In this document: piece after piece, positions 1 through 64,000 of the stretch
Layout: each line of letters starts with the position of its first letter
How positions within the stretch are numbered: position 1 is the first letter of the stretch
Origin: a virus
Length of the DNA stretch: 64,000 bases
Virus record (IMG/VR): IMGVR_UViG_3300032516_000004
Span: 113,942 to 177,941 of that record
Strand: one strand, 5' to 3'
Program-made: the position numbers and the translations under genes
The notes under the pieces: generated by a model
The model's database searches: none
What the model was told of the DNA's origin: nothing
What the model saw: the letters and a program-made list of their open reading frames with translations, nothing else

Positions 1-936
1 GAAGATTCTGACATGACACAGGAGCGCGCTAAGCCAGAAGATAGCGCCACTGAGGCTGGTGAGTCGGCTGATCGTCAAGAGACTCAGGAAGTTAAGGGTC
101 TTGGTGATAATGTTCTTGTGGATCGTGAAGTTGATGTAGAGGATGAGAAACATACTCGTGAGCCTGGTAAGGATCAATGGGGTGGCTTCAATATTCTTGA
201 GATGCAGGATGCCGACACTAAAGAGAAGCGGGAAAAGAAAGATGTTGGCAAGGATACGGTCGTGAAGAACATTCAAACAGACCATAAAGAGAAGGTAGCT
301 GAAAAGACAGAATCTAAGAAATATGATAATCAAGTTCACGCTGCCCGCTTAGAGGGTATTTACAAGGCACGACTGGAACGGAAGATTGCTGATTTGACCA
401 AAGAGAAGGAAGATTTCAAAAATAATCTTGTGGCTCGAGTTACCCGTGCTATGAAGCTGGTTGCTCATCGTCAAGCGCTGAATCTTGAATATTCGCCGCT
501 TAAGTTGGCTATGGGTGTTGCGCTTTGTAATAAGCGTGCCCTGAATGATAAAGAGTTTTATAATCCCATGGATCAGGGGACCGCAGTTCAGTTGATTGAG
601 GCGGCGTTCAGTGAGCCTATTATTGAGGGTGTGGATAAGGCGGCTTGGGAACACCATATCGATTCATTGATTGAACGCGCCGCGTCTGTAATGCAGATGA
701 ACGATGAAGCGCTTATGCAGGTGGAGACTGATCTTAGAAATATTAAGACAGCCACTATTCCGTTTGATGAAGCGGTTGTTAATACGGATGGTGATTTTGA
801 GTTGAAGCAGGCTGCTAAGCAGGGTAATTTGCAGCTTGCACCGAAGCCAGTTGATGACGCGCCAGCTATTAACAACAAGCGTGAAGCGATTCGACGTGCA
901 GTTGGTACAACTAAAGTGGCTAGTTTAGCGAGGTAA
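1..936 (+). CDS. Head scaffolding/prohead-associated protein, 5'-truncated by the window edge
   Basis: Frame open from base 1; acidic, charged and coiled-coil-like; lies directly upstream of decoration-like and capsid genes. Function inferred from position. Confidence 0.5.
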   Translation, partial: EDSDMTQERAKPEDSATEAGESADRQETQEVKGLGDNVLVDREVDVEDEKHTREPGKDQWGGFNILEMQDADTKEKREKKDVGKDTVVKNIQTDHKEKVAEKTESKKYDNQVHAARLEGIYKARLERKIADLTKEKEDFKNNLVARVTRAMKLVAHRQALNLEYSPLKLAMGVALCNKRALNDKEFYNPMDQGTAVQLIEAAFSEPIIEGVDKAAWEHHIDSLIERAASVMQMNDEALMQVETDLRNIKTATIPFDEAVVNTDGDFELKQAAKQGNLQLAPKPVDDAPAINNKREAIRRAVGTTKVASLAR

Positions 937-1015
937 GATTGCCTTCCTAGGACAAATGCATTGTGCATGAATCTAGAGAAGGTGTTTTGGCAAACCAATT
1001 TAAAGGAGAAAAACA

Positions 1016-1813
1016 ATGGGTTCTACAGGTTTGGCCAGTCCTAGGTTAGGCGCATTTCAGAATGCCGTCTTCCCGCGAGGACTAGATTTGGGTCGGTGTG
1101 TGATTCTTCAGGATCTTGGTGTCTTCCGCGCAGCATCAGCCGCCAGTTTCGAAGCTGGTATGTTGGTACGGCAAGACGCTACCGGTAACATTGAAAAATG
1201 TGCTGGTAAGTCAGTTCTCGGTGTGGCAAAGTGGAACAAATCTGTCGTTTTCACGGCAGCGTCGGTGGATGAGCCGATTTCGTTCCCAACCGCAACGGCA
1301 GCTGTGGCCTTGAAGCATCCAAATGTTAGCAACTTCCAATTGCGTAGTGCTGTGAGTCTTGGTGGTGTTAAGTACGTGCTCACAAACGATTACACCATTA
1401 ATACGACCAATGGTATTGTTACCCGAGTGAATCCGGGTACAACACCAATTCCGCTCAGCACAACGGTATATACAACATATACCTATGAGTTGGCTTCGGC
1501 GGATCTGGACTTCCAGGGTCGTAACTTCTGGAATTTCACGGACGATGTTACCATTCAGGATAACAGAATTACGGTTATCACCGATGCATCAGCTCTGTTT
1601 ACCTCAATGTATGACACATCTCGTGATGATTACGCGCTTACGGGTGCAGGGAAGAACCTGTACTGTGGTGGTGGCGTTACGGCAGCTCTGGCTGGTTTGT
1701 TCACGACAGACAGTGCTGAAGGTGAGTTCGTTGGACACGTTATCCAACCTCCGACAGCCGATGACCCGTTCCTCGGCGTTCGGTTGGGTGGCGATCCAGT
1801 GAAGTATGCATAA
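1016..1813 (+). CDS. Putative head decoration/capsid-stabilising protein
   Basis: 265 aa, Gly/Thr/Ala-rich and beta-rich; RBS AAGGAG; sits between the scaffold-like gene and the MCP. Confidence 0.55.
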   Translation: MGSTGLASPRLGAFQNAVFPRGLDLGRCVILQDLGVFRAASAASFEAGMLVRQDATGNIEKCAGKSVLGVAKWNKSVVFTAASVDEPISFPTATAAVALKHPNVSNFQLRSAVSLGGVKYVLTNDYTINTTNGIVTRVNPGTTPIPLSTTVYTTYTYELASADLDFQGRNFWNFTDDVTIQDNRITVITDASALFTSMYDTSRDDYALTGAGKNLYCGGGVTAALAGLFTTDSAEGEFVGHVIQPPTADDPFLGVRLGGDPVKYA

Positions 1814-1827
1814 TTAACCCGGTGAAT

Positions 1828-1852
1828 GGGGTGGGACATTTTGTCCCACCCC
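1828..1852 (+). terminator. Perfect 11-bp GC-rich hairpin between decoration and capsid genes (terminator, attenuator or mRNA stabiliser)
   Basis: GGGGTGGGACA-TTT-TGTCCCACCCC followed by TTCT. Confidence 0.6.
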
Positions 1853-1893
1853 TTCTCCCACAAGGAAAGTTTATTAACTAGGAGGATTGGAAA

Positions 1894-3156
1894 ATGAGTG
1901 CAGTTATTAATCCGTACAAGCGTCTTGCTGCAGCCGGGGCGGCAAAGCCTACCAGCGAGCAACGTAAAATGGTTGCAAGTTCTGCCACGCCGAAGGCTGT
2001 TGAGCAACATAGGACAAAGGCGGCAGAAAACACTCATCTGGCTTCTCGTGAAGATGAGAAGGTATGGGATGAGAGTGGAACATTTAACCCCACCGCGTAT
2101 GCCGGTGAGACGACCCGCGATGGTATTCGTCAAGCGGTTGGCAACACCAAGCTGTCAGAGCGTATGTTCGACAAGCGTGGTGAAGTTAACGCGTATGATG
2201 ACAAGGACGCCCTGCAACAGATTGCCTACTTGCTCCAAAGTGTAACCAAGAAGGCATCTCCTGGCACCTTCTATCGTGAAGCGTCTACTGATATGCCAGC
2301 TGAGGAGCGCCGCAAGGTTCTCGCAGCCGCCATGCAGGATCCCTCGGGTGAGGGTTTCGCGATTGTTGGTCAGGAGTTGTTGCTCCCGATCAAGGACATC
2401 ATCGATTACGAAGGTTGGGCTCGGAAGATCTATCGGGTTCGGCCACTCGCTCAGGGTGAGTTGTTCCGTATCGCGAAGGATGTTCGTGCAACGGCTTGGG
2501 TTGTGGGACAAGATGGTCAGTCGATTGAGAGCCGTTTGTTCGGTCGTTTCATTCAGCCGTCAGAGTTCAAAGTTACGGCATTCCCGACCGTCGACATCGA
2601 AGACATCTATCAGATGAACTATGATGTTTTGGATCGCGCTCAGGATACCGCTCGTCAAGAGATCGAGTTGGAAGAGGACAAGCGAGGCTTGGCTCTTCTA
2701 GATCGAGCTGCTTTGACCGTGAATTCGGTTACGATTTTCGCGACTCTTGGAATTTCGGCGTTTGAAGACGTTCGATACCAGGTTGAGCGGCATCGTCTGA
2801 TGGTTGAGAAGTTCTTGATCAACCGTGCCGAGCTTTCTGATATCGTGAAGACCATGAGTACTCAGGTGGATCCGGTGACCGAGCGCGAGTTGATCCTCGC
2901 CGGTTATATTGGTAACATCTTGAATGCTCAGATCATCACGGCCGCTGGTACTGGAGTTGAGGAAGTGGTACCGAGAGGGACATTCTACGCAGCCACCGGT
3001 AGTGAGTATCTTGGCGAGATGGGTGTAAGGGTGGAACTGTTTTCTGAGCCCTTCAACATGTTTTCGCACCGTCGATTAACGAAGGGTTGGGCGTTTGGCG
3101 AGATCGTTGGGTTCGGTATTCCGAACCCACGTAGTGTCAGCAAGGGACACAAATAA
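1894..3156 (+). CDS. Major capsid protein (HK97-fold) with long N-terminal extension
   Basis: 420 aa; strong RBS AGGAGG; segment ELLLPIKDIIDYEGWARK...DVLDRAQDTARQEIELEEDKR resembles HK97/encapsulin-like capsids; last gene of the head operon. Confidence 0.8.
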   Translation: MSAVINPYKRLAAAGAAKPTSEQRKMVASSATPKAVEQHRTKAAENTHLASREDEKVWDESGTFNPTAYAGETTRDGIRQAVGNTKLSERMFDKRGEVNAYDDKDALQQIAYLLQSVTKKASPGTFYREASTDMPAEERRKVLAAAMQDPSGEGFAIVGQELLLPIKDIIDYEGWARKIYRVRPLAQGELFRIAKDVRATAWVVGQDGQSIESRLFGRFIQPSEFKVTAFPTVDIEDIYQMNYDVLDRAQDTARQEIELEEDKRGLALLDRAALTVNSVTIFATLGISAFEDVRYQVERHRLMVEKFLINRAELSDIVKTMSTQVDPVTERELILAGYIGNILNAQIITAAGTGVEEVVPRGTFYAATGSEYLGEMGVRVELFSEPFNMFSHRRLTKGWAFGEIVGFGIPNPRSVSKGHK

Positions 3157-3184
3157 CGCAACGCGTTATGATTAAGTGATGATT

Positions 3185-3207
3185 TGTGGGGCGCTCGTCG
3201 CCCCACA
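3185..3207 (+). terminator. Stem-loop terminator after the MCP gene
   Basis: TGTGGGGCG-CTCGT-CGCCCCACA about 30 nt after the stop, followed by AT-rich sequence. Confidence 0.6.
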
Positions 3208-3258
3208 TTCATATTAAATCTTACATAATTGGTATATTTTATGCAACTATAGAATAAT

Positions 3259-4680
3259 GTGGCTCAGCGCATTGATATATCTGAAGATGCTTTAATACAA
3301 GATTGTGAAAACGGTCTTTTACAATCTGAAATGGCCCGAAAGTATAATGTGAGCAAAACCACTATTAGTCAAAAGATTAAATTATATGGTATAAAATATA
3401 CACCACGTTCTCAAAATCCAAGATATAGTGCTTTAATGTCTCAAGCATCTAATAAAATGTGGGACAATCAGGAATTACGACAACAGACTGGCAATCGAGC
3501 TAAGCAGCGCTGGGCCACAGAGCAATATCGTGAGAAGATTCAAGAAACTTACCAGAAGACAGATTACGCGAAGCGTCAGGGTGAAATATCAAAGTTGGCG
3601 TGGCAGGATGATAAATATAGAAATCACTTAGTGTTATTATTTACATCTAATGAATTTAGAAATAAACAGCGTCAAAAATCTAATGATTGGTGGAATGATC
3701 CAAATAGAAGGCAGCAAGCTAGTAAAAGGACAAAACAAAATTGGACTAATGAAGAATTTCAACATAAGGTAGCAGTTGGTCAGAGTAAAGTTCCAAGAAC
3801 AATGACCACCCCACATAGGCAGGTATGTAATTTACTTGATGCTATGGGCATAGAATATCAAACAGAGGTTCCAATAGCTAAGTATAGATTTGATATTTTG
3901 ATACCTTCTCATAAGCTTTTTATTGAAACACAAGGTGATTATTGGCATGGTGAAAAGAAAAATGTAATCTGGCGAGATAGGGCTAAAGGATCATACATAG
4001 CCAACAATTTTCCGCAGTATAGGTATAAAGAATTATGGGAACATGAATGTGAGACCGAAGATTATGTTAGACATAAGCTAGAATATTGGCTTGGTGCTAA
4101 AATAAATCTTAAAGATTACAATTTTGACGATATACAAATTAAAACTGTAGATCGTGATGTGGCTAGTAAGTTTATTCGTGATTGGCACTATTTACATAAA
4201 GGCAGATTTGGTCTAGATATAGGTGGCTTTATAAGTGATCAGCTGGTTGTGTTGACTCGTTTTACGTCTGTTACTCGTCTCGAAATGGCTACAACAATAG
4301 GCTACCATCATAAAGAGGTATTGGAATTATCTAGATTATGTATCCATCCAGCATATCAGAAGAAGAATCTGGGTTCTTGGTTTTTGTCACGAGTTGAGGG
4401 TGTCATTAGACATTTAAGACCAGACATTAAGTGTTTGGTATCGTTTGCTGATATGACATATGGACATACGGGGGCAGTTTATAAGGCATCAAATTGGCAG
4501 TTAATATCAGAAACTAAACCAGATTATTGGTATGTGAAAGAGGATGGTTGGGTAATGCATAAGAAAACATTATGGAATAAGGCTAAGGATGTTGGATTAA
4601 CTGAAAACGATTTTGCTGCTAGATTTGGATATGTTAAAGTGTGGGGTAAAGAAAAATTTAAGTTTATTAAGAAACTGTAG
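3259..4680 (+). CDS. HTH + helical repeats + DUF559/Vsr-like endonuclease + Mom-like GNAT DNA-modification domain fusion (copy 1)
   Basis: HTH (EMARKYNVSKTTI); repeated W..x.YR units; RFDILIP...FIETQGDYWH nuclease motif; C-terminal ELSRLC...LVSFADMTYGHTGAVYKASNW typical of the Mom family. Confidence 0.75.
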   Translation: MAQRIDISEDALIQDCENGLLQSEMARKYNVSKTTISQKIKLYGIKYTPRSQNPRYSALMSQASNKMWDNQELRQQTGNRAKQRWATEQYREKIQETYQKTDYAKRQGEISKLAWQDDKYRNHLVLLFTSNEFRNKQRQKSNDWWNDPNRRQQASKRTKQNWTNEEFQHKVAVGQSKVPRTMTTPHRQVCNLLDAMGIEYQTEVPIAKYRFDILIPSHKLFIETQGDYWHGEKKNVIWRDRAKGSYIANNFPQYRYKELWEHECETEDYVRHKLEYWLGAKINLKDYNFDDIQIKTVDRDVASKFIRDWHYLHKGRFGLDIGGFISDQLVVLTRFTSVTRLEMATTIGYHHKEVLELSRLCIHPAYQKKNLGSWFLSRVEGVIRHLRPDIKCLVSFADMTYGHTGAVYKASNWQLISETKPDYWYVKEDGWVMHKKTLWNKAKDVGLTENDFAARFGYVKVWGKEKFKFIKKL

Positions 4681-4717
4681 AGGCTGACGAGGTAGAGCCT
4701 ACACCCATTAAGTCTGT

Positions 4718-4933
4718 TTACTGATGTTCTACAAGCACGACACGTATATCACTAGGTAGATTACTTGCAGAAGTTAGGTATAGCTTTGCTTTACAGTCTG
4801 GACAATGTACAATTACACCAGCGCTGTGTGACTGGCTTGCTCCCAAAGCACACTCTAAATTTAGTATTCTTTGGTTCTGCTGCCTCAAATCTTTGAGCAT
4901 CAATTCAATCGTGGCTGTTGGGTCAAGGGTCAT
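4718..4933 (-). CDS. Small hypothetical protein with CxxC
   Basis: 71-aa ORF with AAGGA RBS and HCPDC. Confidence 0.5.
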   Translation of the reverse strand: MTLDPTATIELMLKDLRQQNQRILNLECALGASQSHSAGVIVHCPDCKAKLYLTSASNLPSDIRVVLVEHQ

Positions 4934-5035
4934 TTGTTATCCTTTTGTTTTCTCAGACACCCATCCTCTGGGGTTAATGCTGTAGTTTTAGTATCGGGAC
5001 ACCCATAGTATCCACAGTATTGATTCATTGAGTAA

Positions 5036-5185
5036 TCAGTCAGAATGTTGGTTTTCATGGGCTACTTTCAAACATAAATCCAGATGATCGTCATCAACGC
5101 TGCCGTCGTCTAATGTAATGTGAAGACAACACCCCGCACAGTGTCGATCATAAATTTGATCAACTAATTGTTTGATTTCACTCAT
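5036..5185 (-). CDS. Small hypothetical protein (49 aa, HCAGCCLH motif)
   Basis: Read manually: MSEIKQLVDQIYDRHCAGCCLHITLDDG...; the ATG overlaps the upstream stop (TAATG). Confidence 0.45.
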   Translation of the reverse strand: MSEIKQLVDQIYDRHCAGCCLHITLDDGSVDDDHLDLCLKVAHENQHSD

Positions 5186-5612
5186 TAGTATGTCCCTTTA
5201 AGGAAGGTGACGGGATAGAGCATATGTTCATCAGGTCTGTTCATTGGGGGTTTCATTTGTACTAGCGCAGCCATTGCGCTAACTTTATGTAAACAATTAC
5301 CGTGAAAGTTAGGTGAATCACTATGGACCGGCTTAATTCTCCAGGAAAGTTAGGTGAATCACTATGGACCGGCTTAATTCTCCAGTAGATGTCTGTTATA
5401 CCATGTGATTCAGCGAGTTTTACAATTTGTTGATACAGGGTCTCAATATCAACATTGTTATCGCCAAAGTATATATTTTCTGGATATCTAGTCTGAACCA
5501 TCAAGTATTTATCATCAATGCGTTGTATGCTCGCAATACCTTCAACCATTTTTAATATTTCACCCTGTTCTAGAGTGTGTTCACGTAGATGGTAGCTTTC
5601 AGTCGTTGTCAT
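5185..5612 (-). pseudogene. Hypothetical 128-aa gene frameshifted by a 41-bp tandem duplication
   Basis: Removing one copy of the duplication gives a 387-nt ORF whose stop overlaps the next ATG. Confidence 0.6.
5304..5385. repeat. Perfect 41-bp tandem direct repeat (2 copies)
   Basis: GAAAGTTAGGTGAATCACTATGGACCGGCTTAATTCTCCAG at 5304-5344 and 5345-5385. Confidence 0.95.
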
Positions 5613-5877
5613 CTTTTGGTTCCTCGGTAATAGCACGCTCTTGAACCACGAATTGTCTTTGATGGTTAAACATGCCATTAGCATCGAAGACAGGAGCAAT
5701 TGCGGTATAGGCAGCAATTCGCATTCCACGTGGGACTTCGAACACCATCAGCTCTCTCGTGTGTTGATCTAGCATATTATCAATAGTTCGCCACCGATAA
5801 GTGGCGTCGAAACTTGACCAGTTATTGACACCGAACTTTGCCAATCGCTCTCCCACGATATCCATAATAGTTTTCAT
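5599..5877 (-). CDS. Hypothetical protein
   Basis: 92-aa ORF coupled to its neighbours. Confidence 0.55.
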   Translation of the reverse strand: MKTIMDIVGERLAKFGVNNWSSFDATYRWRTIDNMLDQHTRELMVFEVPRGMRIAAYTAIAPVFDANGMFNHQRQFVVQERAITEEPKDDND

Positions 5878-6110
5878 GGTTGTTCTGCAATCGCCCCGAT
5901 TTCGTGGATGGTTTTAATTAGACTATTAATCAAATCTTTATGTTGATCGTCGTACATTAAGTCAAGGGAGACAGTTAGCCGTACCTCGGGTGAGCAGTCC
6001 ATAGCAATTGGACGTCCCCAATTCTCGGTTGTCATTTCATGGGGCTCCGCGTATCGGGGCTTTACGTCTCGTGATTGGGATAGCTTAAATGGTGTTACAC
6101 AATGAATCAT
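5874..6110 (-). CDS. Hypothetical protein
   Basis: Start moved to ATG 6110, behind an AAGGAG RBS. Confidence 0.5.
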   Translation of the reverse strand: MIHCVTPFKLSQSRDVKPRYAEPHEMTTENWGRPIAMDCSPEVRLTVSLDLMYDDQHKDLINSLIKTIHEIGAIAEQP

Positions 6111-6120
6111 TGGATTCTCC

Positions 6121-6570
6121 TTAGATTTTTTGGTCCCAGTACATACGACCTTCAATAATTTCTTGTCTTACACGCATTAGTATCTTACCCAGATGATTTT
6201 GTCCTTTGCCGCCACATACACCCCAGAACTTATCACCCCAGGTATTACCTTCGATCAATTCTACATTACCGGTTCCTAATAGATCTAGGGTCAACGATGG
6301 GCTGTTAGCAAACTTATTACGAACCAAATATTCCATGAGCGGTATTTTGATTTTGCTGAAGTCAGCACGCATGGTGACCTGTCTACCTAGAATCCTCGCA
6401 TCTCCTGGTGAATAAGTGTTTCGTATCGCCTCACTGGCCTGTGGATTAAACGTTTTGGTTGCTTGATATGCATGTTCTACAGATTTATATTCAATACCAT
6501 TTAAGTATACCGGTGATTCATAAAAATTAGACAGGAATCGATAAATACCTGTGAACCTATTAATTGCCAT
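6121..6570 (-). CDS. NADAR (YbiA-like) family protein
   Basis: FLSNFY...SVEHAYQA.K, LIEGNTWGDKFWG and GQNHLGKILMRVR are NADAR signatures. Confidence 0.85.
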   Translation of the reverse strand: MAINRFTGIYRFLSNFYESPVYLNGIEYKSVEHAYQATKTFNPQASEAIRNTYSPGDARILGRQVTMRADFSKIKIPLMEYLVRNKFANSPSLTLDLLGTGNVELIEGNTWGDKFWGVCGGKGQNHLGKILMRVRQEIIEGRMYWDQKI

Positions 6571-6614
6571 GTAGCGATATATAAATTTGATGTTCTATTA
6601 ATTTATAGTTAGAC

Positions 6615-7187
6615 ATGGCGATTTGGTTTACATCGGACACACATTTCAAACACGCTAACATCCTTAAGTATTGTGGTCGTCCATTTGACAATATTGGGAC
6701 TCATGATCAGACGCTAATTAAACGTTGGAATAATAAAGTTCAGCCAGATGATGTGGTATATCATTTGGGTGATTTTGCGTTTGGTAGATCAGAAGATTGG
6801 ATGACGATTATTAGACAATTAAATGGTTGTATTAATCTGATCAAGGGCAACCATGATCATAGTGATAAATTGAAGAAACTCAAGGAATTACCAGGCAAGA
6901 ATCTCAATTTCTTGGGTCACTATCACGAGGTAAAGGTTGACGATGAAGAAATGGATGTTACTCAGGTAATTGTGCTATTTCATTACCCGATTGAGTCATG
7001 GAATAAGCGACATCATGGGTCTTGGCACCTACACGGCCATACGCACAATAATCTTATGTCACCAGAGTATCAGGCTAGGCTGGATGTTAGCGTTGACAGT
7101 CACGATTATTCGCCGATTTCTTATGATGACGTGAAAACACTGATGACCCGAAAGGTATTCAAGGTAATCGATCACCACGGGTCATAG
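6615..7187 (+). CDS. Calcineurin-like metallophosphoesterase
   Basis: DTH, LGDF, GNHD and HGH motifs. Confidence 0.9.
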   Translation: MAIWFTSDTHFKHANILKYCGRPFDNIGTHDQTLIKRWNNKVQPDDVVYHLGDFAFGRSEDWMTIIRQLNGCINLIKGNHDHSDKLKKLKELPGKNLNFLGHYHEVKVDDEEMDVTQVIVLFHYPIESWNKRHHGSWHLHGHTHNNLMSPEYQARLDVSVDSHDYSPISYDDVKTLMTRKVFKVIDHHGS

Positions 7188-7412
7188 TGTATATTTACCA
7201 GTTTCCTGATATTGTTTTCTTAATTCTCGAATATCTTGTTCATTTAGGTAATGAATAAAAGTTTGCCATGGTTTTGGCTCTTGTCCAAATTCCCATATGA
7301 GGTTATATTTATTTCGTATGGCAAATCTTATTAACATGTGTTGTTTGTGGTTGGATAAGACCAACACTTCAAATGTGTCGTCGTCCATAGTTATTAAGGC
7401 ATTTAGGTCCAT
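7182..7412 (-). CDS. Hypothetical protein
   Basis: 76-aa ORF in the minus-strand run. Confidence 0.5.
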   Translation of the reverse strand: MDLNALITMDDDTFEVLVLSNHKQHMLIRFAIRNKYNLIWEFGQEPKPWQTFIHYLNEQDIRELRKQYQETGKYTL

Positions 7413-7413
7413 G

Positions 7414-8019
7414 TTATTTCTTAACCGAGTTCATATAGAACCATCGATTCGGCGCATAGATGACCCATTGTTCACCGTCCCATCGTTTGAACACGTCATC
7501 GCCGGGATTGTAGTAACAATCACCAGTTGTGGGTGATTCTGGGCATTTGTCTTCCGCTTGTAACAGCATGCCGCTTCGGTCCACAGAGTTTTCTCGATGG
7601 ATCTTGATTGTTTCCCGATCGCTATTGATTAGTGCTAGAATTAATACAGAAACATGTGGGTCTTCACACGGTTTCCACATATTGTTACCTAACATGTCTT
7701 TACTTAGAAATTCACATTTAAGTTCGTAGTTCGAGGTATCATACGACTTTGGTACCCAGGCGGCTCGCCAAGTGTTTTCTTGATTTGTCCATTCCACATA
7801 TTGGGGTTTCTTATCACATCTACACCCAACATCTTTACAAGTAAGTTCTTTAGCCATTGATAGCTCCTCACAGCATTTTTGACAATCTCGATTGTCGTTT
7901 GCAATTAAATATAGGTTAATCGGCGATCCACCATTAAAGAAATGATTATTAATAGTATGGTCCAAATCTGGTAAAATGTCTTTCCAGTTTTGGAGTGACA
8001 CAACAGTTACTTTATTCAT
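7414..8019 (-). CDS. Hypothetical Cys-rich protein
   Basis: Start moved to ATG 8019 (overlaps the HNH stop); about 201 aa. Confidence 0.55.
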   Translation of the reverse strand: MNKVTVVSLQNWKDILPDLDHTINNHFFNGGSPINLYLIANDNRDCQKCCEELSMAKELTCKDVGCRCDKKPQYVEWTNQENTWRAAWVPKSYDTSNYELKCEFLSKDMLGNNMWKPCEDPHVSVLILALINSDRETIKIHRENSVDRSGMLLQAEDKCPESPTTGDCYYNPGDDVFKRWDGEQWVIYAPNRWFYMNSVKK

Positions 8020-8560
8020 TTTTGGTACTCTTGGCCCTTTTGGCTGCAAGCTTGGCAGTTTCTTGTTTGTGGCACTGGCAACATAGGGTTCTATAATTGT
8101 CGAGCCCACATTCGCCACCACCTTCAATGACCGGTATAATATGGTCAGCATCCCAAATTCCATACCAGGGTCTGGATCGATACCGATGAACCGGTATTTT
8201 GAGTTCTTGGAGCTTTGTCATTAGCTTAACGTTTTTGAGAATATTGTTTTCATATTCCCAGGTGTATTGATTCTTTGGGCCGTTTTTATCTTCAAGCTTT
8301 TCTAGTTTTTTGACCAGGGCTTTGCAATCTATACCACATATGGTACAAACACCGTGGTCTCGAGCATATAACTTGGTTCTTACATATGTAGGATTTGTTT
8401 TGATTTTCCAACGATCTACACATTGATCGCCACAAAATGATCGGCGACCCACTGGTACTTCAGCGTTACATTGCCGACATAAGGCTCTATCATTGGGTCC
8501 ACGAGGTAAAGCCTTGGGATTAACCCAGCCCCGCTGTCCGCTAACTCGCTGAGTGCTCAT
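8012..8560 (-). CDS. HNH endonuclease
   Basis: CTIC ... DADHIIPVIEGGG ... NYRTLCCQCH. Confidence 0.85.
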   Translation of the reverse strand: MSTQRVSGQRGWVNPKALPRGPNDRALCRQCNAEVPVGRRSFCGDQCVDRWKIKTNPTYVRTKLYARDHGVCTICGIDCKALVKKLEKLEDKNGPKNQYTWEYENNILKNVKLMTKLQELKIPVHRYRSRPWYGIWDADHIIPVIEGGGECGLDNYRTLCCQCHKQETAKLAAKRAKSTKNE

Positions 8561-8829
8561 TAGATACCATATCTAAATTTTTCATTGTGGAATTTTACTT
8601 GGCACTCTCTGTCGTCTCTTTTAATTACCACACCAAATGATTCTGAGTGCCCCATCATCGACACACTATCGCCCACCTTATAGTAATGAGAGGGATCAGG
8701 TATTGAAATTACTTCGGGATACATGTCATTTAAATATTCTTCTACTTCTTTCATCCATGGTTCTATAATCTCGGTTCTTTCAAAATTCTTCATGGCCTGG
8801 TACAATAACACGTCAGCGTTTGATCTCAT
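8560..8829 (-). CDS. Hypothetical protein
   Basis: 89-aa ORF with stop/start overlap. Confidence 0.5.
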   Translation of the reverse strand: MRSNADVLLYQAMKNFERTEIIEPWMKEVEEYLNDMYPEVISIPDPSHYYKVGDSVSMMGHSESFGVVIKRDDRECQVKFHNEKFRYGI

Positions 8830-8839
8830 ATATATTCAC

Positions 8840-9211
8840 CTACTTCCACAATTTAATATCTTCCCATTGTTGTATGGTTAAGTAGTGGACTTCAGGCGCT
8901 AATCGTCCAAATTCAAGTAGAACCCTATACACTCTTACAAACTCTGTTAGTGGTTCACCGAGGAGTTGAACATTGCCACCTTGTAAAGCATCAAAACCTT
9001 TGGGAGAATTGATAAATTTATGAAATACTTCTATATCTTCTCGTCGTTTTTCTTTGGCTAACTCTTCAATAATCTGTGTGTTAGACCAATCCCGAAGACA
9101 ACGCATGGATTTTAAATCTTCAAACGATTCTTTAATACGTCCACCAACTTCAATCCCACGTGGTGTGATTGAATATTCGGTAAACTCTGCGTTTTTGATT
9201 ATTCGAGTCAT
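8840..9211 (-). CDS. Hypothetical protein
   Basis: Start moved to the ATGA overlap at 9211. Confidence 0.5.
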   Translation of the reverse strand: MTRIIKNAEFTEYSITPRGIEVGGRIKESFEDLKSMRCLRDWSNTQIIEELAKEKRREDIEVFHKFINSPKGFDALQGGNVQLLGEPLTEFVRVYRVLLEFGRLAPEVHYLTIQQWEDIKLWK

Positions 9212-9681
9212 AAGTTTACTCCAGCTAACGCTATCTGATAGGCTTTGTGAATTGGTGGCCATTCCAATTCTATACCAACCTGACGCATGGTCTGGGTAAT
9301 ATTTACCCCCATGGCTTCAGGACAGGTAGTTATTCCATATAGGGTTGGATGTGTTCTGGTAGATAAAAATAATTTGATTTCGTTTTTCAATTGTTTTCTA
9401 GCGGTTCCTTGCCAGTATAAACAGTTAACTAGTTGTCGCCATGACCAATTTGGATGCTTTTGCTTCATCTTATTAACATGTTGTTCTAAATCAAAAATAT
9501 TATAAATAGCAAACACGTCATTTCTATGCGTGTCAAACATAGAATCATATACAGGCATATGTGGCGGGCAGGTAAGTTTCCTATTAAAATTTGGGCATCC
9601 CCGTGGATGTCCTGGATATGGCGCAGTACATAACCCGATAACATTTGGCTGTAAAATTGGTTTTATGGGCATAAATGGCAT
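9208..9681 (-). CDS. DUF2284-like metal-binding protein
   Basis: CPNF...CPP and CPEAMGVN pattern. Confidence 0.6.
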   Translation of the reverse strand: MPFMPIKPILQPNVIGLCTAPYPGHPRGCPNFNRKLTCPPHMPVYDSMFDTHRNDVFAIYNIFDLEQHVNKMKQKHPNWSWRQLVNCLYWQGTARKQLKNEIKLFLSTRTHPTLYGITTCPEAMGVNITQTMRQVGIELEWPPIHKAYQIALAGVNL

Positions 9682-9974
9682 TATGCTTTTACCACGATAT
9701 GGCACCCATCTTTTAAGTGGGCGTAAGATTCTTCGCGTAGTTTCAGATGATCTTTATAATTATTGATTGTAGCTTCTTCTTTTGTTGGCCAAAGGGCACG
9801 ATACCACCAAGTCAAAGTATCAGGGTCTACATCACGACCAAACTGCATATTAGCCATACCAAAAGACACCACGGCATCTCGAAAAGTTGTGCCATAGGCT
9901 TTTCCTGCTAGATGTACAGGACCGGGAGCATAACCACCGATGTCCTTGCTTACCCAGATTTCGTATTCCTTCAT
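9681..9974 (-). CDS. Hypothetical protein
   Basis: 97-aa coupled ORF. Confidence 0.5.
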   Translation of the reverse strand: MKEYEIWVSKDIGGYAPGPVHLAGKAYGTTFRDAVVSFGMANMQFGRDVDPDTLTWWYRALWPTKEEATINNYKDHLKLREESYAHLKDGCHIVVKA

Positions 9975-10017
9975 TTTTTGCTTTCTGGTTGTATAACCGG
10001 TTTTATGGGTATAAAGG

Positions 10018-10245
10018 TCATTTTAATGAGTTTCTAAACGCTTTCCATTGTTTGATCATATAGTTGGCAATTTCTAATCGCTCTTCAACGGTGAAGTGAT
10101 AGTCTCGATCCAAACAATCATCATATCCCGCCATAATTTTATCGATACGTCTAGGATTCATACATAACCCGATAGTATCTTCACAGGCTATAAGTTCCCG
10201 GTCAGAGCATTTAAGTTCAAAATTACCATTTTTAAGTAACTTCAT
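10018..10245 (-). CDS. Hypothetical protein
   Basis: 75-aa ORF with ATGA overlap. Confidence 0.5.
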   Translation of the reverse strand: MKLLKNGNFELKCSDRELIACEDTIGLCMNPRRIDKIMAGYDDCLDRDYHFTVEERLEIANYMIKQWKAFRNSLK

Positions 10246-10493
10246 GATTCTTCTCGTGGTGGAACTGGTGATAGTCCTTGTTCAGCTCTTCTCATACATA
10301 TTCGACAGATTCCAAGCCCCGTGTTATTGCGCCAGATTGAGTAAGCGGTTCCCTGGTCTCGATTCCAACCACGTCGGCACATTGGCCATCCGGGATCACT
10401 AAAAGTACCCCGATATAGGTGGGCTCTGAACCGTTCGTCGGCCCGATAATCTCGGTCTAGACCCGGCATATATTCTTGTCCACCAATAATCAT
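10242..10493 (-). CDS. Hypothetical protein with Cys motif
   Basis: 83 aa; MC...CRIC. Confidence 0.5.
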   Translation of the reverse strand: MIIGGQEYMPGLDRDYRADERFRAHLYRGTFSDPGWPMCRRGWNRDQGTAYSIWRNNTGLGICRICMRRAEQGLSPVPPREES

Positions 10494-10741
10494 TTACTAT
10501 CTATTGTGTGAATTCGTATTACAGAACCGTCGTGGCCATGTATTACTTGTGGATAACACTTTAAGCACAACATTTTACCATCTGAACCACGATACATTCC
10601 AGTTGCTGCTATCACACCATGAACAGGACATTTAATTAAGTGTTCTAACGCATGTCCAACAATTTCTTCCATATACCAACCAGTTACTTGGTCTTTATTA
10701 ACCAATTCACCATTACGAACCACGTATTTGGTGCCCTTCAT
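10490..10741 (-). CDS. Hypothetical Zn-ribbon protein
   Basis: CPVH...CLKC. Confidence 0.5.
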   Translation of the reverse strand: MKGTKYVVRNGELVNKDQVTGWYMEEIVGHALEHLIKCPVHGVIAATGMYRGSDGKMLCLKCYPQVIHGHDGSVIRIHTIDSK

Positions 10742-10774
10742 TTTACAATGCTCTTCAGTGCTTTTGAACTGTTC

Positions 10775-11002
10775 TCATTTTGTGACCCTGGTATTTATGT
10801 ATAGACCAATAATAAGCTGGTGATTTTTAAATCTTTGGTACGGCACTATCGTAGTATTTTCTGGTAGCATCCTGACCCCCAGATCATGAGACTGTGATAT
10901 TAAGTGTTGAATTCCTAGTTTTGCTGCCCGCCGAATTAGAATCTCTTCAGTTGATGGGTTTTCTAATTCCTTCTTAGTCATGTTTCTATATAGTAATCTC
11001 AT
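10775..11002 (-). CDS. Hypothetical protein
   Basis: 75-aa ORF, first gene of the minus-strand run. Confidence 0.4.
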   Translation of the reverse strand: MRLLYRNMTKKELENPSTEEILIRRAAKLGIQHLISQSHDLGVRMLPENTTIVPYQRFKNHQLIIGLYINTRVTK

Positions 11003-11019
11003 GTGGTGCCGGTTATTAT

Positions 11020-11247
11020 ATGACGGGTATGGAACCCTTCAAACTGACCCCTGAAGAGATTAATGAGTTTTTGTTGATAGAGGCCGATGAGCGATGGCTA
11101 CGCGCTGAACATGAAAAGCTAGCATTACGTAAGCAGAATATATTTCTAAAATTATCTTTTCGTGTGAAAACAGAATTGGATAATTGGGGAGTTGATTTGT
11201 CTCGGGGCATGTGTGTTCCACCATTGCAGAACAAAAATCAAGAGTGA
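11020..11247 (+). CDS. Hypothetical protein
   Basis: 75-aa ORF with helical, protein-like composition. Confidence 0.45.
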   Translation: MTGMEPFKLTPEEINEFLLIEADERWLRAEHEKLALRKQNIFLKLSFRVKTELDNWGVDLSRGMCVPPLQNKNQE

Positions 11248-11345
11248 CCATATTTCTGTGTTTTCATGCTAATATGACTATTTGCTGGTGCCAGTTATAA
11301 ATTCTTTGTTAGTACACATCATATAATCTCTACAGGAGAACAAAC

Positions 11346-13646
11346 GTGCAGCAAATGAGTGTGTCCGTGTCTGATGTAACGCTCAACATGATGAAGAAGA
11401 GGATTTTATTCAAAAAGGAAAATGGTGAACATGAAACACCATTAGATGCGTATAAAAGAGTCGCCAAATTTGTCGCTACCGGTCATCGAGTATTTACTGA
11501 CGATAAAGAAGCAAAGAAATTTGAAGAGAAGACGATAGAAATGATGGGTGAGGGTAAATTCATGCCCAACACACCCATCATAGTTAATGCTGGTTTCTCG
11601 AACGCTCAGTGCTCGGCATGTTTTATTTTGCCAACTGAAGACACATTACAGTCTATTTATCAGACCCACTACAATCAGGGGGTAATTCAAGCGAGTGGTG
11701 GGGGTACAGGTATTTATTTGGGTAATATTCGATCTGCTGGAACCAAGGCATCACATGATAGATTCGTCACCAAGGGACCGATTAGCTGGCTTAAGATGTT
11801 CAATGAGAATGCTAGCCATGTTGTGCAGGGAATGCGTGACGGTGCCAACATGGCAATGCTTAATATTGGACATCCAGACATAGTTGACTTTATTACATGT
11901 AAAAATTCTGGATACAAATTAATAGATGAGGAATTGGCTGAGCAATTTGAAGTTTCACTAGAAGAAGCAAAACGTATTAAGTCGATAATTGGTATTGAGA
12001 AATTTAATACCTCAGTATCTATTACAGACAAATTTATGAACGCAGTGGAGAATGATGAGGATTGGTATTTAGTAGATCCACACACCAAGAAGCGTGTGAA
12101 AAATATCAAAGCTAAAGAATTATGGGACCTTATTGTTAAGAATGCGCATCAACATGGTGAACCTGGAGTATTTTTTGTTGACACGGCTAATCGGTACAAT
12201 ATGTTATCTAATATAGCCAAGATGGAATGTACTAACCCTTGCGGTGAGATCAGTGGTATTCCTAACACATCATGCACCCTAGGCCATGTAAATCTTAGCA
12301 AGTTTGTGATTGAGAATAACGTGGCATCAAAAATCAATTGGGATGGTCTTGAAGACGCGGTTCGATTTGGCACTCAATTCTTGGATGATGTGGTAGAAGT
12401 TAATCACCTACCAACTCCACAATTGGTTGAAATGAATAAGAATTCACGGCAAATTGGGCTGGGAATCATGGGGTGGGCTGACACGCTAATTAAACTTAGC
12501 ACGGCATATGATTCTGACCTTGCTATAGCTAAAGCTAATGAGATTGGAAAATTTATAGATGGGATATCTATGGATGAATGTCAACGATTAGGTAAGGACC
12601 GTGGTAACTATCCATATTTTGATGGTTCCCCAATGCAAAAGTCAGGCGTTAAACATATGCGGTGTGCTAATCGTACCACGATTGCGCCCACGGGTCAGAC
12701 ATCTATGTACGTTGGGTGCTCGTCGGGCATCGAGCCCATTATGTTTCCAATTATGAGGAGAGAACAAGCTGGAATGGTGCAAGTTGATTACCATCCGATC
12801 CTCATGCAGACTCTTAAAGATCGTGGTCTTGATACTCAGGAGATTAAAGATAAACTTGGTATTTTGGGGTCAGTTAGGAAGGCAGAATTCTTGCCTGAGG
12901 ACATTAGGAATCTGTTCCCATCAGCTCATGATATTGATTACACGTGGCATGTCAAACACCAGGCCACTTGGCAGCGACATATTACTTCGGCGGTATCGAA
13001 GACCATTAATTTACCGAAAGATGCTCCAGTCGATGATGTGTCGAACGCATATTTGCTGGCGTTTAAGAGTGGGTGTAAGGGGATCACCGTTTATCGAGAT
13101 GGATCCAGAACCGGTCAACCACTATCTTCTATGAAAGAGACCAAGAAGCTCGTTAAATCAAAGAATAAGCGTAGTGAAGTAACACATGGTACTAATCGGA
13201 AGATCCCCTGTGGGTGTGGTAATATCATGGCCTTCATAGGCGGTCAAGATGGTAAAGTTGAAGAGATAATTGCCCGTTTGGGTCGTGGTGGGTCATGTAG
13301 TTCCGCTCAAGTTGAGGCAATTAGTAGAATGGCCTCAATAGCAATGCAACACGGCGCAAATCCAGAATATGTTGCTAAACAGCTTGGCTCTATAAGATGT
13401 CATTTAAATGTTCTTTACAAGTCTAAATATACAGGAGATCGACCACGCACAATCACCTCATGCAGTGACGCCATGTCGGTTGCTTTATCAGAGCACATGC
13501 TGAATGGTACCGGTAATAAATTAGAAAAAGTTGACGCCATGGCCTATCATGCAGGCGCGTGTCCAGATTGTGGTGGGCAAGTTGCTTATGAAGAAGGCTG
13601 CATTAAATGTTATTCACCATCCTGTGGATATTCTAGATGTGGATGA
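11346..13646 (+). CDS. nrdJ: Class II (B12-dependent) ribonucleotide reductase with C-terminal TSCPD/Zn-ribbon domain
   Basis: MPNTP..NAG, SACF, TNPCGE, CTLG, TIAPTG and TSCSDA motifs; C-terminal CPDCG...C; no beta-subunit gene nearby. Confidence 0.9.
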   Translation: MQQMSVSVSDVTLNMMKKRILFKKENGEHETPLDAYKRVAKFVATGHRVFTDDKEAKKFEEKTIEMMGEGKFMPNTPIIVNAGFSNAQCSACFILPTEDTLQSIYQTHYNQGVIQASGGGTGIYLGNIRSAGTKASHDRFVTKGPISWLKMFNENASHVVQGMRDGANMAMLNIGHPDIVDFITCKNSGYKLIDEELAEQFEVSLEEAKRIKSIIGIEKFNTSVSITDKFMNAVENDEDWYLVDPHTKKRVKNIKAKELWDLIVKNAHQHGEPGVFFVDTANRYNMLSNIAKMECTNPCGEISGIPNTSCTLGHVNLSKFVIENNVASKINWDGLEDAVRFGTQFLDDVVEVNHLPTPQLVEMNKNSRQIGLGIMGWADTLIKLSTAYDSDLAIAKANEIGKFIDGISMDECQRLGKDRGNYPYFDGSPMQKSGVKHMRCANRTTIAPTGQTSMYVGCSSGIEPIMFPIMRREQAGMVQVDYHPILMQTLKDRGLDTQEIKDKLGILGSVRKAEFLPEDIRNLFPSAHDIDYTWHVKHQATWQRHITSAVSKTINLPKDAPVDDVSNAYLLAFKSGCKGITVYRDGSRTGQPLSSMKETKKLVKSKNKRSEVTHGTNRKIPCGCGNIMAFIGGQDGKVEEIIARLGRGGSCSSAQVEAISRMASIAMQHGANPEYVAKQLGSIRCHLNVLYKSKYTGDRPRTITSCSDAMSVALSEHMLNGTGNKLEKVDAMAYHAGACPDCGGQVAYEEGCIKCYSPSCGYSRCG

Positions 13647-13690
13647 AATATGTGTAAATGTATTAATGTATCGAAAAGTATACGCCAACA

Positions 13691-13720
13691 TTGACGAATA
13701 TAGCCATAATATATTATAAT
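13691..13720 (+). promoter_or_regulatory. Sigma70-like promoter upstream of the HNH gene
   Basis: TTGACG-N18-TATAAT. Confidence 0.55.
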
Positions 13721-13727
13721 TGTTTAT

Positions 13728-14555
13728 ATGATAATGAAATGTCGTGAATGTGGTATAGAATTTGTGGCCAATCCAATATTAAAGGGGAAACGGCGTAAAC
13801 GTAAAGCATATTGTTTTAAATGCCTACCTTTACACGCAACTAGACAGGACCAATTAAAAATAGCCAGTTTTTGTGGGAGACATTTAAATCCGATAGTTAG
13901 ATGTATTATATGTAATAAGGATTTTTTAAGATCAACCAAAATTAGTAATAAAATGGTTCGTAGAATCAGATATTGTCTAAAGTGTGTTCCGGCCAATTTA
14001 AGTAATAACGATAAATATGATTTAACCATTAAATACCTACCACAATTAAACAATGAAACTTTTAAATGTTTAAATTGTGGTAAAGAGTGTAGGGTTCATA
14101 CTTATATTAATGGTAAAAGATATACGAGACGTAAATATTGCCCTGAATGTTTAACTAGAAATCAAAGCCATTATAAGTATTCTTCGTTTAATGGTAAAGA
14201 AATGATGTGTCGATATTGTGGTAAAAAATTTATATTTAAAACCAATGCGCATAATACATCAGTAAAATGTGTGAAATGTTTTTGGAAACAAAGACTAAGT
14301 GCAATAAAGAAAAAAGCTGTTAAAGATAGGGGCGGAGAGTGTCAACTGTGTGGATATAAAAAACATAATTGCGCACTGGTGTTACATCATGTTGATCCTA
14401 GTAAGAAAGATATTAATTTTCACCATATAAATAGTTGGTCTAAGTTTAAGAAAGAAATTAAAAAATGTATCTTATTATGTTTTAACTGTCATCAGGAATT
14501 TCATAATGGCAGGATTAAGATACCTAAAAGAATCATAAAAAAGTGGATTAAATAG
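13728..14555 (+). CDS. HNH homing endonuclease with several N-terminal CxxC Zn ribbons
   Basis: CQLCG...LVLHHVDP...KCILLCFNCHQEFH; very AT-rich. Confidence 0.85.
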   Translation: MIMKCRECGIEFVANPILKGKRRKRKAYCFKCLPLHATRQDQLKIASFCGRHLNPIVRCIICNKDFLRSTKISNKMVRRIRYCLKCVPANLSNNDKYDLTIKYLPQLNNETFKCLNCGKECRVHTYINGKRYTRRKYCPECLTRNQSHYKYSSFNGKEMMCRYCGKKFIFKTNAHNTSVKCVKCFWKQRLSAIKKKAVKDRGGECQLCGYKKHNCALVLHHVDPSKKDINFHHINSWSKFKKEIKKCILLCFNCHQEFHNGRIKIPKRIIKKWIK

Positions 14556-14602
14556 TAGTTGTCAGCCAGTAAATTTTGTGATACAATTCTCGTCACAATA
14601 AG

Positions 14603-15082
14603 ATGTCACGAGAAATTGAACTTACCCGTGGTCTCACTACCGTTGTTGATGATGATGATTATGACTGGTTGTCGGACATGGAATTTTATACACAAGTTGA
14701 TGAGCGGGGCAAAACATACGCCGCCACATCAATTCTCGGAGACATTGTTTATCTTCACAGGCTTTTGACCGACACTGAAGATGGCGATGTGGTGGTAGAT
14801 CATCGGAATGGTGACACTCTAGATAATCGTCGTGATAATCTTATAGTTAGTAGTTATCAAGAAAATGCGATGAACAAGTCCAAGACGAAGCATCATCGTA
14901 GTTCCAAATTCAAGGGTGTAACCAAGATGAAGAATGGGCGTTGGAAAGCCCATGTGGGGATTGATGATCGGGATATTCATCTCGGATATTTTGATACTGA
15001 AGAAGAAGCAGCTAGGGCATATGATGAAGCTGCTAAAGATAAATTTGGTGATCGTGCGAAACTAAATTTTCCAGAAGGATAA
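14603..15082 (+). CDS. HNH-AP2 homing endonuclease
   Basis: VDHRNGDTLDNRRDNL followed by an AP2 domain (SSKFKGV...WKA...HLGYFDTEEEAARAYD). Confidence 0.9.
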   Translation: MSREIELTRGLTTVVDDDDYDWLSDMEFYTQVDERGKTYAATSILGDIVYLHRLLTDTEDGDVVVDHRNGDTLDNRRDNLIVSSYQENAMNKSKTKHHRSSKFKGVTKMKNGRWKAHVGIDDRDIHLGYFDTEEEAARAYDEAAKDKFGDRAKLNFPEG

Positions 15083-15086
15083 TAGA

Positions 15087-15323
15087 ATGCGTCTTTTGAT
15101 GTTTACCAGGAATGGAACTAAGAAGCTAAATACACCACCAGGATTAGATTTTCATCACATACCGTTTGAATCAAATAGGCTGTCAGATCTTCTCGACATA
15201 GCACGGCATCGGGTTATTAACTTCCCAACATCTATTCTGCTTAATGATAGAGGGAAGATTGTTTTACGTGTTAGGGGTATGCCTTCTAATACTATGTTGC
15301 AGCACGCGATGCAAAACCAATAA
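15087..15323 (+). CDS. Small thioredoxin-fold-like protein without CxxC
   Basis: HRVINFPTSILLNDRGKIVLRVRG resembles the C-terminal half of thioredoxin. Confidence 0.4.
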   Translation: MRLLMFTRNGTKKLNTPPGLDFHHIPFESNRLSDLLDIARHRVINFPTSILLNDRGKIVLRVRGMPSNTMLQHAMQNQ

Positions 15324-15382
15324 ACCCATATATATTTAGTGTTATACTGGGTTAACTAGCACTCTATTTACAGGAGAGTAAA

Positions 15383-16792
15383 ATGGTTAATAAATGTGTT
15401 GATATTGTGGTTGGATTGCAGGGTGGTTCAGAAGCAAAGGGAAAGTTAATTACTGCACTCCAGGATGTTTCATATAAAGCCATATGTCGTTCGGGCTCAA
15501 CTAATGCATCTCATGGTGTTGTATTTAATGGAAATAAGATTTTCTTTCATCAATTTCCGTGTGGTTGTCTACATTTTCCTAAAGCTAAAATTATTTTAAC
15601 TGGAAATGCACAAATTGATCACGAATATTTGAATAAGGAAATTCAGATTTTAAAGGATAACAATCGTTGGCTTGATGAAAATGGTAAACCGCGATTGATT
15701 ATTGATCCCAATGCCACCATTATTGATTCTGTTGATAAAATGGCTGAGAATGGTGGTCGTATGCCAGATTGCGGTGAGCTTTACTATCATCCTCGTGATT
15801 GTACGGTTCATAATCTTGCACATGATCGTCAAGCTGGTGATGAAAAGGCCTGGACTAAGGTTGCTGGTACATGTGTTGGGTGTCCCAAATTACCAGCTGA
15901 TAGCGCTTGGGCTAAATTAGGTAGTACAACACACGGTGGTGGTGCTAATTCGATTAGAAAGATTACGCGTGGCACCAAAATGGCAATTATGCTTGGTCAG
16001 GAATTTGATCTGGCTAAGTATTTTAGAAGTAAACTTCCAGAAGACGCTACCAATGACGAAATTCAAGAATTTATTCTTGAGACTGTAAATAATGGACCGA
16101 TTAGAGATTGGGCTCCTGCCGTTGAGGCGTCTCCAGTAAGATTTGCGTCTGACGATCAAGTAATCAAACCATTTATTGGAGACACAGTAGATATTTTAAA
16201 TAGAATGATTGATCATAATGAATCAATATTACTAGAGGGAACACAAGGATCTATTTTGTCTCTACACTTTGGCCCACAAGGGAAGACCACTAGTCGAGAT
16301 ACCAACGCATCCAATTGGGTGATGGAGGCTGGTATTAGCCCGCTAGCAGTACGTGATATTTATGGGGTATGTAGAACATTTCCCATTCGTGTTTTTGGTG
16401 ATTCAGGGCCGATGCCTGGTACAGAGATTACTTGGGAAGAAGTCACTAAGTTTTCTGGTTCACCAGAACCAATTGTAGAGTTAACGAGTGCAACCAAGAG
16501 AAAGAGACGTGTTTCTACGTTTGGAGAAGAGTCATTTAGACGTGCATTAGATCTTAATCGCCCCACCAAATTGATGCTGTCTTTTGTGGACTATCTAAAT
16601 TATGAAGATAAAGATAAGTCTTCTTGGGACAGCCTAACACAGAAAACGAGAGATTGGATTACCGTCTTGGAAACCAAGATGGGTATTTTCTTCAATTATT
16701 TGTCAACAGGCCCAGCACCGGAGCACACTATTATTCGTAAGTCGCCTGGTGAATTGGCGGTCCAAGCTCAGATTGGGCGGCAAACCCTGTAA
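15383..16792 (+). CDS. purZ: PurZ/PurZ0-like 2-amino-adenylosuccinate synthetase (PurA superfamily)
   Basis: GLQGGSEAKGK has Ser in place of the PurA catalytic Asp; also GST, EGTQG, TSRD, RTFPIRV, GDSGP, TKRKRRV and SFVDY. Confidence 0.7.
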   Translation: MVNKCVDIVVGLQGGSEAKGKLITALQDVSYKAICRSGSTNASHGVVFNGNKIFFHQFPCGCLHFPKAKIILTGNAQIDHEYLNKEIQILKDNNRWLDENGKPRLIIDPNATIIDSVDKMAENGGRMPDCGELYYHPRDCTVHNLAHDRQAGDEKAWTKVAGTCVGCPKLPADSAWAKLGSTTHGGGANSIRKITRGTKMAIMLGQEFDLAKYFRSKLPEDATNDEIQEFILETVNNGPIRDWAPAVEASPVRFASDDQVIKPFIGDTVDILNRMIDHNESILLEGTQGSILSLHFGPQGKTTSRDTNASNWVMEAGISPLAVRDIYGVCRTFPIRVFGDSGPMPGTEITWEEVTKFSGSPEPIVELTSATKRKRRVSTFGEESFRRALDLNRPTKLMLSFVDYLNYEDKDKSSWDSLTQKTRDWITVLETKMGIFFNYLSTGPAPEHTIIRKSPGELAVQAQIGRQTL

Positions 16793-16806
16793 TCAGGAGA
16801 GAAATC

Positions 16807-16980
16807 ATGAAAAAGAAAAGTAAACGATCCGAAAGTAGTGTAACCTTAGAAATGCATGAAATTGAGTTGGAATTGTATAGATTAAAACTACATATAACTA
16901 ATAAATTATATACGGAAGTAGTAAATCAAGGTAATAAAATTACAATTGAACGATACCTTGCTTTACTAGCAACACTATAG
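16807..16980 (+). CDS. Small hypothetical protein (57 aa)
   Basis: Read manually; AGGAG RBS. Confidence 0.5.
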   Translation: MKKKSKRSESSVTLEMHEIELELYRLKLHITNKLYTEVVNQGNKITIERYLALLATL

Positions 16981-17129
16981 TGGACGCTAATATCTTTTTA
17001 TATTTTGGTTGTGGTATTATGCTGGTCATGATACTTATGTGGCTTTATGGAAAAGTTGGATGTACTCAAGATTGCAGTCATGCCAAGCGTTTACGAAATC
17101 GCACTCGATTTACACAAGGAGTAGTCACG

Positions 17130-17432
17130 ATGATAGAAACCACTGAAATAGAGCGCGAGTATCTTCAACGACTGTACGCGAGCCTTCAATCTCTGGTTGA
17201 ATTGCAAATAACCTCCAGGTTGGTGCATGAAGTCGAAGAATTGTCACGCAGCACATTGGTTGCGCTTAAAGCGTCTGGTGAGCTTCGCACCTTTGATGAC
17301 CTTAGTGTAACAGTGGACGATATTCGTCATTACATATGCATCACTCCAGTAAAGCATCATGACTTGGGCATCCATCTTCTCTCGGGTGATGCACGTCTCT
17401 TGAAAATGAAGGAGAACAATTATGAATCGTGA
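17130..17432 (+). CDS. Hypothetical protein
   Basis: Start moved to ATG 17130, behind AAGGAG. Confidence 0.5.
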   Translation: MIETTEIEREYLQRLYASLQSLVELQITSRLVHEVEELSRSTLVALKASGELRTFDDLSVTVDDIRHYICITPVKHHDLGIHLLSGDARLLKMKENNYES

Positions 17433-17573
17433 CGAACTTCTGGCAGGGCTCAAGGATACGATAGACCGCATCCGACCGATGGGGATTGTGGTCTCATTTG
17501 TGAGGTACAGCACATAAAAGGAGTTGATATCATGACGAAGCGATGGCGAGTGGTGATGTCGTAGCCATGAGGG

Positions 17574-17780
17574 ATGCAATTGGGTGATGTAAAAATTCTT
17601 ATGGGTGAAGATGAACAACATCGACCAGTACCCTGTTTTAAGATGTTCAATATTCATGATTCTAAGGATGTAAGACTTATAGAATATGATATTTCAATCA
17701 AACATTTCATGGCGGAGTGTGAACGACTAACTGATGATGAAATTGCAATACTAGTTGCTAATATTGTACTCAATGCGTAA
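17574..17780 (+). CDS. Hypothetical protein
   Basis: 68 aa; GAGGG RBS. Confidence 0.45.
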   Translation: MQLGDVKILMGEDEQHRPVPCFKMFNIHDSKDVRLIEYDISIKHFMAECERLTDDEIAILVANIVLNA

Positions 17781-17997
17781 TCAAGAAGCTGAGGCAAATG
17801 CGTTTGCTATGGAATTGTTGATGCCATCTAATATGGTAAAGGAGGCTCTCAAACGATTATATAGTCGTCATCCGGACATTATGGATGATCAAGTAATTCA
17901 GGTGTTGGCTCGGAAGTTTGCGGTCCAGGAATATCTGATGACATTACGTCTACATCAGCTGGGCGCATTCAAGGATATAAATGCCAATGTGCTCTAG
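17773..17997 (+). CDS. C-terminal fragment of an ImmA/IrrE (DUF955) metallopeptidase-like domain
   Basis: EAEANAFAMELLMP...LARKFAV...RL; no HExxH segment. Confidence 0.55.
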   Translation: MRNQEAEANAFAMELLMPSNMVKEALKRLYSRHPDIMDDQVIQVLARKFAVQEYLMTLRLHQLGAFKDINANVL

Positions 17998-18193
17998 CTA
18001 CCAACATGTAGAAAATAAGGTTGATAAAATTAGCATGCTTGAATACGTACGGATATTGAAACAAAGCTGTGATGAGGATCCAGGTAATGAGGCATGTCAT
18101 ACATGTGCTCTCAGGAAAGACCATCGTAAGCTATTAATTTTCTTAGAAAAGGTATGCGTGTTATTTGAGTCTGCCATCGTGTATACCCCATAA
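17981..18193 (+). CDS. Hypothetical protein
   Basis: 70-aa ORF. Confidence 0.35.
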   Translation: MPMCSSYQHVENKVDKISMLEYVRILKQSCDEDPGNEACHTCALRKDHRKLLIFLEKVCVLFESAIVYTP

Positions 18194-18217
18194 ATTTGTC
18201 AGATGATTGTGTTATAG

Positions 18218-18493
18218 TTGGTCATGCATAAGGTGACTATTAAACGAACATTTAATATTGGGAACTTTGAGTCATTGTCTCTTGAGTGGACAGGCGAACA
18301 TGAAGATGTCAACAAGGCTAGATTATTGGCTAATCGACAAATATTGGAGATTGTGCAGCGGGATCTTATTAGGATTATACATTCTAGGGAAGCAGCGGGA
18401 GTTACCACTCCGATAATTTATGAAACTCAGAACCATTTATGGTATCAGTTGTCATTAGAGCTTGATGGTATTAATCAGGAACTCAATCATTAG
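18218..18493 (+). CDS. Hypothetical protein
   Basis: 91 aa; RTFNIGNFESLSLE is a conserved-looking phage motif. Confidence 0.5.
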   Translation: MVMHKVTIKRTFNIGNFESLSLEWTGEHEDVNKARLLANRQILEIVQRDLIRIIHSREAAGVTTPIIYETQNHLWYQLSLELDGINQELNH

Positions 18494-18502
18494 GAGACAG
18501 CC

Positions 18503-20071
18503 ATGGCGTTTTTGCAGATTAAGCGAGACAGTATTTATTTGAGCATCGAATCTACCCCCAAGCCGATTAGACCGTTGATGTCAGAATCAAAGGGGAAGTT
18601 TGTGTATTCTATTCCGGCTTGTGTGCAGATTATCAACAACGTTAAGAAAGATCGTCGCAGATTTATGAGCCTGGACACTGATTTTTCTAGATGGCTTAAG
18701 AATAATCCAGATCCATTGTGGGATTTGCTAGATACAAAGGATAAATTTGATCGTGATGGTAAACGGCAAGATTTTGCGGTTCGCCCGCAACATATTTTAC
18801 CAATATGGTCTTATATGGATAATGACGTAAAGATTGTTAAGCAGGGAAATCAATTTTATGATGACATGGAAAAATATGATGAGGGTGGTGGTAAAGTTAC
18901 CGATTGTGATTGGATGGCGTGGACAGAGGGGAGTGGTTTTTCTAAGAGATATTTCACTTCTCGTCAAGATAGGTCACAATTTACACCACTTATTGATCCT
19001 AAACTTCTAGCACAGAAAATCCAAGTGCTGATTCAGCAGGCTTTAAGTGATTTGGTTCCATTTAAAACAGAAGATGAGATGCTTAGGTATATTTATGGTA
19101 GTGTGGTAGAAGAAGCTGCGGCGTTTCCGCATGGGGTAAATGCTCCGGCTCAGATTCCAGAGCAAACTGGTATGCCGTATAATGTTATGCCAGCGTATAT
19201 GCCTGGTGGAACCCCACCAATTCAACATGGCGCTTTGCCGACTCCACAACAATGGCAACAGCCACAGCCACAGCCACAGCCACAGCCACCACAGCAGCAA
19301 CCACAACCTCCACAGCAACAATGGTCTCCTCCTGGACCCCAACAACAGATGCCTCAGCAACAAGTGTCTCAGCAGCAATGGACCGCTCCAGTACCACAAC
19401 AAGCATGGACTCCACCAGCACCACAACAAGCGTGGACTCCACCGGTACCACAACAAACTTCACAGCCACAGTGGACACCGGTACAGCAACCACCGGCACA
19501 GCAAGCACCAGTGCAGCAGCCACCGACCCAGTGGACACCCCCACAACCTCAACAGCAGTGGACACCACCTAAAGTTGATGTGCCAAATGCACCGGTTACA
19601 TCTCAACCGGTATTTGCCCCACCAGCTCAACCATCTCAACAGGCACAACCAATGCAGGTTGGTGGACCGGGACAGGTCGTTGTAAGTGGTGGTAAACATG
19701 ATGGTAAAACTTTGGGCTGGATTAAAGACAATGACGCTAGTTATCTCTCATTTTTAAAGGGGAACAAGAAGGAACTTGCACCGGCCATCGAAGCTCTATT
19801 GGGTGGAACCCAACTACCAACACAGACACCTAGCGCTCAACCACAGGCACAACAAGTTAATCCAGATGCTGAGGCAGTAAGATCACAATTGGTAAAAGAG
19901 ATAAACCAAAAAATCATGTCTATTCCCGAATTTCAGGGGCAGGGTGTGGTAACTGCGATGATGCCGTTCTTACAACAAGTAATTGGCACTACCAAATTCT
20001 CTGATGCCCCAATTGATCAACTGCAGACTCTTAAGATGGCTGTTGATACTAAATTAGCTCCAAGAGCGTAA
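18503..20071 (+). CDS. Putative ssDNA-binding/recombination-mediator protein with long Pro/Gln-rich linker
   Basis: Globular N-terminal ~200 aa, PQ repeats, a small GGKHDGKTL..DASYL domain; immediately upstream of recA; GGAG RBS. Confidence 0.5.
   Translation: MAFLQIKRDSIYLSIESTPKPIRPLMSESKGKFVYSIPACVQIINNVKKDRRRFMSLDTDFSRWLKNNPDPLWDLLDTKDKFDRDGKRQDFAVRPQHILPIWSYMDNDVKIVKQGNQFYDDMEKYDEGGGKVTDCDWMAWTEGSGFSKRYFTSRQDRSQFTPLIDPKLLAQKIQVLIQQALSDLVPFKTEDEMLRYIYGSVVEEAAAFPHGVNAPAQIPEQTGMPYNVMPAYMPGGTPPIQHGALPTPQQWQQPQPQPQPQPPQQQPQPPQQQWSPPGPQQQMPQQQVSQQQWTAPVPQQAWTPPAPQQAWTPPVPQQTSQPQWTPVQQPPAQQAPVQQPPTQWTPPQPQQQWTPPKVDVPNAPVTSQPVFAPPAQPSQQAQPMQVGGPGQVVVSGGKHDGKTLGWIKDNDASYLSFLKGNKKELAPAIEALLGGTQLPTQTPSAQPQAQQVNPDAEAVRSQLVKEINQKIMSIPEFQGQGVVTAMMPFLQQVIGTTKFSDAPIDQLQTLKMAVDTKLAPRA
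19243..19620 (+). repeat. Coding low-complexity repeats (CAGCCA hexamers; QQ(A)WTPP units)
   Basis: Tandem CAGCCA and several CAGCAG/CAAGCA-TGGAC-C units. Confidence 0.85.
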
Positions 20072-20075
20072 AAAT

Positions 20076-21236
20076 ATGAAGAAGAAAGATGAAAAAGTAG
20101 CCCCAACCATATCTCAAAGTGGGGATGTGAAGAAAATAAGGGATACCTTAAACACACAGCTTAAGGCCAATGTGGCCCAGGAAATAAAGGAAAAGCCAAC
20201 GATTGTGTTGTCTTCTGGTATTCTATCAATGGATCTTGCTGTCAGTAATGGTGGTTTAGTTCTTGGACGAGTGATGGACATATTTGGTTGGGAGGGCACG
20301 GGTAAAACCTTGATGTGTATGACCATAGGCGGTTATATACAAAGATGTACTAAACTTGATAAAGATGGAAAAGCTGTTAATAGAGTAGTGGCTTTCCTTG
20401 ATGCAGAAGGCACGTTCTCTAGGAGTTTTGCCGCTAGTGCTGGTTTAAATACAGACGAATTGATCCTTGTTCAGAGCACGCCTGAGAAAATTATTTCTGG
20501 TGAAGAATATTTTGATATTATGGCCACATTAATTGGTCTTGGTGCTGATTACATCATTCTTGATTCATGTCCGGCTCTTAATCCTAGTCAAGTAATGATG
20601 AATGTTACCGGTCATGGTCAAAAATCACCTATTGGTCAGCTAATGTCTAGTGGGTTAAATAAGATCACGCCAATAGTTAATGCGAATGGACAAACATTGG
20701 TTCATTTTATTAATCAGAAACGTGGTCGGCCAATGGCTAAGCCGTGGGAAAGCTCTGAGATAGAGACCGGTGGAAATGCATTAAAATTTTATTCGTCATA
20801 TCGATTTGAGGTAGTGCACGCAGAAGATATTCATAAAAATGTGTTGGGTGCTGATGGTGTCTATCGTGAGAAGAAAGTTGGCGTAACATCAAAAGTTAGA
20901 ATTATTAAGAATAAAACAGCACCAATTCCACCATATTTACCCAGTGTTAATTATCATTTTGAGTTCGATGTATATTTTGAGCCATTTAAAGATGAAACAG
21001 GAATGGAGTATCATCGTGGGGTTGATGTTGTAAAAGATTTTGTAGCCACAGGTATTCGTACGGGTGTTATTGTTCAGAAAAGTTCATGGTTTAGTTTTGG
21101 GCCTATTAGTGCTAATGGTGAACAGGCCATGATTCTAAAGGTTAGAGATAAACCAGAAACCATGAATGAAATCAGAGCTGAAGTGTTTGATAAGATGAAT
21201 GGGAAAACTCCTAAAGTAGAGGCACAAGATGGGTAG
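20076..21236 (+). CDS. recA: RecA/UvsX-like recombinase
   Basis: GWEGTGKT Walker A, FLDAEG, IILDS, FINQ, TGGNALKFYSS. Confidence 0.9.
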   Translation: MKKKDEKVAPTISQSGDVKKIRDTLNTQLKANVAQEIKEKPTIVLSSGILSMDLAVSNGGLVLGRVMDIFGWEGTGKTLMCMTIGGYIQRCTKLDKDGKAVNRVVAFLDAEGTFSRSFAASAGLNTDELILVQSTPEKIISGEEYFDIMATLIGLGADYIILDSCPALNPSQVMMNVTGHGQKSPIGQLMSSGLNKITPIVNANGQTLVHFINQKRGRPMAKPWESSEIETGGNALKFYSSYRFEVVHAEDIHKNVLGADGVYREKKVGVTSKVRIIKNKTAPIPPYLPSVNYHFEFDVYFEPFKDETGMEYHRGVDVVKDFVATGIRTGVIVQKSSWFSFGPISANGEQAMILKVRDKPETMNEIRAEVFDKMNGKTPKVEAQDG

Positions 21237-21810
21237 TAGTAGAGTACAAGTAAAGTGCCCACAGTGTGCGTGTGTTTTTCTTCCATCTCTTGAAGAGACA
21301 CAATCTAGAGCAGGAGCAAGTGCGCGTAGGAAAGGACATGCTTTTGAACGTATCGTAGCTAAGAAACTTCAAACCTGGTGGAATCAAGATGGTAAATTCC
21401 AGTTCGAATTCAAAAGAACTCCGCAAAGTGGGGGCTCTAGTCTTAAACAAGGATGGGGTCTTGCTGGGGATATTGCAACTACCGCTCAAAATTGGCCATA
21501 TCACGTTGAATGTAAAAATGCTCCCGGCAGTTTTGCTGGATTACATCAATTCTTGTCCGCTGAAAAATTCAAATTCTGGGAATGGTTAGAGCAGTGTGGG
21601 CGAGACAGGCCCATTAATAAGTTAATTTTAATAATTTTTAATAGATTTGATCAACCTACCTGGTGCGCGTCACCGGAGGATAGCCTTATAGTGACCGCAC
21701 TTAATGGAACTAATATTAATTATTTTAATCTAGTTAAACGTCCAAGGTATAGTATTTATATTTGGAAGTTAGAGGATATGTTAGCCACCTCTCCGGAGAA
21801 ATGGAAATGA
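21229..21810 (+). CDS. PD-(D/E)xK Holliday junction resolvase-like nuclease
   Basis: RRKGHAFER, RTPQSGG, GDI, VECKN. Confidence 0.75.
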   Translation: MGSSRVQVKCPQCACVFLPSLEETQSRAGASARRKGHAFERIVAKKLQTWWNQDGKFQFEFKRTPQSGGSSLKQGWGLAGDIATTAQNWPYHVECKNAPGSFAGLHQFLSAEKFKFWEWLEQCGRDRPINKLILIIFNRFDQPTWCASPEDSLIVTALNGTNINYFNLVKRPRYSIYIWKLEDMLATSPEKWK

Positions 21811-22007
21811 ATAAACCGAATCCAAGATTTCCAATTTGGCCTAATGCAAAGTGTGGACACTGCGGTCATGACGCATCAAAAGATCCTGAGGATCCATATC
21901 ACTATAAGCTTACGTGTCCCACATGCTTTCGTGACGGTTGTGGTGGGCGTATGCCAATGGGACGAGACTGTGAGTGTCCTGAATGTGAGAATGGAGATAA
22001 TGAATGA
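21807..22007 (+). CDS. Small Cys-rich protein
   Basis: CGHC, CPTC, CECPEC. Confidence 0.5.
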   Translation: MNKPNPRFPIWPNAKCGHCGHDASKDPEDPYHYKLTCPTCFRDGCGGRMPMGRDCECPECENGDNE

Positions 22008-22210
22008 AAAAGTTGAATACGTATTGTGTTATGGCCGATATTGAACTTTTCGGCACTAATATAGAGATCGAGGCTAAATCGTTGGAAGAAGCGTTGGAAG
22101 AAGCGTTGGAAAAATCCAAGGAATTAGATATTAACGATTTTATTGATATTAAGGGTCAACATAATGACGATACGTGTCACATAACAGGTTTATGGGAAGA
22201 CAGGAGATAA
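22004..22210 (+). CDS. Hypothetical protein
   Basis: 68 aa; contains an in-frame 12-bp duplication (EEAL x2). Confidence 0.5.
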   Translation: MKKLNTYCVMADIELFGTNIEIEAKSLEEALEEALEKSKELDINDFIDIKGQHNDDTCHITGLWEDRR

Positions 22211-22211
22211 T

Positions 22212-22430
22212 ATGTCATTTCGTTGTGAACAGTGTAATGAGGCTCAGCCGCAAAGATCAAAACCTAATGTGGTGGTGACTGAATGGTATGGTGGTCATGA
22301 TGGATCACGACAGATTAAGCGTGAAAAGAGGCTTTGCGACCGGTGTGCTGGTAAGGATATTAAGTCAGTTGAGCCTGTAATTCTTACACCGCTCGATACC
22401 ATTGCGGTAAAACTTGAGATTCCCGGATGA
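22212..22430 (+). CDS. Small Zn-ribbon protein
   Basis: CEQC...CDRC. Confidence 0.5.
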   Translation: MSFRCEQCNEAQPQRSKPNVVVTEWYGGHDGSRQIKREKRLCDRCAGKDIKSVEPVILTPLDTIAVKLEIPG

Positions 22431-22726
22431 TTGCTCCTAGGCCAAGTGCTTGGGCACATGAAATAGCGACTAGCATCATCAATAAGCAGCTTGATTGGAA
22501 GCGGGATAGAACCGCTTTATTACGCGACATGACGCTGGAACTAGAAAAGGCTTACGCGGCAGGTATTGATTGTGGGACTCAAACAGAGCGAAAGAATCAA
22601 ACCTCTCATTTGTTTAATGATTTAGTGCTTATGTGTAGAGCAAGTCCAGAATATAAGAATCACCTTCAAGAACTATGTGCTCGGTACATTGCTAATGAAA
22701 CTGAATGTAATGTGAGGATAGAATAA
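22427..22726 (+). CDS. Hypothetical protein
   Basis: 99-aa coupled ORF. Confidence 0.5.
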   Translation: MIAPRPSAWAHEIATSIINKQLDWKRDRTALLRDMTLELEKAYAAGIDCGTQTERKNQTSHLFNDLVLMCRASPEYKNHLQELCARYIANETECNVRIE

Positions 22727-23130
22727 TGGTCGTTTGTAATGACCCGATTACTATTACCAATATTCTGATTAAGAAACCAGAAGAGGTTACGGCATATATT
22801 AATACTCACGTCTTGTCTCATAAAGTACCACAGTTTACACCAAATCATCCCATTAATGTAACTGATCTAGTGCCGCTTTTATCAATTTTTGCGAATAGTC
22901 ATAGTTATATTACTGAATTATATAACGTGGTGTTTTGCGCCTTATATGAGCAGAAGAAACATAAGCGTTCCAAAGACGGACAACACAGCGAGGATCAATA
23001 CACGGATTTAGAGGCTAAAAAGGAAGTATTGTATCGGACTGCCCAGTCATTGGATAGGATGTATGAAGCAGCGTCGAGAATTATGACGGGGATTGGAGCC
23101 CCTGATCCTAGACAAAGTAGACACCCATAG
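22726..23130 (+). CDS. Hypothetical protein (possible recombination/repair accessory)
   Basis: 134-aa helical ORF in the recombination cluster. Confidence 0.45.
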   Translation: MVVCNDPITITNILIKKPEEVTAYINTHVLSHKVPQFTPNHPINVTDLVPLLSIFANSHSYITELYNVVFCALYEQKKHKRSKDGQHSEDQYTDLEAKKEVLYRTAQSLDRMYEAASRIMTGIGAPDPRQSRHP

Positions 23131-23139
23131 GAGATCAAC

Positions 23140-23430
23140 ATGGCAAACATTAAAGAACGATCATTTGGTGGTACAACCTTTAACTCTGTTAGTCCTAAGG
23201 TGCCAGTTGGTAGAGGCATTAGTAGGAATGAAGCATCGATGTATAATCTTAATCTGTCATATGAAGGATGGTTAAGGTTAGCACAGGCCAGTCATAACGT
23301 CACCGCGTATCTCAGCGAATTCAAAGAACAGTCAAAGGCACATAAACAGGGCGTTAATTTGGTGGTGAATTTTGAGACTGGTAGAGTAGAAGCGGTTGCA
23401 GTTGGCAAGAAACAACTTAACTTGTTCTAA
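23140..23430 (+). CDS. Hypothetical protein
   Basis: 96 aa; AGGAG RBS. Confidence 0.55.
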   Translation: MANIKERSFGGTTFNSVSPKVPVGRGISRNEASMYNLNLSYEGWLRLAQASHNVTAYLSEFKEQSKAHKQGVNLVVNFETGRVEAVAVGKKQLNLF

Positions 23431-24860
23431 TGTATAACGTTGTTGTTGATTATGCGTATTCTAGAATAGAACCAAAACTATCTTCTGAAATACTCGTAAA
23501 ATTATCAAATAAACTAAGTTACTATCAAGAAGGCTATCGCTTTATGCGAGCCTTTAAACTCAAGAAGTGGGATGGGAAGACGTACCTATTTAATATGCTG
23601 GACCAATCATTTCGTACGGGTCTTTTATGGCGGGTTTGTAGAATATTAAGTCAGGAGAATGTGGAGCATAAAATTCATGATCTGCGGGTTAAGAAGTCAA
23701 ACATTAAATATTTAGAAAATATAGATGTTGGTGTTAATCCACATGAGTTTCAACTAGAAGCCGCTAAATCTACCATTAATTGTACTCATGGGATAATCGC
23801 GTCACCTACTGGTACTGGTAAAACGGTTGCGATGGCGCTGACTGTTAAGCTTAATAACACGCAAACATTAATTATTGAAAATAGTCGTGTATTATTAGAT
23901 CAAGTCTACGAGTATTTTGATAGTATAATTCCTGGTAAAGTGGGTATTATTGGTGATGGTGATTTTGAATTAAATGATGTGGTGGTGGCCACCTACCAAT
24001 CTCTAGCATCTATTCTTGGGATAGGAAGAAAACAAGAACCAAGCGATAAGGCATCATTATTAAAAGGATGGTTAGATCAAGTTGGTCTTTTGATTGATGA
24101 CGAAGTTCACGAAGCAGATACTGATAGCATGACCGGTATTTGTTCGTTAGTTAAAGCTGATCGGTTTATCGGTACTACTGCTACCCCATATTCTTGGGCA
24201 CATGCTTCTGAAAAGACCGCTAATTTACCACTCGAGCAAAATTTTGGTATTAAATGCTATGATTCTCGAGATATCGTTGACTTTATTAAACTTGGTCTTA
24301 CGGTGCCATTATATATTTTGAGACCGATTGCGCCGTCAGTAGATATATATAAAAATTATTCACCAGAAGATAAATCTGAGGGTGAATTTAGAAATGTGAT
24401 CGATGCACAAGTGATTAATAATCAAGCTCGTATAGAAATGATCGCTGAACGCACGAGACATTATGTTACAAATGGAATGTCAACGTATGTTTATTATAAC
24501 AGGATAGCATTTGGAGAGGCGATCTGCAATGCTACTAGCAATATGGATCCAGTTATGTTACAAGGTAGTACTTCTCGTGATAAAAGACAGAAAATATTTA
24601 AAGACTTAGAAGATAAGAAAAAGTTGCTGGTTGTATCTGACATCGGGAGTTACGGATTAAACATAAAATCTTTAAATACAATAATAGTCGGATACCCACC
24701 GAAAGATGTTCGACAAATTAAAGGTCGTGTGTGTAGAAAAGCAAACGGTAAAGAATACGGTATGGTTGAGGATTTAGTAGATTATGCGCCATATTTGTTT
24801 TATCATAGTGGTTTGCGTGCTAAACAGTACAAAAAAGACAATGACGTCATGTTAGGGTGA
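23430..24860 (+). CDS. UvsW-like superfamily 2 helicase
   Basis: SPTGTGKT, DDEVH, TTAT and QIKGRVCR motifs. Confidence 0.85.
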   Translation: MYNVVVDYAYSRIEPKLSSEILVKLSNKLSYYQEGYRFMRAFKLKKWDGKTYLFNMLDQSFRTGLLWRVCRILSQENVEHKIHDLRVKKSNIKYLENIDVGVNPHEFQLEAAKSTINCTHGIIASPTGTGKTVAMALTVKLNNTQTLIIENSRVLLDQVYEYFDSIIPGKVGIIGDGDFELNDVVVATYQSLASILGIGRKQEPSDKASLLKGWLDQVGLLIDDEVHEADTDSMTGICSLVKADRFIGTTATPYSWAHASEKTANLPLEQNFGIKCYDSRDIVDFIKLGLTVPLYILRPIAPSVDIYKNYSPEDKSEGEFRNVIDAQVINNQARIEMIAERTRHYVTNGMSTYVYYNRIAFGEAICNATSNMDPVMLQGSTSRDKRQKIFKDLEDKKKLLVVSDIGSYGLNIKSLNTIIVGYPPKDVRQIKGRVCRKANGKEYGMVEDLVDYAPYLFYHSGLRAKQYKKDNDVMLG

Positions 24861-24863
24861 TTT

Positions 24864-25436
24864 ATGGGTATGTACACAAGCATAATTGTTGGTGGTAAAG
24901 AGTACCAAATCAAATGTGGGTATGATGATGGCGACCGATATGGAATTGGTGATACTGTAGATTGGAAAATTTGGCCAGATCAACCAGGTGAAGGTAAATT
25001 ATTGGATGGTGTGTATGATGGGTGTTGTTACCCGGATGAAGATAAGTGGGTAATTATCAAGGATCATAAAGTCTTTCGTACATTTCCTAAAGTAAATGCT
25101 GGTATTCCGGTATCGTGTGATGATTTGGAAATCGCCTACAGTATTGTTGAATACGACCGTGAATGGTGGACTGATAGGGCCTGGATACGTGAGGATATTA
25201 AAAGTGCTAGAAGTGATATCAAGTACCTTAAATGGAAATTAGAAGACAACAAAAAGACACTAAGATTTTTAAGATCCATTGCTCGTTTACCGGAAGAACA
25301 AATTAAATCACGTCGTAAGGAATTTAATCAAAAACGTATGTCTAAAATACTGGCTAAACCTATTATTAAAATGTTGAATTATAAGGGTTTTGTTAGAAAG
25401 ATATTTAAGGTCAAGAAATTGAAGAGCGAGAAATGA
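24864..25436 (+). CDS. Hypothetical protein
   Basis: 190-aa ORF. Confidence 0.55.
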   Translation: MGMYTSIIVGGKEYQIKCGYDDGDRYGIGDTVDWKIWPDQPGEGKLLDGVYDGCCYPDEDKWVIIKDHKVFRTFPKVNAGIPVSCDDLEIAYSIVEYDREWWTDRAWIREDIKSARSDIKYLKWKLEDNKKTLRFLRSIARLPEEQIKSRRKEFNQKRMSKILAKPIIKMLNYKGFVRKIFKVKKLKSEK

Positions 25437-25580
25437 AATATCTGATATTAAGTTTTGGTTTGTTTATTTTTGCGTGTGATGACTGTTTGGAGAAATGTAA
25501 GCCGTTGTTTAGATGTGATGATGTTGATTATGGTTGCCAGTCTTTAGCAATTGACTGTATGGTTAAATGTGAGAAAAACC

Positions 25581-25832
25581 ATGAAAGTTAGAGACTTAAT
25601 AGATAGGTTGAATTATTTGGCTAATAATGGGTTTGGCAATGTGGATGTGGGCCTCATATTTCACAATACTGTTCATAATATAGACCAGATTCTAGTAGGC
25701 ACTAATGATGATAGTGTTGAGGATGTTGTTGGTTTGAATCCACAACAAGCAAAGGTTATATATATGACCCGTGACATGAAACCAACATATTTTATGTATC
25801 AAACCAATAAATGGAAGAGAATAGATGAATGA
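25581..25832 (+). CDS. Hypothetical protein
   Basis: Start moved to ATG 25581 (MKVRDLIDRL). Confidence 0.45.
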   Translation: MKVRDLIDRLNYLANNGFGNVDVGLIFHNTVHNIDQILVGTNDDSVEDVVGLNPQQAKVIYMTRDMKPTYFMYQTNKWKRIDE

Positions 25833-26268
25833 ATTAGAGTACAAAATGACAGGTGGTATGATTCGACCAACCTTCCAGCACATTTATATGCAATTAGCAC
25901 ATGCTTTAGCCGCTAGATCTACATGTTCCCGTTTACAGGTTGGTGCTGTAATTACTAGTGTTGATTTTCGTAAAGTTCTTTCTATAGGTTATAATGGGAA
26001 TGCTACAGGTTTTTCTAACAAATGCGACCGTGAAGACCCAGGTAATTGTGGTTGTCTACACGCAGAAGACAATGCAGTAATAAACTGTGATGCTCCTAGA
26101 TTCATGGAAAAGATAGTGTTTGTGACACATATGCCGTGTGTTATGTGTGCTAAAAGACTAATAAATCTGGGTAATGTAAGGGCTGTGTATTATGCTCAAG
26201 ATTATAGGGTTACTGATTCAATCGAGATGTTAGAAAAGTCTAGAATTAGCACAATAAAGTTGAAGTGA
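25825..26268 (+). CDS. dCMP deaminase
   Basis: RSTC.RLQVGA, IGYNG, HAEDNA, PCVMC. Confidence 0.9.
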   Translation: MNELEYKMTGGMIRPTFQHIYMQLAHALAARSTCSRLQVGAVITSVDFRKVLSIGYNGNATGFSNKCDREDPGNCGCLHAEDNAVINCDAPRFMEKIVFVTHMPCVMCAKRLINLGNVRAVYYAQDYRVTDSIEMLEKSRISTIKLK

Positions 26269-26271
26269 GCC

Positions 26272-26661
26272 ATGGGTTTATATGACAGAATTAAAGATAC
26301 GATTAACAAGCTTAAACCAACGCTGGCTGTTCAGCCTGCCCTGCGGCCTATTAAAGAACCAATTGATATAGAAGAACCAGAAGTTCCAGAACCCATAAGA
26401 AAAGCTAGTTATATTAATGAGGCCAGCATTGTTTATGCTATTCGACAGGCGGCGCGTCACAGGTTACTGGTGCAGGTGTATTATAATTTGGTCTGGCGGT
26501 ATGTAGAGCCATATTCCATGCGCATGGGTAAATATGGTACATTATTTTATGGACACGATCTTACAAGGAATAATACTCGTTCGTTTTATATTCATAAGAT
26601 AGTGGAACTTAAGGGTACAGACATTCCATTTAATCCTAGATGGTTTATAGAAATTCAATGA
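26272..26661 (+). CDS. Stand-alone WYL-domain protein
   Basis: IRQAARHRLLVQVYY...RYVEPYS...RSFYIHKI pattern. Confidence 0.7.
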   Translation: MGLYDRIKDTINKLKPTLAVQPALRPIKEPIDIEEPEVPEPIRKASYINEASIVYAIRQAARHRLLVQVYYNLVWRYVEPYSMRMGKYGTLFYGHDLTRNNTRSFYIHKIVELKGTDIPFNPRWFIEIQ

Positions 26662-28265
26662 AAATAGTGGACGATCAGATAAGAAAAGATTGTGCAATTG
26701 GTATGCTGGTATGTGAAATGGCCAAAAAATATGACGTTAGTATACGTAGTATTCGTATTTACATAAAAACACACAGTATTAACTATATAATGGATAAAAA
26801 TAGACATAGAGCATATTTATCTACTAAATTAAAAGAAAAATGGACCGACCCCAAATTTAGAGAAAGAGCTACTAACGCCGCTATTGAGACTTGTAAAAGT
26901 AAACAATATAAAGATAATGTGTCATTAGCAACTAAAAAAGCAATGGATACTCCAGAGATTAAAGCTAAACTGTCAAGAGCTTCAAAAGACAAATGGAATA
27001 ACCCAGAATATAGAAATAATTTAATGGCATTATATTCTACTGAAGAGTATAAAAATAAATTATCATCTATATCTATGGAAAGATGGAAAGATCCTGGTAG
27101 AAGACATAAAATATCGGTCGCTATTAAGAAAAGATGGAGCGATCTGGGGTATAGGCAAAAATCGTCAGAATCTTCAGCTATTAGACAGAACACGACAAGT
27201 CATAAATTAAAAATGTCCGATATATCTAAAGATGTATGGAAGAATCCAAACCATCGATTGAAAATGAGGAATATATGGATCAGTGATGAATATAAACAGA
27301 AAAAATCAAAAATAGCTCGAGGTCTATGGGAAGATGATGAATATAGAAACAAACTAGCGGTTGCCCAAAGAACAAATAAAAAATCGCTAACCAAACCACA
27401 CAATAAGGTCATAACGATACTGGACGCATTAAATGTTCAATATGAAGTTGAGTATGTTATTGGTCCTTGGACTTTTGATGTTTTTATACCAACACATAAT
27501 ATATTAATTGAGGTTCAAGGTAACTATTGGCATAGCTTTAAGGATCAGATTAGAAGAGACAACAGCAAATTGTCTTATATATCTAAGTATTTTCCTCAGT
27601 ATAAATTAAAATATATATGGGAACATGAATGTTTTACTGATAGACAAGTAGAAAGTAAATTAAAATATTGGCTTGGCATTACTTTACAAGAAGTGAAGGA
27701 ATTTAATTTTAACGATCTCGTCATAAAAACACCCAATATTAAAGAAGCAGATGACTTTCTATATAACTGGCACTATATGTATCGTGGAACACATGGTATA
27801 GATTATGGTGGGTATATTAATGGTCAATTAATAGTATTGGCTAGATTCACCTCGCCGCATAGAAAAGAAGTCGCAACATCATTAGGGTATTCTCATAAAA
27901 ATGTATTAGAACTGTCTAGGTTGTGTGTACACCCGCAATTTCAAAAGAAAAATTTGCTTAGTTGGTTTCTATCTAAAATTAAAAATCTAATTAATGTAAA
28001 AATTAAATGTCTTGTATCATTTGCTGATACTACATACGGACATACAGGAGCTGTATATAAAGCAAGTAATTGGGAATTGCATTCGATGGTAAGGCCAGAC
28101 TATTATTATGTATCACCAGATGGGTGGGTAATGCATAAAAAGACCCTGTGGAATCGTGCTAGTAGTTTAAGTATGAAAGAATTAGAATATGCAAATAAAA
28201 TTGGGTATATTAAAGTTTTGGGGAAAGAAAAGCTAAAATTTATATACAGATTTTATAGAGATTAA
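26658..28265 (+). CDS. HTH + helical repeats + DUF559/Vsr-like endonuclease + Mom-like GNAT fusion (copy 2)
   Basis: Same architecture as 3259-4680; FDVFIP...IEVQGNYWH; ELSRLC...SFADTTYGHTGAVYKASNW. Confidence 0.75.
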   Translation: MKIVDDQIRKDCAIGMLVCEMAKKYDVSIRSIRIYIKTHSINYIMDKNRHRAYLSTKLKEKWTDPKFRERATNAAIETCKSKQYKDNVSLATKKAMDTPEIKAKLSRASKDKWNNPEYRNNLMALYSTEEYKNKLSSISMERWKDPGRRHKISVAIKKRWSDLGYRQKSSESSAIRQNTTSHKLKMSDISKDVWKNPNHRLKMRNIWISDEYKQKKSKIARGLWEDDEYRNKLAVAQRTNKKSLTKPHNKVITILDALNVQYEVEYVIGPWTFDVFIPTHNILIEVQGNYWHSFKDQIRRDNSKLSYISKYFPQYKLKYIWEHECFTDRQVESKLKYWLGITLQEVKEFNFNDLVIKTPNIKEADDFLYNWHYMYRGTHGIDYGGYINGQLIVLARFTSPHRKEVATSLGYSHKNVLELSRLCVHPQFQKKNLLSWFLSKIKNLINVKIKCLVSFADTTYGHTGAVYKASNWELHSMVRPDYYYVSPDGWVMHKKTLWNRASSLSMKELEYANKIGYIKVLGKEKLKFIYRFYRD

Positions 28266-28298
28266 CTAATTATAACTGGCATACTATAGGATAATATC

Positions 28299-28565
28299 AT
28301 GGCCGTTTTTCATGTAGATCAAAGAATACACAAATTAGTTCAACAGTATTGTAAGAACAATGGGTTTCAAATAAAACAATGGGTAATAGCTGCCTTAGAG
28401 AAAGCAATGTACGATGGTGTTGGATATGTAGAAGGAAATATGAAGATCAATCCATCCAAGAAAATGAGATTGGACAAGGTTGTTCAGAAACAGCTGGTTG
28501 ATAACACACCCGCACCATCAGACGATGATCTGTGGTTTAAGCCGCCATTTTGGGCTAAGAACTAA
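28299..28565 (+). CDS. Hypothetical protein (possible ribbon-helix-helix)
   Basis: MAVFHVDQRIHKLVQQYC...IKQWV pattern. Confidence 0.45.
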   Translation: MAVFHVDQRIHKLVQQYCKNNGFQIKQWVIAALEKAMYDGVGYVEGNMKINPSKKMRLDKVVQKQLVDNTPAPSDDDLWFKPPFWAKN

Positions 28566-29356
28566 TGGGCGGCTGGTTAAACCACCCAACACTTAAGGTT
28601 GTAATGAGTCGAGAAGCACGACAGCTACGTGATGCTGTCGTGGATAAATCCATAGAGTGCGGTACTAGTGGCATGCTGCCAGCAGACATGAAAAAATTTA
28701 TTGACACGTTCATGGCGGCATATAACCCAATGGTTTGGGAATGTCCTGTAATGTACGCACATGTTTCTGAGATCTGGAATGCGTTTCTACGTATGACATC
28801 TGCCGCATATAAGGACCAACAAAAAGCGGGTCGAGAGACTAGAGGTAATGTGACGGGGATACGCAGGAAGGACATAGATTGGCTTTCTATAATAATATCG
28901 TTTCCAGATACGTGGTGGATGTCGTCTGTTCAAGAAAAACGTAAAGGAAGTATTGCTCTGTGTAACCTTGATGGGGTTCTGAAACCATTCGAAGATATGT
29001 ATCGATTATATACTAACTGGTTAATAGCTGACTTTAGCGTTAAGACCTTGTTTGGAATATTTGATGTATCTAAGAGGTATTCTATTGAAATAGTCAAAGA
29101 GTGTATGGATGCAGTAGATAATGTTCGTAATAGGTCATTTGAATATTTAATGGCCATTATTGATAGAGAATTTGCGGCTAGACAGATTGAAATGATGCAG
29201 AATAAAGAGTTACTAGATAAGTCGAAAGACATATTAAATGCTGTAATAGATATGGCACGTAGTAAGTCTGAACATATAGATTGGGAGTTTATTGAGAAAG
29301 ACACCAGCACTATTAAAGAAAATGAAGATGAGTTTGATAAAATCAAATTAACATGA
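28565..29356 (+). CDS. Hypothetical replication-associated protein
   Basis: 263 aa, coupled directly to the primase-helicase. Confidence 0.5.
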   Translation: MGGWLNHPTLKVVMSREARQLRDAVVDKSIECGTSGMLPADMKKFIDTFMAAYNPMVWECPVMYAHVSEIWNAFLRMTSAAYKDQQKAGRETRGNVTGIRRKDIDWLSIIISFPDTWWMSSVQEKRKGSIALCNLDGVLKPFEDMYRLYTNWLIADFSVKTLFGIFDVSKRYSIEIVKECMDAVDNVRNRSFEYLMAIIDREFAARQIEMMQNKELLDKSKDILNAVIDMARSKSEHIDWEFIEKDTSTIKENEDEFDKIKLT

Positions 29357-31995
29357 AAAAATTAGCTAATGCAACCGCCGCTAAAGAATATCTACGTGAG
29401 CGAGTTGATATATTACAGCTCATAAGAGAAGATGTCGGGGATAAAGAATGGAAACAAGAGGGTAGTGATGTATGGGTAACTACGTCACCGTTTAGAGAAG
29501 AATCACACCCATCGTTTAAGGTTAGTCTTAGGACAAAGAAATTTAAAGATTGGGGTGGTGAGCAACATAGTGGAGATATTTTCGCGTGGGTAATGCTTAA
29601 TCAGTGTTATAGATTTGAAGAATCAATTATATATCTAGCTGATCGGTTTAAAATAGATATTACTCAGTTTCTTAGAGACCCAACACCAGAAGAGGTGCAG
29701 CAATATCGATATAAACAGATTAATACCATAGCAGCTGATTTTATGCAGCAGCTTCTTAGAGAAAACGCTGTAATTCGTGATAATTATCTGTCTCGATCTG
29801 GATTTACTTGGGATCAAATTGTACCGTATCAGATAGGGTATAGCCCGACTAAAGACCTATTAATTAGTCATGTTAGCGGCAAAATTCGTCTTACAGAAGA
29901 CGATGTATATAAATTAGAATTTAATAGAGATGATGTGTTTACGGATGCTTTAGTATATCCGGTTCACAATCATTCTGGTGAGGTTGTATACTTTAGATCT
30001 CAAAAGCTGAATCCACCAGGCTCACCGCGTATTGGGTGTAGATCAACTCACCCGCTATTTGATTTAAGCATATTATATGGTTTTCATGAGGCTAAAAAGG
30101 ACATTCGTAAAAATAACGGTAGATTGGTTATAGTTGAAGGAGAACGAGACGCGATTGCCCTAAGAGCAGCTGCCGTTATGGGTAGTGAACTATCTGACAA
30201 ACAAATAACTGAACTTAATAAATATAAAGTCACACAGTTAGTTATCTGTTATGATGGTGATGAGACTGGTTGGAAGAAAACGCTAAAGATGATTAGCGCC
30301 CCGCAGGATCATGGGAATATGCTGGTCCTAGTGGCGCGTCCAGATGCCGATAAAGATCCACACGATGTGTGGAAAGAAGGTGGTGACGAAGCAGTATATA
30401 GAATGCTAAGTAAGGCGGTCTTACCTATCGAGCATTATATTACCACTACATTTGGTGATCCTGGAACACTTAGTCTTGCTGAAAAATATAAGTTGCTTAG
30501 CACATTAAAGGAATATCTTAACCAGATTTCGGGTGTACGTCTTGATATGGTGGCTGCTTATCTAGCCAAAATGTTAGAGAGTACGCAGGCTAGTGTTCTC
30601 GATTATGTTTCAGAAATTAAAGCGAGTTACAGTCAATTATTTAATTTAGAGGCTGAACGAACGTTAATTCATTATGTGGTCAGTAATTCGGTGTCGTATA
30701 ATGCGGCTGTTGCAGCTAGTATTAGGAAGGAAGCATTTACATTATCAGGATATCAAAAATTATTTGAAGCATGTGGTTTTGCGTATAAGAAATTTGCTGA
30801 TAAGTATACAACACAGGCTGTTCTTGATGAAGCGATGGCCTACTTTGCCGCACCAGACTTACCGGTCATATTACAAACAGTCATGGAGGGTGAATACAAA
30901 TACACTGAAGGCGCAGCAGTAGACATAGTTCTTGATATGTGGAGGCGTAGAAGGGCATCAGAACAGGCAAAACGACTAATATTGTCGTCGCGTGACCTAG
31001 CGGCCTCATTTGTTGAGATAGTTAATGAACATAGAAGAACATTGGTTGATGCCGTTTCTAGTAGTCGCCCACAAGCTAGAACTCCAAGAGAACTGGCCAA
31101 TGAATTTTGGGATACACTTAAAGATAGACAACAAGCTGGTGGTAATTTAATAATTGGCTATGATTTTTATTCGTTACCGTCAATTAATCTTATTCTCGGT
31201 GGCGTACAAAACGGGCACTATACTGTGGTTGCTGGCGATACAGGATCTGGTAAATCTGCTTTTGGTATGAATGCTGTGAAATGCGTTGCTATTGATGCTG
31301 GTGTGCCAACACTATGGATTGGTCAAGAGATGCAAAGCGTTGAGAATACTCAACGTCTTATTTCGATAATGACCGGTATACACAATAGCAGGATTCAATC
31401 TGGTGGTATTACCCAAGCACAAGCAAAAATAGTTGCAGAGGCAAAAGAGAAGATTGCTAGTTCAGGGTATTATTTTGCTAAGCCACGTGATGGAACGATT
31501 GACGAAATATTAGCTATTATAGATGAATATCGATTTAAGTATGGGATCAAAGTAGTGTTTTGGGATTATATTCAACTTGTATCACAGTCGTCCTATCAAA
31601 ATAAGGTGGCACGAGAACAAGTAATTGGTAATGCATCTAAGATAATTAAAAATCGAGTTACTGAGGATATGGGGCTTGCAGCGATTATTATCGCGCAACA
31701 AAATCGCGATTTAAATAACAATGCTAAAACGACACAGCGTATTGGTGGTTCTTATCAGATTGCACAAGATTGTGATAATTTTATTGAGATCATGACTAAA
31801 ACAAAGAAACAACTGATTGAAGATGGTGCCCATAATGGTAATCGATATATAAAAGTTGGTAAACGTCGTGGGGGCATTTCTGATTACATGGTGCATGCGT
31901 TTTTGGATACTGATGAACGTAGCGCATCACTTAGATTAATAGAGATGACTAAACCGAGTGAACAGGCAGAATTATACGCTAGACTATCAACATGA
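29353..31995 (+). CDS. Fused DnaG-like primase / DnaB-like helicase
   Basis: VEGERD Toprim, YDGDETG, KDPHD; helicase AGDTGSGKS, WDYIQL, AQQNR. Confidence 0.9.
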   Translation: MKKLANATAAKEYLRERVDILQLIREDVGDKEWKQEGSDVWVTTSPFREESHPSFKVSLRTKKFKDWGGEQHSGDIFAWVMLNQCYRFEESIIYLADRFKIDITQFLRDPTPEEVQQYRYKQINTIAADFMQQLLRENAVIRDNYLSRSGFTWDQIVPYQIGYSPTKDLLISHVSGKIRLTEDDVYKLEFNRDDVFTDALVYPVHNHSGEVVYFRSQKLNPPGSPRIGCRSTHPLFDLSILYGFHEAKKDIRKNNGRLVIVEGERDAIALRAAAVMGSELSDKQITELNKYKVTQLVICYDGDETGWKKTLKMISAPQDHGNMLVLVARPDADKDPHDVWKEGGDEAVYRMLSKAVLPIEHYITTTFGDPGTLSLAEKYKLLSTLKEYLNQISGVRLDMVAAYLAKMLESTQASVLDYVSEIKASYSQLFNLEAERTLIHYVVSNSVSYNAAVAASIRKEAFTLSGYQKLFEACGFAYKKFADKYTTQAVLDEAMAYFAAPDLPVILQTVMEGEYKYTEGAAVDIVLDMWRRRRASEQAKRLILSSRDLAASFVEIVNEHRRTLVDAVSSSRPQARTPRELANEFWDTLKDRQQAGGNLIIGYDFYSLPSINLILGGVQNGHYTVVAGDTGSGKSAFGMNAVKCVAIDAGVPTLWIGQEMQSVENTQRLISIMTGIHNSRIQSGGITQAQAKIVAEAKEKIASSGYYFAKPRDGTIDEILAIIDEYRFKYGIKVVFWDYIQLVSQSSYQNKVAREQVIGNASKIIKNRVTEDMGLAAIIIAQQNRDLNNNAKTTQRIGGSYQIAQDCDNFIEIMTKTKKQLIEDGAHNGNRYIKVGKRRGGISDYMVHAFLDTDERSASLRLIEMTKPSEQAELYARLST

Positions 31996-32121
31996 CAATA
32001 AATGAAGCATTATTTGAGTTTTGGGATCATAAGAACATTGTGGTATTTACGTTCTTGCTCTTACTTGGTGTGACGGTTGTTGCAGCAATAATTAAAGAAT
32101 ATACAAAAAACGAGTAATTAA

Positions 32122-32718
32122 ATGGTGAGATATCAAAACTTATTAAAACCTCTTAGTGGTCGTTGTGTGTGGGTATTCGGTCTACCATGCTCTGGTAAGA
32201 GTACTGTAATTCAAGCACTGATCGACTCGAGTAGAGAAATTTTGGCTAGAATTAGTAGTGGTGATATAGCCCGCAGATTATCCACAACCGTAGAAACTCA
32301 ACATATGGCTGAAGGTAATTTGTTTCCACACGAACAACCTTTACGTGAGGAAATATTAAATACCATTAATAAGCGTAAAGCTTCGGGTAGCGAAATTGTA
32401 TTTATTGATGGATTTCCAAGAACTCCAGAACAAGTAAAATGGTGTGCAGATAATCAGTTGGCGGGAACTATCATGGAGGGGTGCTTCGTTCAAATATTTT
32501 CTGATGGTGACACGTTGGTTACACGTGCCAAGCATCGTATGAGGGATGATCAGGATAAATTTGAAGCGCTAATAAAAAAGATTAATACACAACAACAATT
32601 GATTTATAAGTTAGACAAAACACTGCTAGAATATGGGTTTCCGTATTATACTGTTGTAAATCAAGACATTACATTAGCAGTTAAACAGCTAGCTAAATTT
32701 GTGGGGCTTAAGAAATGA
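32122..32718 (+). CDS. Adenylate-kinase-like nucleoside monophosphate kinase
   Basis: GLPCSGKS P-loop, ISSGDIAR, FIDGFPRT. Confidence 0.85.
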   Translation: MVRYQNLLKPLSGRCVWVFGLPCSGKSTVIQALIDSSREILARISSGDIARRLSTTVETQHMAEGNLFPHEQPLREEILNTINKRKASGSEIVFIDGFPRTPEQVKWCADNQLAGTIMEGCFVQIFSDGDTLVTRAKHRMRDDQDKFEALIKKINTQQQLIYKLDKTLLEYGFPYYTVVNQDITLAVKQLAKFVGLKK

Positions 32719-32936
32719 GTCGGTTTGTTTATGGAAATGACGATAATGTCTACATTGATCATGACGGGATCAAATTTGAGACTAAAAAGGGAGTAGATGA
32801 TGAGGGGGCCATTTTATTTTCAATTAAAGGTCAGGACGTTTGGATTCCTAAGAAGCTAATTGAAGATTATAATGATGACCTCGTGGCAGTTAAACGATGG
32901 TGGGCTGATAAGAATGGTTTTAAGGGAGACTGGTAG
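32715..32936 (+). CDS. Hypothetical protein
   Basis: 73 aa; WIPK motif. Confidence 0.5.
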   Translation: MSRFVYGNDDNVYIDHDGIKFETKKGVDDEGAILFSIKGQDVWIPKKLIEDYNDDLVAVKRWWADKNGFKGDW

Positions 32937-32937
32937 C

Positions 32938-33327
32938 ATGCCAAATTGTGAAAAGTGTGGTATAGATATGTTGTTAGCTCCTGGTTCAATAGCTGATTTT
33001 TATTGTCCTATTTGTAGTGTTACTAATAAAATGTCGGTTACAGTTCAAGAAACAATCGGTGCTTCTGTAAGAGATTATAGCTGCGTTTTATGTGAGTGTC
33101 AAGAAGCTAAACATGTGTTGAAACCATTAGTTGATATTGCGGACGCTTACGATGAGAACGCATTGGATGATGAGGCTCGTAAGATTTGGGGAAAGAATGA
33201 CGAGCATTACAATACAACTCCGTCAGACGACATTATTTTATATTCGGGTCGCGGTGGCAAAACGTTGTTAACACTTGGTGATTGTTTGAGGGCTAGAGAA
33301 GTATATAATAGAAAGGAAAGATTATGA
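32938..33327 (+). CDS. Hypothetical Zn-ribbon protein
   Basis: Start moved to ATG 32938; CEKC...CPIC. Confidence 0.45.
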   Translation: MPNCEKCGIDMLLAPGSIADFYCPICSVTNKMSVTVQETIGASVRDYSCVLCECQEAKHVLKPLVDIADAYDENALDDEARKIWGKNDEHYNTTPSDDIILYSGRGGKTLLTLGDCLRAREVYNRKERL

Positions 33328-33569
33328 AAATTTCATTAGGTGATACAGTAATAGATACGATTACTGGATTTAAAGGTAGAGTTACCGGACGCGCAGAATA
33401 CATTTCAGGATGCATACAATATTCTGTTACCCCACCCGTTAATAAGGATGGTGAAATGTCTGATTCTAATTGGATTGACGAACAGAGGATTGAAATTCTT
33501 GAGTCTAAACAAGTAGTGGGTAGGCCAACTGGTGGCCCACAAGCTGATGCCCCTAAAAATGTTCGGTAG
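33324..33569 (+). CDS. Hypothetical conserved phage protein
   Basis: LGDTVIDTITGFKGRVTGRAEYISGC. Confidence 0.6.
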   Translation: MKISLGDTVIDTITGFKGRVTGRAEYISGCIQYSVTPPVNKDGEMSDSNWIDEQRIEILESKQVVGRPTGGPQADAPKNVR

Positions 33570-33616
33570 TGGTTTTAAGTGTGTGCCTGATATTGAAAAG
33601 ACAATAGGAAATAATT

Positions 33617-33820
33617 ATGTCATTTAAAGAAACGTATAATGATATTATATGCAATCGTAAGAAGTTGTCGATAACCATAGATGTTGTAAGTCTTATGTTT
33701 TTTATAACATTCATGTGGTATGTGTGGGTAGCCAGTTCAACGATTGAAAGATTACTTGCCTTAATTGGTATGTTTTTAGTGCTTAGGGGAAATAATTACG
33801 CACATGAAGGAAAATTTTAA
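33617..33820 (+). CDS. Small membrane protein
   Basis: Two hydrophobic stretches. Confidence 0.5.
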   Translation: MSFKETYNDIICNRKKLSITIDVVSLMFFITFMWYVWVASSTIERLLALIGMFLVLRGNNYAHEGKF

Positions 33821-33884
33821 GCTTAGAATGATGAATACATAGTTGTGAGCAAACCATAGGAATTATGAAAACAGCGGTGGAATC

Positions 33885-34499
33885 ATGAGAATATATTTAG
33901 CAGGCCCCATTGATATGGTGGTAGATCGTGGTGCTGATTGGCGAGACACACTTAAGAAGAACATGAATGGAAATAAGAGTGTTGTGTTCTTTGATCCTGT
34001 AGTGCCATACCATTTTAATGGTATTACACCATCAATTTCTGCCTACATACATGACATAAATATGTTTGCTCTATATGAGTCTGATGTGGTGGTGGCTAGA
34101 ATTATGAAGGATCAGGTTTCTATAGGAACCCCCATAGAATTATATGAGGCTATTAAGAAGAATAAGCCTATTATTCTAATTACTGACATGGACACGTCGG
34201 TGTATATGAATTATATTGGCAGCAGGTCCATTAAAGTTGATAATGTTTATGACGTGGGCACTAAAATCGTAGAACTACAAAGAACCTGTAAATGTGGTGG
34301 CATGGATGCTCCAGACGGGACGCAGCATCAATGTATCCTCAAGAAAATTGATGAAGATTCTTCACGACTCTTAAAGCAACTAGAAAAACCTGGCAGCAAT
34401 TTAAGTGGAGAATTAATGAAGGACGATTATGGTAATCTGGTACCAGTAAGTTTACGAAAACTGAAGTTCGTGGGTGATAAGAAGGAAGACGAAGAATGA
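33885..34499 (+). CDS. Nucleoside 2-deoxyribosyltransferase-like / nucleotide N-glycosidase
   Basis: IYLAGPI, D...L..SDVVVA, SIGTPIEL (catalytic Glu). Confidence 0.75.
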   Translation: MRIYLAGPIDMVVDRGADWRDTLKKNMNGNKSVVFFDPVVPYHFNGITPSISAYIHDINMFALYESDVVVARIMKDQVSIGTPIELYEAIKKNKPIILITDMDTSVYMNYIGSRSIKVDNVYDVGTKIVELQRTCKCGGMDAPDGTQHQCILKKIDEDSSRLLKQLEKPGSNLSGELMKDDYGNLVPVSLRKLKFVGDKKEDEE

Positions 34500-35008
34500 T
34501 TCCAGAACTGCAACACACACGATACTTTTTGTGTCCGTCGTGTAATCAGTATAAGTTTGAAGTAGAGCATTTGATGGGCAATAATACTTCGTTTGGGCCA
34601 TGGTATTGTGAGACAGATCGTTGCGATTGTGTGGTTCGAGGTCAGGTGCAAGATGGGAAAGTTACCGTTGAACAATCAGAACGAGATGGAAATCAATACT
34701 CCACGCTATCTTTATTGAAATTTAGAGATATTTATTTAGTGGTTAAACATAGTGTAATTGGCGACCAAAATGGACATATTGATCATTGGGATTATTTCTT
34801 CCATAGTCATCAGTGTCCCAGTAATTTATTCAGAACAGTAACTCACGTATTTGATAATCAAGAGAGTGATCCACATGGAATTGTGAGGTTTGTGGCCAGT
34901 ATACCAGGAACAGATACTAATCACAGTAAAATAGATGAGACATACACTACCAATGATTTGTTAGTATTATTCAAAACCAATGGGGAACTACCGCCTAGTG
35001 AGTGGTAA
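34496..35008 (+). CDS. Hypothetical protein with CxxC
   Basis: 170 aa; CPSC. Confidence 0.5.
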   Translation: MIPELQHTRYFLCPSCNQYKFEVEHLMGNNTSFGPWYCETDRCDCVVRGQVQDGKVTVEQSERDGNQYSTLSLLKFRDIYLVVKHSVIGDQNGHIDHWDYFFHSHQCPSNLFRTVTHVFDNQESDPHGIVRFVASIPGTDTNHSKIDETYTTNDLLVLFKTNGELPPSEW

Positions 35009-35075
35009 CCTGAAAATAAAGGTGTACTTGATTGGATCGCTAATCTCCGTAGAAATTCGAAAACCAGAGAAAATA

Positions 35076-35573
35076 ATGAATAAGATTGTATTTTGGTTAT
35101 TTGGTGTATTGCCACGCATTCTATTTAGAGAATTGAAAATCAAGGTAGATCCTAGATGTCCAAATAGGCAACCAATTTTGCCCCCAGCTAAACCAGGTGA
35201 TGTTGGTATGGACATGGTTTGCTGGGTTGACGATATTAATTGTAAGATATCTGTTCCACCACATAAAATGGTGAATGTACCAATAGGTGCCAGCATTAAG
35301 CTACCACCAAATACTTGGGGCTCTATTAGATCAAGATCTAGCACATTTGCCAAACGAGAACTGTTTGTAATGGACGGCACTATAGATGAAGCGTATGTTG
35401 GCCCATTGTTCATTTACGTGTGGAACCCAGGGTCAAAAGCACATGAAATTTCAAATGGTGAACGGTTAGCTCAGTTGATAATCATGCCGAGGATTGTTCC
35501 AAAACTTAAATATGTGGATGAACTTCCTGTAACAGAACGAGCAGAAACCGGGTTTGGATCGACAGGATATTAA
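35076..35573 (+). CDS. dut: Trimeric dUTPase
   Basis: GDVGMD, RSRSS, GTIDEAYVG, ERLAQ, ERAETGFGSTG. Start uncertain (34980 or 35076). Confidence 0.9.
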   Translation: MNKIVFWLFGVLPRILFRELKIKVDPRCPNRQPILPPAKPGDVGMDMVCWVDDINCKISVPPHKMVNVPIGASIKLPPNTWGSIRSRSSTFAKRELFVMDGTIDEAYVGPLFIYVWNPGSKAHEISNGERLAQLIIMPRIVPKLKYVDELPVTERAETGFGSTGY

Positions 35574-36009
35574 TATGCGTAAATCACGAACACGTAAAAA
35601 GTGTAAGAGTGCAATCAAGAAACTTACTTCTGTGTTTGAGAAACCCGTTGAATCACTTTCTGAGATAGCAGTGTGGGAGATCCAAGAAGAGGAAGATAGG
35701 CGGTGTCTTGATTTATTGTGTAGAAGGGTTACCGAAATGAAAGCAAAACACGATGTAAAGGAAGGGCGATTGTTAACTACAAAAGATGTTGAAATGGTAG
35801 ATCATCCGGCTCATTATGGGGGTGCCGATAATCCATATGAGGCCATCAAGGTAATTGAAGCGTGGGGTCTTGGATTTCATCTCGGGTCGGCGGTGAAGTA
35901 TATTTCACGTCTCAATAAAAAGGCCGGGAATTCAGGGTTACAAGACGCCCGTAAGTGTTTGTGGTATATTAAGCGATATGTTGAACTACTTGAGAAAAAG
36001 AACGCGTGA
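35554..36009 (+). CDS. DUF3310-like protein
   Basis: VDHPAHYGG...EAIKVIEAW...GSAVKYISR...K..WY. Confidence 0.75.
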   Translation: MDRQDINMRKSRTRKKCKSAIKKLTSVFEKPVESLSEIAVWEIQEEEDRRCLDLLCRRVTEMKAKHDVKEGRLLTTKDVEMVDHPAHYGGADNPYEAIKVIEAWGLGFHLGSAVKYISRLNKKAGNSGLQDARKCLWYIKRYVELLEKKNA

Positions 36010-36344
36010 TTGTTATTCCATTATATGATTCTACTGGTGAATATGGATATACCACCAATTTTAATTCTACGAGTACCGGTACTGACTATATAGTTCCAAT
36101 TCGTCGTGGTTCAATCTCGTGCACTTATGCGGCAGACGAGCCAAGACCAGAACCTAGTCGTGACGCCAAATGGGAGGCTTACCTAGCTAAGCGAGCCCTG
36201 TCTATTGCTGGTCAAAATAAATGTTTGGCACAACATAATGATTTTCGATATCGAGCAAATTATACTCCGGAATGTAAACGATATTTTAGACTAGGACGTT
36301 CGCCAGCAAACACCGGAGTACAATATCGAGCAGGTAAACAATGA
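36006..36344 (+). CDS. Hypothetical protein
   Basis: 112-aa coupled ORF. Confidence 0.4.
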   Translation: MIVIPLYDSTGEYGYTTNFNSTSTGTDYIVPIRRGSISCTYAADEPRPEPSRDAKWEAYLAKRALSIAGQNKCLAQHNDFRYRANYTPECKRYFRLGRSPANTGVQYRAGKQ

Positions 36345-36646
36345 GTAGAGTTCATTATAATATTGAATGTAATGGTGTTTTTCCAACTTTGGTTGATGAG
36401 GCCAAATGTATACGATGTAGGAAAATTAGGAATAAAAAAGTTATCCTTCAACCCCAGGAATTCGACGTTGAAGTGGCGGGCAAAAATGGGATTCGTGTAC
36501 GTGGCACAAGTTCACACGATTGTATGATTGAGTTCAAAGATGGTGACGAGTGGAAACCATTGAAATACGTACAGAGCCTCACAATTGAATTAAACGTAGA
36601 TAATCCGCTCCCTAAAATTAAAATCGGGTATATTGTGGTGTCATAA
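36341..36646 (+). CDS. Hypothetical protein
   Basis: 101-aa coupled ORF. Confidence 0.5.
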   Translation: MSRVHYNIECNGVFPTLVDEAKCIRCRKIRNKKVILQPQEFDVEVAGKNGIRVRGTSSHDCMIEFKDGDEWKPLKYVQSLTIELNVDNPLPKIKIGYIVVS

Positions 36647-36942
36647 TGAATGAACCAGTGATAGACGATGTTCCGATGAAAGAATTTCTAGAACATGTTA
36701 AGTATGTGTATCAGAATAGTATTTGTAAATATTCTGCGTCAGATAGAACTTATGAGTCTGAGTTATTTTATGTGTTGATTCCACAAATGATTAAGAGGCT
36801 GGGACAGGCGGCTGATCTTAGTTGTGTACCACGAGAAATATTACAAAGAATAGATAGGTTAGAAGCAGTAACCATGCTTATGAAATCTGGAGTTGAAGCA
36901 GCGGTTCGATCGGCTGGATTAGAATACAAGGAAACTAAGTGA
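36646..36942 (+). CDS. Hypothetical protein
   Basis: 98-aa coupled ORF. Confidence 0.5.
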   Translation: MNEPVIDDVPMKEFLEHVKYVYQNSICKYSASDRTYESELFYVLIPQMIKRLGQAADLSCVPREILQRIDRLEAVTMLMKSGVEAAVRSAGLEYKETK

Positions 36943-37166
36943 AATTTCCATTATGCTCAGAAGTGTGTTCAGATTGTAAATCTGGTAATCATATATTTCA
37001 TGTCTTGAATGAGCTTGGTGACATGTGGGCGGAGAAAGTAACCATCAGTGTTGATGGTGAAACCCGTGAAGTAATAAGAATTTTTGGTCATGCAGAAGAT
37101 GAATTGTGGTTTGAAGATCTACTCAAAATGGTTACATATATAATGACTAAAGATAGGGCACCATAA
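36939..37166 (+). CDS. Hypothetical protein
   Basis: 75-aa ORF. Confidence 0.45.
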   Translation: MKFPLCSEVCSDCKSGNHIFHVLNELGDMWAEKVTISVDGETREVIRIFGHAEDELWFEDLLKMVTYIMTKDRAP

Positions 37167-37296
37167 TGTTTTATCAAGAATTCGAACGTAATAGACAGGA
37201 ATTTGTTAAGTATTTAGAAAAACTTCGTGAACACATATTTAGTTTAATAGAGAAGCACAATGTGATAACAAGAGGTTTGCGTAAGGACATTAAATA

Positions 37297-37725
37297 ATGT
37301 TTACTAGAAGACCAGTTAGATGTTTACTTGAGTCAAATGGTGATATCCACGTAATATTTGATGATAATGGTGAACACTTGATTCTTGATTTATTAACTTC
37401 TGGTTTATCAGTAGGAAGACACGGTGGAACTGGTAATCCAAATGATTTCAGTGTTTATTTCAATGACAATGTGGTACCACCATTACAAGTAGGTGAAATA
37501 ATATGGTGTTTTTGTATTGGATGTGGCATGGATCATTTGGGTTGGCCTGGTGAGTGTACTTGTGGTAATAAAACATATGAAAAACTTGGAACCATGCAAG
37601 GCGCAAAATGGCGTCACATCAGGTTTGGTAATAATTTTAAACATAAAGCTGTTAATTGGATTTGGAATAAAGCTGAATATGAAGAAGCTGTTAGAAAATT
37701 AAATAAGTTATTGTGGGGGATATAA
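37297..37725 (+). CDS. Hypothetical protein
   Basis: 142 aa; CIGC...CTC. Confidence 0.5.
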   Translation: MFTRRPVRCLLESNGDIHVIFDDNGEHLILDLLTSGLSVGRHGGTGNPNDFSVYFNDNVVPPLQVGEIIWCFCIGCGMDHLGWPGECTCGNKTYEKLGTMQGAKWRHIRFGNNFKHKAVNWIWNKAEYEEAVRKLNKLLWGI

Positions 37726-37727
37726 TA

Positions 37728-38396
37728 ATGAAGATAGTCGCGACATCATATGTGGTTGAGGATCCAGATCACGGGACTAATGGTATGGATTTATTGCGTC
37801 GGATTGAACGTTCTGGTAGAACCTGCTATAAGAGTGAAGAGCAAAATTCTCGTATTGGCTATATGGCGGGTGGATGGGATCCCGAGAAAACCAAAAAATT
37901 TGTGAAAATGTTAATTGAACGTAGTCATGAGTCGGTGCTCGAGCATGAAAAACTTACGGTGCGTATTATATTTGACCGTGGCTGCTCGCATGAGTTAGTC
38001 AGACATCGAATTGCAAGCTTTAGTCAAGAAAGTACTCGATATTGTAATTATTCAAAGGACAAATTTGGTAACGAAGTAACATTTATTGATCTACGACATC
38101 TTTTGAAGAATCCAAAATCCGCTGATGTGTGGCTGCGAGCACTTAAACAATCGGAAGAGAATTATTTGGAGATGTTGGATCTTGGTGAATCTCCACAGAT
38201 AGCTCGATCTGTGTTAGTAAATAGTCTGAAAACGGAACTTGTAATTACAGGAAATATTAGAGAATGGCGGCTAATATTTAAACAACGTACATCAAGTGCA
38301 GCCCACCCACAGATGCGTGAAATTATGATTCCGTTACTTAAAGAATTGCAACAACGTATTCCAATAGTCTTTGACGACATAAAAGAAAATGCCTAG
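37728..38396 (+). CDS. thyX: Flavin-dependent thymidylate synthase
   Basis: HESVLEH and RHRIASFSQESTRY (ThyX motif). Confidence 0.95.
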   Translation: MKIVATSYVVEDPDHGTNGMDLLRRIERSGRTCYKSEEQNSRIGYMAGGWDPEKTKKFVKMLIERSHESVLEHEKLTVRIIFDRGCSHELVRHRIASFSQESTRYCNYSKDKFGNEVTFIDLRHLLKNPKSADVWLRALKQSEENYLEMLDLGESPQIARSVLVNSLKTELVITGNIREWRLIFKQRTSSAAHPQMREIMIPLLKELQQRIPIVFDDIKENA

Positions 38397-38580
38397 ATTA
38401 ATTACAATATTCTTATTTTTGGTGTCGTGTGCGGCACCAAATCAAAATCAAGGAGTCTGTCTTTATGGTGACTTTATCCCCTATTATGAATTGGTGGGGC
38501 CGGTCCAAGATCCTATTAAAGAAGTGATGCAGAGGGCTGAAGTAATTAAATGTGTTGACGGGAAGATCTCGCAGAAGTAA
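38389..38580 (+). CDS. Small putative lipoprotein
   Basis: Hydrophobic signal with lipobox LVSC. Confidence 0.5.
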   Translation: MPRLITIFLFLVSCAAPNQNQGVCLYGDFIPYYELVGPVQDPIKEVMQRAEVIKCVDGKISQK

Positions 38581-38583
38581 AAT

Positions 38584-38772
38584 ATGATTTCCATGCCAAT
38601 TACGGCTGACATATTATTAGCATTACTCGCAAAAATAGTGGCAAGATATCCTAACGCAGAAGTCAAGTCTGTCATTATATGGCCTAATCACTGGCTTATG
38701 TTTGTGGTTAATAATGAAATAGTCGCTAAATTATGCGTTGAAACTGGCGAGATAAAATGGTCCGTAAAATAA
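38584..38772 (+). CDS. Hypothetical protein
   Basis: 62-aa ORF. Confidence 0.4.
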   Translation: MISMPITADILLALLAKIVARYPNAEVKSVIIWPNHWLMFVVNNEIVAKLCVETGEIKWSVK

Positions 38773-39113
38773 CATTGACCAAACAACAATTTAAATTGGC
38801 CCGTCGTTTACGAGGTCGAGTTAGCAGTCAAATAAGACGTATCACCAAAGGTAAATGTAAAGCTGGCTCTGCGGTTAGTGACCTCGGGTGCTCTCTTAAG
38901 TTTCTCAAAGAATACCTCGAAAAACAATTCCAACCTGGCATGATTTGGGAAAACCATGGTTTATATGGATGGCATATAGATCATATTAAACCATTAGTCG
39001 ATTTTGATCTTACTGACAGAGAGCAATTCTTACAGGCTTGCCACTATACAAACTTGCAGCCATTGTGGGCCAAGGATAACACGAGTAAGTGGATTCGACA
39101 TGTCAAAAAATAA
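38757..39113 (+). CDS. HNH-type homing endonuclease
   Basis: WHIDHIKPL...CHYTNLQPLWAKDN. Confidence 0.8.
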   Translation: MVRKITLTKQQFKLARRLRGRVSSQIRRITKGKCKAGSAVSDLGCSLKFLKEYLEKQFQPGMIWENHGLYGWHIDHIKPLVDFDLTDREQFLQACHYTNLQPLWAKDNTSKWIRHVKK

Positions 39114-39870
39114 TAAACAAAAATGTAACAGTTGTAGATATCTTGAAAAATGTTTTGCGCCTAGTGCGTCCCCACGAAATGTAACTCTCAATATACTTGC
39201 TTGTCGTATAAGAAACTCGATTGACAAAGAAGCTAGTTCAAAGTTATTGTTGGATATGGTTAGACCAGGAATTGTTAGATTAATTGCTAATGCTAGGGAT
39301 AGGGTTGGTAGTGGTTATATAGATGTTGAATCACTACTGCCTGACATAGAGTCACGGGTAATAGAAAGTCTTCTCTCCGATGAGGGGTATAAGCTCGGCG
39401 AACGGAGCTACCTGTCAACGTTTTGGTTTGGAAACGACCCACGAACGGGTTGGATCAAGAAGTGGATACTATGGGGATTTTCTAAGGATCAAAGATTTTA
39501 TAAACGTCATACACTATTTGGTGTGAACCCAAAATCGGATTCAGAAGAAGAAATATCTGAAGCAGACAGATCTGCGATTTGTGATTTCGAAACTAGTCAG
39601 CATGTTGAACCAGATGAATCATGCGCCGATGCCATTAACGCTATTAAAAATATTATTGATGATGGCATTAGTCTTAATACTAATGAATATCGAGTGATAT
39701 CATTTTGCATGGCACACGCTAACGAATCTAATAAAGCTAGATTAATAGATGGTACCCATACATATTTAGCTGAGGTTATGGGTGTGTCCAGGCCAAGAAT
39801 TACACACTTATTTTTTATCTCTAAAGAGAAATTAAAACAAGAGGCTATAAATCGAGGAATACAAATATGA
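39100..39870 (+). CDS. Phage sigma70-like transcription factor
   Basis: Region-2-like helical N-terminal half and C-terminal HTH LAEVMGVSRPRITHL; start moved to ATG 39100. Confidence 0.55.
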   Translation: MSKNNKQKCNSCRYLEKCFAPSASPRNVTLNILACRIRNSIDKEASSKLLLDMVRPGIVRLIANARDRVGSGYIDVESLLPDIESRVIESLLSDEGYKLGERSYLSTFWFGNDPRTGWIKKWILWGFSKDQRFYKRHTLFGVNPKSDSEEEISEADRSAICDFETSQHVEPDESCADAINAIKNIIDDGISLNTNEYRVISFCMAHANESNKARLIDGTHTYLAEVMGVSRPRITHLFFISKEKLKQEAINRGIQI

Positions 39871-39990
39871 TTCATTCATTGCTTTGCCCGCATTGTATCA
39901 TGGTTGCACTGGTGATTGGTATTCCATTGATTTCTAGTATTATACAAAGACTACATTATAGACATAAATGTAAATGTAAAGGAGAAAAAC

Positions 39991-40626
39991 ATGAGAGGGA
40001 GTGCGGTCAACAACACCAAGGTTAATGCTAATCAAAAAATAGTTCCATGTTCTGTATGTAATGAGCCGGTATTAGTTGGAAAATTTGACAAAAAGGATCA
40101 AAAATGTGAAAAGTGTAAGAATATTCCTAAGGGACGAAATACAGCGGTAAGGAAGTTACCATCAAAGCCAGTAGTAAAATTACCATCTAAACCAAGTTCA
40201 TTTGCAGTCGCGCTTGGTGAGCTGGCTGTAAAATTAGGGTTTGAGATTAACGAGAAAAGGTTATGGAAGAAGAAATATGCTATAGATGGTGGGGGTGTTG
40301 CTACCGTACATATTATGATAGATATGGGGCTTTCTGGTCAAGAGCCACGAATTGGGTATTTTAGTTTAACGGTACAGCGGGCTGTTGGTATTAATGATAA
40401 CTTTAGAAAATTTATGCCGCCCGACGCAGCGTCTGATTGTGAACTTTTAGCGTCAGAACTGGGCGGGGTAGAAATACAAAAACCACAAATTGGCCAAGAA
40501 AAGTGTGATCAGTGTGGTATTTTAACTGATCAATTTGGGGTAAAGGGAAATAAAGTTTTGTGTATACGAAAAGGTGGATGTTTCAAAAAAGCATTTACTA
40601 GTGGGGGAGCGGAATCCGTTGAATAA
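39991..40626 (+). CDS. Hypothetical protein with two Zn-ribbon motifs
   Basis: CSVC...CEKC and CDQC; AAGGAG RBS. Confidence 0.55.
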   Translation: MRGSAVNNTKVNANQKIVPCSVCNEPVLVGKFDKKDQKCEKCKNIPKGRNTAVRKLPSKPVVKLPSKPSSFAVALGELAVKLGFEINEKRLWKKKYAIDGGGVATVHIMIDMGLSGQEPRIGYFSLTVQRAVGINDNFRKFMPPDAASDCELLASELGGVEIQKPQIGQEKCDQCGILTDQFGVKGNKVLCIRKGGCFKKAFTSGGAESVE

Positions 40627-40705
40627 ATATACGTTGTAGTGATGTGAATTATAAGTTTGTATTGGAGATCATATGCACTATCAATGCTGTAGATCACTTT
40701 AGAAA

Positions 40706-43700
40706 ATGTCCGTAATATTTACGTCTGGTGAACCACAAATGTGGTTAAAAACTTGCGGGTGTCAAAATCCAGCAATTTATTGGAGCAGTGATTTTAATGC
40801 CAGAATTTGCGGTAATTGTGGTATGGTAATTATGGAAAAGCAGGGCGAAGAAGTCAAAATTGATTTTGTGCACTTGGTTGTTCATACCCACCTAAGTTTT
40901 CTGAAGGCAACATGCAAAATTGAGGATTTAATTAATAAAGCCAAAGAATATGGTATGTCAGCTTTGGCCAAGACAGAATTAGGAAATTTATGTGGCGCAC
41001 CGTCTTTTGTAAAAGAATGTAAAGAAGCTGGTATTAAACCTATTTTAGGTACCACATTTAATACAAAAATTGGTGAAATATTTCATCCTATTACTATTAT
41101 AGCCACTAATCATGCGGGGTATAAGAATTTAGTGCGTCTTAATACGTTAGCATGGCAAATTAGGTTTGGTAAGGAACACGGTCCGTCAATACAAATAAAT
41201 GATATTATTAGTTCAGATGGCTTAATAGCCATTATTGGAGTAGAGCAATCTGGCCTGGGATTCGAATCACTTGTTACCATGTTGGCGGGTAAGATACAGC
41301 CGACATTAGCAGCTACCTGGTACAACCAACAAGATAATGATAATTTAGCAATATTAAGAGTGGTGGCTGATAAGCTACATTTACCAGTTGTTGCCACTAA
41401 TAATGTACGATATGTAAATCAGTCGGATCATGACGCATATAAAATAGCACTTAAAATAGGACACTACGATTATTTACTTCAAGATCCTGAATATTATTTT
41501 AAATCACCTGCTGAGATGGCCCAACTACCATTTGATGAAGAGTGGTATCGAAATACAATTCGCATAGCTGATTCGGTACAAGATTATCAGATCATCAACA
41601 AGGAATTTATTGTACCAACCTTTAAGGATCAGAACGGTGAGTGGGGAATAGAAGAGTCATTTGGAAAATTACAAATAGAAACCTGGAACGGGTTGGCTGC
41701 AAAAGGCTTAATTGATAAGCCAGAGTACATTAAGAGACTCGAGTATGAGCTTGACGTAATTAAGAGAAAGAAATTTGCTAGTTACTTTCTAATCATTGCT
41801 GAGATTGTTGATTATATTAAATCCAGAGGTTGGCTATCTCCTTTTGGCAGGGGATCTTCTTGCGGAAGTATGATTTGTTATTGTCTTGATATTATAGCCA
41901 TAGACCCTATTAAGTGGAGCATACCATTTGAACGATTTATTAATGAAGGTCGTATTGATTTACCAGACATTGATACCGATATCACACAAGAAGGTCGCGG
42001 CGACGTATTAAAACATATTGCTGAAGTACATGGACATGATCGTGTGGCACAGATCGCTACTTTTCAGACCATGGGTCTTAAGGCATCGATTGATAATGTA
42101 GGTAGAGCATTAGATGTTGCGTTTGTACAAAATAGAGAGCTACGCAATAAAATTCCTGAAGAGGTCGAAGAAATTGATGATCTATCAGACGATGTGAAGA
42201 AGGAACTCAATACAGTTAAGGGGTGGGCTGACAACGCTAAGTCTCTGTCTGGTATAACGAAGAATTTTGGTGTACACGCTGCTGGTATCGCAATCGCCAA
42301 TAATCCAATAGGTGATTTGGTGCCACTATTGCCTGAGATTGATGGTGTTCAGGGTGTTCAATATGATATGAAAGACCTAGAAATACTTGGTCTATTAAAA
42401 CTTGATATGTTAGGTTTGCGAAATCTTGATGTTATTCAAAATACCTTAGCCATAATTAAACAGGTTCATAATGTAGACATTGATGTTCATAATCTTCCGT
42501 TAGATGATAATCAAACATATGATATGATATCTACTGGAGATTATGTTTCAGTATTCCAGCTTGATTCGCCGGGTTACAGGAAATTAGCTCGTCAACTTAA
42601 ACCAGATAAATACGAACACATCATGGCCTTGAATGCCCTGTTCCGTCCAGGGCCACTTGGTGGTGGTATGACAGATGAATATGTTGAGAGAAGACATGGA
42701 CGTAAACCTTCTGAGAGCATGCATCCATGGTTAGATGAAGATTTATCAACAACTTATCAGCTTATTGTATTCCAGGAGCAACTGTTGGCTTTAGCAAAGA
42801 AAATTGCTGGTTTTAATGGTGTTGAAGCAGATAAATTTAGACATGCCGTAGGTAAAAAGTCACAGGTAGAATTTGATAGGGCCATGTCTAAATTTAAAGA
42901 CGGCGCTTTGAATAGAGAAGGTCTAATCCCTCCACCTGGATGTGGTAAATCTCTTGAGGCTTGGGTGGATGATCTTATAAAGAAAATATCCGGTCATGCA
43001 CGTTACAGTTGGAACCGAGGGCACTGCCTGGATGGAAGCTCGTTAGTGTTAACATGTGGTCGTGGGTTGGTTCCAATTAAATATATAAATATCGGAGAAG
43101 AGGTTTGGTCAATTAGAGAGAAGACTGGAGATATTTTTAGAAATAGAGTTATGAATGTTATTAACAATGGTAGGCGCGATACTGTGCGTGTTAGATCCAG
43201 CGATGGTAGAGAGCTTGTGACCACATCTAATCATAGGTATTTTACCTCCAAACAACAGTATAAACACGCGTCTGAGCTGAACTATACTGATAGCCTGAAG
43301 ATGCTTGATAAGGGGATTTTTAGAAGACATTTCAACATCTTTGTGACATCTATTACAAACCGTAACAAGGTTCCATTCGTCGTCAGCCTTTACAATTTCA
43401 TATGGTATAATGTGGTGAAGGCTAAGTCTTTTTTTGGTTCCACAAAAGACGCACATACACCAATCTCGTTCAAGAAGTTTATATCTAAGAGATCTGCTAA
43501 TTTTCCTAGTTTTTCGTATTTTAATACCAGATCGTCCATCTCTGAAGAACTTATAAATACTTCTGGGATTAATAAAGATCTTTCTTTCAGCCAGTCTCCT
43601 AGAGATTGCAATTTGGCTTTTGTACCCCATACTTCTTATTTCAAGGATTGCCTTTCTTACTTTTGGCGTAATTGCATAAACGCGGTTACCACTCAGACCA

Positions 43701-45325
43701 CACTCTTTGATAAATCTGGAGAGGGCAGCGGGGCTAGCTTTAAATGGAAGTTCCTCAAGTATATTCTTGCTGCCAAATCCCTGTGCGTGCAGCTTCCTAA
43801 TCAACTTTTCATGTTTATAATAGGGGTTCCGTTTTCTATTGCATATGATGCAGAGGCTATTGTTTTTGGCCGTTCTGTGAACCGTAATCTTTTTACGGCA
43901 GTCACCGCATCTGATACTCTTTGTATTCTTGGACCTGTTAAGACATCTGGGGCAATGATAGATAGGGATATTATTAGGAGTGACGAAGATATTGGAACAT
44001 TTAACACAGACTACTTCAATCTCTTTCATATAAAACCTCTGGAACAAAAGGATATTACCGACGTTACTTTTAATTCTATCACACCAGAATCAAATCGTGA
44101 AGTCTGGGATCTTACCATGGAACAAGACCCAAACTTTATAGCTAATGGTTTTGTAGTTCATAATTCAGCGGGTTACGGAATGATTACGTATGTTACTGCA
44201 TATCTTGAGACCCACTATCCGGCTGAGTATTATACTACTCTTTTAGATTCAACTGATAAAGCTGACAAGATCACTACATTAATGCGTGGTATTATGCATA
44301 AAAATTATGCGGTAGTTCCACCCGATGTAAATGAGTCTGGTGTAGGGTATGCCACTAACAATAATGTTATTTACATGGGGCTTGGTTCGGTAAGAAATGT
44401 TGGCAATTCAGCGGGTGAGATTGTTGAAGAACGTGATCGAAATGGTAAGTTTGGGTCATTTATTGAGTTTTGTCAACGTTTGTCGTCTGTTAATAAAACA
44501 GCAAAAATAAATTTGATAAAAGCCGGTGCATTTAAGTGGGATAAATCACTATGTGATCGAGATAAAGCCGATAATATTGACGTTATTAATAAGGCCGTTA
44601 GACGTAAGAACAAAAAATTTGATGGCACTAAAGTAGCGCCCATTGAGATAGCCACTGAATGTTACATTACGGGTATCGATTTCACCGATATTCAACGGCA
44701 GCAGAATGAACGAGAAGTACTAAATTCATTTATTACTGGTCATCCAGCGGCAGTTTATCAACGTCTTGCCCCGTATTTGGAAAGAGCAGACTCTCATGTT
44801 GTGTGCCCGTCCATGATTAAGGACTGTCAAGTTGGAGAAACGGTATTGTTGGTTGGCATGGTTGACACAATAAATAAGAAATTCATTACTAAAGAAGGAA
44901 GGAATCAGGGTAATCCTTATTTAGTGGTACATATTAGTGATGAACGCGATTCAACAATGACTAATATATGGTATCCAATGTGTAATGATATGGAAAAAAT
45001 ATTAGTACCTGGACAAGTTGGTATGTTTGAGTGTATAACTAGGGCAGATAAATTTAGAGAAGGTAGAATATCGTTGTCAGTTAAACATGCTGTTATGTTA
45101 ACTCATGGTTTACCAATACAAGGAATTTTTGTAAATAACGGTCATGCTCCAGAGGCCGTGTTAGCTAAAATAGGTGGCATGCTAAATCAGATTATCGATG
45201 TTGGTAATAAAAAATATGCCTCTATACGAGGTAGAATAACTGTAAATCCAGATGTTCTTGAAAATGCAGCTCACGAATTTGATGGTGTTAAATTTTTAAT
45301 CTGTATGGAGGCGTCAGATGGCTAA
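40706..45325 (+). CDS. dnaE: DNA polymerase III alpha subunit (family C) precursor containing an intein
   Basis: PHP domain, GRGSSCGS, PDIDTD, HAAG, KLDMLGLRNL, ALFRPGP, OB fold; 1539 aa minus 380 aa of intein = 1159 aa, a typical DnaE length. Confidence 0.95.
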   Translation: MSVIFTSGEPQMWLKTCGCQNPAIYWSSDFNARICGNCGMVIMEKQGEEVKIDFVHLVVHTHLSFLKATCKIEDLINKAKEYGMSALAKTELGNLCGAPSFVKECKEAGIKPILGTTFNTKIGEIFHPITIIATNHAGYKNLVRLNTLAWQIRFGKEHGPSIQINDIISSDGLIAIIGVEQSGLGFESLVTMLAGKIQPTLAATWYNQQDNDNLAILRVVADKLHLPVVATNNVRYVNQSDHDAYKIALKIGHYDYLLQDPEYYFKSPAEMAQLPFDEEWYRNTIRIADSVQDYQIINKEFIVPTFKDQNGEWGIEESFGKLQIETWNGLAAKGLIDKPEYIKRLEYELDVIKRKKFASYFLIIAEIVDYIKSRGWLSPFGRGSSCGSMICYCLDIIAIDPIKWSIPFERFINEGRIDLPDIDTDITQEGRGDVLKHIAEVHGHDRVAQIATFQTMGLKASIDNVGRALDVAFVQNRELRNKIPEEVEEIDDLSDDVKKELNTVKGWADNAKSLSGITKNFGVHAAGIAIANNPIGDLVPLLPEIDGVQGVQYDMKDLEILGLLKLDMLGLRNLDVIQNTLAIIKQVHNVDIDVHNLPLDDNQTYDMISTGDYVSVFQLDSPGYRKLARQLKPDKYEHIMALNALFRPGPLGGGMTDEYVERRHGRKPSESMHPWLDEDLSTTYQLIVFQEQLLALAKKIAGFNGVEADKFRHAVGKKSQVEFDRAMSKFKDGALNREGLIPPPGCGKSLEAWVDDLIKKISGHARYSWNRGHCLDGSSLVLTCGRGLVPIKYINIGEEVWSIREKTGDIFRNRVMNVINNGRRDTVRVRSSDGRELVTTSNHRYFTSKQQYKHASELNYTDSLKMLDKGIFRRHFNIFVTSITNRNKVPFVVSLYNFIWYNVVKAKSFFGSTKDAHTPISFKKFISKRSANFPSFSYFNTRSSISEELINTSGINKDLSFSQSPRDCNLAFVPHTSYFKDCLSYFWRNCINAVTTQTTLFDKSGEGSGASFKWKFLKYILAAKSLCVQLPNQLFMFIIGVPFSIAYDAEAIVFGRSVNRNLFTAVTASDTLCILGPVKTSGAMIDRDIIRSDEDIGTFNTDYFNLFHIKPLEQKDITDVTFNSITPESNREVWDLTMEQDPNFIANGFVVHNSAGYGMITYVTAYLETHYPAEYYTTLLDSTDKADKITTLMRGIMHKNYAVVPPDVNESGVGYATNNNVIYMGLGSVRNVGNSAGEIVEERDRNGKFGSFIEFCQRLSSVNKTAKINLIKAGAFKWDKSLCDRDKADNIDVINKAVRRKNKKFDGTKVAPIEIATECYITGIDFTDIQRQQNEREVLNSFITGHPAAVYQRLAPYLERADSHVVCPSMIKDCQVGETVLLVGMVDTINKKFITKEGRNQGNPYLVVHISDERDSTMTNIWYPMCNDMEKILVPGQVGMFECITRADKFREGRISLSVKHAVMLTHGLPIQGIFVNNGHAPEAVLAKIGGMLNQIIDVGNKKYASIRGRITVNPDVLENAAHEFDGVKFLICMEASDG
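43109..44029 (-). CDS. HNH endonuclease encoded antisense inside the DnaE intein
   Basis: CxxC ribbons, HTH-like middle, RYKLLERDWCMCVFCG...LSLHHIIP...NLVTVCNRCH; RBS GAGGT 5 nt before ATG 44029. Confidence 0.85.
   Translation of the reverse strand: MKEIEVVCVKCSNIFVTPNNIPIYHCPRCLNRSKNTKSIRCGDCRKKITVHRTAKNNSLCIICNRKRNPYYKHEKLIRKLHAQGFGSKNILEELPFKASPAALSRFIKECGLSGNRVYAITPKVRKAILEIRSMGYKSQIAISRRLAERKIFINPRSIYKFFRDGRSGIKIRKTRKISRSLRYKLLERDWCMCVFCGTKKRLSLHHIIPYEIVKADDEWNLVTVCNRCHKDVEMSSKNPLIKHLQAISIVQLRRVFILLFGGKIPMIRCGHKLSTIAGSNTHSIAPTIVNNIHNSISKNISSLLSN
44073..44101 (-). promoter_or_regulatory. Candidate promoter for the antisense HNH gene
   Basis: Minus strand TTCACG-N17-TAGAAT with extended -10 TG (TGATAGAAT), about 45 nt upstream of the ATG. 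Confidence 0.4.
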
Positions 45326-45575
45326 AATATCTGATGCTGATGTTATTACTACGGTACAACAATTGCGTCGTATGATTACCATATTTGATTCGTTTGGGTG
45401 TCCCATTAAAACATTTATGGAAGACGATGAATTAGTTAGGGTTGTTCCTGATGATTTACCCAATAAAATAATTAACGTAAGTCGTACCATACACCATATG
45501 TTGGTTGAGTTTGAAAAACATCCAAGATATAAAATGGCGGTTAAGACCATGCTCGAATTAAAAGGAAGAGGATAG
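45318..45575 (+). CDS. Hypothetical protein
   Basis: 85 aa; GGAGG RBS. Confidence 0.55.
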   Translation: MAKISDADVITTVQQLRRMITIFDSFGCPIKTFMEDDELVRVVPDDLPNKIINVSRTIHHMLVEFEKHPRYKMAVKTMLELKGRG

Positions 45576-45624
45576 CGATTTTGAAAATATTGCCAAATCA
45601 AAATCATTATGATATTCTTTAGGA

Positions 45625-46425
45625 ATGATTAAATGTAATAGATGTGGTATTATGAAATTACGACGCGAACTTGTAAATAGCAAACAGCGATCAAAGGGTT
45701 ATAGACCCTTATGTAAACAATGTTATAATAAACATAGACGATTAGTTTGGCGACGATATGCTGGTTTGGTTAGGAAAGCTATTTTGAAGTATTTACAAAA
45801 ACACCCGTGTGTTGATTGTGGTGAGACTAATCCAATTGCCTTAGAATTTCATCATTTGAAGAATAAAAAATATAATATAGCTCCATTAATTGGTAAAGGA
45901 TGTAAACTTTCACGTATTATGAGTGAAATTGCTAAGTGTGATGTAGTTTGTGCTAACTGTCACAAGAAAAGAACTGCCAAACAACAAAATTGGTATAATA
46001 TGAAAACTAAGAAGTGCTGTAATTGTAAAGAAATTAAATCAGTAAAGCTATTTAATAAGCGTGGTACGGGTTATAATTCTTGGTGTAAAAAATGTTGTAA
46101 TAAATATCATAAAAAATATTATAGTAATACACGAGCAATACACTATGAGATAACTACAAGACGTAGAATAGTGTTAAGACAAAAGTTATTAGAATATCTT
46201 AAAGAACACCCGTGTGTTGATTGTGGTGAGAGTAACCCAATAACTTTAGAGTTTCATCATCTGAAGAATAAAAAATATAATATAGCTAATATTATTAAAT
46301 ATGTGTCCTCTTGGGACACTGTTTTAAAGGAAATTGCTAAGTGTGATATAGTTTGTTCTAATTGCCATAAGAAAAGAACCGCTAAACAACAAAATTGGTA
46401 CAGTAAATCCAGAAAGGTTGGATAA
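45625..46425 (+). CDS. Tandem double-HNH endonuclease
   Basis: Two near-identical HPCVDCGE.NPI.LEFHHL...KCD.VC.NCHKKRTAKQQNWY units, 405 nt apart. Confidence 0.85.
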   Translation: MIKCNRCGIMKLRRELVNSKQRSKGYRPLCKQCYNKHRRLVWRRYAGLVRKAILKYLQKHPCVDCGETNPIALEFHHLKNKKYNIAPLIGKGCKLSRIMSEIAKCDVVCANCHKKRTAKQQNWYNMKTKKCCNCKEIKSVKLFNKRGTGYNSWCKKCCNKYHKKYYSNTRAIHYEITTRRRIVLRQKLLEYLKEHPCVDCGESNPITLEFHHLKNKKYNIANIIKYVSSWDTVLKEIAKCDIVCSNCHKKRTAKQQNWYSKSRKVG

Positions 46426-46681
46426 TATGTGTGCGGAAACAATTGTTGGTGATCTAATTACCGCAGCGGGTCGTAGTATTAAATTTGGTAAAGACACCGG
46501 CATTCCGTGTCCAGATTGTGGTAAGGGTGAAAAGCCAAATATGCTTCATGTTAGGTCTATTATAGATAACACAGCCTCGTTAGAATGTCCAGCCTGCGGA
46601 TGTGTTATGAATAGGCCAAAGGAAGAAATTGAAGAAGTGCGTGACATGAAGGGTCGTTTAGTCAAAGTTCCCAAGACATGA
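46418..46681 (+). CDS. Zn-ribbon protein
   Basis: CPDC...CPAC. Confidence 0.5.
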   Translation: MDNMCAETIVGDLITAAGRSIKFGKDTGIPCPDCGKGEKPNMLHVRSIIDNTASLECPACGCVMNRPKEEIEEVRDMKGRLVKVPKT

Positions 46682-47340
46682 TCCCAAGCTATCTAAAACA
46701 AGACATACTGTGTCTAGACACCGAAACTAGTGTTTTAGGTGATCACGTGTGTGAAATTGGTTTTACATTATTTAGAAATACTGAACAGGTGTCGTCTTGG
46801 AATTCATTTGTTAAGCCTGGAATACCAATTAATCCCGAAGCAACTAAAATACACAATATTAAAAATGAAGATGTAGAAAATTCCCCATCATTCAATGATT
46901 TATCGTGGTTTATTTATAACAATATGAACGCCGCTGATTTTTGGTGTATGTACAATGCCGACTATGATATTGGTGTATTGAAAAAAGAATTCGAAAGACT
47001 CGGAATGAAGTTGCCGCCTAAGTATGTGATTGACCCGTTTATTTTGTTTAAAAGGTGGCATAAGTTCAATAAAGGCAAAAAATTAGTCAACGCTGCTGAA
47101 ACATGTGGTATACCTTATGTTGGCGCACATAGAGCTGGAAATGATGCGGCTGTAACTGGTCGTGTTCTATTTAAAATTGCTGCCACTAGGACTGATTTTC
47201 CAAAGACAATTGTTGATTACGTGAAGAAGCAACGTAAATGGTGCGAAGAACAATTTGAGGATTTGCAGGCTTATTTTGTTAAAGTTGGTAGGGGACCAAT
47301 TGATAAACCCAATTATGCTTTCTATGAGGGAATTTATTGA
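46678..47340 (+). CDS. DEDDh 3'-5' exonuclease (DnaQ/epsilon-like)
   Basis: LDTET, YNADYD, HRAGNDA. Confidence 0.9.
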   Translation: MIPSYLKQDILCLDTETSVLGDHVCEIGFTLFRNTEQVSSWNSFVKPGIPINPEATKIHNIKNEDVENSPSFNDLSWFIYNNMNAADFWCMYNADYDIGVLKKEFERLGMKLPPKYVIDPFILFKRWHKFNKGKKLVNAAETCGIPYVGAHRAGNDAAVTGRVLFKIAATRTDFPKTIVDYVKKQRKWCEEQFEDLQAYFVKVGRGPIDKPNYAFYEGIY

Positions 47341-47352
47341 GGAGGATTTACA

Positions 47353-47655
47353 ATGATTGTTGATGCCGTGGTAAGAAAAGTAAACATAGACAGTAAAAAT
47401 CAAAGATTAGATGTGTTGTCCCCCAAATACCCCAATGGACAACCACTATCATATTTATCCATTAATAATGAAGGTCGCGACATAAAATTTATCACTGGGT
47501 GGGATGACGTTAAGGACAAAAAGAAACCATTTAAAATTAATGGTGGCACAATTCAAGATGGATTAGTTGGTAATTCCACGCTTATTAGAGGCATGATTAT
47601 TGAAACTGCTAGTGATAGTGTGATCTATATTGTAATGGATCCATCTTTACTATAA
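47353..47655 (+). CDS. Hypothetical protein
   Basis: 100 aa; GAGGAGG RBS. Confidence 0.55.
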   Translation: MIVDAVVRKVNIDSKNQRLDVLSPKYPNGQPLSYLSINNEGRDIKFITGWDDVKDKKKPFKINGGTIQDGLVGNSTLIRGMIIETASDSVIYIVMDPSLL

Positions 47656-47924
47656 TGTGCGATCATAAGAAATTACATTTTGGATGTAACGACTGTCGAT
47701 CCTCTGTCAAATTTTTTGATGGAGAAATCGATATACACATTAATTATATAAGAGGTATACGTGATAAACTGAGTGTATTTATAGAAAATAATAAATTGGG
47801 TGGGAAAACAGTCAATGTAATAGATGAATGTATTGACGAGCTTGATTCAGCAATAAAATTGATAGAGCGTGAAACAAAAGCATTACAACAAAATATACAT
47901 GGTTTTTCCAGTACAGTAAAATAA
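47655..47924 (+). CDS. Hypothetical protein
   Basis: 89-aa coupled ORF. Confidence 0.45.
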   Translation: MCDHKKLHFGCNDCRSSVKFFDGEIDIHINYIRGIRDKLSVFIENNKLGGKTVNVIDECIDELDSAIKLIERETKALQQNIHGFSSTVK

Positions 47925-49003
47925 TGTTAGATTTTTTAGCCTTCAGTGACATACATCATGACGTTTATACTAATGGGATAACATTAGATGACACTATTTC
48001 TATAGAAGATCAAATCACCACATATGCTCTTGAGCATAGAATCAAACACGTAATATTTGATGGGGATCAATTTAGAGCCACCAATCCAACGCAGCAGGTT
48101 ATTAAGGCGGCTGAGGCTTCATGGAAACGCAGATCAGATGCTGGCATTACCACATACGCAGTAATAGGAAACCATGATTGGTGGTTCAAATCGTCGGTTG
48201 GTGGACATGCCTTTGCGTCAGTCGGCATATTTACATCCGATTTGAAAAATGTGCGAGTAATAGATAATTATTCTATTCGGGATATTGATGGTGTTTGGTT
48301 TACATTTATTCCAGCAGGTCATTCACTAGACCGCCCACACCAAAAAGGCACAATAGTTGTGTTTCATGGGATGGTGGCTGGTTCCACATTGGAAAATGGT
48401 GGTACCGCTCGGGGCATGTCGATTGAGAGCCTTCGTAATTTAGAAGGCATTCTTTATATTGGTGGTGACAATCATACACCGCAACAATTAAAAGGTATAA
48501 ATGGCGTATATTTAGGGGCACCAATCCAGCACACATGGGGGGCAAGAGGTCAGGATCGTGGATTTTGGCGTTTTCAGATAGATCAGACGATAAATACCAT
48601 ATTTGTTCCAACTATATCTCCTAGGTTTATCAGGATCAAGATTCAAGCATCAAATGACATAGAAACATTGTGCAGGATTACAGAAGTGATATCTAAAGAT
48701 GCTGGTAATAATCCAATAATTGTTGACGTGACACTTATTGGTAAAGATGCTGGAAATATAAATACTAAATTTATTCATGACAGTATGTCTTCTATATTTA
48801 AGACTAGACAGATTCGTATTTCTATTGATCGAACGTTTGAAAAAATAGAGATTGCACCAAACATTCAACAATTGTCTACACCAGAGGATAAATGGAATGC
48901 ATACGTGGCTTCTGGTGTTGGCCCAAATATGGATGGGTTACAACCGAAAATGCTGTCAGACATCGGGGTCTGGGCAATTCAGGAAGCAAGGAAAACACTA
49001 TGA
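47924..49003 (+). CDS. SbcD/Mre11-like recombination nuclease
   Basis: SDIH, GDQF, GNHD, GDNH.PQ; paired with the SbcC-like ATPase. Confidence 0.85.
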   Translation: MLDFLAFSDIHHDVYTNGITLDDTISIEDQITTYALEHRIKHVIFDGDQFRATNPTQQVIKAAEASWKRRSDAGITTYAVIGNHDWWFKSSVGGHAFASVGIFTSDLKNVRVIDNYSIRDIDGVWFTFIPAGHSLDRPHQKGTIVVFHGMVAGSTLENGGTARGMSIESLRNLEGILYIGGDNHTPQQLKGINGVYLGAPIQHTWGARGQDRGFWRFQIDQTINTIFVPTISPRFIRIKIQASNDIETLCRITEVISKDAGNNPIIVDVTLIGKDAGNINTKFIHDSMSSIFKTRQIRISIDRTFEKIEIAPNIQQLSTPEDKWNAYVASGVGPNMDGLQPKMLSDIGVWAIQEARKTL

Positions 49004-49299
49004 GTGATATTTTTGATGAGAAAGAGGATTTGAAATCTACCCGAGGCATTATGTTTGCCCTTCAACGTCGATATAACGAGAAGTTACAACATAGGGGTGA
49101 TGAGGCTGAATATATGATTGGACATGTAACAACCTCATATAATGTAGAGCCGCGCTATCTTAGGGATCCAGATGAAATGGCTAGATGTACGGCTTTAGCA
49201 CTTCATTGGCCTGGTGACGATGTGACTCGACAAATAATTTTTGACACAATAAGAACATTAATTGAAAATAGTATAGATCCAAAATCTGTAGTGTGGTAG
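49000..49299 (+). CDS. Hypothetical protein
   Basis: Start moved to the ATGA overlap at 49000. Confidence 0.5.
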   Translation: MSDIFDEKEDLKSTRGIMFALQRRYNEKLQHRGDEAEYMIGHVTTSYNVEPRYLRDPDEMARCTALALHWPGDDVTRQIIFDTIRTLIENSIDPKSVVW

Positions 49300-49306
49300 G
49301 TGATAC

Positions 49307-49660
49307 ATGAACATTGAAAATGAGCCAGGGAACATTTCGTTTCGCGTAGGCGACGGTACAGAAATTATGCGGTTTACTGCTAGTGGGCAGTGCTTTATTC
49401 GTGGTGAAAAAGTAGATGATAATCAAGCCATATATTTAGCGATAAAGGACTTTGTTCGTGGTGGTCTTGAATTACATAGACGTGCCGTGAATGCAGAGAA
49501 TGATCTAAATTTAGTAAGACAAGAACGAACACTACTTATGCTTCGTAATTCAGCGCTACAGGACATGATTGTAAAGTTGACCGGCAAAGATCACATGACC
49601 GCTCATTGTGAATGTTGTCCAGGTATTGATAAGCCGCACGGACCACATGATAATACTTGA
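49307..49660 (+). CDS. Hypothetical protein
   Basis: 117-aa ORF. Confidence 0.5.
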   Translation: MNIENEPGNISFRVGDGTEIMRFTASGQCFIRGEKVDDNQAIYLAIKDFVRGGLELHRRAVNAENDLNLVRQERTLLMLRNSALQDMIVKLTGKDHMTAHCECCPGIDKPHGPHDNT

Positions 49661-51677
49661 AAAAGTAAACTGTTCTGGGGCCTTTAGTTTTGGTTTGTGT
49701 CCCACTATATCATTAGAAAATATTGGCACAATATTTGTACGTGGAATAAATAAAGATCATGGCGGCTCATCTAATGGGGCTGGTAAATCTAGTATTTTAA
49801 ATGTGATAAAAGAAATTATTTATGAAGAAAATGATACGGAAAAGTCTGGACCACAAGTAATAAATAAACATAAAGATTGGAATAACGGATATTTTATGAT
49901 TCTTTGGTTTAGGGACAGCATGTCCCAACGTTGGCGTATATCGTCAATACGCAAATGGAAAGATGAACCCCCAGACAGTTCCATACTATCTGAACCGAGT
50001 GATGTTATTACTCGTGGTGGAAAATACCAGGGTAGTGACTTATTTCTTGATAGATGGGATGGAGAAAACTGGGTGGATGAGAGACCAACATCAATTAACA
50101 ATAAAACAACAAGCAGCACAAGAGATCGAATTATAGAAATTATTGGTATGACTTATGAACAATTTTCAGCTTATGTCTGTCTCGGGCAACAATCTGAGTC
50201 AGCACTCGTGTCAGGTACTAGTGGTGAAAGAGAAAAAATAATACAAGCAGTAACGGACGTTTCGTTGTGGGAACGTGCTGTGATGTCAGTAAATAAACTA
50301 ATAGATACTAATACAACAAACCACCAACAATTGGTGGCTAAGTTTAATGGTTTAGATTTAGCAGTAAAAGCCATTACTGTTCCATCCTTAGATGAAATTG
50401 ATTTTGCCAATTATGAGCTTGAAATGATTAAGAATGAATATACTAACATAGGAACACTATTAAATAAATTGTTGGTGGATGAGACCATTACTAAGAATGA
50501 ACTTGAGTTTGTTAAGAATGAAGTGGGAAATGTTAATCAAGAACTAGATCTATTAAATGCTGAAGAACGATGGTCACAAGAAAGATTACAAACCATAGAA
50601 TGCCCAGAACCACCAGAAATTGCGGTTCTTAGTAAAGAAATCTCAGATACATCATCCTCTGTTGCTCGAAATAATCAGTTGATTAACAAATATCGCTTAT
50701 TGGGTGAGGGTGATTGTTCAATGTGTGGTCAAAAAGTCACACAAGATCATTTAAATACAGAAATTGGAATTCTTGAAACTAATAATCAATTACTTTCACA
50801 ATCACTAGCGTTACTTGTAACACAAAAGACTCAAATAGTGTGTCAACACGAACACACTATAAAAGAAGCTCGTAATGCCACTAAACAAAAATTCGAGCAT
50901 GAGATGGATGGAATTAGGCAAGCTAGGGAAAAGTTAATTGCAAAAACCACTGTTCCCATGACTATAGAAATGAAATTGGAAGCTATTAGGGGTGAAATAA
51001 AATCTATAAGGTCACAGTCGTTGGTACAAGAAAGTAAAATATCTTCTGTAAATAGCCGTATAAAGATGTTAACCAATAAGATTAATGAATATAAACAACT
51101 TAATGAAACACTTGCTGGATTGCAAGCGGCTGTAATTAGTTCTAATCATGAAATTGATCATTTAAGTTGGGTGTCACGTAACCTTAAGAAAATTAAATTA
51201 ACAGAATATGAGTCGGCTATCGAGAGATTAAATATTTTACTTGACGAAGAGCTTTATAAAGTGTGGGGTCCCGGATTGACCGCAAGATTTGTTACCGCCA
51301 AAGATAAAGCAAAAGGCGGAATCAAACAAGAAATAGATCTTATGGTATATACCCCAAATGTTGATGAGGTGCCTATTGAAATGCACTCTGGTGGGGAAAA
51401 GAAGGCAGTTGTTATCGCAACATTTAAGGCCATGAAACGATTAGCTCATGAACGTGGTCTCGGGATTAATTTGGCGGCTATTGATGAAATAGACAAAGAC
51501 CTAGATGATGCTAATACAGATCGTTTGATTGAGGCATTTGAATCAATAGCTAATGATAGTCCATCCTGTATTGTGATATCTCACAACGCTAGATTATTAA
51601 ATACCATGCAATTTGATGGTATCTGGACAGTGCTTAAGTCTAATGAATTTTCTACTATTGAACTAGGAGAAACATAA
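49647..51677 (+). CDS. SbcC/Rad50-like SMC ATPase
   Basis: NGAGKSS Walker A, coiled coil with CSMC hook, HSGGEK signature, IDEID Walker B. Confidence 0.9.
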   Translation: MIILEKVNCSGAFSFGLCPTISLENIGTIFVRGINKDHGGSSNGAGKSSILNVIKEIIYEENDTEKSGPQVINKHKDWNNGYFMILWFRDSMSQRWRISSIRKWKDEPPDSSILSEPSDVITRGGKYQGSDLFLDRWDGENWVDERPTSINNKTTSSTRDRIIEIIGMTYEQFSAYVCLGQQSESALVSGTSGEREKIIQAVTDVSLWERAVMSVNKLIDTNTTNHQQLVAKFNGLDLAVKAITVPSLDEIDFANYELEMIKNEYTNIGTLLNKLLVDETITKNELEFVKNEVGNVNQELDLLNAEERWSQERLQTIECPEPPEIAVLSKEISDTSSSVARNNQLINKYRLLGEGDCSMCGQKVTQDHLNTEIGILETNNQLLSQSLALLVTQKTQIVCQHEHTIKEARNATKQKFEHEMDGIRQAREKLIAKTTVPMTIEMKLEAIRGEIKSIRSQSLVQESKISSVNSRIKMLTNKINEYKQLNETLAGLQAAVISSNHEIDHLSWVSRNLKKIKLTEYESAIERLNILLDEELYKVWGPGLTARFVTAKDKAKGGIKQEIDLMVYTPNVDEVPIEMHSGGEKKAVVIATFKAMKRLAHERGLGINLAAIDEIDKDLDDANTDRLIEAFESIANDSPSCIVISHNARLLNTMQFDGIWTVLKSNEFSTIELGET

Positions 51678-52912
51678 TGACATCAAAGAATACACCAAAA
51701 GAATATACGATTACCACCAATGAAAAGGATGGGTGTATTGCAATAGAGTTAATTATTTCCAAGAAACAAGCTCAAGCTATGACTAAATCATTTTGGAAGT
51801 CATTCTCCAAAAATATGAAAATTAGAGGTTTCAGACCTGGTAAAATTCCCATGTCGGTAGCCAAGAAACGTAAAATACCTATTGAAGATATGATAGGCGA
51901 GGTGTATAGTCAATATGCTAATATTAAATTTGCCGAGACCACACCTAGAAAAGTTATTTTGACGTCGGATCATGTGGTATCAGGGACTAATATCAAATTC
52001 AATGCCTGGTTAGAACCGGACACACAGATTACTACAAATGACGTTGATCGAATATTGTCTGACACCCATGAAATGCCAACTTTTGATATAGATAAATATG
52101 TGGATGGAAGGATTAATTCGTTTACAAAAATGCATCCATACCTACGAAATAAGGAAGATGAGAAAGGAAATCCACTTCCGGCCCAAGAAAATAATACTGT
52201 AGAGGTATCTATAAATTGTATGGTTGACGGGGTACCATACCCAGATGGTTGTGAGTCAGCGACTAGGATTCGACTAATACGGGATCATGTACACCCAGAA
52301 TCACTATATGAAAAATTGATTGGGGTACTTCCAAATGATTCGTTTACAATTGAAACTAATGATATACCCCCATCATGGGGTAGTAAGCTGGCTGGTAAAC
52401 AGATGCGATTAGACGTAAAGGTTATTAGGGTATATTCATGTGAAGAAGCCGAAATAAATGAAGACATGGCAATATCAGCTGGATTTAAGAATATGGAGGA
52501 ATGGAAAAGAACATTAAAGGATTCTGTTACCAGGCAGGCAACTGCACAATATGAAATAGTTAAGAGACAGCTAATATTGTCATCCATCCTCAAGACTGCG
52601 GTGGTTGGTGATTTTCCAGACAGATGGTTAGATGAAAAAGTCAAAGAATTAAAAAGTGATAGTAATCCTGACCCACGAGGCAGAATACATGAGGTTGCTA
52701 AACAGATAGTAGCTCTCAAGAAAGTTGGACAATTATTAAATATTGAATATGATGACGCAGATAAGGTAAATGTTATGAGAGACGACGCGGTATACGCACA
52801 AAAAGTATTGTCAGTTTTAATTCAAAAGGCAAAATTTGAATATGTTGACTCCATACCATCGAAGGTTGTTGATGGAGATAAACCAGTCACCACACAAGAG
52901 CAACCTGCATGA
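51677..52912 (+). CDS. tig: Trigger-factor-like chaperone
   Basis: Ribosome-binding signature IRGFRPGKIP, central FKBP-like region, helical C-terminus; 411 aa. Confidence 0.75.
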   Translation: MTSKNTPKEYTITTNEKDGCIAIELIISKKQAQAMTKSFWKSFSKNMKIRGFRPGKIPMSVAKKRKIPIEDMIGEVYSQYANIKFAETTPRKVILTSDHVVSGTNIKFNAWLEPDTQITTNDVDRILSDTHEMPTFDIDKYVDGRINSFTKMHPYLRNKEDEKGNPLPAQENNTVEVSINCMVDGVPYPDGCESATRIRLIRDHVHPESLYEKLIGVLPNDSFTIETNDIPPSWGSKLAGKQMRLDVKVIRVYSCEEAEINEDMAISAGFKNMEEWKRTLKDSVTRQATAQYEIVKRQLILSSILKTAVVGDFPDRWLDEKVKELKSDSNPDPRGRIHEVAKQIVALKKVGQLLNIEYDDADKVNVMRDDAVYAQKVLSVLIQKAKFEYVDSIPSKVVDGDKPVTTQEQPA

Positions 52913-52969
52913 ATTTGAAGTTGAATGGCTGAAACATCTTAGCATTAAATATGCTAACGAGGAGTCGCC

Positions 52970-53290
52970 ATGCGAGACATCAATCAAAATGCTGAAGTTA
53001 ATACACAAGAAAGCCACGACCAAAGATCTCAAACTACCATGGGAATAGATCCAGCAATTGGAGAAGATAAAACGACAATGTTAATGTTCAAAATAGATAA
53101 ACAAAATAAAGTTTTACTTTATAATATTATGGTTACACGTAATCATAATGTATTCTCAGATACCCTTTTAACATTGATCTGGGAAGAGACCAAACGAATG
53201 CAAGAGAAAGAAGCTGAACGAATTCAAGAAAAAGTTAAACGAGACGCAATTAAAATAGAATCGATAGGAGGATGTCATGATATTGCATGA
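52970..53290 (+). CDS. Hypothetical protein
   Basis: 106 aa; GAGGAG RBS. Confidence 0.5.
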   Translation: MRDINQNAEVNTQESHDQRSQTTMGIDPAIGEDKTTMLMFKIDKQNKVLLYNIMVTRNHNVFSDTLLTLIWEETKRMQEKEAERIQEKVKRDAIKIESIGGCHDIA

Positions 53291-53453
53291 CTTTGAATGT
53301 TCTAATCATGGTAAAAAACCTTATGAATTTGAGGCATCAATAGCTCTGAATTCTAAGTCCAAGCCGAAGTGTCCAAAGTGTAAAGCCTCTGGTAAAGTTA
53401 AAAAAGTGATCAAGAAGGCTTTCCCGGTGTCACAATCATGGCGTACAACATGA
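53277..53453 (+). CDS. FmdB-like Zn-ribbon protein (58 aa)
   Basis: Read manually: HDFECSNH...CPKC; AGGAGG RBS. Confidence 0.55.
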   Translation: MILHDFECSNHGKKPYEFEASIALNSKSKPKCPKCKASGKVKKVIKKAFPVSQSWRTT

Positions 53454-53517
53454 AAAATGTTCTAGATGTAAGAAAAGAAAGCCTAAAACAGAATTTAATA
53501 AGGGGATTAAAAATGTT

Positions 53518-53772
53518 ATGAAGATTTTGTTCCTCCTGATTTTGGTTGCGCTGGTTTCCTGTGACAGGAAGCCAGCCACTTGTGTCATGACCATGGAGCC
53601 TGAACTGATCACTTGTGACTGTGAAGAGGAAAAGATTGAGATCGTTAATCTCAAGAATGATTTGAGTGTTGTGTGGGGTTCTATGGAGCATTTGGTAATA
53701 ACACGAATACAGCTAGACCAGGAGTTGAAGAAAGCCAAAGAGATAGCTTGTGAGAAAAAGAAGAAGAAATAA
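53518..53772 (+). CDS. Putative lipoprotein
   Basis: MKILFLLILVALVSC lipobox. Confidence 0.55.
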   Translation: MKILFLLILVALVSCDRKPATCVMTMEPELITCDCEEEKIEIVNLKNDLSVVWGSMEHLVITRIQLDQELKKAKEIACEKKKKK

Positions 53773-54243
53773 CCACTCAAGATCTACAGCAGTATGACCG
53801 CGCCCAGTCCGCTGTAGACCGGATTGAGCACATAACCTTTCTTCTTGCTGATGCACTACGCAAGAGCAAGATGGCAGATAAACTCTTGGGTGTTCTTCGT
53901 CATAACCATAAAGCGACCTCACATGTAGCACAGATTATAGCCTTGGCTCGTGAGATTAGAGGCATTCTACACGAAGTAGAACGGGGCGTACGGGAGCGAG
54001 TATGTGGGGACAACCGTGCAAAGTCTACAAGTCACAGGCTTGTTGGGACTGTTGGCAAGTCTTTAGGGAGATGGTCAAACGGGAAAAAACTACAGAAGAA
54101 AATCGTCACACGTTGAACAACCTGGTGCAGTTAATCGCTGCTGCGTGTTTCAATGAGGATGGAGTAGAGTATCTAATCAACAGAGGAAAACTTTTGATGG
54201 CAATGGGAAAGACATTGTACGACGTAATGAGGTTACAAAAACA

Positions 54244-54381
54244 ATGAACTGGTTTTGCTGCATAACTGGGAACTCATTCTTCGACGTTTGGACTTTGGCA
54301 CACCTGGCGTTCTGGATTTTTGTAGGGTCGTGTTTGTGGTGGCTCAAGGCCAATAAGTGGATTTCTGTTGACTTTCCTTGA
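54244..54381 (+). pseudogene. Short, apparently truncated membrane-protein ORF (45 aa)
   Basis: MNWFCCITGNSFFDVWTLAHLAFWIFVG... ends abruptly where the convergent block begins. Confidence 0.3.
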
Positions 54382-54440
54382 CTGGTTATGTCATGATATT
54401 TTATTTCATGGTTCATGTTGCCTCCGGATTAGTCTTGTTG

Positions 54441-54475
54441 GTGGACACATCAAGATTATGTTGAACGGTGCCCAC
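54441..54475 (-). ncRNA. Hairpin at the 3' end of the pentamer array transcript
   Basis: GTGGGCAC...GTGTCCAC 8-bp stem (one G-U pair) enclosing TCAA/TTGA. Confidence 0.5.
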
Positions 54476-54482
54476 TGGCTCC

Positions 54483-54630
54483 TCACCTGCCATACCAAAT
54501 TTCACCACACCCGACCGAGACCTAACCCCACCACATTACACCACACCTGCCTTACCAAACCTAGATCTACCAGACCATACCTGATTGCACCAGAGTCGAC
54601 CCGATCCGGCCTAACCTCACCCGACCTGCC
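54483..54630 (-). repeat. GGY-NN pentamer array (candidate guide RNA, VIPR-like)
   Basis: 27 period-5 units, 21 starting GGT/GGC, with a variable dinucleotide; divided by three GGCA linkers. Confidence 0.85.
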
Positions 54631-54632
54631 AC

Positions 54633-55124
54633 CTATGCCGCTCGTTTTCTAACCAAGGTAATCATTTTAAATATTTCCGCAAGTTCAACGTAATCTTCAT
54701 ATCTTTTTCGCCACTGTTCAAGTTCAGCTAACGCCTGTTTAATAACCAAACGACGAAGTTTTGGATTGTTCATCGCGTCATAGATATGAACATTTTCCCG
54801 TTTATTTTTGTGTGCACCATTTTGAATATTAACCCACATTTTAGTTGGCGCACATTTTTGACCATTGGGTAAAGTGCAAATCACAATAGAGCGTAATATG
54901 TATTTTGCTTGATCTAAACGGTACAGATCAGCCGCACGTGTATTATTCCATTCAAATGCCTTATGGAGAACGGAATTTTTCGGTTTAGCGTCTGATACAA
55001 TAATCTTTGGAGTGATTTTCCTGTGTTTCTGTCGTAAATATTCTAGTCGCTCACCTACAGTTTGTGCTGGTATGCCAACACGAACATATGGTTTCCATTG
55101 GTATTTGATTTGAATATTTAACAT
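54633..55124 (-). CDS. Accessory protein of the pentamer-array locus
   Basis: 163 aa; LHKAFEWNNTRAADLYRLDQA; coupled to the RAMP-like gene; its stop abuts the array. Confidence 0.65.
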   Translation of the reverse strand: MLNIQIKYQWKPYVRVGIPAQTVGERLEYLRQKHRKITPKIIVSDAKPKNSVLHKAFEWNNTRAADLYRLDQAKYILRSIVICTLPNGQKCAPTKMWVNIQNGAHKNKRENVHIYDAMNNPKLRRLVIKQALAELEQWRKRYEDYVELAEIFKMITLVRKRAA

Positions 55125-55756
55125 TATGCTGCCTTCTTGTTTGATCTCTTAGATTTAATGCTTTCAATGTGAAATAGACCGAAACTATCACCACATTGTT
55201 GTGGGCGGCGTTCAGCAACTCCCATAGTCTTACCAGCCAAATTAAGAAGATTAATAATATGTTCTGGAGAAATAATGTTTGGATTATATTGAATTGTTAA
55301 TTCCACTTCCCACTCAGGAAATTCAGCCCTATATCTCAAATCAGTAGCCCCCGTACTAAGTCTTACAACATCCTCCCGCATATGCTTCTTACCAATAATC
55401 TGGGCGTATTCACCCAGGATATAAAATGCGCCGCGCACACTTGTTTTTGTGACATTTGCACAGTGCGTGCAGGCATTAATAGCGGCTGTCTTAAAACTAA
55501 TACAACGGATAAAATCGCCCCTGTGACCATCAACCTTATATGTAGAATTTTCATATTCTGTTACGGGATCTTTATCTGGCCTACCACCAACCTGAACACC
55601 TTTGCTTTTCTTTTGCATAGAAGCCAGTAGTTGTTTTCTATGTTTTTCACTCATAGCATGCATAATTAGTGGTGAGTCGCCAACGGCTTTTACGACCATC
55701 ATTTCTGTACGTGGTGGCTCAACAATAATAAATTCTTGTTTTTTACCAAACGCCAT
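55124..55756 (-). CDS. RAMP/Cas7-like RNA-binding protein (Vipr-like)
   Basis: N-terminal VKAVGDSPLIMH strand, LRYRAEFPEWEVELTI, C-terminal Gly-rich loop AGKTMGVAERRP..GDSFGLF; AGGAGG RBS. Confidence 0.65.
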   Translation of the reverse strand: MAFGKKQEFIIVEPPRTEMMVVKAVGDSPLIMHAMSEKHRKQLLASMQKKSKGVQVGGRPDKDPVTEYENSTYKVDGHRGDFIRCISFKTAAINACTHCANVTKTSVRGAFYILGEYAQIIGKKHMREDVVRLSTGATDLRYRAEFPEWEVELTIQYNPNIISPEHIINLLNLAGKTMGVAERRPQQCGDSFGLFHIESIKSKRSNKKAA

Positions 55757-55776
55757 GATTTAATCCTCCTATATGT

Positions 55777-57657
55777 TTACGATACCATCTTTACAAATTC
55801 GTTCTCAGACACACATTTCGTTCCGAGCTTCCGTGCTTTTTCAGCCTTAGAACTGGTACTGTTTGAGTCCGCCATTACCAGCATTGTCAATCCGGCACCA
55901 ACAGAGTTTTTGACCTCTAGCCCAGCCGCCTCGGCCATTTCTGATAGTTCTTTGCGTGAATGTGACGACTTCCCGGTAAAGCATACACTTTGACCATTCA
56001 ATTTCCCCATTTTAGGCTCCTTAATTGTTACGTGTTTAACGAGTTCACGAATTACTGGTTCCAATTGTTTAATCCCTCGACTAATAAATTTTGCCTTTAC
56101 TGGTCCAATACCAGGAATCGCTGCAAGGGTCGTGCTATCTAGAGCTAGAAACTTATCTGCAGTATCGTAACCAGCTGACACTATGTCACGACTCGTTGTT
56201 TGACACTGCCTAATGTTGAGTGCCGTAATAAATTGAACCATAGACATCCTTTCATGTTCTTTCAGAGATACCATCGCTCTAGTTGCAATACCACCACCAT
56301 GTTCAACACTAAATCGATCCCACTTGATCTTGTAAATGTCCGGAAGAGTTTTCACATATTCACCATCAATTAGTTGGTCGATTAGGGCGTCTCCCCAATG
56401 GAGAACATCAAGTCTTTCAGTCCATACCTTGACGGCACTATGAAGCACTGATGGACATAGTCCGTTATTGCATTGTAGATATTCACCATCCCAATCCAAG
56501 AGTTCACTACAAACTGGACACCCTCGTGGTACTTCAACCTTTACTGGTGTAAGAACTTCTTCAACATATGGGATCACATCATTCCGACGACTGACCAAAA
56601 CTTTGGAACCTGGTCCTGCTTTCAATTCAACGGCCATCTTGGCGGTATGCAGGGACACTCTGCTAATTGTTACACCCCCAATATCCACCGCCTCCAATTC
56701 AGCAACTGGACACACACGACCAATACGTCCCACTTGCCACACGATATTTTTTACAGTCGTAACTTTTGTCTCTGGTGGCGGTTTATACGCGATAGCACCA
56801 CGAGGTCGCATATCTAGATCACCTAGACTATCAAATGTTTCTTGGTTGTCGATTCGAACCACCAAACCATCAATTTCGTATGGGATCTTGTCACGTTCCT
56901 TAAGTCGATCTTCTACCCATTTGGGAACATCAGCACCTTTGCAAAATCCATAGTTAGGAACCTGGAGACCCAGGGTCTTTAGGAAACACAATTGGTCAAC
57001 GTGGGTTGGCAGTTTTACGTCGCCGATTACCTCATAAAAGATAACTGTCAAATGCTGACAACCACTACCATCCAACCGTTTAGCGGTTCCAGAACAGCCA
57101 TTTCGTGGGTTTTTCATGTCTGGCATATGACGAAGCCAGTCTTCTTTCAGCAACACAATCTCACCACGAAGTGACCCAGTGAATGGTTCTGGCAGAATCC
57201 GCCGAACACCCTTCATTTTCAAGACATTCTGACTGATATCTTCTCCTTGATATCCATTTCCTCTGGTAGATGCTACTTGGAACGATCCCTTCAAATATTC
57301 TACTTCGATTGAAATGCCGTCTAGTTTATCGGTAATGCTGTATGTGGTCTTGGGATCAAGTTTATTGGCCCATTTAACAAATTCTTGTTCATTTTGAGCC
57401 TTGTCCAACGAACCCATAGGGATTACATGCTGATGCTTCTCCCAGGCACTTGCTGGTTCTGCTCCGACCCTCTTTAACACTTGGTGGTCAGCGTCCAATT
57501 TGCGGAGTTCACTTTCTAGAGCATCATATTCATCATCTGACATTGACGGAGTGCCATTATAGTATTCGTCACGAGCCACCAAAATCTGGTTGGCAAGTTT
57601 ATCAACATATTCTTTCATTTTGAGATACATCTCATGTTCAGCGTCTCTATTGTTCAT
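55777..57657 (-). CDS. ligA: NAD+-dependent DNA ligase
   Basis: KLDG adenylation motif, RGNG, YEIDGLV, AIAYK, Zn finger, HhH, C-terminal BRCT. Confidence 0.95.
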   Translation of the reverse strand: MNNRDAEHEMYLKMKEYVDKLANQILVARDEYYNGTPSMSDDEYDALESELRKLDADHQVLKRVGAEPASAWEKHQHVIPMGSLDKAQNEQEFVKWANKLDPKTTYSITDKLDGISIEVEYLKGSFQVASTRGNGYQGEDISQNVLKMKGVRRILPEPFTGSLRGEIVLLKEDWLRHMPDMKNPRNGCSGTAKRLDGSGCQHLTVIFYEVIGDVKLPTHVDQLCFLKTLGLQVPNYGFCKGADVPKWVEDRLKERDKIPYEIDGLVVRIDNQETFDSLGDLDMRPRGAIAYKPPPETKVTTVKNIVWQVGRIGRVCPVAELEAVDIGGVTISRVSLHTAKMAVELKAGPGSKVLVSRRNDVIPYVEEVLTPVKVEVPRGCPVCSELLDWDGEYLQCNNGLCPSVLHSAVKVWTERLDVLHWGDALIDQLIDGEYVKTLPDIYKIKWDRFSVEHGGGIATRAMVSLKEHERMSMVQFITALNIRQCQTTSRDIVSAGYDTADKFLALDSTTLAAIPGIGPVKAKFISRGIKQLEPVIRELVKHVTIKEPKMGKLNGQSVCFTGKSSHSRKELSEMAEAAGLEVKNSVGAGLTMLVMADSNSTSSKAEKARKLGTKCVSENEFVKMVS

Positions 57658-57857
57658 GTTCCATCTCCATATCTTTCATCTGCTAGGCGACCAGCCCCAA
57701 TCGCTAAGTTATCTAATTTCTTATTTAGCAAGCAGCATTGATTATACAGATACCTAAGTTCTCCACTTTTCATGCGGTGAGTTTCTGTGTTTCTTTCCAT
57801 CTCATGAATTAGTGAGTATACTTTGTTGTACCATGATTCTACATCTCTATGGCTCAT
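57654..57857 (-). CDS. Hypothetical protein
   Basis: 67-aa coupled ORF. Confidence 0.45.
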   Translation of the reverse strand: MSHRDVESWYNKVYSLIHEMERNTETHRMKSGELRYLYNQCCLLNKKLDNLAIGAGRLADERYGDGT

Positions 57858-57860
57858 TTA

Positions 57861-58154
57861 CTACCTCATGCCTCGTTTAGTGGACCAAATAATGGTGGCC
57901 TTAGCAGTAAATACACCTTCACACTTAGGACATCCAATAAGTTCATAACCGGGGCCACACACCAAACTATCTATTCCTCTGCGACGATCAATGAACCCAA
58001 GTCCCGTAAGCATTACGATTTGTTCTATACGATCCGTACCGATGCAATGCTCAAGTGGTATCCGCTTAATAGGAAATTTATATCCACAGCATGGACAAAC
58101 CATACATTTCTGATTTTTAGTGTTAATCTTTTTATTCGGTTGGTTCGTCGTCAT
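57861..58154 (-). CDS. Zn-ribbon protein
   Basis: CPCCGY...CPKC...WST; start moved to 58154. Confidence 0.5.
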   Translation of the reverse strand: MTTNQPNKKINTKNQKCMVCPCCGYKFPIKRIPLEHCIGTDRIEQIVMLTGLGFIDRRRGIDSLVCGPGYELIGCPKCEGVFTAKATIIWSTKRGMR

Positions 58155-58440
58155 ATTCTTCATCCTTTCGTTTACGATATTTACGGGTTGACCATACCAC
58201 ATTGCCGGTAGCTACAAAGTAATGGTCGCACCTTATACATATAACGGGGGCAAGAGTGTCACCATCCTCTATTGGCACGTGCCATTTCTTGTATGGGCAT
58301 TGATACCCACAGTGTGGACATACTGGAGATCTTTGATTTTTAGTATTTAATTTTGTAGTGCCCGCCCCATTTGGCCGAACAGTTGTTGGTAGTGAGTTTA
58401 TACCACCCTTTCTAACATTAGTTAATTTCAATGGTTTCAT
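58132..58440 (-). CDS. Zn-ribbon protein, probable paralog of its neighbour
   Basis: CPHCGY...CIRC...WST. Confidence 0.5.
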   Translation of the reverse strand: MKPLKLTNVRKGGINSLPTTVRPNGAGTTKLNTKNQRSPVCPHCGYQCPYKKWHVPIEDGDTLAPVICIRCDHYFVATGNVVWSTRKYRKRKDEEYDDEPTE

Positions 58441-58613
58441 GTTCCATCACTTCCATTTTGAGTCTTAATCTGATCAACATAAATCTTAAGAGCTTCGTAT
58501 ACTTCAGGCTCCAAGTGGATGGTATTGGTAACGTTAATCCCGTCTTCAGTGGTAAGTGTGATCATATATCCATCAAAATCGGCATATACCGCATCTCCTA
58601 GGTAGAGTTTCAT
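58437..58613 (-). CDS. Small hypothetical protein (58 aa)
   Basis: Read manually: MKLYLGDAVYADFDGYMITLTTEDG...; GGAG RBS. Confidence 0.55.
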   Translation of the reverse strand: MKLYLGDAVYADFDGYMITLTTEDGINVTNTIHLEPEVYEALKIYVDQIKTQNGSDGT

Positions 58614-58807
58614 TGATCAAGCTCCAATTGGTAGTATAGTTGACGTAACGTGAGTCTTAGTCCCTGATCTAAATATTGGTCAATAATGCCATTACATTGT
58701 TCAATACGAGCCGCACTAACAGATTTGAATTTTGTAACCCTAAATTTTTGTTTCATTACAATTTCCATTCTCGAGGAATAGGAAAACTATTGGGCTTTAG
58801 ATGTCGT

Positions 58808-59260
58808 TCATATACAATTTTTCGACATTTTTCTCCTCCGTTCCAAATAACAGGTCTGACAAATACAGGAGTTGTGGGCCTCTTTATCGGTACAGTTGTG
58901 AGTGCAACACTGTCTGCCGCAAACCATGCACGTCCACAGCACAACTTTTCGCTTGGACTCGTGGTAGCAGTGAAAGCACACACGGCCCTCCGGTTTCGCT
59001 ACTTCCCTCATTTGCCCCTCAGATTTAGTATCATGAAGGTTTAGCATTAAGTTAATTGGTGCGGTGTTCACGATCGTCGCCCGAACAAGGTCGTCGACAA
59101 AGGCTGAGGTACCACGAGCTACGGCGTCCGGATCGTGGCCGGCTTCGCGCAGAACAGCGTCGATTTCCTCTTCGCTCTCCGGTCCCTTGACGTTTTCGAG
59201 AACATCACCAAGAGCCGCCACCAAGTCCAGGTCTGTGTTGACGGATCGTTGCTTGCTCAT
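58808..59260 (-). CDS. Hypothetical, possibly chimeric ORF (GC-rich 5' half, Cys-rich 3' half)
   Basis: 150 aa; internal GAGGGG-ATG could start a separate Cys-rich gene. Confidence 0.4.
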   Translation of the reverse strand: MSKQRSVNTDLDLVAALGDVLENVKGPESEEEIDAVLREAGHDPDAVARGTSAFVDDLVRATIVNTAPINLMLNLHDTKSEGQMREVAKPEGRVCFHCYHESKRKVVLWTCMVCGRQCCTHNCTDKEAHNSCICQTCYLERRRKMSKNCI

Positions 59261-59432
59261 GGTTTCACCACCTTGGCCGCGCAGCGGTCGAGACGTTTTG
59301 ATCTACTGTAGATATCTGCCGCCGAGACACCCAGGTGTTGAGCCAATAGGCGGGGCTAATATGTTAGTAAATGCCTCGCTGTATTGTGCTTGTGCCACTT
59401 CCACGCGTGCCTTCAACCGTTCAAGGATCGAA

Positions 59433-60689
59433 TCAGCGACTGGTTTCATGTTTGTCCTCAAATCTGCTGAATATCTCATCCACATGTTTCAAGTGTCGTG
59501 CCAATCGTTCATCGGTGGTTGGTATTGGTTCATCATTTGTTCTACTAAATAGGTCATGTTGGACCGCAGTATGTGCTTCTTGTCTTGACATTCCTTGATC
59601 GATAAGATCCAACATAATCGATTGTGAGGTCCACTGATATACTGATTCTCGAACCCTAGACTCCATTTTCTGTTTATCAACCCATAATTCTTTTATAACT
59701 TTAGTCATTCGTTTAATCATGTAGTATACAATTCCAAAGGCGTCTGGAATAACTAAGCGTTCTACTGAAGAGTGTGAGATGTCACGTTCATGCCAAAGTG
59801 CTACATCTTCAAGCATTGGGGCCACATAACTGCGAACCACTCTAGTCAGCCCACATAAATTTTCGCAAACGATCGGGTTAACTTTATGAGGCATACTAGA
59901 TGATCCTTTATAACCTGATCCGTGACCTTCTGCTAATTCTTGAACATCTGACCTAGCCAGCAATCTGATTTCTAGGGCAAGGCGCTCAATAGCGGTGGCA
60001 AGAAGTGCCAATTCACTAATAAGTTCGGCATGTCGATCACGGGCTACGATTTGACTTGAAATTGGCTCAGCGGTTAACTCAAGAACTTTCATGAGTTCTT
60101 GTTCAATGGTTGGTGGAACATAGGCATATAGACCAATAGAACCTGAAAGTTTGCCCACCGCAACCATGGATTTTACGTTAACAAGTCTCGTTATATGTCG
60201 ACACAATTCACTATAATGATTCAATAATACTAAACCAAATGTTGACGGCTCAGCGAAACGTCCATGAGTACGGGCCATAATAAGTGTGTTTTTGTGTTCA
60301 ACAGCTTTTTCTAATACAGCACTGCATAGAACAGCCAATGTATCTTGTATGAGGCCCACGGACTCTTTCATTTGAAGCGCTAGTCCAGTGTCTACCAGAT
60401 CGCTAGAGGTCATTCCGTAATGAATATACCTGCCAGGTTTACCAAGAGCATCTTCTAATACAGATAGAAAAGCAACTACATCGTGTTGGGTTGATTTTTC
60501 TTTTTCTTTACAGGCGCTAATGAATTCCTGTGAACTGGCATCGTTGATTGAAAATGTGATTCTTTCTGGAATGGCTCCGTGTTTATGCATTACATTCATG
60601 GCTGTCTGTTCAATCCTCAGCCATAACTTAATCTTATGCTCGTCGGTCCAAATTGCTTCTAATTCGGGGATAGAATATCTAGGGATCAT
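59433..60689 (-). CDS. purB: Adenylosuccinate lyase
   Basis: HDVVAF, HYGMTSSD, RTHG, GSSSMPHKVNP signature loop, WHERDISHSSVER. Confidence 0.95.
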   Translation of the reverse strand: MIPRYSIPELEAIWTDEHKIKLWLRIEQTAMNVMHKHGAIPERITFSINDASSQEFISACKEKEKSTQHDVVAFLSVLEDALGKPGRYIHYGMTSSDLVDTGLALQMKESVGLIQDTLAVLCSAVLEKAVEHKNTLIMARTHGRFAEPSTFGLVLLNHYSELCRHITRLVNVKSMVAVGKLSGSIGLYAYVPPTIEQELMKVLELTAEPISSQIVARDRHAELISELALLATAIERLALEIRLLARSDVQELAEGHGSGYKGSSSMPHKVNPIVCENLCGLTRVVRSYVAPMLEDVALWHERDISHSSVERLVIPDAFGIVYYMIKRMTKVIKELWVDKQKMESRVRESVYQWTSQSIMLDLIDQGMSRQEAHTAVQHDLFSRTNDEPIPTTDERLARHLKHVDEIFSRFEDKHETSR

Positions 60690-60753
60690 TTGCCCGCCTC
60701 TTTAAACACAGCGTCTCCAAGCTCATGCGCCAATTTTTCACGGTCACCACGAA

Positions 60754-60960
60754 TCATGCGTCCTCCCACACAATTTCAAGCACTCGGTCAGCTCTTACAC
60801 GGCGTAATTCATGACCGTTTTGATCAAAGACAATTAGCCAATCTACATCATATTCACCATGAAACTCGTTTTGTAGTTCACAGGTTTGATTTTCGGCAAG
60901 TGTTGCTCGTGTTTCGTTATCATACCAAAATTCTCGTACTTTTACATTTTCGGTGTTCAT
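60754..60960 (-). CDS. Hypothetical protein
   Basis: 68 aa; GGAGG RBS. Confidence 0.5.
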   Translation of the reverse strand: MNTENVKVREFWYDNETRATLAENQTCELQNEFHGEYDVDWLIVFDQNGHELRRVRADRVLEIVWEDA

Positions 60961-61165
60961 ATTTTATCCTCCACATATCGATGGTGGCTTCACATTCGTG
61001 GGCTTGTCTGGTACTTAAAAAGTCTGCAAATTGTTCACTATTGAGACTTATTTCAGCAATCAAAGTATGGCTTTTACCGTCTTCAATTTGAAGATGGAAC
61101 AAATCAAGACTGGATCTAGACATTTGCAGTGTTACGATGGTTTTAATCGGTTTTCCACGAATCAT
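60920..61165 (-). CDS. Hypothetical protein
   Basis: 81-aa coupled ORF. Confidence 0.4.
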   Translation of the reverse strand: MIRGKPIKTIVTLQMSRSSLDLFHLQIEDGKSHTLIAEISLNSEQFADFLSTRQAHECEATIDMWRIKYEHRKCKSTRILV

Positions 61166-61548
61166 GTCTTATCCCACACTTTAAATTGAACCAGTTTTCC
61201 AAGCGTCAATTTAGCTTCACAATCCCTAATACCGCACGTATCGCCAACCTTCTTATTCTTGAAATCTGGTCTTTCTTCACCATGGACTAGGCATTTAATG
61301 TTGTATACAGCCGTTACATATCCACAACCATTCTTCCGGACACCAATAATACCGTTGATTAACCCTAGGGGTCCTACCATGGTAATTCTACCGAGCCCGC
61401 TTACCTGAATGGTTGGATCGTTAGTGAGTTTTTGGTTGCATCGAATACGTGCCGTCATCAATTTACGGATCGATTTAGGGTCCTCTTTCAATGCTCGGTT
61501 TAGAACTTTAACTGCTTGTTGGGCGAACTTCAAAGATAAGTTCTTCAT
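61162..61548 (-). CDS. Hypothetical protein
   Basis: 128 aa; VGPLGLINGIIG. Confidence 0.55.
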   Translation of the reverse strand: MKNLSLKFAQQAVKVLNRALKEDPKSIRKLMTARIRCNQKLTNDPTIQVSGLGRITMVGPLGLINGIIGVRKNGCGYVTAVYNIKCLVHGEERPDFKNKKVGDTCGIRDCEAKLTLGKLVQFKVWDKT

Positions 61549-61781
61549 GTTTTATCCCTCATCAATCGGTAGCAAACACCGGTAAGTAATTGAAGACATC
61601 TAAATACTTCATGGGAACAAGTACCATGTTTCGGAAGCGTACTAAGATGTTTAAGTAATTCCTGAACCTCTACCAGAGCCACAAAATTAGGGTCTCGGGG
61701 TAGACGACCACATTGTGGACATTTATCGATTAACTCTACGCCGTCACACATTTGGCATGGCATATTTACCTCATCAAACAC
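61545..61781 (-). CDS. Small Zn-ribbon protein
   Basis: CQMC...CPQC. Confidence 0.45.
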   Translation of the reverse strand: MFDEVNMPCQMCDGVELIDKCPQCGRLPRDPNFVALVEVQELLKHLSTLPKHGTCSHEVFRCLQLLTGVCYRLMRDKT

Positions 61782-63081
61782 TAAAGATTGTATTCAAAGC
61801 TGGATCTGCCTGGGTTAAATCATCTAATGTAAACAAATGATCTGATACTCGTTCCAATACACTTTTAGTAACCCCAATTAGTATAGAGATAATGTTGCAC
61901 TCAGTTAATCGTTTGGCTTCTGTAAATACCCGGAGCCATTCTTCAGTAATGTTGGCATCACCATCTGTGATCATGATAATGTCAGAATCCTTGTAGGTAG
62001 AATCTTCTTTGATGATTTGAATGGCTTCGTTTAGAGGTTCCATGAAATTTGTGCCACCTCCATCGAAATGTGAGATCGCGTCCATAACATCGTTAGGATT
62101 TACCTTGCCTGAAAATTTATCGACCCTAACTACTGATCCACTGAAATGAACAATCGCAAATGCCCGTTTTTGTGTCTGTGCGACTTGGAGGAGTGCCATA
62201 CATACAGCCTTGCACCACACGTCTGGCTCGCCTTGCATGGAACTACTTTCGTCCACGAGACATACGATCGGACCTCGTGAAAGTTTCTCTCGTCCACGAA
62301 GCCTGTATTGGACAAGTTGTTTCTCTAAGTACCGCTTCTGGAAATCCTTTTTGAGTAATGGATGAGCCAGTTTAGATAGTTCTGACGGCACTAATCTAGC
62401 CAGATCATCCCCCAACATAATGTCAGCCAGCTCATCAACTCCATGTCGGGTCTTCTGTTTCTGTTTTTCTACTGCGATGCGTCGGAAGCGACCCGCTAGT
62501 TCGGCGATCCGTTTCAGGTGATCATTGTCCATCAATCGTCCTGCAATTTCCCGTTTCATGGTAGGTGATGCATATTGGGGACGACCATCTCCTGATCCAT
62601 ATCCGAACGCCCCCAACATTTCATTGGTTTTATCGGCCTCTTCAGCGGCTTCGGTGCATGCTTGTCTCGCAGCTCTCCTTACGAGCGACATATCAAAATT
62701 ATCGGGGTCAGGTACCCCGGTGCCTCCGGATTCTCGGTTGTTGGCCCTAGGCAGAGCTTCCATAAAATCACCGCAAAATTTCACACAGGCAGAAGCTGTT
62801 GCCTCTTCGTTAAGCTTTGTTCTTTCGCGAAGTGTACGCCATTCCTGTAATTGGGTGATTTCATTATAAATTTTATGCGCCCATTTATATTCTGGAGGTA
62901 CTTGGTCTTCTGGAATAGTTTCTGGTGCCAGTTTGTAGGCAGACGAGAAAATATCCTTCATGAATTCCGAATAATTAAATGCTCTACTAGACCCTTCCTT
63001 TTCAATTTCTGACATGTGAGGGTTAGATGCCATGGCCTCATTAAACATTCTAGTGTCCCATTTGTCGCACGGTACTAGCAT
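61774..63081 (-). CDS. VWA-domain protein (ViaA-like)
   Basis: MIDAS DESSSM, GGGTNF, IIMITDG. Confidence 0.85.
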   Translation of the reverse strand: MLVPCDKWDTRMFNEAMASNPHMSEIEKEGSSRAFNYSEFMKDIFSSAYKLAPETIPEDQVPPEYKWAHKIYNEITQLQEWRTLRERTKLNEEATASACVKFCGDFMEALPRANNRESGGTGVPDPDNFDMSLVRRAARQACTEAAEEADKTNEMLGAFGYGSGDGRPQYASPTMKREIAGRLMDNDHLKRIAELAGRFRRIAVEKQKQKTRHGVDELADIMLGDDLARLVPSELSKLAHPLLKKDFQKRYLEKQLVQYRLRGREKLSRGPIVCLVDESSSMQGEPDVWCKAVCMALLQVAQTQKRAFAIVHFSGSVVRVDKFSGKVNPNDVMDAISHFDGGGTNFMEPLNEAIQIIKEDSTYKDSDIIMITDGDANITEEWLRVFTEAKRLTECNIISILIGVTKSVLERVSDHLFTLDDLTQADPALNTIFSV

Positions 63082-63089
63082 GTTGTCTC

Positions 63090-63278
63090 CTACTTATCAC
63101 AAAGCCTAACAAATTGACATACTTCATATATTGCATTATTACATCGAGTTGAGATGCACAGACTCACAAATAAAGCCGCGAAAATTGAGAATTTAAATGC
63201 ATTATATATAAATTTTAATAGTATTAGTAAAGGATTTCGTCTTAATCGTTCTACATCCTCATCGTAATATTCACCCAT
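63090..63278 (-). CDS. Small membrane protein
   Basis: Hydrophobic stretch; 62 aa. Confidence 0.4.
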   Translation of the reverse strand: MGEYYDEDVERLRRNPLLILLKFIYNAFKFSIFAALFVSLCISTRCNNAIYEVCQFVRLCDK

Positions 63279-64000
63279 CTAAATCTCCAATGCCGCAATG
63301 GTTTGTCGATACATACTCTTAATAGATTCTCGAACTTCAAGCAATTTCCTGGTCTTACCCTTGTCAGCGATTTTTACAGTGTCATCAATTTTACTCATTG
63401 CCTGTTTCAATTTGGCGGCAATTTCTTCTTTCAAATGGGACGGTGCATTAGGACTAAATTGTGAAAATACCCCCATACAGTCGTCATAATATCGGGTTGC
63501 TTCCAGGTCCAATGGGTTAGTAACCGACAAAATCTTAGATACCAGGGTTGTCCTTTGTTCCGGTTCTTGCCACAACATATCACACAGCAATTCCAAGTCT
63601 TGTTCAGTAACCTCGTCACGACCGTCAAGCCAGGCCCATGCTTGAAGAACACGAACCGTCTGCTTCCAACGTCTATCACTGGCTACGATACCTTCACGCT
63701 CCAGGGTCATCTTGATGTCCCGCATAGTACTTATAACAAGCTCTGGAAACTTAACTCGTGCAACCTCCTGTTGAGCCGATTCAAGTTCTTCCAAGGTGAT
63801 AGTGGTCTCATTATTACTATTGGTTGCATTAACCGCACCAGCCATCAACGAACACCAGTTTTTGCTGTCTTGAATGTATTTAACGTTATATCTGAGAATA
63901 AATCGATCATACAAAGCTGCTAGCTCTTCATCTTGGGGGAGTTCGTTACTTGCTCCCACAACACTGATTAATGGTATGCTAGTTCTACTTCTGCCATTAT
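63279..64000 (-). CDS. MoxR/RavA-like AAA+ ATPase, 5'-truncated by the window edge
   Basis: VGASNELP, ALYDRF, SDRRW; frame open to base 64000; upstream of the VWA gene. Confidence 0.85.
   Translation of the reverse strand, partial: NGRSRTSIPLISVVGASNELPQDEELAALYDRFILRYNVKYIQDSKNWCSLMAGAVNATNSNNETTITLEELESAQQEVARVKFPELVISTMRDIKMTLEREGIVASDRRWKQTVRVLQAWAWLDGRDEVTEQDLELLCDMLWQEPEQRTTLVSKILSVTNPLDLEATRYYDDCMGVFSQFSPNAPSHLKEEIAAKLKQAMSKIDDTVKIADKGKTRKLLEVRESIKSMYRQTIAALEI

Follow-up and report, generated by a model that had tools for sequence, protein, structure and literature searches.

A phage dnaE intein with a putative HNH homing endonuclease gene on the opposite strand

Inteins whose homing endonuclease (HE) is encoded on the strand opposite the host gene have been described previously. 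Antisense LAGLIDADG open reading frames (ORFs) are known from the Synechocystis DnaX and Chloroflexus SpoVR-like inteins (Gorbalenya 1998 and Gogarten 2002, as stated in bioRxiv 10.1101/2025.01.02.630785), and actinophage inteins carry antisense LAGLIDADG or VSR-like nucleases (bioRxiv 10.1101/2025.01.02.630785). The same source gives HNH nucleases as an in-frame type only in inteins. The dnaE intein analyzed here shares with these antisense-HE inteins the contiguous intein with a nuclease ORF on the other strand in the endonuclease slot, a host frame that is stop-free and unstructured across the nuclease, a nuclease gene missed by automatic annotation, and a sporadic distribution indicating ongoing invasion. 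It differs in the nuclease, an HNH enzyme with zinc ribbons and a helix-turn-helix (HTH) region, and in the host, the DnaE of environmental phages of ~170-190 kb. An initial sequence-only reading of this DNA knew of no described case of an inverted intein endonuclease, a statement superseded by the published antisense LAGLIDADG and VSR-like nucleases (bioRxiv 10.1101/2025.01.02.630785). An antisense HNH gene inside an intein was not found in the literature, where the antisense types are LAGLIDADG and VSR-like, and HNH is a new nuclease type within the published arrangement.

Several other systems combine some of the same features. The cyanobacterial dnaX intein (bioRxiv 10.64898/2026.09.14.751524) also contains an overlapping nuclease ORF within a replication gene and likewise evolves under frame-dependent purifying selection that is relaxed in the host frame (the frame-dependent selection measure is described as “low” in the nuclease frame). 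There, too, mini-inteins and empty alleles coexist, and secondary invasion of a mini-intein has been proposed. However, the dnaX nuclease is a LAGLIDADG enzyme encoded by a +2 ORF in cellular genomes, whereas the present one is a codon-aligned antisense HNH in phages. Bifunctional inteins of the canonical form, with an in-frame LAGLIDADG or HNH domain, have the same splicing fold, the same nuclease insertion point between the lobes and the same homing-cycle logic, but their nuclease is part of the intein polypeptide, whereas here it is a separate product that needs transcription and translation signals of its own. In fractured genes (Dassa et al. 2009, PMC2677866), which occur in phage and environmental replication genes including dnaE, a nuclease gene of the free-standing type similarly occupies the endonuclease slot of an intein, but in the same orientation as the host, which consists of two ORFs joined by trans-splicing; in our case, the host gene and intein stay contiguous because the antisense register is stop-free. 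The ShiLan domain (Arsenault et al. 2025, PMC11855218), a sporadic, apparently homing out-of-frame HNH in a phage DNA methylase, is similarly hidden in an alternative frame of a stop-free insertion, and the mode of translation is unexplained in both cases; unlike the antisense HNH, it is encoded on the same strand, in frame +3, it comes with no domain for splicing, and its insert is believed to remain part of the methylase. Finally, the antisense His-Cys box endonuclease genes of nuclear group I introns, such as those of Porphyra (PMC2585584), also place a mobility nuclease opposite a self-splicing element, but splicing at the RNA level requires no open host frame and involves no dual coding.

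The window, that is, the entire analyzed stretch of 64,000 nucleotides from IMG/VR virus record IMGVR_UViG_3300032516_000004 (positions 113,942 to 177,941), encodes a DnaE precursor that matches the Pfam families PHP, DNA_pol3_alpha (7.6e-67), DNA_pol3_finger, HHH_6, and Intein_splicing (Table 1). As in 12 of 12 relatives, the gene is a single ORF, not split into two halves. The Intein_splicing match (PF14890; E = 5.6e-17, 62.4 bits against a curated cut-off of 35.8) corresponds to an intein that starts with Cys1 at position 43025 and ends with His-Asn at position 44164, followed by Ser+1. All 15 homologous inteins share Cys1, the Thr and His of block B, the Asp of block F, and the terminal His-Asn, with Ser or Cys at +1, and the VWDLTMEQDPNFIANGFVVHN motif of the C-terminal lobe is kept. 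The initial reading that the splicing blocks are intact at both ends was thus borne out by the full complement of splicing residues and a Pfam match above the cut-off, as was its view of the intein middle as an antisense shadow, given that the AlphaFold2 (AF2) model shows no fold of its own in this region (pLDDT 22-32). No Pfam domain was matched in the sense-frame middle. The intein-free alleles P0053 and P0023 match exactly the extein junction of the intein-containing P0056 and P0022. Purifying selection on the sense frame of the splicing lobes, together with the essentiality of DnaE, points to a splicing-competent intein. The genome from which the window derives additionally contains a second, canonical intein with an in-frame LAGLIDADG domain.

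Table 1. Features of the dnaE intein locus (window coordinates).
Feature	Position	Strand	Details
dnaE precursor ORF (DNA polymerase III alpha-type)	40706-45325	+	1539 aa, open straight across the intein
Class 1 intein	43025-44164	+	380 aa, between WNRGH and SAGYG
Splicing (HINT) domain, N-terminal lobe	43025-43318	+	intein residues 1-98; AF2 pLDDT 76-91, beta strands
Sense-frame “shadow”	43319-44044	+	242 stop-free codons; pLDDT 22-32; no own fold or protein-level conservation
Splicing domain, C-terminal lobe	44045-44164	+	blocks F and G, ends with His-Asn; pLDDT 83-89
Antisense HNH gene (putative homing endonuclease)	43109-44029	-	306 aa plus stop; ATG at 44029, stop at 43111-43109
Two zinc-ribbon motifs	43841-44008	-	residues 8-63; Cys 8, 11, 26, 41, 44, 60, and 63 invariant in 9 sequences
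Helical HTH-like DNA-binding region	43532-43810	-	residues ~74-166; helices pLDDT 76-85; distant relative P0121 aligns here
HNH catalytic core	43331-43465	-	residues 189-233; CxxC, HHIIP, W(N/D)L, CxxCH, E
Zone constrained on both strands	43232-43315	-	nuclease residues 239-266 opposite intein residues 70-97
C-terminal tail of the antisense protein	43112-43231	-	residues 267-306; read opposite the splicing N-lobe
GAGG Shine-Dalgarno-like motif	44036-44039	-	-10 to -7, 6 nt before the antisense ATG
Candidate sigma-70-like promoter	44073-44101	-	TTCACG-17-TAGAAT, upstream TG; 9/12 matches

On the minus strand, the initially noted ORF for a nuclease with zinc ribbons, an HTH and an HNH domain was recovered and found to be under purifying selection. 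Its product matched Pfam HNH (PF01844; E = 6.6e-8, 33 bits, cut-off 21.4) over residues 199-237, scored 37.9 bits to the same family in a genome-wide scan, and matched 20 PHROG families, 16 of which are annotated as HNH endonuclease. Conservation was assessed in an alignment of nine sequences of 303-308 aa. The HTH-like region contains the conserved motif LPFK.S.A.LSR..KEWG..GN, and in the catalytic core C193, C196, H205, H206, C225, C228, H229, and E233 are invariant, with Asn or Asp at position 220, so that the beta-beta-alpha-metal motif is complete (two CxxC pairs, the general-base His, Asn/Asp, and the metal-binding His). The AF2 model consists of ordered domains (mean pLDDT 72.5, pTM 0.38), and the top Foldseek matches in the PDB were mostly HNH nucleases (Cas9 HNH, Cap5, McrA, and Gme HNH), none with E <= 0.001. 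Profile comparison also gave matches to the HNH regions of IscB and of a group II intron maturase.

No close relative of the antisense protein or DNA was detected in the phage collection, IMG/VR or a set of 5.8 billion proteins, and an exhaustive search of 1.8 billion representatives with the antisense protein returned generic HNH matches only (best E = 2.2e-10). The protein-set searches missed the family because nested ORFs are not called as genes. The same layout, with both frames open, was found at 12 further phage dnaE loci (34-49% GC), each with an antisense ORF of 303-308 codons in register 0. Eight loci were reached via DnaE homologues with inteins of ~380 aa lacking an in-frame endonuclease domain, and the remaining relatives are L010 and L011 (both from IMG/VR), L088, and L089; the 13 loci are independent assemblies from JGI, ENA, Logan, and IMG/VR. 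A search for related loci with a 6-sequence alignment recovered two that were already known. The nearest called relative of the antisense protein, P0121, was also considered as a possible intein-embedded gene: 21 of 24 positions of its C-terminus would be compatible with a splicing lobe on the opposite strand, but this argument was set aside as circular, P0121 being homologous to the family.

The intein is patchily scattered over a tree of 77 DnaE homologues. The exteins of P0056 (with intein) and P0053 (intein-free) are 99.8% identical, and comparison of the window dnaE with its nearest intein-free relative revealed a spike of divergence at residues 650-800. The nuclease and extein trees are in conflict, with the tree of the splicing lobes mostly following that of the nuclease: the window locus groups with L004 among the nucleases (support 0.995) and with L002 and L006 among the exteins (support 1.0). 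The intein and nuclease travel together. In two mini-inteins, L090 and L091, in-frame deletion has left just a remnant of the antisense gene. A patchy distribution can also be obtained by frequent precise loss instead of homing.

We interpret the locus as a composite selfish element, a class 1 dnaE intein with a separate antisense HNH homing gene, and assign this interpretation, including the following mechanism, a probability of about 0.82. The intein occupies a motif of DnaE, the replicative polymerase of the phage, that is both essential and conserved. The ribosome would translate dnaE through 242 meaningless codons, which would form a flexible loop where endonucleases are usually inserted, and the two splicing lobes would then fold and excise the whole insert, yielding active DnaE. 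A separate antisense transcript would give rise to the HNH nuclease. During mixed infection, the nuclease would cut or nick intein-free dnaE near the WNxGH/SxxY site, and repair of the cut allele would bring in the intein together with its nuclease gene and adjoining extein sequence. Once the element is fixed, in-frame deletions would erode the nuclease gene, leaving mini-inteins. Entry of a free-standing nuclease gene into a mini-intein is a plausible origin of the element. The initial reading supposed that a mini-intein would splice out any insert free of stops. The unstructured insert of 242 residues might hinder splicing; judging from conservation alone, the splicing domain appears to tolerate it.

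The strongest competing explanation, which we nevertheless regard as unlikely, accepts the antisense HNH as a real gene but not, or not solely, as a homing endonuclease: the phage might have domesticated the nuclease, for instance, to degrade the genomes of competing phages, or the antisense transcript might tune dnaE expression, as proposed in the initial reading. Strong purifying selection over deeply diverged lineages, the positional conservation of the stop and the tail, and the coexistence of mini-inteins with full inteins are all compatible with a function that benefits the host. However, patchiness, the presence or absence of the element between near-identical exteins, and the conflict of the nuclease and extein trees jointly constitute the signature of a selfish mobile element, and repeated deletion of the nuclease gene suggests that the phage can dispense with it.

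Which of the two frames is under selection was apparent from the substitutions. In the intein middle, 64% of the single-nucleotide codon differences are silent in the antisense frame, against 21% expected; changes synonymous in the antisense frame only occur at 3.06 times the neutral expectation, whereas those synonymous in the sense frame only are depleted (0.47 times). In the splicing lobes, 61-78% of the single-nucleotide codon differences are sense-silent, with sense-only synonymous changes at 2.6 (N-lobe) and 3.6 (C-lobe) times the neutral expectation. The most variable codon position swaps between the regions, being sense position 3 in the N-lobe. In each of the 78 locus pairs, identity is higher between the antisense translations than between the sense translations (0.35-0.72 vs 0.17-0.53). 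The sequence-only reading had named the outcome that would count against it, a conserved sense middle opposite an antisense frame collecting stops; across the 13 loci, the antisense ORF is open and is the better conserved of the two. The same data make it very improbable that the sense-frame middle is a functional domain and the antisense ORF an untranslated by-product. Although the sense frame is free of stops and shows weak conservation, as the above range of pair identities indicates, the middle contains no Pfam domain, is modelled with very low confidence, and shows the depletion of sense-silent and threefold enrichment of antisense-silent changes, whereas the antisense protein matches HNH, with invariant catalytic residues and zinc ligands.

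The codon triplets of the antisense HNH frame and the dnaE frame coincide exactly (register 0), confirming the shared register inferred initially, whereas the other two antisense registers at the family loci contain 8-13 and 32-65 stops. The codon-aligned antisense register is the cheapest one for keeping two frames open because TTA, CTA, and TCA, the only codons whose use would introduce a stop into dnaE, all have synonyms. The antisense ORF in the window contains 24 Leu and 27 Ser codons, none of which is TTA, CTA, or TCA; the early count had the absence right but, at about 18 codons for each amino acid, was too low for the whole ORF. By comparison, such codons number 8, 15, and 19 in three other HNH genes of the window and 67 among the 1159 codons of the dnaE exteins. 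The probability of zero forbidden codons was estimated at 4.8e-13 for the window locus, from extein synonymous usage, and at 1.5e-4 to 1e-15 per locus from the extein codon usage of each locus, although these values are not fully independent given that the 13 loci are kin. As a control, distant free-standing HNH relatives were found to have antisense frames closed by stops. Stop avoidance and the open frames at 13 loci agree with the initial proposal of selection for double reading, and the maintenance of this double reading by selection in the 13 loci is supported by the sequence comparisons.

Because of the exact register, inversion of the segment by whole codons would fuse the HNH domain in frame, and the locus might accordingly be conceived of as an invertible switch that flips the HNH segment into an in-frame intein domain in some genomes. 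We consider such a switch hardly credible: no conserved flanking inverted repeats were found in the four loci examined, the flipped state was observed in 0 of 13 loci, the antisense ORF, whose own ATG and stop are conserved, reaches ~75 codons into the splicing lobe, and the sense frame is selected to stay open in the current orientation. Although the window is a single metagenomic assembly, and one DNA sequencing run compared with it matched in just a single 32-base piece, an assembly inversion of an in-frame HNH intein, envisaged at the outset as a possible refutation, or a fortuitously open antisense ORF can be practically dismissed, given the same orientation with both frames open in 13 independent assemblies, the stops that an inverted in-frame domain would bring into dnaE unless selected against, the low per-locus probabilities given above, and the frame-specific signature of selection.

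Within the composite element, both strands are constrained where the nuclease overlaps the N-terminal splicing lobe. This zone of ~30 codons pairs the C-terminal helices of the nuclease with the intein region that extends from the His of block B to block N4. Changes synonymous in a single frame occur at ~1.9 times the expectation for the sense and the antisense frame alike, the shared codon position 2 is the least variable (0.19), both translations are confidently modelled, and P0121 aligns through the segment. Downstream, the antisense stop coincides in 9 of the 13 loci with the TCA codon for Ser in the W-S motif of the sense frame and lies at most 5 codons away in 13 of 13. For the tail, the summed log10 P of a frame left open by chance is -7.2; the tail lies beyond the end of P0121. 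We tentatively suggest, as a possibility that we do not favor, that these ~30 codons encode two functional segments in opposite directions and that the 40-residue tail, born from the antisense of the N-lobe, is now functional. The tail is read as having become functional because the position of the stop is conserved and the frame is kept open. If true, this would be a case of natural bidirectional dual coding, which would lock a selfish nuclease genetically to the splicing element harboring it, and dual coding would account for the sister inteins at insertion points 1-4 codons apart.

Expression signals of the antisense gene are less uniform. The ribosome-binding site proposed initially is present in the window as a GAGG motif, but only 2 of the 13 loci (the window and L004) have a Shine-Dalgarno motif before the antisense ATG, which is absent in the other 11; such a motif precedes 55% of the long ORFs in the genome of the window. 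The sequence proposed as an extended -10 promoter is also present, yet the antisense upstream region contains no more promoter-like sites than shuffled sequence (6 vs 4.4 +/- 2.6), and the proposal was not upheld. A scan for a terminator of the antisense HNH gene found none. In most loci, a conserved GGAACGTTCC-like palindrome precedes the antisense ATG. A regulatory role was considered and dismissed: the palindrome specifies the sense motif W-N-V/I, and its variation falls on the third positions of sense codons.

The hidden antisense nuclease layout reaches beyond the LAGLIDADG and VSR-like enzymes known mostly from actinophages and a few bacteria, and now also includes HNH, here in the replicative polymerase of environmental phages that form a large clade. 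Antisense genes of this kind are never reported by gene callers, and no full-length relative was present among billions of predicted proteins. With the nested genes uncalled, intein surveys limited to in-frame domains would misclassify such inteins as decaying or endonuclease-free and therefore undercount active homing elements. The compact splicing domain is apparently tolerant of an unstructured insert of 242 residues. The family amounts to a natural experiment on overlapping genes, with frame-specific selection, a zone of dual constraint, and every stage of the homing cycle, and it favors the view that inteins gain nucleases when free-standing genes invade.

The window is the terminal 64 kb of a 177,941 bp IMG/VR virus record (39% GC) and contains a dnaE gene interrupted by an intein, with an HNH nuclease gene on the strand opposite the intein. 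The sequence-only reading had proposed an intact intein carrying a minus-strand HNH gene, in exact codon register and with TTA, CTA, and TCA avoided, and all of this was borne out. The antisense HNH gene in the dnaE intein is a real, selected, and well-documented feature. Its product matches the Pfam HNH model (6.6e-8, 33 bits; cut-off 21.4) and 20 PHROG families, 16 of which are annotated as HNH endonucleases. The same triplets serve as codons in both genes, so that a stop in one frame corresponds to TTA, CTA, or TCA in the other. None of these codons occurs in the nuclease gene despite its 24 Leu and 27 Ser codons (P = 4.8e-13 given extein synonymous usage); they number 67 among the 1159 codons of the dnaE exteins and 8, 15, and 19 in three further HNH genes of the window.

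Coordinates of the dnaE locus, its intein insertion points, and associated features (window positions unless a locus is named)
Feature	Position	Strand	Details
dnaE	40706-45325	+	One ORF, 1539 aa; PHP, DNA_pol3_alpha, finger, and HHH_6 domains plus Intein_splicing match
Divergent segment directly 5' of intein	42650-43024		DnaE residues ~650-773; divergence from P0002 2-4 times the gene's background
Intein	43025 (Cys1) to 44164 (His-Asn), then Ser+1	+	Interrupts motif between WNRGH and SAGYG
Antisense ORF	ATG 44029 to stop 43111-43109	-	306 aa, Pfam HNH
Region of adjacent insertion points	43010-43030, 44160-44175		
Insertion point between WN and xGH			L002, L006
Insertion point between GH and S			Window and 8 others
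Insertion point between GH(S/A) and C			L004, L009, L010, L091
Cys-rich gene	45625-46425	+	266 aa; ~300 bp 3' of dnaE, one short ORF between
ORF 3' of dnaE	46678-47340		Matches L002-L006 exonuclease gene in size and position
dnaE with two inteins	L006: 2001-7859		LAGLIDADG intein and antisense-HNH intein
Second intein of the same genome	G000:C1:57946-58974 (L093 475-3954)		Outside the window, within 1160-aa ORF

No close relatives of the antisense protein were found in the protein and phage databases searched because gene calling passes over nested ORFs. Among the 77 closest DnaE homologues, 11 carry at the same place an intein of ~370-390 aa without an in-frame endonuclease domain, and 4 carry a mini-intein there. 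The DNA of 10 of these 11 intein-bearing loci was obtained via DnaE, and scanning IMG/VR with the nuclease alignment added two more loci. In all 13 loci (the window and 12 relatives, 34-49% GC), both frames are open, and the codon-aligned antisense frame starts at a conserved ATG and extends over 303-308 codons, encoding homologous proteins (35-72% identity across 78 pairs). The remaining two antisense registers, examined in nine loci, contain 8-13 and 32-65 stops, and for these nine loci the probability of zero forbidden codons is 1.5e-4 to 1e-15 per locus. Across nine aligned antisense sequences, neither the zinc-ribbon cysteines nor the HNH core (CxxC, HHIIP, CxxCH, E) show any variation. 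Antisense frames of distant free-standing HNH relatives are closed.

Selection is specific to the frame. Variability is greatest at sense position 3 in the splicing lobes and at sense position 1, that is, antisense position 3, in the middle, where antisense identity exceeds sense identity in 78 of 78 pairs (0.35-0.72 vs 0.17-0.53). Where codons of the middle differ by a single nucleotide, 64% of the changes are silent in antisense alone, vs a neutral expectation of 21% (3.06-fold), and those silent only in sense are depleted (0.47-fold); the two lobes show the opposite pattern, with sense-only silent changes at 2.6-fold and 3.6-fold. In a shared zone of ~30 codons (intein residues ~66-95; annotated at residues 70-97), where the end of block B and block N4 face the C-terminal helices of the nuclease, both silent classes are enriched ~1.9-fold, and the common codon position 2 is almost frozen. 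Past this zone, the antisense ORF continues for 40 codons along the antisense of the N-lobe (summed log10 P = -7.2 for remaining open by chance). In 9 of the 13 loci it terminates at the TCA that the sense frame reads as the Ser of its W-S motif, and in all 13 the stop lies at most 5 codons from there.

The nearest called relative of the nuclease is P0121, a 317-aa protein from a 2,362 bp Logan contig (31% identity over residues 73-259; hhalign E 2.6e-21). The C-terminus of P0121 is homologous to the nuclease segment facing the intein N-lobe; the alignment spans the C-terminal helices of the shared zone and then ends, P0121 stopping exactly where the overprinted tail starts. P0121 may be a copy that has escaped or been embedded separately.

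Modeling of the antisense protein (9-sequence alignment, mean pLDDT 72.5) yielded ribbons as strands, a helical middle, and an HNH core; its Foldseek matches were weak, most of the top ones being HNH nucleases, and its profile matched IscB and a group II intron maturase, in each case in the HNH region. The sense intein model (15 sequences) has confident beta-rich lobes (pLDDT 76-91 and 83-89) separated by 242 residues at pLDDT 22-32. All catalytic splicing residues are invariant.

The expression signals proposed from the sequence fared less well: promoter-like sites for the antisense gene, including the suggested extended -10, are at chance level, and the ribosome-binding site stands for the window but is not general, a Shine-Dalgarno motif preceding the antisense ATG elsewhere only in L004 among the 13 loci. 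An invertible switch was rejected; across the four loci compared, the HNH segment has no conserved flanking inverted repeats.

The sequence-only reading knew of no described case of the arrangement. Anti-sense LAGLIDADG nucleases have, however, been reported in the Synechocystis DnaX and Chloroflexus SpoVR-like inteins, and actinophage inteins carry anti-sense LAGLIDADG and VSR-like nucleases (bioRxiv 10.1101/2025.01.02.630785); the arrangement is therefore known. In that work, HNH appears solely as an in-frame type, in contrast to the window's family. Other comparison cases are the overlapping dnaX nuclease, with frame-dependent selection (bioRxiv 10.64898/2026.09.14.751524), the out-of-frame HNH of ShiLan (PMC11855218), fractured genes (PMC2677866), and antisense nucleases in group I introns. 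New here are HNH as the nuclease type in an antisense-intein arrangement, the DnaE of ~170-190 kb phages as host, the depth to which the antisense gene overlaps the splicing domain, and the zone under constraint on both strands.

Downstream of dnaE, the Cys-rich gene consists of an HNH-like module duplicated internally in tandem (EFHHL...CxNCHKKRTAKQQNWY, twice) and, in contrast to the nested gene, has 15 TTA/CTA/TCA codons. Two or three short ORFs 3' of dnaE, L002-L006 share a conserved RNase_T/DnaQ-like exonuclease gene; the window has an ORF of matching size at that position, which may encode the proofreading partner of this DnaE. In this phage clade, dnaE is a hotspot for inteins, with LAGLIDADG inteins at three other sites (~residues 383, 688, and 718; P0009, P0018, P0045, P0052, P0059, and P0076, besides L006). 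The second intein of the window's own genome has a canonical in-frame LAGLIDADG domain.

Inteins of the antisense-HNH family occupy three adjacent points in the DnaE motif. Sister nucleases fall in unlike site classes (the window with L004; L009 with L011), and thus the shift by one codon occurred on at least two occasions. The element is scattered across the tree of 77 DnaE exteins, several carriers being sister to empty alleles; the exteins of P0056, which has the intein, and P0053, which lacks it, are identical but for 2 residues. At well-supported nodes, the extein tree is contradicted by the nuclease tree, whose topology the splicing-lobe tree largely shares; therefore, intein and nuclease move as a unit. 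The window's DnaE differs from its nearest intein-free relative, P0002, at 24, 19, and 13 positions in three 50-residue bins around the site and mostly at 2-11 in other bins, a divergence peak that is consistent with a co-conversion tract. Two mini-inteins derive from the antisense gene by in-frame deletion: in one, the first zinc ribbon is fused to the latter half of the HNH core; in the other, the deletion extends from the 5' leader to W-x-L-V-T-V-C. A composite mobile element very probably explains the intein with its antisense nuclease (roughly 0.8), and this putative element would both splice at the protein level and cleave DNA. The scattered carriers, empty alleles, co-conversion-like tract, and decayed mini-inteins are stages of the classical homing cycle.

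What the first reader, a model, noticed from the sequence alone, without database searches (positions are those of the whole stretch)
54441..55756. RAMP/Cas7-like gene plus accessory gene plus GGY-NN pentamer array: a non-CRISPR, probably RNA-guided module
Seen in sequence: on the minus strand the operon runs ligA, a 210-aa gene, a 163-aa gene, then a 148-nt period-5 array starting 2 nt after the stop, then a hairpin. 21 of 27 units are GGT/GGC plus a variable dinucleotide. The 210-aa protein has a RAMP-like N-terminal strand (GDSPLIMH) and a C-terminal Gly-rich loop like Cas7/Csm3. No cas1/2/3 gene or CRISPR repeat is present in the window. Inference: protein subunits bind the constant trinucleotides and display the NN pairs to read a gapped target, for example for transcriptional silencing of competing phages or host genes. 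This matches my recollection of recently reported VIPR systems, which should be verified; if so, this is a new member in a jumbo phage.
Basis: partly seen in the sequence, partly recalled or inferred. Interest (0 to 1): 0.9.

Follow-up and report, generated by a model that had tools for sequence, protein, structure and literature searches.

The report
Phage VIPR guide-RNA system, staggered array
This uncultured 178-kb sediment phage carries a real VIPR system, the CRISPR-related DNA-silencing system first described in 2026 preprints: a small Cas7-like protein, a partner gene and two guide RNAs built from GGY-NN five-base repeats. It is a new example of a known kind, and what it targets is still unknown.

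Summary
On the minus strand ligA is followed by a 210-aa gene, a 163-aa gene overlapping it by 1 nt, a 149-nt period-5 tract starting 2 nt after the stop, and a hairpin.

- **Array:** it is the only such tract in the complete 177.9-kb genome.
- **Relatives:** of 80 viral loci, 71 carry GGY period-5 arrays, always on the vipr strand, and 74 carry the same partner gene. Across 3073 units GGY is fixed and NN is near-random.
- **Architecture:** arrays of this clade are continuous runs punctuated by a 4-nt GGCA unit. This fits the paper's 'staggered arrays', not the tailed type II guides of SUSP1. Here that gives two guides, of 15 and 11 units.
- **Partner gene:** it shows no detectable similarity to SUSP1 vap1 and has no known fold.
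- **Open points:** no target was found and no RNA data exist. The genome is below jumbo size.

This scan has already reported VIPR loci in over 100 other genomes. A second, different RAMP-plus-pentamer locus lies elsewhere in this genome.

The parts
55777..57657 (-). NAD-dependent DNA ligase gene (ligA). It is the upstream neighbour in the same orientation and probably shares a transcript with the VIPR genes.
   Evidence: phrog_3869 E 1.6e-146. There are 20 nt with AGGAGG between its stop and the vipr start. No promoter-like site above shuffle expectation lies between the genes.
55124..55756 (-). vipr: a 210-aa Vipr (minimal Cas7-like RAMP) protein.
   Evidence: The family profile A1 matches PDB 36pp_D 'SUSP1 Vipr protein', E 2.5e-11, over the full length. 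hhalign against SUSP1 Vipr gives 97.9% probability. The AF2 model has pLDDT 86. Foldseek and VIA-align match Csm3. It falls in phrog_4652. H33, R143, E182 and R184 align with the SUSP1 GGY-contact residues.
54633..55124 (-). vap: a 163-aa accessory gene, translationally coupled to vipr through a TAATG overlap.
   Evidence: A homolog lies next to vipr in 74 of 80 viral loci. It falls in phrog_15946. The AF2 model has pLDDT 89. No significant PDB match was found. Its nearest ESM Atlas clusters are viral hypothetical proteins, TM 0.85. No similarity to SUSP1 vap1 was detected.
54482..54630 (-). The whole GGY-NN period-5 tract (vrRNA array).
54627..54630 (-). First 4-nt GGCA punctuation unit (register shift); predicted start border of guide A.
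   Evidence: GGCA makes up 295 of 398 four-nt steps in relatives' arrays. GGCAGGY is present in 68 of 69 loci that have arrays.
54552..54626 (-). Predicted vrRNA guide A: 15 units. NN = CG GA TA CG CG CG CT GC CA AT CT AG TA TT AA.
   Evidence: Parse. At 79 nt mark to mark it is longer than the family mode of 44-59 nt.
54548..54551 (-). Second GGCA punctuation unit.
54492..54547 (-). Predicted vrRNA guide B: 11 units, one of them 6 nt (GGTCTC). NN = GT GT GT GG TA CT(C) CG GT GA TT AT.
54488..54491 (-). Third GGCA punctuation unit, which closes guide B.
54441..54487 (-). Array end: two residual units (GGTGA, GGAGC), then an 8-bp hairpin (GTGGGCAC / GTGTCCAC, 19-nt loop) with no T-run.
   Evidence: Sequence. 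The hairpin appears in the minimum-free-energy fold. Relatives' arrays also end in a hairpin. It is not called as an intrinsic terminator.

Best explanation
This is a VIPR (Viral Interference Programmable Repeat) locus.

**How it most likely works (inferred).**
1. The array is transcribed with, or just after, ligA-vipr-vap.
2. The transcript is cut at or near the GGCA register shifts into two vrRNAs, of 15 and 11 repeats.
3. One Vipr protomer binds each repeat and sequesters the GGY bases. The residues doing this are H33, R143, E182, R183 and R184, the counterparts of SUSP1 H17, R138, D177, W178 and R179.
4. The NN pairs are displayed and read double-stranded DNA with one skipped base per unit (target NNxNNx...).
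5. The filament blocks transcription of the target, most likely a competing phage, satellite or other mobile element in the unknown host.
6. The 163-aa Vap acts as an accessory factor of unknown activity.

**What is shown here.** Homology to the characterised Vipr protein, the RAMP fold, the array and its statistics, the family-wide linkage of vipr, vap and array, the fixed GGY with variable NN, and the punctuated architecture.

**What is inferred from the SUSP1 and P. fulva work.** Transcription, processing, filament formation, the 1-nt skip code, silencing and the class of target.
For: **Protein**
- The A1 profile matches SUSP1 Vipr (PDB 36pp_D), E 2.5e-11, covering profile positions 19-193 and chain residues 2-188.
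- The same profile finds the SUSP1 vipr gene in KT454805.2, E 6.3e-14.
- Contact residues across 176 family members: R143 in 176, R184 in 174, E or D at 182 in 173, and H33 in 139.

**Array**
- It is unique in the genome.
- Of the 80 related IMG/VR loci, 71 have GGY period-5 arrays on the vipr strand and none on the other strand.
- Unit logo over 3073 units: G 96%, G 85%, Y 95%, N4 1.93 bits, N5 1.96 bits.
- The closest locus, L082 (vap 71% identical), carries at least four guides with entirely different NN.
- GGCA punctuation spacing peaks at 44, 49, 54 and 59 nt. This matches the text description of staggered arrays with 1-nt overlap (fig. S18 legend).
- The array RNA is no more structured than shuffled sequence (z = +0.33), as expected for a protein-bound scaffold.

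**Context**
- No self-target: the best match is 20 of 30 positions, equal to the null. The paper reports the same for its systems.
- No Cas1 in the genome and no CRISPR-like repeats in the window.
Against: - **No target found.** Exact 1-nt-skip patterns from both guides gave nothing in viral contigs or genome contigs.
- **One metagenome hit that looks like chance.** The single match lies in a roughly 68% GC bacterial outer-membrane-protein gene. The masked unit does not match, and the matching segment is low-complexity GTCGTCGTC.
- **No direct evidence of expression.** Nothing here shows expression, processing or protein binding.
- **Degenerate units.** Six of 26 units lack GG, and five of those six also lack G1, a position that is 96% G in the family.
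- **Guide A is unusually long** for the clade.
- **Substituted stacking residue.** The Trp that stacks on G2 in SUSP1 is Arg here, although Arg occurs in 13 of 176 relatives.
- **No conserved tail.** Unlike type II vrRNAs, these guides have no conserved 3' tail or pseudoknot, so how they would be processed is not known.
Confidence: 0.85

Rival explanations
1. The locus is a decaying or inactive VIPR remnant. The genes and array descend from a VIPR system but no longer form a working complex or have a live target.
For: - Six of 26 units are degenerate, most without G1.
- One unit is 6 nt long.
- The G2-stacking Trp is replaced by Arg.
- No target was found in any collection.
Against: - Both ORFs are intact and translationally coupled.
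- All other contact residues are kept.
- A degenerate-unit share of 22% is the family median.
- Arg at this position recurs in 13 of 176 relatives, and the closest locus L082 also has it alongside a long, well-formed array.
- Exact-match scans miss the 80-99% matches that the papers accept as targets.
Confidence: 0.07
2. The complex targets RNA rather than DNA, as the structurally closest solved proteins (the Csm3 backbone subunits of type III CRISPR) do.
For: The top structural matches are all Csm3 or type VII Cas7. DNA targeting has been shown only for type II systems.
Against: Homology to SUSP1 Vipr is far closer than to any Csm3: a sequence-level E of 2.5e-11 against about 10% identity. 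The paper reports that the vap genes of all types appear to be involved in DNA interaction. No Cas10-like or other type III partner gene is adjacent.
Confidence: 0.05
3. The period-5 tract is a DNA-level or incidental element (protein-binding phasing, bent DNA or slippage product) that is unrelated to the adjacent genes.
For: No transcription data exist. The tract sits inside a DNA replication and repair gene block.
Against: Of the 80 loci found through the protein alone, 71 carry the same kind of tract, always on the gene's strand. Its unit logo equals the published vrRNA consensus. Period 5 with fixed GGY and random NN is not what slippage produces.
Confidence: 0.02

Closest known systems
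VIPR systems with 'staggered' vrRNA arrays (bioRxiv 10.64898/2026.04.26.720920, fig. S18; type number not stated in the text held)
   Same: The locus has a Vipr protein and a vap gene. Its array is one continuous GGY-NN run in which one guide ends where the next starts. Reading the GGCAGGY junction as GGCAG overlapping GGYNN by one G fits the legend's '1 nt overlapping positions'.
   Different: The figure itself could not be seen, so the identity of the architecture rests on the legend text. This locus has only two guides, one unusually long (15 units). Its degenerate units are AAT/GAT/ACT/ATC, whereas the family's usual degenerate form is GTY.
Type II VIPR of Escherichia phage SUSP1 (KT454805.2; PDB 36pp) and the Pseudomonas fulva prophage
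   Same: - The Vipr proteins are homologous.
- The GGY-contact residues are shared.
- Both use GGY-NN repeats.
- Both have a two-gene vipr-vap operon with the array downstream.
- Both lie directly downstream of a DNA ligase gene.
   Different: - SUSP1 has separate vrRNAs, each with its own leader and a conserved pseudoknot tail, and no GGCAGGY marks.
- SUSP1 also has one vrRNA upstream of vipr; here there is none.
- The vap here shows no detectable similarity to vap1.
- The Vipr proteins are only distantly related (single-sequence E 0.006).
- W178 of SUSP1 is Arg here.
Csm3/Cas7 backbone subunits of type III and type VII CRISPR-Cas effectors
   Different: Sequence identity is about 10%. There is no Cas10, Csm2, Csm4 or Csm5, no Cas6, no Cas1 or Cas2 and no CRISPR array. 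The guide is a pentamer repeat, not a spacer flanked by repeats.

Membership tests
VIPR system | Protein homologous to an experimentally characterised Vipr | tested here: met
   The A1 profile matches PDB 36pp_D (SUSP1 Vipr), E 2.5e-11, over the full length. hhalign gives 97.9% probability. The profile finds SUSP1 vipr in KT454805.2, E 6.3e-14.
VIPR system | Residues that hold G1, G2 and Y3 of the repeat (SUSP1 H17, R138, D177, W178, R179) | tested here: met
   The counterparts are H33, R143, E182 and R184. W178 is Arg183 here, a variant seen in 13 of 176 relatives. The mapping is by alignment, not by structure.
VIPR system | YNNGG (GGY-NN) tandem repeats, at least 4 units, next to vipr | tested here: met
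   Of 29 units, 23 start with GGY, and the tract begins 2 nt after the vap stop on the same strand. It is unique in the genome.
VIPR system | GGY conserved and NN hypervariable among related loci | tested here: met
   Over 3073 units from 86 arrays: G 96%, G 85%, Y 95%, NN entropy 1.93 and 1.96 bits, all 16 dinucleotides used. L082 (vap 71% identical) has unrelated NN.
VIPR system | Accessory vap gene in a minimal locus, without cas genes or a CRISPR array | tested here: met
   A vap homolog lies beside vipr in 74 of 80 loci. The genome has no Cas1. The window has no CRISPR-like repeats.
VIPR system | vrRNAs expressed, processed and bound by Vipr | not testable with these tools
   The only sequencing run holding this DNA is a sediment metagenome DNA run.
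VIPR system | Natural target matching the guide under the 1-nt skip rule (at least 80% NN match) | tested here: inconclusive
   Only exact patterns could be scanned in the public collections. They gave 0 hits, apart from one probable chance hit. There is no self-target.
VIPR type II (SUSP1 clade) | Separate vrRNAs, each with a conserved 3' tail or pseudoknot, plus a vap1 accessory gene | tested here: not met
   The array here is continuous and GGCA-punctuated, with one terminal hairpin, whereas SUSP1 has tailed units. The vap family A2 against SUSP1 vap1 gives E 0.72.
CRISPR-Cas type III | Cas10 and Csm/Cmr partner subunits, a CRISPR array and Cas6 processing | tested here: not met
   None of these is adjacent. 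The window has no CRISPR repeats. The genome has no Cas1. PADLOC gives no hit for either protein.

The most novel reading that the evidence does not exclude
The phage may carry two unrelated RAMP-plus-pentamer-array modules that work side by side with different RNA scaffolds. One is the GGY-NN VIPR described here.

**The second locus** is at genome 21966-22634 on the minus strand.
- It encodes a 222-aa protein whose family profile matches only CRISPR RAMP G-loops among solved structures.
- It is followed by short cassettes of about 33 nt made of NNNCC/NNNYC pentamers. Read on the other strand these are GGNNN.
- The cassettes are delimited by GAC-containing motifs here (TATGAC, TTTGAC, GCGAC) and by GCGAC in the two relatives.

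If both are active, one virus would run two orthogonal guide codes.
Probability: 0.35. Interest if true: 0.6.

Novelty: new member of a known kind. Interest (0 to 1): 0.3.

Why it matters
**What it adds.**
- VIPR is a very recent discovery and only type II members have been studied at the bench.
- This locus is a clean, compact example (about 1.3 kb) of the non-type-II, GGCA-punctuated array architecture. It comes from a large environmental phage.
- It has a different accessory protein of unknown fold, and a natural Arg variant at the position of the guanine-stacking Trp.
- It could therefore serve to test three things: how tail-less staggered guides are processed, what this vap family does, and how strictly the GGY scaffold is read.

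**What it does not add.** It does not change what is known about the system. The family is large (2687 representative clusters), and this scan has already reported VIPR loci in more than 100 genomes.

Tried and rejected
**Target search**
- Exact 1-nt-skip patterns were scanned in three collections. The patterns were guide A with degenerate units masked, guide A units 1-10 and 6-15, guide B, and guide B with its 6-nt unit masked.
- Viral contigs gave 0 hits. Genome contigs gave 0 hits.
- Metagenome contigs gave 0 hits and 1 hit. I reject that hit as chance. It lies in a high-GC bacterial outer-membrane-protein gene, in a low-complexity GTCGTCGTC stretch. The wildcard falls on codon position 1 and the masked unit does not match.
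- The collections cannot be scanned with mismatches, so the papers' 80% criterion was not applied.
- Self-target scan: best 20 of 30, equal to the shuffled null.
- Reading the guides as codon first-two letters and scanning the six-frame genome: best 8 of 15, equal to the null.
- Cross-targeting among 247 guides from related loci against 1.6 Mb of related DNA: 28 matches at 0.85 or above, against 23 in the null.
- Two relatives' guides scanned exactly in viral contigs: 0 hits.

**Other searches with no result**
- Megablast of the locus against GenBank phages: no match.
- Pfam, NCBIfam and PADLOC: nothing for either protein.
- Rfam: nothing, and no hammerhead.
- Tandem Repeats Finder: nothing.
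- Vipr-Vap complex prediction: no verdict.
- Sequencing runs: no RNA holder listed.
- Relatives of a virus record cannot be drawn.
- The VIPR type number could not be assigned, because the figures and data tables of the paper are not held.
- A ligase next to vipr is not a clade feature: 0 of 80 loci.

Full report
**Observation**

On the minus strand the window holds the following features:
- ligA at 55777-57657 (phrog_3869, E 1.6e-146).
- After 20 nt that contain AGGAGG, a 210-aa ORF at 55124-55756.
- A 163-aa ORF at 54633-55124, whose ATG overlaps the previous stop (TAATG).
- Two nt after its TAG, a tract of five-base units at 54482-54630.
- An 8-bp hairpin at 54441-54475, followed 24 nt later by the ATG of a 79-aa ORF with no known family.

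A dynamic-programming parse gives 29 units, 23 of which start with GGY. The tract has 13 GGY-5-GGY pairs per 150 nt, against at most 3 anywhere else in the window. It is the only such tract in the 177,941-bp genome. Period 5 cannot be coding, so the overlapping plus-strand ORF (54368-54652) is spurious.

The genome has a 136-bp terminal overlap and is rated 100% complete. It is therefore a large phage but not a jumbo one. It comes from a sediment metagenome and has no close relative among GenBank phages. The best ligA match there is 30% identical.

**The 210-aa protein**

Pfam finds nothing. PHROGs places the protein in phrog_4652, of unknown function.
- By single sequence, the only PDB match is 'SUSP1 Vipr protein', 36pp_D, at E 0.006.
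- A profile of 27 homologs (A1) raises this to E 2.5e-11 over essentially the whole chain.
- The same profile finds the vipr gene in phage SUSP1, KT454805.2, at E 6.3e-14. hhalign gives 97.9% probability.
- The AlphaFold model (pLDDT 86) matches only Csm3/Cas7-type RAMPs at E <= 0.001 in Foldseek (64 hits).

The cryo-EM paper names the residues that hold the GGY bases: H17, R138, D177, W178 and R179. By alignment these are H33, R143, E182, R183 and R184 here. In 176 family members R143 is invariant, R184 is present in 174, E or D at 182 in 173, and H33 in 139. The Trp position is W in 107 and R in 13. The Arg here is therefore a recurrent natural variant.

The family is large: 2687 representative clusters at E <= 0.001. 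Among isolated phages it occurs in Gordonia and Mycobacterium phages and one cyanophage.

**Linkage of gene and array**

I fetched 80 IMG/VR loci through the protein alone.
- 71 carry GGY period-5 arrays, all on the vipr strand and none on the other strand.
- 74 encode a homolog of the 163-aa protein beside vipr.
- Over 3073 five-nt units the composition is G 96%, G 85%, Y 95%. The two N positions have 1.93 and 1.96 bits of entropy, and all 16 dinucleotides are used.
- The closest locus, L082, has a vap 71% identical and the same GVAERRP loop. It carries at least four guides whose NN share nothing with ours.

**Architecture**

In this clade the arrays are continuous and are punctuated by a 4-nt unit.
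- GGCA accounts for 295 of 398 four-nt steps.
- GGCAGGY occurs in 68 of 69 loci with arrays.
- The spacing between marks peaks at 44, 49, 54 and 59 nt, that is 5n+4.

In the window the mark occurs three times. That gives guide A (15 units, 54552-54626) and guide B (11 units, one of them 6 nt, 54492-54547), followed by two residual units and the hairpin.

SUSP1, the type II reference, is different. Each of its vrRNAs has its own leader and pseudoknot tail, and there is no GGCAGGY. The array RNA here is no more structured than shuffled sequence (z = +0.33) and matches no Rfam family.

The degenerate-unit share here (6 of 26) equals the family median of 22%. The forms differ, though: AAT, GAT, ACT and ATC here, against mostly GTY in the family. 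All six keep the pyrimidine at position 3.

**The 163-aa protein**

**Mechanism**

From homology I infer the published mechanism. One Vipr protomer binds per repeat and GGY is sequestered. The NN pairs then read DNA with one skipped base per unit, and transcription of a competing element is silenced. None of these steps is shown for this locus.

**Targets**

- There is no self-target, as the paper also reports for its systems.
- Exact-pattern scans of the viral, genome and metagenome collections found nothing credible.
- Mismatch-tolerant scanning of those collections is not possible with these tools.

Target and host therefore remain unknown.

**Comparison and novelty**

This is a member of the VIPR family and not of type II. 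Its type number cannot be read from the text held. The scan's own records list 115 VIPR-type findings in at least 101 genomes. The finding is real and correctly interpreted, but it is a new member of a known kind.

**Beyond the finding**

- Its family has 66 or more homologs.
- Its family profile matches only CRISPR RAMP G-loops in the PDB: Csm4 at E 0.04, then type VII Cas7 and Cmr6.
- It aligns only weakly with the Vipr family (hhalign E 0.0015, probability 17%).
- It and two relatives are followed by non-coding cassettes of NNNCC-type pentamers delimited by GCGAC-like motifs.

I followed this only in part.

Noticed in passing
L081:1967-2635 (-), which is genome G000:C1:21966-22634; the array lies at about genome 21745-21960: A second RAMP-like gene (222 aa, G-loop LGIGSDRSQGYGK) lies in the same phage, outside the window.
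- Its family profile A3 matches only CRISPR RAMPs in the PDB (Csm4 E 0.04, type VII Cas7, Cmr6). PADLOC gives Csm4 at E 0.007.
- Similarity to the Vipr family is weak (hhalign E 0.0015).
- Downstream are cassettes of about 33 nt made of NNNCC/NNNYC pentamers (GGNNN on the other strand), delimited by GAC-containing motifs such as TATGAC, TTTGAC and GCGAC, then a perfect 12-bp hairpin.
- Homolog loci L088 and L089 show the same kind of cassettes.
- Which strand is transcribed is open.
   Followed up: partly
L087 (KT454805.2 26500-30500) compared with window 54441-57657: In phage SUSP1 the VIPR locus also lies directly downstream of a DNA ligase gene, in the order ligase, vipr, vap, array, as it does here. 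None of the 80 closer relatives has a LigA-like gene within 4 kb, so this is probably coincidence.
   Followed up: yes
window 54482-54630 and the arrays of L001-L080 and L082: Units that lose the GG still keep a pyrimidine at position 3: 6 of 6 here, 10 of 11 in L082, and 77% across the family. This suggests the Y3 pocket is the most strictly read position. What such units do in a guide is unexplained.
   Followed up: partly
window 5304-5385: A perfect tandem duplication of a 41-nt unit.
   Followed up: no
window 19322-19555: Five copies of a 24-nt TGGAC.CC.CC...CCACAACAA motif, mostly 27 nt apart. It is probably a coding peptide repeat.
   Followed up: no
genome G000:C1 1-136 and 177806-177941: The first 136 bases recur at the very end of the contig. 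The record is a complete, circularly permuted or terminally redundant genome of about 177.8 kb, although IMG/VR lists it as linear.
   Followed up: partly
L025 about 2520-2580 and L029 about 5370-5420: In the two loci whose vap is among the three most similar to ours of the 80 IMG/VR loci, the arrays end in a shared tail of about 55 nt: a GGCGATGGGGA...TCGC hairpin followed by TTGCAACC.AATAGC.CATGCGCTAGT. The window's array end shows no likeness to it.
   Followed up: no
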